Under the pieces are notes generated by a model. It did no database searches. It saw only the letters and a list, made by a program, of their open reading frames with translations, and was not told the DNA's origin. A program made the position numbers and the translations under genes. A stretch of 1,727 bases of DNA from Naegleria gruberi. Its lineage: Eukaryota. Below, one piece after another: positions 1-1,727 of the stretch. The number at the start of each line of letters is the position of its first letter. Positions within the stretch are counted from its first letter, which is position 1. The stretch lies in assembly GCA_000004985.1 (NCBI GenBank), contig GG739337.1; one strand, written 5' to 3'.

Positions 1-1
1 A

Positions 2-100
2 AGCAAATGTAAAATACGAAAGCAAACCCTGCAAGAATGGGAACCGAAATGGCATCCGGACATTGATGAGGAATGTTTCGTTGTCGAGGGACTAGAGTAA
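2..100 (+). CDS. Possible 3'-terminal coding segment of an upstream + strand gene (…SKCKIRKQTLQEWEPKWHPDIDEECFVVEGLE*). The strand and reality are uncertain.
   Basis: Frame 2 is open from the window edge to TAA at 98-100. Local GC is higher (~50%) than the flanks. The plus strand is purine-rich. A T-rich UTR-like sequence follows. The antisense frame is also open (114→1, MVTFPYSSPSTTKHSSSMSGCHF…), so the strand call is weak. Confidence 0.25.
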   Translation, partial: SKCKIRKQTLQEWEPKWHPDIDEECFVVEGLE

Positions 101-317
101 GGGAAAGTAACCATGGTTCGCATTCTGTTGCATTGCTATTGTTTATAATTGTATTATTGGTTTGTTGCCTTGTAGAATTGATTTCGTATATTGTTTCTAA
201 TAATTTGCTTGCAAGTTGATTCGTCATTCAAGAGATGTTGTCGTATTTTATTTTATTAATGAAGTTCAGGAGGTCACTGATAGACGGTGGGCAGTACCAT
301 GTATTCGTTGTTCCAAC

Positions 318-347
318 CAAATTTTTTTAGAGTCGAGCCAATTTTAT
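318..347 (-). repeat. Solitary inverted copy of the repeat-unit core (minus strand reads AATTGGCTCGACTCTAAAAAAATTTG)
   Basis: The reverse complement of 333-341 is GGCTCGACT, which matches the array core 9/9. The flanking A/T tract is arranged like the unit tail. About 20/24 positions match the unit. Confidence 0.5.
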
Positions 348-404
348 AAATATTTTAATATTATTTATTCTTCTGATGATATTTCGTCGCCACTTTATTC
401 ATCA

Positions 405-518
405 CTTCCACTTTGTGGATTCTGATGCATCATCTTCCTCATATTCTGATCCGCTGGTAGTATCGTCTTGGTAAATTCTTGGAAAGCTTTTGGAGTTTAT
501 GGTTTGATGGTTGGTATT
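405..518 (-). CDS. Possible 3'-terminal exon of a minus-strand gene (…NTNHQTINSKSFPEIYQDDTTSGSEYEEDDASESTKWK*), with a poly(A) signal immediately downstream
   Basis: The minus strand is purine-rich here. The frame is open from 518 down to 405. The stop TGA is at 404..402. A canonical AATAAA on the minus strand lies at 399..394 and a second at 369..364. The tail is acidic and looks like a real C-terminus. An alternative overlapping minus frame, 636..442, is also open. Confidence 0.2.
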
Positions 519-786
519 TCATCATCAACAGGATTTCCTCTTTTTGTTGCCAATTTCTTGGTTTCTTTGTTGTTGGAGATTTAGATGTAAGAAGAAGATT
601 CCAGTCAAAGAAACTTCCTGATGATGGGTTGTTGTATTAATTTTCTAGCCAACTGCCATGTTGTTCAGTTGCTTCCAAATACCAGCTTGTGATTGGACAT
701 TGTGGCCAGTAGACAAAACCTCTTAATTTTTTTAAATTTTAATTTAACGGTTTTTATCAGCCGAATTGTCAAAAGCAACGGATCTT

Positions 787-986
787 CTGTGGCTCGACTT
801 TGAAATTTTTTTGTCTGACCCGGCTCGACTTGTAAAAATTTTTGTCTGACCCGGCTTGACTTGTAAATTTTTTAGCCTGACCCGGCTCGACTTGGAAATT
901 TCGCAAGTTCTGCATAAAATGCCTCTGACTCGACTTTGAAATTTTTACTCCCTGACCCGGCATTTTACATCACTGACCACCGTCTA
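787..986. repeat. Tandem minisatellite-like array of about six contiguous 28-31-bp units. The consensus is CTGACCCGGCTCGACTTGTAAAAATTTTTGT. The array degenerates at both ends. Unit 4 carries a ~23-nt insertion (902-924).
   Basis: The units are 787-814, 815-845, 846-876, 877-924, 925-951 and 952-986. Each has a GC-rich head (CTGACCCGGCTCGACTT) and an AT-rich tail (GTAAAAATTTTT). The units abut with no spacers. Confidence 0.85.
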
Positions 987-987
987 G

Positions 988-1301
988 TCACTGAAAAATT
1001 CATTCAATCTTTGCAAGTTATTCGAAATGAAACTATTGAGCAAGCTAAACAGCAAATTGAAGTGGAGAGACAAGAATTGGAAATGGAAAAGAAAGAATGG
1101 GAAATGGAAAAGGAAAGATTATTGAAAATGAATCCAATTCAAGATGAAATTGTTTATTTAGATGTTGGCGGGAAAGTGTTTACAACAAGTATTCAAACTT
1201 TAAAGAATAGTTATCCAATTCCTGGATTGGAAAGTGAATTGCAAGGTAATTTCTTTACCAGTATGGTATTCAATTCTGGAAGGTTTTCTTTATTAAACGA
1301 A
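988..1301 (+). CDS. BTB/POZ (T1/KCTD-type, BTB_2) domain protein, 5' coding segment: coiled-coil lead-in followed by the first half of the T1 domain. The 5' boundary is uncertain.
   Basis: Frame 0 is open from 918 to 1301. The sense strand is purine-rich. The translation '...IEQAKQQIEVERQELEMEKKEWEMEKERLLKMNPIQDEIVYLDVGGKVFTTSIQTLKNSYP...FTSMVFNSGRFSLLNE' contains the T1/BTB_2 hallmarks ('LNVGG'-like 'LDVGG', 'MFSGRF'-like 'VFNSGRF'). The first in-frame ATG is at 1083. Position 936 is TTG, not ATG. Candidate acceptors are AG at 986-987 and 1015-1016. The exon may instead be joined to an upstream exon with the real start. The segment ends at an in-frame TGA (1302-1304) that interrupts the domain. 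Confidence 0.55.
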
Positions 1302-1302
1302 T

Positions 1303-1636
1303 GAGGGAAGAATTTTCATTGATAGAGATGGTCAACTCTTTGAATATATTATGGAATACTTGAGGAATGGTGAAATTCTATTGGATGATAACTTGCCAGA
1401 GCATCAAATATTGAAAAAGAAGATTCTGAGAGAGGCCATGTTTTATCGAATGGAAGATTTGATTATTTATCTGAGTGGAGATTCATCACAGCTTGATTCG
1501 AATAACTTGAAAATTGTGGAAGTGAACCAACAATTCAAGTATGTGAGTGATTTTGATGAGAATGGGTTGTTTTATTGGATTGGAAAGAAGCATTCTCAAA
1601 GAACAAAGAAAGATTCTTGGTCAAATCCGTATGAAG
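1303..1636 (+). CDS. Continuation of the same BTB/POZ T1-domain protein in the +1 frame: second half of the T1 domain plus a C-terminal region. Its reading frame is only restored after a 1-nt shift, so the gene is frameshifted (pseudogene or indel).
   Basis: Frame 1 is open from 1297 to 1641 and reads 'TNEGRIFIDRDGQLFEYIMEYLRNGEILLDDNLPEHQILKKKILREAMFYRMEDLIIYL...'. This matches the T1 consensus 'E.G.yFIDRDg..F..IL.YLR.G.l'. It ends at the donor GAAG|GTAAGTG at 1636/1637. Confidence 0.6.
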
Positions 1637-1683
1637 GTAAGTGAAAATTAACAATTTGTAAAAACTTCAAATTCTTCTTGCAG
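1637..1683 (+). other. Spliceosomal intron, 47 nt, phase 1
   Basis: The donor is GTAAGTG (1637-1643). The tail is pyrimidine-rich and the acceptor is TTCTTCTTGCAG (1672-1683). The 47-nt length is the modal short-intron size in Caenorhabditis. The reading frame continues without stops after splicing (…NPYEG|AGLVNIITDANYYCV). Confidence 0.55.
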
Positions 1684-1727
1684 CTGGATTGGTAAATATC
1701 ATAACAGATGCCAATTATTACTGTGTG
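1684..1727 (+). CDS. Next exon of the BTB/POZ T1-domain gene. It is partial and runs off the window.
   Basis: With the g from 1636 joined to ct at 1684-1685, the frame is open to the window end (AGLVNIITDANYYCV). Confidence 0.45.

What the first reader, a model, noticed from the sequence alone, without database searches (positions are those of the whole stretch)
281..986. Inverted solitary repeat copy plus flanking 14-bp inverted repeat suggest a ~700-bp MITE-like insertion
An inverted copy of the unit core (GGCTCGACT + A/T tract) lies at 318-347, about 440 bp upstream of the direct array. The whole block is bracketed by TAGACGGTGGGCAG (281-294) and its near-perfect reverse complement CTGACCACCGTCTA (973-986), which match 13/14. 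An 8-mer GTCACTGA is directly repeated at 273-280 and 987-994. Subterminal repeat arrays with inverted terminal copies are typical of non-autonomous DNA transposons of the hAT, Mutator or CACTA type. The chance expectation for the 14-mer inverted repeat alone in this window is roughly 0.2, so it is suggestive but not conclusive.
Basis: partly seen in the sequence, partly recalled or inferred. Interest (0 to 1): 0.5.

Follow-up and report, generated by a model that had tools for sequence, protein, structure and literature searches.

The report
hAT-like MITE interrupting a Naegleria gene
The 706-bp block is a real, probably recent insertion of a small non-coding "cut-and-paste" DNA transposon (most likely hAT-type) into the coding sequence of a BTB-domain gene of the amoeba Naegleria, which is an ordinary kind of event but here unusually well documented.

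Summary
The terminal inverted repeat extends to 15 nt (281-295 / 972-986, 14/15) and is flanked directly by a perfect 8-bp direct repeat, GTCACTGA (273-280 / 987-994). The inverted repeat alone is near chance (0.3 per shuffle). Together with the adjacent 8-bp repeat it appeared in 0 of 2000 shuffles, and in 3 of 1500 under a very loose definition. The array's core motif GGCTCGACT also sits in mirrored positions, 35 and 36 nt inside the two TIRs (p about 1e-5).

The decisive evidence is an empty site at the protein level. Naegleria gruberi protein XP_002681424.1 reads NEVQEVTAKFIQSLQ... without a break. On the window it splits into two matches that both cover the V-T of the duplicated target. 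With the element and one repeat copy removed, it aligns as one match (83/92 identical, E = 8e-57). The element therefore interrupts a coding exon of a BTB_2 (KCTD-like) gene.

It has no coding capacity. The 8-bp duplication, short TIR starting TAG and subterminal repeats favour hAT, exclude CACTA and disfavour Mutator. Copy number and the autonomous partner could not be tested, because no Naegleria DNA was reachable. This is a new member of a known kind, of low to moderate interest.

The parts
273..280 (.). Left copy of the 8-bp target-site duplication, GTCACTGA. It encodes V-T and the first two bases of the next codon in the host frame.
   Evidence: Identical to 987-994. P0010 residues 44-45 (VT) align to both copies.
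281..295 (.). Left terminal inverted repeat, TAGACGGTGGGCAGT
   Evidence: 14/15 complementary to 972-986 (pair I10). The inverted match drops to 0/8 immediately outside.
316..340 (-). Left subterminal motif: a single inverted copy of the array core (AGTCGAGCC, 331-339) with its A/T tract, 35 nt inside the TIR
   Evidence: pairs I1, I2, I15; mirrored position, p about 1e-5
341..790 (.). AT-rich internal region (34% GC) with no coding capacity
   Evidence: The longest stop-free stretch in the element is 68 codons. Six-frame Pfam scan found nothing relevant. No similar protein was found among 5.8 billion. No Rfam family or tRNA.
791..901 (+). Right subterminal array: 3.6 tandem units of 31 bp, each [GGCTCGACTT][A/T tract][CTGACCC]. 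These are the putative transposase-binding sites.
   Evidence: TRF score 166, 86% matches. Units shown in register.
927..958 (+). Degenerate fifth unit (GACTCGACTT...CTGACCC). Its core ends 36 nt inside the right TIR.
   Evidence: (D3)
972..986 (.). Right terminal inverted repeat, ACTGACCACCGTCTA
987..994 (.). Right copy of the 8-bp target-site duplication, GTCACTGA
231..280 (+). Host coding sequence to the left of the insertion (...RDVVVFYFINEVQEVT)
   Evidence: tblastn with P0010 residues 30-45
987..1636 (+). Host coding sequence to the right of the insertion: a coiled-coil segment and a BTB_2 domain (about 1149-1461). A 1-nt frameshift lies in the AAA run at 1295-1297.
   Evidence: P0010 residues 44-121 align at 96% identity to 987-1220. 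PF02214 BTB_2, E = 1.1e-11. Frameshift shown.

Best explanation
Positions 281-986 are one copy of a non-autonomous, MITE-like class II DNA transposon, most probably of the hAT superfamily. It inserted into a coding exon of a BTB_2 (KCTD-like) gene in Naegleria gruberi or a very close relative.

Inferred mechanism. A transposase supplied in trans by an autonomous relative recognises the 15-bp TIRs and the subterminal GGCTCGACT(T)-A/T-tract-CTGACCC motifs. There are five direct copies at one end, spaced 31 bp apart (about three helical turns), and one inverted copy at the other end. The transposase cuts the element out and pastes it into a target cut with an 8-bp stagger. Repair of the stagger produced the GTCACTGA duplication.

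Consequence for the host. The host reading frame runs into the element and stops at 423-425 (...EVQEVTDRRWAVPC...PLCGF*), so this gene copy is knocked out unless the element is removed from the transcript.

What is shown: the TIR, TSD and mirrored-motif anatomy, the lack of coding capacity, and the fact that this is an insertion into sequence that is contiguous and coding in a homologue. What is inferred: the superfamily, trans-mobilisation, and the transposase-binding role of the repeats.
For: - Anatomy: 14/15 TIR directly flanked by a perfect 8-bp direct repeat.
- Chance: 0 of 2000 shuffles gave this structure, and 3 of 1500 under a loose definition.
- Mirrored core motif, 35 and 36 nt inside the TIRs, p about 1e-5.
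- 31-bp subterminal array.
- No coding capacity.
- Protein-level empty site. XP_002681424.1 (P0010, N. gruberi) splits into two matches on the window, both containing V-T. It aligns as a single match (83/92 identical, E = 8e-57) once the element and one TSD copy are removed.
- hAT criteria from the literature: 8-bp TSD and TIRs of 5-27 bp. The Drosophila MITEs Mar (610 bp, 11-bp TIR) and Vege (884 bp, 12-bp TIR) were assigned to hAT on exactly these grounds (PMC3517528). Subterminal repeats serve as transposase-binding sites, and the bona fide hAT element TCUP has a TIR with one mismatch (PMC3355664). hAT elements 'usually generate 8 bp TSDs' (PMC12730594).
- The terminus TAG... fits the first three positions of the hAT YARNG motif (own knowledge).
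Against: - No second copy and no autonomous partner were found, so membership of a repeat family is untested.
- No remnant of a hAT transposase lies inside the element. An hATC-like resemblance I saw by eye on the minus strand was not supported by Pfam or by solved structures.
- The fifth base of the terminus is C, not the G of YARNG.
- The single TSD matches only one of the two fixed positions of the Ac-type target consensus nTnnnnAn, and neither of the Buster-type nnnTAnnn.
- Other superfamilies also make 8-bp duplications: P, Merlin, some MULEs and Novosib (own knowledge), and Zisupton (PMC12730594).
- P0010 is a computational gene model and could be a paralogue rather than the allele. The empty site is shown at protein level only, not at nucleotide level.
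Confidence: 0.72

Rival explanations
1. It is a genuine TIR transposon insertion, but from another superfamily that makes 8-bp duplications: P, Merlin, a short-TIR MULE, Zisupton or Novosib, rather than hAT.
For: Superfamily assignment here rests only on TSD length, TIR length and three terminal bases. No transposase homology is available. Zisupton also generates 8-bp TSDs (PMC12730594). Most N. gruberi repeats are unclassified (PMC12344493).
Against: By my own knowledge of these families, P elements have 31-bp TIRs starting CATG, Merlin TIRs start GG and are longer, and MULEs usually give 9-11 bp TSDs with longer TIRs. TAG...CTA termini, a 15-bp TIR and asymmetric subterminal repeats are the classic hAT pattern (PMC3517528, PMC3355664).
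Confidence: 0.2
2. It is an introner-like element. The insertion sits in an exon but is removed from the mRNA as a new intron, using the acceptor ...CCACCGTCTAG| formed by the last base of the element and the first G of the TSD, so the gene stays functional.
For: The element lies in coding sequence. The insertion is 714 nt, which is 3 x 238. The element end plus the TSD forms a pyrimidine-rich CTAG acceptor at 987. In-frame GT...AG pairs exist, from donors at 301, 307 or 310 to the acceptor at 987. Introners arise from many TE superfamilies (PMC12130899).
Against: The candidate donors (GTATTC, GTTGTT, GTTCCA) are weak compared with the window's own intron (GTAAGT...TTGCAG, 1637-1683). No splice pair removes the element precisely. 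Every in-frame option leaves extra residues or deletes host ones. The gene also carries a frameshift at 1295-1297, which suggests a decaying copy. No RNA data were available.
Confidence: 0.05
3. It is a Tc1/mariner-type (Stowaway-like) MITE with a TA target duplication, parsed as TA|GACGGTGGGCAGT...ACTGACCACCGTC|TA.
For: The outermost two bases of each TIR are TA, which is its own reverse complement. They could therefore be read as a duplicated TA target.
Against: This parse leaves the perfect 8-bp direct repeat just outside unexplained (3.3e-5 by chance). The homologue P0010 contains V-T once, whereas both copies are present in the window, so the 8 bp really were duplicated by the insertion.
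Confidence: 0.02
4. There is no insertion. The inverted and direct repeats are coincidental, or the homologue lost this segment by deletion between the 8-bp direct repeats.
For: The inverted repeat alone is expected about 0.3 times per window of this composition. Deletion between short direct repeats is a known process.
Against: The joint structure was seen in 0 of 2000 shuffles and the mirrored subterminal motif adds about 1e-5. The 706 bp carry in-frame stops and have no homology to the protein family, so they cannot be ancestral coding sequence. A deletion would not explain why inverted repeats abut the direct repeats exactly.
Confidence: 0.01

Closest known systems
hAT-superfamily MITEs such as Mar (610 bp, 11-bp TIR) and Vege (884 bp, 12-bp TIR) of Drosophila willistoni (PMC3517528)
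   Same: Size of several hundred bp, AT-rich non-coding interior, short imperfect TIR starting YAG, 8-bp target-site duplication, and location in or near genes.
   Different: No sequence similarity. The host is a heterolobosean amoeba. This element has a conspicuous 31-bp tandem subterminal array at one end only. For Mar a relic full-length hAT partner is known, whereas none is known here.
Ac/Ds and TCUP of maize: hAT elements with subterminal transposase-binding repeats (PMC3355664)
   Same: 8-bp TSD. TIR of 11-15 bp that tolerates one mismatch. Short motifs repeated in direct and inverted orientation in the subterminal few hundred bp, asymmetric between the two ends. Ds-type non-autonomous derivatives insert into exons.
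   Different: The repeated motif here is longer (a 9-10 bp core within a 31-bp unit, against hexamers) and is arranged as a regular tandem array rather than scattered copies. The transposase is unknown.
Introner elements: TIR- and TSD-bearing transposons that create introns (PMC12130899)
   Same: A non-autonomous DNA transposon sitting inside protein-coding sequence of a protist gene. The element end plus the TSD creates an AG acceptor.
   Different: There is no good donor and no precise splice pair. There is no evidence of splicing or of many genic copies. The host gene looks damaged by a frameshift.

Membership tests
hAT superfamily (class II DNA transposons) | 8-bp target-site duplication | tested here: met
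   GTCACTGA at 273-280 and 987-994, 8/8 and exactly 8 bp. The duplication is confirmed by the single V-T in homologue P0010.
hAT superfamily (class II DNA transposons) | Short terminal inverted repeats (5-27 bp; PMC3517528) | tested here: met
   15 bp, 14/15
hAT superfamily (class II DNA transposons) | Terminal motif YARNG (own knowledge of the family) | tested here: inconclusive
   The terminus is TAGAC, so positions 1-4 fit and position 5 is C rather than G.
hAT superfamily (class II DNA transposons) | Target preference nTnnnnAn (Ac family) or nnnTAnnn (Buster family) | tested here: inconclusive
   The single TSD GTCACTGA has T at position 2 but G at position 7, and no central TA. One site cannot define a consensus.
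hAT superfamily (class II DNA transposons) | Subterminal short repeats that bind the transposase | tested here: met
   The repeats are present and mirrored at both ends. Their binding function was not tested.
hAT superfamily (class II DNA transposons) | Autonomous partner with the same termini that encodes a hAT transposase (BED finger, DDE domain, hATC domain) | not testable with these tools
The element itself holds no transposase remnant, as expected for a non-autonomous copy.
[quoted passage not shown] | Small size, TIRs, TSD and no coding capacity | tested here: met
   706 bp. The longest stop-free stretch is 68 codons and there are no family hits.
[quoted passage not shown] | Multiple homogeneous copies in the genome | not testable with these tools
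   Scans of the viral, metagenome and prokaryote collections gave only chance matches. None of these collections contains the Naegleria genome.
CACTA / EnSpm | 3-bp TSD and CACTA...TAGTG termini | tested here: not met
   The TSD is 8 bp and the termini are TAGAC...GTCTA.
Mutator-like elements (MULE) | 9-11 bp TSD, usually with long TIRs | tested here: not met
   The TSD is exactly 8 bp and the TIR is 15 bp. Rare 8-bp MULEs are not excluded.
Tc1/mariner (Stowaway-like MITEs) | TA target-site duplication | tested here: not met
   A TA parse is formally possible, but the 8 bp outside it are duplicated and occur once in the homologue.
Introner elements | The element is excised from the mRNA as a spliceosomal intron with consistent splice sites | tested here: inconclusive
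   Only weak donors and no precise splice pair. No transcript data.

The most novel reading that the evidence does not exclude
The element is a member of a currently or recently active hAT-type MITE family in Naegleria that has not been described. Its insertions into coding exons are polymorphic between gene copies or strains, and it may be tolerated because the CTAG| acceptor formed by the element end plus the TSD lets it be spliced out, as with introners. This would give a traceable, active DNA transposon, and a possible source of new introns, in a discoban lineage where most repeats are still unclassified.
Probability: 0.1. Interest if true: 0.5.

Novelty: new member of a known kind. Interest (0 to 1): 0.25.

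Why it matters
In itself this is a routine transposon insertion. Three points give it modest value.

1. It is a clean case with a perfect target duplication, a near-perfect TIR and a homologue that lacks the insertion, which points to recent DNA-transposon activity in Naegleria. Only a small fraction of that genome's repeats can be classified (PMC12344493), and I found no report of hAT elements or MITEs there.
2. Its termini (TAGACGGTGG) and subterminal motif (GGCTCGACTT...CTGACCC) are ready-made probes for finding the whole family and its autonomous transposase.
3. It disrupts the coding exon of a member of the BTB/KCTD-like gene family. That bears on annotation, since this copy is probably a pseudogene, and on how gene-family members are inactivated.

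Tried and rejected
1. hATC remnant. On the minus strand (about 560-700) I saw by eye a resemblance to the hAT dimerisation domain. Pfam gave no hit and solved structures gave only unrelated weak matches, so I dropped it.
2. Exact look-ups of nine ORF variants from the window in the protein and contig collections found none on record.
3. DNA pattern scans for further copies:
   - Unit junction CTGACCCGGCTYGACTT(NNAAA) in the viral and metagenome collections.
   - End signature CTCGACT-N25-50-ACTGNCCACCGTCTA in the viral and prokaryote-genome collections.
   - TIR alone in the viral collection.
   All hits share only the pattern itself. Most are in GC-rich contigs, and none has a paired TIR with a TSD. 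These are chance matches.
4. The concatenated six-frame translation of the element, searched against 5.8 billion proteins to catch spurious ORFs called on other copies, gave no hits at E of 10 or below.
5. Giant-virus origin. No relative of the host protein exists in the viral collection.
6. The idea that the upstream ORF (2-97) is an earlier exon of the same gene, as in the UBL-coiled coil-BTB architecture of P0001. Neither BLASTP nor a profile comparison extends homology left of about nt 1030, and P0010's N-terminus does not match it. This is unsupported. Many GT...AG models are possible.
7. The contig of the nearest metagenomic homologue (L012) comes from a different eukaryote and has no related element.
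8. Splicing-out models gave only weak donors.
9. Rfam and tRNA scans found nothing relevant.
10. Retrieving the N. gruberi locus of P0010 failed because the gene is not on record.

Full report

- The inverted repeat extends to 15 nt: TAGACGGTGGGCAGT at 281-295 against the reverse complement of 972-986, 14/15.
- GTCACTGA occurs at 273-280 and again at 987-994, touching the inverted repeats on their outer sides.
- A 31-bp tandem array lies at 791-901 (3.6 copies, 86% matches), followed by a degenerate fifth unit at 927-958.
- A single inverted copy of the array core, AGTCGAGCC, lies at 331-339.

**Is it more than chance?**

- The inverted repeat alone is not. Dinucleotide-preserving shuffles give 0.305 such pairs per window, and 17% of shuffles have at least one.
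- The joint structure is. An inverted repeat of this quality directly flanked by a perfect direct repeat of 7 bp or more occurred in 0 of 2000 shuffles. The analytic estimate is 0.3 x 3.3e-5, about 1e-5.
- A deliberately loose definition still makes it rare. Counting any inverted repeat of 11 nt or more with at most one mismatch, plus an adjacent direct repeat of 8 bp or more, gave 3 of 1500 shuffles.
- The boundaries are sharp. The inverted match is 0/8 outside the TIR, and the direct repeat is exactly 8 bp.
- The two ends mirror each other. The core motif starts 35 nt inside the left TIR, in inverted orientation. The innermost right-hand core ends 36 nt inside the right TIR. The chance of an exact 9-mer at that mirrored position is about 1e-5, independent of the points above.

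**What the element contains.**

- It is 706 bp, 37.5% GC overall and 34% GC in the interior.
- The longest stop-free stretch in any frame is 68 codons.
- Six-frame translations hit no relevant Pfam family, and no similar protein exists among 5.8 billion sequences. There is no Rfam family or tRNA.
- A resemblance to the hAT dimerisation domain that I saw by eye on the minus strand was not supported by Pfam or by solved structures, and I withdraw it.
- The element is therefore non-autonomous.
- The right end consists of units of the form [GGCTCGACTT][12-13 nt A/T tract][CTGACCC]. CTGACC occurs five times there, the last copy inside the TIR itself. The left end has one inverted core and no GGTCAG. 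Asymmetric ends of this kind are typical of hAT elements.

**Host context and the empty site.**

- To the right of the element lies a gene with a coiled-coil segment and a BTB_2 domain (PF02214, E = 1.1e-11).
- The first protein search gave only distant relatives, 37% identical at best. Their homology begins at about nt 1030. That is upstream of the first in-frame ATG at 1081 and only about 40 nt from the element. This already placed the element inside the transcription unit.
- The last protein search used the sequence spanning the insertion site. It found P0010, which is XP_002681424.1 / NAEGRDRAFT_63461, 'predicted protein [Naegleria gruberi]'.
- P0010 reads ...RGLVSNNFENEVQEVTAKFIQSLQVIRNETIEQAKQQ...VYLDVGGKLFTTSIQTLKN...
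- On the real window it aligns in two pieces. Residues 30-45 match nt 231-278. Residues 44-121 match nt 987-1220, with 75 of 78 residues identical. Residues 44-45 (V-T) are matched by both pieces, which is the target-site duplication seen in protein space.
- On a reconstruction with the element and one copy of the 8-mer removed, it aligns as one uninterrupted match: residues 30-121, 83 of 92 identical, E = 8e-57.
It shows three things. The window comes from N. gruberi or a very close relative. The insertion point lies in coding sequence. The 706 bp plus 8 bp are an insertion relative to a homologous gene copy.
- In the window the host frame reads into the element and terminates at 423-425 (...EVQEVTDRRWAVPC...PLCGF*).

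**Classification.**

- An 8-bp duplication, a 15-bp TIR starting TAG and subterminal repeats are the criteria by which non-coding elements are assigned to hAT. PMC3517528 gives 8-bp TSDs and 5-27 bp TIRs, and places Mar and Vege in hAT on those grounds. PMC3355664 describes subterminal repeats as transposase-binding sites and a TIR with one mismatch in TCUP. PMC12730594 states that hAT elements usually generate 8-bp TSDs.
- CACTA is excluded, since it has a 3-bp TSD and CACTA termini.
- Mutator is disfavoured, since it usually has a 9-11 bp TSD.
- A Tc1/mariner reading with a TA duplication is formally possible, because the outermost two bases of each TIR are TA. It leaves the duplicated 8-mer unexplained.
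- Other superfamilies with 8-bp duplications cannot be excluded without the transposase. These are P, Merlin, Novosib and rare MULEs (own knowledge), and Zisupton (PMC12730594). I put hAT at about 0.7-0.75 and the others together at about 0.2.

**Mechanism.**

- Inferred: a transposase from an autonomous relative binds the TIRs and the subterminal motifs. The 31-bp spacing, about three helical turns, would place the sites on one face of the helix. The transposase excises the element and integrates it at a target cut with an 8-bp stagger, and gap repair yields the duplication.
- The perfect TSD, the near-perfect TIR and 96% amino-acid identity of the flanking gene to a copy that lacks the insertion all suggest a recent event.

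**Could it be spliced out?**

- The insertion is 714 nt (3 x 238). The last base of the element plus the first G of the TSD forms a CTAG| acceptor at 987.
- The only in-frame donors are weak (GTATTC at 301, GTTGTT at 307, GTTCCA at 310). The window's own intron at 1637-1683 has GTAAGT...TTGCAG.
- No splice pair removes the element precisely.
- The gene also has a 1-nt frameshift in the BTB domain, in the AAA run at 1295-1297. This suggests either a decaying copy or a sequencing error.
- An introner-like role (PMC12130899) is therefore possible but unlikely, at about 0.05.

**What could not be done.**

- No Naegleria genomic DNA was reachable, because P0010's gene is not on record.
- Pattern scans of the viral, metagenome and prokaryote collections returned only chance matches.
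- Copy number, the variety of TSDs across copies and the autonomous partner therefore remain untested.
- The literature held here has no report of hAT elements or MITEs in Naegleria. It notes that only a small fraction of N. gruberi repeats can be classified (PMC12344493).

**Verdict.** It is a new member of a known kind, of low to moderate interest.

Noticed in passing
window 1284-1312 (AAA run at 1295-1297): There is a 1-nt frameshift inside the BTB domain of the host gene. The homologous sequence continues in another frame (...SGRFSLL | NEGRIFIDRDG...), and deleting one A restores a continuous domain. It is either a real pseudogenising mutation or a homopolymer sequencing error.
   Followed up: partly
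window 1220-1240 versus P0010 residues 121-127: The N. gruberi model XP_002681424.1 ends ...YPILDWKVN. This matches the window in a different frame (1222-1239, frame +1) from the rest of the alignment (frame +3). The reference copy therefore has its own 1-nt indel relative to the window at about 1221, and its 127-aa model is truncated within the BTB domain. Both copies may be pseudogenes, or the reference model may be wrong.
   Followed up: partly
window 2-97 (+): The window opens with the end of an ORF (...KQTLQEWEPKWHPDIDEECFVVEGLE*) whose stop overlaps a consensus splice donor (GA|GTAAGG at 97). It has no Pfam hit and matches neither P0010 nor P0001-P0003, so I cannot tell whether it is the 3' end of a neighbouring gene or an upstream exon.
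   Followed up: partly
window 1072-1118: A 21-bp tandem repeat (2.2 copies, 92% matches) lies inside the coding sequence and encodes the duplicated peptide EMEKKEW / EMEKERL in the coiled-coil segment. It is conserved in P0010.
   Followed up: no
window 1637-1683: A probable 47-nt spliceosomal intron (GTAAGT...TTCTTGCAG) follows ...SWSNPYE, and the frame continues as AGLVNIITDANYYCV to the end of the window. The domain C-terminal to BTB (FDENGLFYWIGKK...) had no detectable homologue in the searches I ran.
   Followed up: no
The first protein search used a query that contained the whole region shared with P0010 (90-96% identical), yet it did not return P0010. A shorter query did. The word-index prefilter of that tool can therefore miss close relatives, so a negative result from it should be treated with caution.
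   Followed up: no
window 1215-1270 (-): A weak Rfam match to the mir-1545 precursor (22 bits against a gathering score of 78, E = 0.066). I treat it as chance.
   Followed up: no

What the first reader, a model, noticed from the sequence alone, without database searches (positions are those of the whole stretch)
787..986. 30-bp tandem repeat array immediately 5' of the KCTD-like gene, producing spurious ORFs on both strands
Six abutting units have a GC-rich head (CTGACCCGGCTCGACTT) and an A5-6T5-7 tail. The unit size is CRISPR-like, but there are no spacers, so this is a minisatellite or subterminal-repeat array and not a CRISPR. The array sits where the promoter or 5' end of the downstream gene should be. 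The track ORFs 769-963 (-) and the TTG-initiated start of 936-1304 (+) are repeat-translation artefacts. The array could be clustered transcription-factor sites, a satellite, or the subterminal repeats of a DNA transposon.
Basis: seen in the sequence. Interest (0 to 1): 0.55.

Follow-up and report, generated by a model that had tools for sequence, protein, structure and literature searches.

The report
Transposon-end repeats interrupting a Naegleria gene
The 31-bp repeat array is one end of a 706-bp non-autonomous cut-and-paste DNA transposon that has inserted into the coding sequence of a BTB/KCTD-like gene of the amoeba Naegleria gruberi (or a very close relative); it is an ordinary mobile-element insertion, not a promoter, satellite or CRISPR.

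Summary
The array is real. It has a period of 31 bp, not 30. There are four full units (783-906), a 17-nt interruption, one shortened unit (924-950) and one truncated unit (951-961). One further unit lies inverted at 316-340. All copies sit inside a 706-bp segment (281-986). That segment is bounded by 15-bp terminal inverted repeats, TAGACGGTGGGCAGT and ACTGACCACCGTCTA (14/15 complementary). It is flanked by a perfect 8-bp direct duplication, GTCACTGA (273-280 and 987-994). No such configuration appeared in 5000 dinucleotide shuffles.

Removing the segment plus one duplicate (714 bp) joins two open frames into ...NEVQEVTEKFIQSLQ.... The Naegleria gruberi protein XP_002681424.1 (89% identical over 93 aa) reads straight through this junction without a gap, and its residues V44-T45 align to both copies of the duplication.

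The array is therefore the subterminal repeat cluster of a non-autonomous DNA transposon. The 8-bp duplication makes it most likely hAT-like. It sits inside a coding exon of a BTB_2 gene, not 5' of it. The host is Naegleria, not a nematode.

I could not retrieve other copies or the autonomous partner, because no searchable collection holds the host genome. This is an ordinary finding of low interest.

The parts
273..280 (.). Left copy of the 8-bp target-site duplication, GTCACTGA. It encodes V-T of the host reading frame.
   Evidence: Identical to 987-994. The only TIR+TSD configuration in the window; 0 of 5000 dinucleotide shuffles give a >=13/15 TIR with a perfect 8-bp TSD.
281..295 (+). Left terminal inverted repeat, TAGACGGTGGGCAGT.
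   Evidence: the repeat finder I10: 281-295 / 972-986, 93% complementary. 14/15 in the scan. Similarity continues weakly inward with indels.
316..340 (-). Single subterminal repeat unit at the left end, inverted relative to the right-end array (reverse complement TGGCTCGACTCTAAAAAAATTTGGT).
   Evidence: the repeat finder I1/I2. GGCTCGACTC on the - strand at 330-339. nhmmer - strand hit 324-340, E=0.006.
341..782 (.). AT-rich interior of the element, with no recognisable coding capacity. The element is therefore non-autonomous.
   Evidence: Longest stop-free stretch in the element is 68 codons. The six-frame concatenate has no relative among 5.8 billion proteins at E<=10. No Pfam family below E 0.04. 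No significant similarity to the host gene.
783..961 (+). Right-end subterminal repeat array. Units: 783-813, 814-844, 845-875, 876-906 (31 bp each), a 17-nt non-repeat insert at 907-923, a shortened unit at 924-950, and a truncated head at 951-961. Unit consensus is about TCTGACCCGGCTCGACTTGTAAATTTTTTNG.
   Evidence: Pairwise identity among the four full units is 19-27 of 31.
972..986 (-). Right terminal inverted repeat, ACTGACCACCGTCTA. It contains a fifth copy of the CTGACC motif that heads the array units.
987..994 (.). Right copy of the 8-bp target-site duplication, GTCACTGA. It again encodes V-T.
   Evidence: In tblastn, P0001 residues 44-45 (VT) align both at 273-278 and at 987-992.
231..280 (+). 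Upstream part of the interrupted host coding sequence (...NEVQEVT).
   Evidence: tblastn: P0001 residues 30-45 align to window 231-278. The BLASTP alignment is ungapped across the junction once 281-994 is removed.
987..1644 (+). Downstream part of the host gene: a coiled-coil region followed by a BTB_2 (KCTD/T1-type) domain.
   Evidence: P0001 residues 44-121 align to window 987-1220 at 96% identity. Pfam PF02214 BTB_2 scores 46-48 bits against a cut-off of 21.4.

Best explanation
Window 281-986 is a 706-bp non-autonomous class II (cut-and-paste) DNA transposon. It has inserted into the coding sequence of a BTB_2/KCTD-like gene of Naegleria gruberi or a very close relative.

Shown by the sequence and tool results:
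- 15-bp terminal inverted repeats.
- A perfect 8-bp target-site duplication.
- All repeat units confined to the element and pointing inward from both ends.
- No coding capacity in the element.
- A paralogous protein that reads through the insertion point.

Inferred:
- The 31-bp units are subterminal repeats, that is, multiple binding sites for a transposase supplied in trans by an autonomous relative elsewhere in the genome.
- Each unit carries two GC-rich boxes (CTGACCCGG and CTCGACTT) followed by an A/T tract. The CTGACC box recurs inside the right TIR.
- The 31-bp spacing is about three helical turns, which would place successive sites on one face of the DNA for cooperative binding of a transposase multimer. 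This is how the BED domains of Hermes bind its subterminal repeats and how Ac transposase binds the subterminal hexamers of Ac/Ds.
- The 8-bp duplication makes the hAT superfamily the most likely home (about 0.5-0.6). MULE/Foldback, P, Merlin and Zisupton are not excluded.

Consequence for the host: the insertion puts in-frame stops into the gene (the first at 423-425), so this copy is disrupted unless the element is spliced out.
For: - TIR: 281-295 / 972-986, 14/15 complementary.
- TSD: GTCACTGA directly abuts both TIRs.
- Chance: 0 of 5000 dinucleotide-preserving shuffles give a >=13/15 TIR with a perfect 8-bp TSD.
- Repeat units: all copies lie between the TIRs, five or six on the + strand at the right end and one on the - strand at the left end.
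- CTGACC occurs five times in the window, all on the + strand: four unit heads and the right TIR.
- Junction: deleting 281-994 (714 nt = 3 x 238) fuses two open frames into NEVQEVTEKFIQSLQVIRNE....
- Paralog: N. gruberi XP_002681424.1 (P0001) aligns ungapped across that junction, 83/93 identical. In tblastn its residues V44-T45 align to both TSD copies.
- No coding capacity or relatives for the element.
- Literature: hAT elements usually make 8-bp TSDs (PMC12730594). Hermes transposase BED domains bind subterminal repeats, and hAT ends are required well beyond the TIR (PMC10368747). A comparable hAT MITE is Mar: 610 bp, 11-bp TIRs, 8-bp TSDs, AT-rich, non-coding (PMC3517528).
Against: - No second copy of the element and no autonomous partner could be retrieved. 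The host genome is in none of the searchable DNA collections, so mobility rests on a single insertion.
- The 'empty site' is seen only through a predicted protein (a gene model), not through its DNA.
- hAT hallmarks are only partly met. The TIR starts TAGAC where the consensus I recall is YARNG (fifth base C, not G). The TSD GTCACTGA matches T2 but not A7 of the Ac/Hermes pattern nTnnnnAn, and does not match the Buster pattern nnnTAnnn.
- The array is strongly asymmetric: about six units on the right and one on the left.
- Transposase binding to the units is inference only.
Confidence: 0.85

Rival explanations
1. It is a transposon, but of another superfamily that can make 8-bp duplications. 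The candidates are MULE/Foldback (whose terminal repeats are built from tandem units), P, Merlin and Zisupton.
For: The TIR's fifth base and the TSD sequence do not fit the hAT consensus patterns. Zisupton also generates 8-bp TSDs (PMC12730594). From my own knowledge, not tested here: Drosophila Foldback inverted repeats are built from tandem units including a 31-bp unit, P elements make 8-bp TSDs, and MULEs make 8-11 bp TSDs.
Against: From my own knowledge: Foldback and MULE elements normally have long, symmetric TIRs and 9-bp TSDs. Here only 15 bp are inverted at the tips and the left end has a single unit. P-element TIRs start CATG, and Merlin TIRs start GG. hAT is by far the commonest 8-bp-TSD superfamily, and TIRs beginning TAG/CAG are typical of it.
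Confidence: 0.3
2. It is a minisatellite or a cluster of transcription-factor sites that arose in place in the promoter or 5' region of the BTB gene.
For: The units are regularly spaced, have GC-rich boxes with A/T tracts, and lie upstream of the BTB domain.
Against: The array is enclosed by TIRs and a TSD. An inverted unit sits at the opposite end of the same segment. The sequence on both sides of the segment is one continuous coding sequence in the paralog. The array is therefore imported, intragenic DNA and not a promoter.
Confidence: 0.04
3. The 714-bp segment is a spliceosomal intron, either ancestral and lost in the paralog or a transposon-derived 'introner', and the gene is intact.
For: The inserted length plus TSD is a multiple of three. 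The TSD begins with GT, and the right junction reads TAG|T. Some in-frame cryptic GT..AG pairs exist, for example 301..987. Non-autonomous hAT elements such as Ds can be spliced from transcripts (my own knowledge).
Against: No GT-AG pair removes exactly 714 nt. The only junction-spanning pair, 273..987, is 715 nt and shifts the frame. The cryptic donors (GTATTC, GTTGTT) are poor compared with the window's clean intron GTAAGT...TTGCAG at 1637-1683. At 700 nt it would be far longer than typical Naegleria introns (median 80 bp in N. lovaniensis, PMC6125883).
Confidence: 0.05

Closest known systems
Non-autonomous hAT elements of the Ac/Ds type (e.g. maize Ds1, about 400 bp)
   Same: Short internal sequence with no transposase. 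Short TIRs beginning TAG/CAG. 8-bp TSD. Repeated subterminal motifs needed for transposase binding. Insertions into genes (PMC3260210 abstract; PMC12730594).
   Different: Ac/Ds subterminal motifs are hexamers scattered in both orientations at both ends (my own knowledge). Here a composite 31-bp unit is tandemly arrayed, almost only at one end. The TIR sequence is unrelated. Membership could not be tested because no transposase is available.
Hermes (hAT) subterminal repeats bound by BED domains
   Same: Multiple short repeats concentrated near the tips. One copy lies within the right TIR (RE-STR0), as CTGACC does here. The ends are asymmetric. The target is 8 bp (PMC10368747).
   Different: Hermes STRs are interspersed, not a phased 31-bp tandem array. 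The Hermes target pattern nTnnnnAn is only half matched by GTCACTGA. Binding is not demonstrated here.
Mar / Vege hAT MITEs of Drosophila willistoni
   Same: 600-900 bp, AT-rich, non-coding, 11-12-bp TIRs, 8-bp TSDs, often in or near genes (PMC3517528).
   Different: Mar is documented in many copies and with a relic full-length element. Copy number and parent are unknown here. The Mar TSD pattern nnnTAnnn is not matched.
Drosophila Foldback (FB) elements
   Same: Transposon ends built from short tandem repeats, including a 31-bp periodicity (my own knowledge, not tested).
   Different: FB has long, roughly symmetric inverted arrays and 9-bp TSDs. Here the left end holds one unit and the TSD is 8 bp.
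Introner elements (transposon-derived introns of Micromonas, Aureococcus, dinoflagellates)
   Same: A short non-autonomous TIR/TSD element sitting inside a coding exon, with a length plus TSD divisible by three.
   Different: Introners carry or create exact splice sites so that excision at the RNA level restores the ORF. No such GT-AG pair exists here.
CRISPR array
   Same: Repeat unit of about 30 bp.
   Different: No spacers, a eukaryotic host, and units degenerate in a tandem head-to-tail arrangement. It is not a member.

Membership tests
Class II cut-and-paste (TIR) DNA transposon, non-autonomous | Terminal inverted repeats at both ends | tested here: met
   281-295 / 972-986, 14/15 complementary.
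Class II cut-and-paste (TIR) DNA transposon, non-autonomous | Target-site duplication of fixed length directly flanking the TIRs | tested here: met
   GTCACTGA at 273-280 and 987-994, 8/8. 0 of 5000 shuffles give the TIR+TSD combination.
Class II cut-and-paste (TIR) DNA transposon, non-autonomous | A related site without the element (empty site) | tested here: met
   Met at the protein level only. XP_002681424.1 reads NEVQEVTAKFIQ without a gap across the junction, and V44-T45 align to both TSD copies. The paralog's DNA was not retrievable.
Class II cut-and-paste (TIR) DNA transposon, non-autonomous | Several copies in the genome with independent TSDs | not testable with these tools
   No collection holds the Naegleria genome. 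The metagenome scan gave only single chance hits in unrelated contigs. The viral and prokaryote scans were negative or unrelated.
Class II cut-and-paste (TIR) DNA transposon, non-autonomous | No intact transposase ORF | tested here: met
   Longest stop-free stretch is 68 codons, with no protein or Pfam relatives.
hAT superfamily | 8-bp TSD | tested here: met
   8 bp is the usual hAT length (PMC12730594). It is not exclusive: Zisupton also makes 8-bp TSDs.
hAT superfamily | TIR beginning with the consensus YARNG (recalled from my own knowledge) | tested here: inconclusive
   TAGAC matches 4 of 5 positions; the fifth base is C, not G.
hAT superfamily | TSD pattern nTnnnnAn (Ac/Hermes) or nnnTAnnn (Buster) | tested here: inconclusive
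   GTCACTGA has T2 but G7, and has AC at positions 4-5. A single insertion cannot define a consensus.
hAT superfamily | Autonomous partner encoding a hAT transposase (BED finger, DDE/RNase-H fold, hAT C-terminal dimerisation domain) | not testable with these tools
MITE | Short (under about 800 bp), non-coding, with TIRs and a TSD | tested here: met
   706 bp.
MITE | High copy number | not testable with these tools
   As above.
Foldback-type element | Long inverted terminal arrays of tandem repeats at both ends, and a 9-bp TSD | tested here: not met
   One unit on the left against about six on the right, and an 8-bp TSD.
Introner element / spliceosomal intron | A GT-AG pair whose removal restores the uninterrupted reading frame | tested here: not met
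   No GT..AG pair of 714 nt exists. The 273..987 pair is 715 nt.
CRISPR array | Identical repeats separated by unique spacers of similar length | tested here: not met
   Units are head-to-tail without spacers. The host is a eukaryote.
BTB_2 / KCTD-type gene (host gene) | Pfam PF02214 above the gathering score | tested here: met
   48.1 and 46.1 bits against a cut-off of 21.4.

The most novel reading that the evidence does not exclude
The element is removed from the pre-mRNA through cryptic sites near its ends (for example donor 300|301 with the TAG| acceptor formed by the right TIR plus the first base of the TSD, which keeps the frame). It would then behave as a newly gained, transposon-derived intron, and the BTB gene would stay functional. 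This would be the first transposon-driven intron gain seen in Heterolobosea. A weaker version: this is a young, still active hAT-like family in an otherwise very transposon-poor genome, with an unusual helically phased 31-bp composite binding array.
Probability: 0.05. Interest if true: 0.55.

Novelty: new member of a known kind. Interest (0 to 1): 0.2.

Why it matters
The value is mainly for annotation. The two ORFs over the array should not be called as genes. The BTB_2 gene model at this locus should be drawn across the insertion and flagged as disrupted or a pseudogene. The 706-bp segment should go into a Naegleria repeat library.

Naegleria genomes are repeat-poor: 5.1% repeats in N. gruberi (PMC6125883), and 0.28% TEs by another pipeline (bioRxiv 10.64898/2026.06.24.734286). 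A clean, apparently recent insertion, with a perfect TSD and near-perfect TIRs, suggests that a cut-and-paste family has been active recently in this lineage. The termini could be used to look for the active transposase. That would be of some practical interest for an organism with few genetic tools.

Tried and rejected
1. Other copies in public DNA.
- The unit head CTGACCCGGCTYGACTT in metagenome contigs gave 120 loci, each with one match. Nearly all are GC-rich prokaryotic DNA. The one AT-rich locus (L117) shares only 19 nt with the window.
- In viral contigs the head gave 2 single hits. The tandem pattern GGCTYGACTT-N19-23-GGCTYGACTT gave 14 loci, all unrelated repeats in phage or giant-virus contigs.
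- The 26-base two-unit pattern gave 0 hits in viral and in prokaryote genome contigs.

2. Other copies through annotated proteins. A concatenate of all 31 stop-free six-frame segments of the element, searched against 5.8 billion proteins, gave nothing at E<=10.

3. Genomic context. The look-up of encoding contigs for P0001 and for two window ORFs returned 'not on record'.

4. Captured gene fragment. A weak antisense resemblance (NPVDDEI against NPIQDEI) between the element interior and the BTB gene is not significant by blastn, tblastn or Pfam.

5. Structured RNA. Rfam gave only a sub-threshold miRNA hit at 1215-1270, outside the element.

6. Introner or intron reading. There are no exact splice sites.

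7. Literature. A search for the TIR and unit strings found only unrelated primers. No paper in the library describes individual Naegleria DNA transposon families.

8. Upstream ORF 2-97. It has no database relative.

Full report
**Observation.**
- Tandem Repeats Finder reports 791-901, period 31, 3.6 copies, 86% matches.
- The repeat finder reports copies spaced 31 nt apart.
- Anchored on the (T)CTGAC head, the units are 783-813, 814-844, 845-875 and 876-906 (31 nt each). They are followed by 17 nt of non-repeat sequence (907-923), a 27-nt unit with a 4-nt deletion in its head (924-950), and a truncated head (951-961).
- The 10-mer core GGCTCGACTT with up to 2 mismatches occurs six times against 0.66 expected, and 0 of 200 shuffles reach six.
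An nhmmer profile of the unit confirms five plus-strand copies, one partial head and one minus-strand copy (324-340, E = 0.006). Nothing significant lies elsewhere in the window.

**Anatomy around the array.**
- The inverted-repeat list contains the pair 281-295 TAGACGGTGGGCAGT / 972-986 ACTGACCACCGTCTA, 14 of 15 complementary (I10).
- The eight bases immediately outside each arm are identical and direct: GTCACTGA at 273-280 and at 987-994.
- I scanned for any perfect 8-bp direct repeat abutting a >=13/15 inverted 15-mer pair. The real sequence gives exactly this one configuration, and 5000 dinucleotide-preserving shuffles give none.
- Every repeat unit lies between the two arms. The right end has the array and the left end has a single unit in the opposite orientation, so the units point inward from both ends.
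- CTGACC, the start of the unit head, occurs five times in the window, all on the plus strand: four unit heads and once inside the right terminal repeat.
- The 706-bp segment has no stop-free stretch longer than 68 codons. A concatenate of all its stop-free six-frame segments has no relative among 5.8 billion proteins. It has no Pfam match of note, no significant similarity to the flanking gene and no Rfam family.

**The insertion site.**
- Deleting 281-994 (714 nt, a multiple of three) fuses ORF 216-425 and ORF 936-1304 into one open frame...FYFINEVQEVTEKFIQSLQVIRNETIEQAKQQ....
- A search with that reconstructed protein found one close relative: a 127-aa predicted protein of Naegleria gruberi, 96% identical over the part it covers. 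It is XP_002681424.1 / EFC48680.1, NAEGRDRAFT_63461.
- BLASTP aligns it without a gap across the junction: NEVQEVTAKFIQSLQ against NEVQEVTEKFIQSLQ, 83/93 identical overall.
- In tblastn against the uninterrupted window the alignment splits. Residues 30-45 map to 231-278 and residues 44-121 map to 987-1220. V44-T45 are therefore used twice, once on each copy of GTCACT. That is the expected signature of a target-site duplication, and the paralog serves as an empty site, though only at the level of a predicted protein.
- The alternative boundary does not hold. TCACTGA is nearly palindromic and could extend the inverted repeat outward, but that would leave no duplication and would predict an empty site (GAGG|AAAATTC) that does not encode the paralog's EVTAKF.
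- The downstream sequence encodes a BTB_2 (KCTD/T1-type) domain: PF02214, 46-48 bits against a cut-off of 21.4.
- The array is therefore not 5' of the gene or in its promoter. It is inside an element that interrupts sequence that is coding in the paralog. The insertion places stops in frame, the first at 423-425.
- The host is Naegleria, not a nematode. The window's 35% G+C matches the value reported for N. gruberi (PMC6125883).

**Mechanism.** The insertion structure above is shown; what follows is inferred.
- In cut-and-paste elements the transposase cleaves at the TIR tips, but it usually needs additional repeated binding sites in the subterminal few hundred base pairs.
- For hAT elements this is documented. 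The BED domains of the Hermes octamer bind short subterminal repeats concentrated near the tips. One repeat lies within the right TIR, the two ends are asymmetric, and other hAT elements need 150-200 bp of each end (PMC10368747). Ds elements share TIRs and subterminal repeats with Ac (PMC3260210 abstract).
- By analogy, the 31-bp units are the transposase-binding platform of this element. Each has two GC-rich boxes, CTGACCCGG and CTCGACTT, and an A/T tract.
- The 31-bp period is about three helical turns, which would put successive boxes on the same face of the helix. The A/T tracts may add intrinsic curvature.
- The element encodes nothing, so the transposase must come in trans from an autonomous relative.
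- The perfect TSD and 14/15 TIRs suggest a relatively recent insertion, later than the duplication that produced the paralog.

**Superfamily.**
- The 8-bp duplication points first to hAT, which usually generates 8-bp TSDs (PMC12730594). Mar is a good size and shape analogue: 610 bp, 11-bp TIRs, 8-bp TSDs, AT-rich, non-coding (PMC3517528).
- The finer hallmarks are only partly met. TAGAC matches four of the five positions of YARNG (a consensus I recall). GTCACTGA matches T2 but not A7 of nTnnnnAn, and does not match nnnTAnnn.
- Zisupton also makes 8-bp TSDs. From my own knowledge, so do P elements and some MULE and Merlin elements. Drosophila Foldback ends are built from tandem units including a 31-bp one, but with long symmetric arrays and 9-bp TSDs.
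- I therefore give 'non-autonomous TIR transposon whose subterminal repeats form the array' a confidence of 0.85, and 'hAT' about 0.5-0.6 within that.

**Rivals.**
- A home-grown minisatellite or promoter cluster is contradicted by the TIR/TSD frame, by the inverted unit at the far end, and by the continuous coding sequence in the paralog.
- An intron or introner reading is contradicted because no GT-AG pair removes exactly 714 nt. The pair that uses the GT of the TSD and the TAG| at the right junction is 715 nt and shifts the frame. In-frame cryptic pairs exist but have poor donors.
- CRISPR is excluded: there are no spacers and the host is a eukaryote.

**Limits.** I could not see a second copy or the autonomous partner.
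- The metagenome scan with the unit head returned only single chance matches.
- The viral and prokaryote scans were negative or unrelated.
- Contig look-ups for the paralog and for window ORFs found nothing on record.
- Literature searches found no description of individual Naegleria DNA transposon families, only bulk figures: 5.1% repeats in N. gruberi (PMC6125883) and 0.28% TEs in another pipeline (bioRxiv 10.64898/2026.06.24.734286).
- I could not check whether the family is already in Repbase or Dfam.

**Verdict.** This is a new member of a known kind, an ordinary transposon insertion that disrupts a gene copy. Interest is 0.2. The most novel reading not excluded is that the element is spliced out as a newly gained transposon-derived intron (probability about 0.05).

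Noticed in passing
window 1246-1310: The BTB_2 reading frame switches near 1302...FSLLNE* in one frame, then GRIFIDRDG in the next. Either there is a weak 40-nt intron at 1266-1305 (GTATTC...GAG), or a 1-nt frameshift makes this copy a pseudogene. The frameshift-corrected peptide MVFNSGRFSLLNEEGRIFIDRDG aligns well with two metagenomic BTB_2 proteins. Pfam scores (48.1 against 46.1 bits) do not decide between the two.
   Followed up: partly
window 1215-1240, compared with P0001 residues 118-127: The N. gruberi paralog XP_002681424.1 ends ...CYPILDWKVN, which matches the window's other frame (LDWKVN at 1222-1239). The paralog therefore carries its own 1-nt frame change, and the annotated 127-aa protein is probably a truncated or pseudogene model.
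   Followed up: partly
window 1637-1683: A clean short intron, GTAAGT...TTCTTGCAG (47 nt). The frame stays open afterwards (AGLVNIITDANYYCV) to the end of the window, within a C-terminal region (FDENGLFYWIGKK...SWSNPYE) that has no Pfam match in the part visible here.
   Followed up: no
window 1072-1118: An in-frame 21-nt tandem duplication (2.2 copies, 92% matches) encodes KKEWEMEK twice in the coiled-coil region upstream of the BTB domain. It is also present in the paralog.
   Followed up: no
window 2-97 and 97-232: An open frame...QEWEPKWHPDIDEECFVVEGLE, ends at a good donor (GA|GTAAGG at 97). Splicing to the AG at 231-232 would join it in frame to DVVVFYFINEVQEVT, so it may be an upstream exon of the same gene. 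It has no relative in the protein database, and the paralog's N-terminus (MFPHSPSK...) is absent from the window.
   Followed up: partly
window 273-280 / 987-994: The target site GTCACTGA contains the near-palindrome TCA(C)TGA. The paralog differs from it at the last base (codon GCx for Ala against GAA for Glu), a plain substitution and not an excision footprint, because no extra residues are present.
   Followed up: partly
window 1215-1270 (-): A sub-threshold Rfam hit to mir-1545 (22 bits against a gathering score of 78, E = 0.066) inside coding sequence. It is almost certainly chance.
   Followed up: no

What the first reader, a model, noticed from the sequence alone, without database searches (positions are those of the whole stretch)
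1240..1360. +1 frameshift inside the conserved T1/BTB_2 domain of the KCTD-like gene
The conserved motif 'SMVFNSGRF-SLLN' is in frame 0 and runs into TGA at 1302-1304. The obligatory continuation 'EGRIFIDRDGQLFEYIMEYLRNG' is in frame 1. Deleting a single base around 1301-1302 gives 'SLLNDEGRIFIDRDG' or 'SLLNEEGRIFIDRDG', which is the canonical KCTD arrangement. No GT…AG intron of length ≡1 mod 3 and realistic size spans the site. The locus is therefore a young pseudogene of the large nematode T1-domain family or carries an assembly or sequencing indel. A programmed frameshift is much less likely.
Basis: partly seen in the sequence, partly recalled or inferred. Interest (0 to 1): 0.6.

Follow-up and report, generated by a model that had tools for sequence, protein, structure and literature searches.

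The report
Frameshifted, transposon-hit T1-domain pseudogene in Naegleria
The reading-frame break is real in this sequence, but it sits in a broken copy of a KCTD-like (T1/BTB_2) gene of a Naegleria-type amoeba, not a nematode; the copy most likely lost two bases in a short run of A's and also carries a transposon in its coding region, so it is an ordinary young pseudogene.

Summary
The N-terminal third of a T1/BTB_2 domain is in the frame whose codons start at multiples of 3 and stops at TGA 1302-1304. The rest of the domain, EGRIFIDRDG onward, is in the +1 frame from 1303.

A pseudogene or an indel error are still the two live options, and pseudogene is the more likely. Four details need correcting.
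- The only close relative is a Naegleria gruberi protein, and the next are from Willaertia magna. The gene is heterolobosean, not nematode.
- Alignment to the uninterrupted Willaertia gene shows the window lacks 2 nt in an A-run (TTA AAA ACG became TTAAACG). Only this repair restores the 10-residue spacing seen in 54 of 58 homologous domains.
- Two frame-restoring GT-AG intervals do exist (40 nt and 28 nt). Both would remove conserved codons and both score lower.
- There are further lesions. A 706-bp transposon with inverted ends and an 8-bp target duplication splits the upstream coding sequence, and there is no in-frame ATG upstream of it. The Naegleria relative has its own, different frameshift.

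There is no support for programmed frameshifting. This is an ordinary finding of low interest.

The parts
258..280 (+). Remnant of upstream coding sequence (NEVQEVT.., frame with codon starts divisible by 3). It is cut off from the rest of the gene by the insertion. There is no in-frame ATG between the stop at 201-203 and 280.
   Evidence: tblastn of P0001 against the window; scan of in-frame stops and ATGs
273..280 (.). Left copy of the 8-bp target-site duplication GTCACTGA
281..986 (.). 706-bp non-autonomous DNA transposon (hAT-like by its 8-bp duplication). Terminal inverted repeats are TAGACGGTGGGCAGT / ACTGACCACCGTCTA (14 of 15). It has 31-nt subterminal tandem repeats at 787-960, with an inverted copy at 316-340, and 10 stops in the gene's frame.
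   Evidence: With the element removed, the site reads NEVQEVTEKFIQSLQVIRN, 18 of 19 identical to the contiguous P0001 sequence.
987..994 (.). Right copy of the target-site duplication GTCACTGA
987..1151 (+). Coding sequence for the charged coiled-coil-like N-terminal region (VTEKFIQSLQ...ERLLKMNPIQDEI), 96% identical to N. gruberi P0001
1152..1301 (+). N-terminal part of the T1/BTB_2 domain in the original frame (VYLDVGG...SGRFSLLNE). Relative to Willaertia it includes a 33-nt in-frame insertion.
1294..1304 (+). Frame break. The A-run at 1295-1297 is where 2 nt are missing relative to the Willaertia gene. TAA 1294-1296 closes the +1 frame upstream. TGA 1302-1304 closes the original frame.
1303..1464 (+). 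C-terminal part of the T1/BTB_2 domain in the +1 frame (EGRIFIDRDGQLFEYIMEYLRNG...FYRMEDL)
1465..1636 (+). Linker and start of a C-terminal domain (SDFDENGLFYWIGK...WSNPYE). Homologues share it, and in them it gives sub-threshold F5/8 type C (discoidin-like) matches.
1637..1683 (+). 47-nt spliceosomal intron, GTAAGTG...TTCTTCTTGCAG, phase 1
   Evidence: Sequence. The spliced reading ...WSNPYE-AGLVNIITD aligns with W.NP...G.V in homologues.
1684..1727 (+). Start of the next exon (..GLVNIITDANYYCV). It runs off the end of the window.

Best explanation
The window holds a recently inactivated, unprocessed pseudogene copy of a heterolobosean (Naegleria) gene. That gene encodes an N-terminal coiled coil, a KCTD-type T1/BTB_2 oligomerisation domain and a discoidin-like C-terminal domain.

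The frame break at 1294-1304 is most likely a genuine 2-bp deletion in a run of five A's. The inferred ancestral sequence TTA TTA AAA ACG AAT GAG GGA (LLKTNEG) became TTATTAAACGAATGAGGGA. This puts a TGA seven bases downstream and moves the rest of the domain into the +1 frame.

The same gene copy is also split by a 706-bp DNA transposon in its coiled-coil coding region, and it has no in-frame start codon upstream of that insertion. No functional full-length protein can be made from the sequence as it stands.

Shown directly: the split of the domain between frames, the 2-nt gap relative to the Willaertia gene, the transposon with its target duplication, and the intact conserved residues elsewhere. 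Inferred: that the deletion is in the genome rather than only in the assembly, and that the locus is not expressed as protein.
For: (1) The domain spans the junction. Pfam BTB_2 matches profile positions 1-19 in one frame and 41-90 in the next, and 1-90 when the frames are joined.

(2) Taxon. The only close protein among 5.8 billion is N. gruberi P0001. The closest named full-length relatives are from Willaertia magna.

(3) The Willaertia gene (L001:3001-3516) is a single uninterrupted exon across the site. In the MAFFT DNA alignment, the only gap that is not a multiple of 3 is 2 nt missing from the window, at TTATT--AAACG against TTATCAAAAACT.

(4) The spacing between G[RK]-aromatic and F-I-D-R is 10 residues in 54 of 58 homologous domains and never 9. 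The 2-nt repair gives 10 and the 1-nt repair gives 9.

(5) Family HMM scores: 2-nt repair 98.5 bits (96.7 with X at the unknown residue), 1-nt repair 94.2, 28-nt 'intron' 91.8, 40-nt 'intron' 89.2.

(6) The KCTD16 T1 structure sequence aligns without a gap across the 2-nt-repaired junction.

(7) Independent lesions in the same gene. A transposon at 281-986 has 14/15 inverted ends and a perfect 8-bp duplication, and it interrupts a sequence that is contiguous in P0001. It contains ten in-frame stops, and there is no in-frame ATG at 204-280.

(8) P0001 is itself truncated by a different frameshift. Its end..YPILDWKVN, equals the window's +1 frame at 1222-1239. No intact close paralogue was found in two searches. 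The small subfamily therefore looks to be decaying.

(9) The repaired domain scores at the family median (98.5 against 99.8 bits). All invariant residues are kept. The transposon ends and duplication are nearly perfect. All three points indicate young lesions.
Against: No reads, second assembly or transcript could be examined, so an assembly or sequencing indel at this exact site cannot be excluded.

Apart from the frameshift, the T1 domain and the downstream 126 codons are fully open and conserved. That is also what a functional gene with a sequence error would look like.

The transposon does not by itself prove loss of function. An in-frame ATG at 1083 or 1128 could start a protein with a complete T1 domain if the frame were intact.

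The preference for a 2-nt deletion over a 1-nt insertion rests on one orthologue-level DNA alignment, the spacing statistics and a 2.5-4 bit HMM difference. This is favoured, not proven.

No DNA of a close paralogue was available, so dN/dS could not be computed.
Confidence: 0.7

Rival explanations
1. Sequencing or assembly error. The genome really has an in-frame A-run (for example A5), and the 2-nt loss (or a 1-nt gain nearby) is an artefact of base-calling or consensus. The T1 exon is intact in the organism.
For: The lesion lies in a homopolymer, the classic place for indel errors. Everything else in the T1 domain and downstream is conserved and open, and the repaired domain scores at the family median.
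Against: A 2-nt error in a run of only 3-5 A's is uncommon for any platform. The same gene copy carries a structural lesion that cannot be a base-calling error, namely the 706-bp transposon with its target duplication. It also lacks an upstream in-frame ATG. Its only close relative is also frameshifted, at another site. No protein matching this locus exists in any annotated source, as expected for an unannotated pseudogene.
Confidence: 0.15
2. A very short spliceosomal intron restores the frame. The candidates are 1266-1305 (40 nt, giving ...FFTSM|GRIFIDRDG) and 1283-1310 (28 nt, giving ...NSGR|IFIDRDG).
For: Both have GT-AG ends and a length of 1 mod 3, and both give an open reading frame. 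A Naegleria fowleri study used 30 bp as the minimum intron length, based on an assessment of predicted genes (PMC8296547), so size alone does not exclude the 40-nt candidate.
Against: The 40-nt interval removes the nearly invariant SGRF motif. Its DNA (TTCTGGAAGgTTT) aligns codon for codon with Willaertia coding sequence. The 28-nt interval removes 9-10 residues from a spacer that is 10 residues long in 54 of 58 homologues. Both products score lower than either indel repair (89.2 and 91.8 against 94-98 bits). The splice signals (GTATTC...AATGAG and GTTTTC...GGGAAG) are poor next to the window's evident intron, GTAAGT...TTCTTCTTGCAG. The Willaertia homologue has no intron here.
Confidence: 0.04
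3. Programmed +1 ribosomal frameshifting at GAA-UGA-G, stimulated by the stop codon as in antizyme or RF2. It would produce ...SLLNE-EGRIFIDRDG....
For: The original frame ends in a stop codon exactly where the +1 frame becomes the conserved one. That is the geometry of antizyme- and RF2-type sites (established knowledge).
Against: The product would have a 9-residue spacer, seen in 0 of 58 homologues. The Willaertia homologue is in frame with no stop here, so the site is not conserved. The 100 nt downstream fold no better than shuffled sequence (z = -0.26). GAA to AAU re-pairing is poor. The gene is otherwise disrupted by a transposon. I know of no precedent in Heterolobosea (my own knowledge).
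Confidence: 0.015

Closest known systems
KCTD-type T1/BTB_2 domain proteins (Pfam PF02214); closest solved structure is the human KCTD16 T1 domain (PDB 6ocp, 5a15)
   Same: The repaired conceptual protein has the full T1 signature (VxLxVGG..F.T...TL, SGRF, FIDRDG..F..I..YLR). It scores 46 bits against Pfam BTB_2 and E 5.5e-14 against KCTD16.
   Different: Here the domain is split across two reading frames with a premature TGA, so as written it cannot be translated as one domain. It has a lineage-specific 11-residue loop insertion and the unusual MVFNSGRF in place of MFSGRF. The C-terminal partner domain is discoidin-like rather than the KCTD C-terminal domain.
Willaertia magna hypothetical proteins KAL9646001.1 (P0027) and KAL9645976.1 (P0018)
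   Same: Closest named relatives. P0027 is 57% identical over its matched stretch, and both are 52% identical across the A3 alignment. They have the same order of parts: charged coiled coil, T1, then a ...G....WSNP.. stretch. The gene is a single exon across the junction.
   Different: They are in frame through the junction (TTA TCA AAA ACT AAA GAT GGT), lack the 33-nt insertion, and end shortly after WSNPF.
Naegleria gruberi predicted protein P0001 (127 aa)
   Same: 96% identical over 78 residues of coiled coil plus the start of T1. It shows the sequence that the transposon interrupts in the window as one contiguous stretch.
   Different: It has its own frameshift about 75 nt upstream of the window's (near window position 1221) and stops there. 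Its first ~30 residues have no counterpart in the window.
hAT-superfamily non-autonomous DNA transposons (MITE-like elements)
   Same: Short terminal inverted repeats (15 nt, 14/15), an exact 8-bp target-site duplication, subterminal short repeats in both orientations, and no long ORF.
   Different: The end starts TAGAC rather than the usual (C/T)A(A/G)NG (my own knowledge). No transposase or other copies could be examined, so the superfamily assignment is tentative. P, Merlin and Mutator elements can also give 8-bp duplications.

Membership tests
T1/BTB_2 (PF02214) KCTD-like domain | Match to the Pfam model above the gathering score | tested here: met
   The frame-joined protein scores 46.2 bits against a 21.4 cut-off, covering profile 1-90. 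The +1-frame piece alone scores 34 bits.
T1/BTB_2 (PF02214) KCTD-like domain | Domain encoded contiguously in one reading frame (translatable as a domain) | tested here: not met
   Profile positions 1-19 are in the original frame, which ends at TGA 1302-1304. Positions 41-90 are in the +1 frame.
T1/BTB_2 (PF02214) KCTD-like domain | Conserved core residues (LxVGG, T..TL, SG, FIDR, F, LR) | tested here: met
   All invariant columns of two alignments are present in the conceptual protein.
Unprocessed pseudogene | Clear homology to a protein-coding family, plus at least one lesion that prevents translation of the full product | tested here: met
   There is a frameshift with a premature stop. A 706-bp transposon in the coding sequence carries 10 in-frame stops, and there is no upstream in-frame ATG.
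Unprocessed pseudogene | Retains gene structure (intron) rather than being a retrocopy | tested here: met
   A 47-nt GTAAGT...CAG intron at 1637-1683 joins conserved sequence.
Unprocessed pseudogene | Lesion present in the genome itself (reads or a second assembly) | not testable with these tools
   No reads are available. Exact-product look-ups and a metagenome scan found nothing.
Unprocessed pseudogene | Relaxed selection (dN/dS near 1) or lack of expression | not testable with these tools
   No DNA of a close paralogue and no transcript data are available. Willaertia is too divergent, with synonymous sites saturated.
Spliceosomal intron spanning the junction | GT-AG ends and a length that restores the frame | tested here: met
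   1266-1305 (40 nt) and 1283-1310 (28 nt).
Spliceosomal intron spanning the junction | Spliced product keeps the conserved domain, and the interval is not itself conserved coding sequence | tested here: not met
   The intervals remove SGRF and/or the 10-residue spacer, give lower HMM scores, and align to Willaertia coding DNA.
Programmed +1 frameshift site (antizyme/RF2 type) | Original-frame stop at the shift site | tested here: met
   GAA TGA G at 1299-1305.
Programmed +1 frameshift site (antizyme/RF2 type) | Shift site conserved in homologues | tested here: not met
   The Willaertia gene is in frame without a stop. P0001 is broken at another position.
Programmed +1 frameshift site (antizyme/RF2 type) | Stimulatory downstream RNA structure | tested here: not met
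   The 100 nt after the site fold at -17.4 kcal/mol, z = -0.26 against shuffles.
hAT-like non-autonomous DNA transposon (the insertion at 281-986) | Terminal inverted repeats flanked by an 8-bp target-site duplication | tested here: met
   TIR 14/15. GTCACTGA at 273-280 and 987-994. The empty site matches P0001.
hAT-like non-autonomous DNA transposon (the insertion at 281-986) | Related autonomous element with a hAT transposase, or multiple copies in the genome | not testable with these tools
   The source genome is not available in any searchable collection here.

The most novel reading that the evidence does not exclude
The TGA at 1302-1304 is a stop-codon-stimulated +1 recoding site (GAA-UGA-G), so a heterolobosean amoeba makes a full T1-domain protein by programmed frameshifting. 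Alternatively, the 40-nt interval 1266-1305 is an unusually short, weak-signal intron.
Probability: 0.03. Interest if true: 0.6.

Novelty: new member of a known kind. Interest (0 to 1): 0.12.

Why it matters
It matters little beyond annotation. The locus should be flagged as a pseudogene, or checked for a homopolymer error, rather than modelled as a gene.

It is a tidy small example of how a gene copy in an amoeboflagellate genome decays. It shows a recent DNA-transposon insertion with an intact target duplication, plus a slippage-type 2-bp deletion in an A-run. A sister copy is broken at a different point.

If the frame break were instead bypassed in vivo, which is unlikely, it would be the first recoding site that I know of in Heterolobosea (my own knowledge).

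Tried and rejected
- Introns. I enumerated every GT/GC-AG interval that yields an open frame. Of the 14 solutions, only two keep FIDRDG and are short. Both were rejected on conservation, spacing and HMM score.
- Selenocysteine read-through of the TGA. Rejected because the original frame hits TGA and TAG again 15-21 nt later (GKNFH**).
- The transposon acting as an 'introner' spliced out of the mRNA. The only GT...AG pair that uses the duplication (273...987) is 715 nt long (1 mod 3) and shifts the frame into early stops. Rejected by reading the sequence.
- Compensation between the P0001-type shift at 1221 and the window's shift. Rejected because the intervening +1 frame has a TAA at 1294 and P0001 stops after LDWKVN.
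- Retrieving the source or paralogous DNA. Exact-product look-ups for P0001 and for two window ORFs found nothing. The metagenome scan matched 119 patterns but no relative. A profile search found no intact Naegleria paralogue among the top 100.
- Rfam. It returned only one sub-threshold miRNA-like chance hit.
- Literature on Naegleria intron size distribution. It yielded only the averages (203 bp for N. gruberi) and a 30-bp minimum used for N. fowleri.
- Literature on Naegleria transposons. Nothing specific was found.

Full report
**1. The observation**

The window was translated in the three forward frames.
It reads ...ERLLKMNPIQDEIVYLDVGGKVFTTSIQTLKNSYPIPGLESELQGNFFTSMVFNSGRFSLLNE and ends at TGA 1302-1304.
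- The +1 frame has a TAA at 1294-1296. It then reads TNEGRIFIDRDGQLFEYIMEYLRNGEILLDD... without a stop up to 1641.
- Pfam BTB_2 (PF02214) matches profile positions 1-19 in the first piece, weakly on its own (13.6 bits).
- It matches positions 41-90 in the second piece (34 bits, above the 21.4 cut-off).
- It matches positions 1-90 as a single stretch when the frames are joined (46.2 bits, E 5.8e-12).

The domain therefore spans the junction and the coordinates are right.

**2. Whose gene it is**

A search of 5.8 billion proteins with the joined protein returned one close hit. This is P0001, a 127-aa 'predicted protein' of Naegleria gruberi.
- P0001 is 96% identical to the window over 78 residues, window 987-1220.
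- An exhaustive HMMER scan found 2315 T1-domain relatives.
- The closest named ones are two Willaertia magna proteins, P0027 and P0018. Willaertia is a heterolobosean amoeba like Naegleria.
- P0027 is 57% identical over its matched stretch. Both are 52% identical across the A3 alignment.
- Further relatives with the same T1-plus-C-terminal-domain layout come from Pelomyxa, Balamuthia, Planoprotostelium, diatoms and unnamed metagenomic protists.
- The window's G+C content (30-40%) fits N. gruberi (33%, PMC8296547).

The 'nematode' label is wrong.

**3. Gene anatomy**

The conceptual protein has three parts.
- A charged coiled-coil-like N-terminal region.
- A T1/BTB_2 domain (1152-1464).
- The start of a C-terminal domain (SDFDENGLFYWIGK...WSNPYE).

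Full-length homologues share the C-terminal domain, where it gives sub-threshold F5/8 type C matches. A canonical 47-nt intron (1637-1683, GTAAGTG...TTCTTCTTGCAG, phase 1) joins ...WSNPYE to AGLVNIITDANYYCV. That junction aligns with W.NP...G.V in homologues.

**4. What the frame break is**

The Willaertia gene for P0027 is one uninterrupted exon (L001:3001-3516).
- At the junction it reads TTT TCT GGA AGA TTT GAA TTA TCA AAA ACT AAA GAT GGT TAC ATA TTT ATT GAT AGA GAT GGT.
- A MAFFT DNA alignment of the two T1 regions has three gaps. Two are in-frame extra stretches in the window (33 nt and 3 nt). The third is 2 nt missing from the window: TTATT--AAACG against TTATCAAAAACT.
- Restoring two A's gives TTA TTA AAA ACG AAT GAG GGA AGA, which is LLKTNEGR. 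Willaertia has LSKTKDGY.
- Independently, the spacer between G[RK]-aromatic and [F]-[I]-D-R is 10 residues in 54 of 58 domains among the 150 best homologues, and never 9.
- The 2-nt repair gives a spacer of 10.
- I built a profile from 289 homologous domains, seeded on the Willaertia protein so as not to favour either repair. Its scores are below.

| Reconstruction | Bits |
|---|---|
| 2-nt repair | 98.5 |
| 2-nt repair with X at the unknown residue | 96.7 |
| 1-nt repair | 94.2 |
| 28-nt 'intron' product | 91.8 |
| 40-nt 'intron' product | 89.2 |

- The human KCTD16 T1 sequence aligns without a gap across the 2-nt-repaired junction.

The lesion is best described as a 2-bp deletion in an A5 run, which has the same frame effect as a +1 insertion. 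This is a slippage-type change.

**5. Introns**

Contrary to the finding, frame-restoring GT-AG intervals exist.
- 1266-1305 is 40 nt and gives ...FFTSM|GRIFIDRDG.
- 1283-1310 is 28 nt and gives ...NSGR|IFIDRDG.
- Size alone does not exclude 40 nt, because 30 bp was used as the minimum intron length for N. fowleri (PMC8296547).
- The 40-nt interval contains the nearly invariant SGRF codons, which align base for base with Willaertia coding DNA.
- The 28-nt interval deletes most of the fixed-length spacer.
- Both have poor splice signals compared with the real intron in the window, and both score below the indel repairs.

I reject both.

**6. Recoding**

GAA-TGA-G has the geometry of a stop-stimulated +1 site, but several things count against it.
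- The site is not conserved, since Willaertia is in frame.
- The product would have the unseen 9-residue spacer.
- The downstream 100 nt fold no better than shuffles (z = -0.26).
- Selenocysteine read-through fails because the original frame stops again within 21 nt.

**7. Other lesions in the same gene**

P0001 reads ...NEVQEVTAKFIQSLQ... as one contiguous stretch. In the window, NEVQEVT is at 258-278 and VTEKFIQSLQ starts at 987.

Between them lies a 706-bp element (281-986).
- Its terminal inverted repeats are 15 nt, TAGACGGTGGGCAGT / ACTGACCACCGTCTA, matching at 14 of 15.
- It is flanked by an exact 8-bp direct duplication, GTCACTGA (273-280 and 987-994).
- It has 31-nt subterminal tandem repeats (787-960), with an inverted copy near the other end (316-340).
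- It has no long ORF.
- Removing the element and one copy of the duplication reconstructs NEVQEVTEKFIQSLQVIRN, 18 of 19 identical to P0001.

This is a non-autonomous DNA transposon, hAT-like by the 8-bp duplication, inserted into coding sequence. It places ten stops in the gene's frame. Upstream of it there is no in-frame ATG after the stop at 201-203, and the first ~30 residues of P0001 have no counterpart in the window.

A structural insertion of this kind cannot be a base-calling error. The gene copy is therefore damaged independently of the frameshift.

**8. The sister copy**

P0001 ends ...KNCYPILDWKVN. LDWKVN is the window's +1 frame at 1222-1239. That locus therefore has its own 1-nt loss near position 1221, about 75 nt upstream of the window's lesion, and its model stops there. 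Two searches found no intact close paralogue in any annotated proteome. The small Naegleria subfamily appears to be decaying at independent sites.

**9. Age**

Three observations point to young lesions.
- The repaired T1 domain scores at the family median (98.5 against 99.8 bits).
- It keeps every invariant residue.
- The transposon's ends and duplication are nearly perfect.

The same observations keep the sequencing-error rival alive for the 2-nt site itself.

**10. Verdict**

| Explanation | Probability |
|---|---|
| Young, unprocessed pseudogene of a heterolobosean T1/BTB_2-discoidin-like gene: real 2-bp A-run deletion plus transposon insertion | about 0.7 |
| Assembly or sequencing indel at the A-run, in a copy still hit by the transposon | about 0.15 |
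| Short intron | about 0.04 |
| Programmed frameshift | about 0.015 |

The remainder is unassigned. The finding is real but ordinary, so the interest score is low.

**11. What could not be done**

I could not retrieve reads, transcripts, the source genome or the DNA of the P0001 locus. Read-level confirmation, expression and dN/dS therefore remain untested.

Noticed in passing
window 273-994: A 706-bp non-autonomous DNA transposon (281-986) has 15-nt terminal inverted repeats (14/15) and an exact 8-bp target-site duplication, GTCACTGA. It is inserted in the coiled-coil coding region of the same gene. Removing it restores a sequence that is contiguous in N. gruberi P0001.
   Followed up: yes
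window 787-960 and 316-340: Inside the transposon there are four or five 31-nt tandem units (..GACCCGGCTCGACTTGTAAAxTTTTTGTCT..) near the right end, and one inverted copy near the left end. These are subterminal repeats of the kind that serve as transposase-binding sites in hAT and similar elements (my own knowledge).
   Followed up: partly
window 1221-1240 compared with P0001 residues 121-127: The N. gruberi relative P0001 switches to the window's +1 frame at about 1221 (..YPI|LDWKVN) and stops. This is an independent 1-nt frameshift in the sister copy, so that annotated 'predicted protein' is probably also a truncated pseudogene product.
   Followed up: partly
window 1-257: The region upstream of NEVQEVT has no in-frame ATG after the stop at 201-203 and no counterpart of the first ~30 residues of P0001. 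Only RDVVVFYFINEVQEVT resembles RGLVSNNFENEVQEVT (10 of 16). The 5' end of this gene copy is diverged or lost.
   Followed up: partly
window 1209-1241 and 1267-1275: Relative to the Willaertia gene, the window has a 33-nt in-frame insertion (loop ..YPIPGLESELQ..) that P0001 shares. It also has extra residues inside the usually fixed MFSGRF motif (MVFNSGRF). 'MF' directly precedes SG in 42 of 98 homologous motifs.
   Followed up: partly
window 1637-1683: A canonical 47-nt phase-1 intron (GTAAGTG...TTCTTCTTGCAG) lies within the start of the discoidin-like C-terminal domain. The next exon runs off the window.
   Followed up: yes
L001 2939-3010 (Willaertia magna contig JBEGDK010000135.1): Upstream of the annotated start of P0027, the sequence ATG TCA CTT CAA CAG CAA GTT AAT GAA CTT TCC AAT TCC TGA matches the N-terminus of its paralogue P0018 (MSLQQQINEVS...) but hits a stop after 13 codons. 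That Willaertia copy seems N-terminally truncated too. Several paralogues sit on one 86-kb contig.
   Followed up: no
window 1215-1270, minus strand: A sub-threshold Rfam match to mir-1545 (22 bits against a gathering score of 78, E 0.066). I regard it as chance.
   Followed up: no
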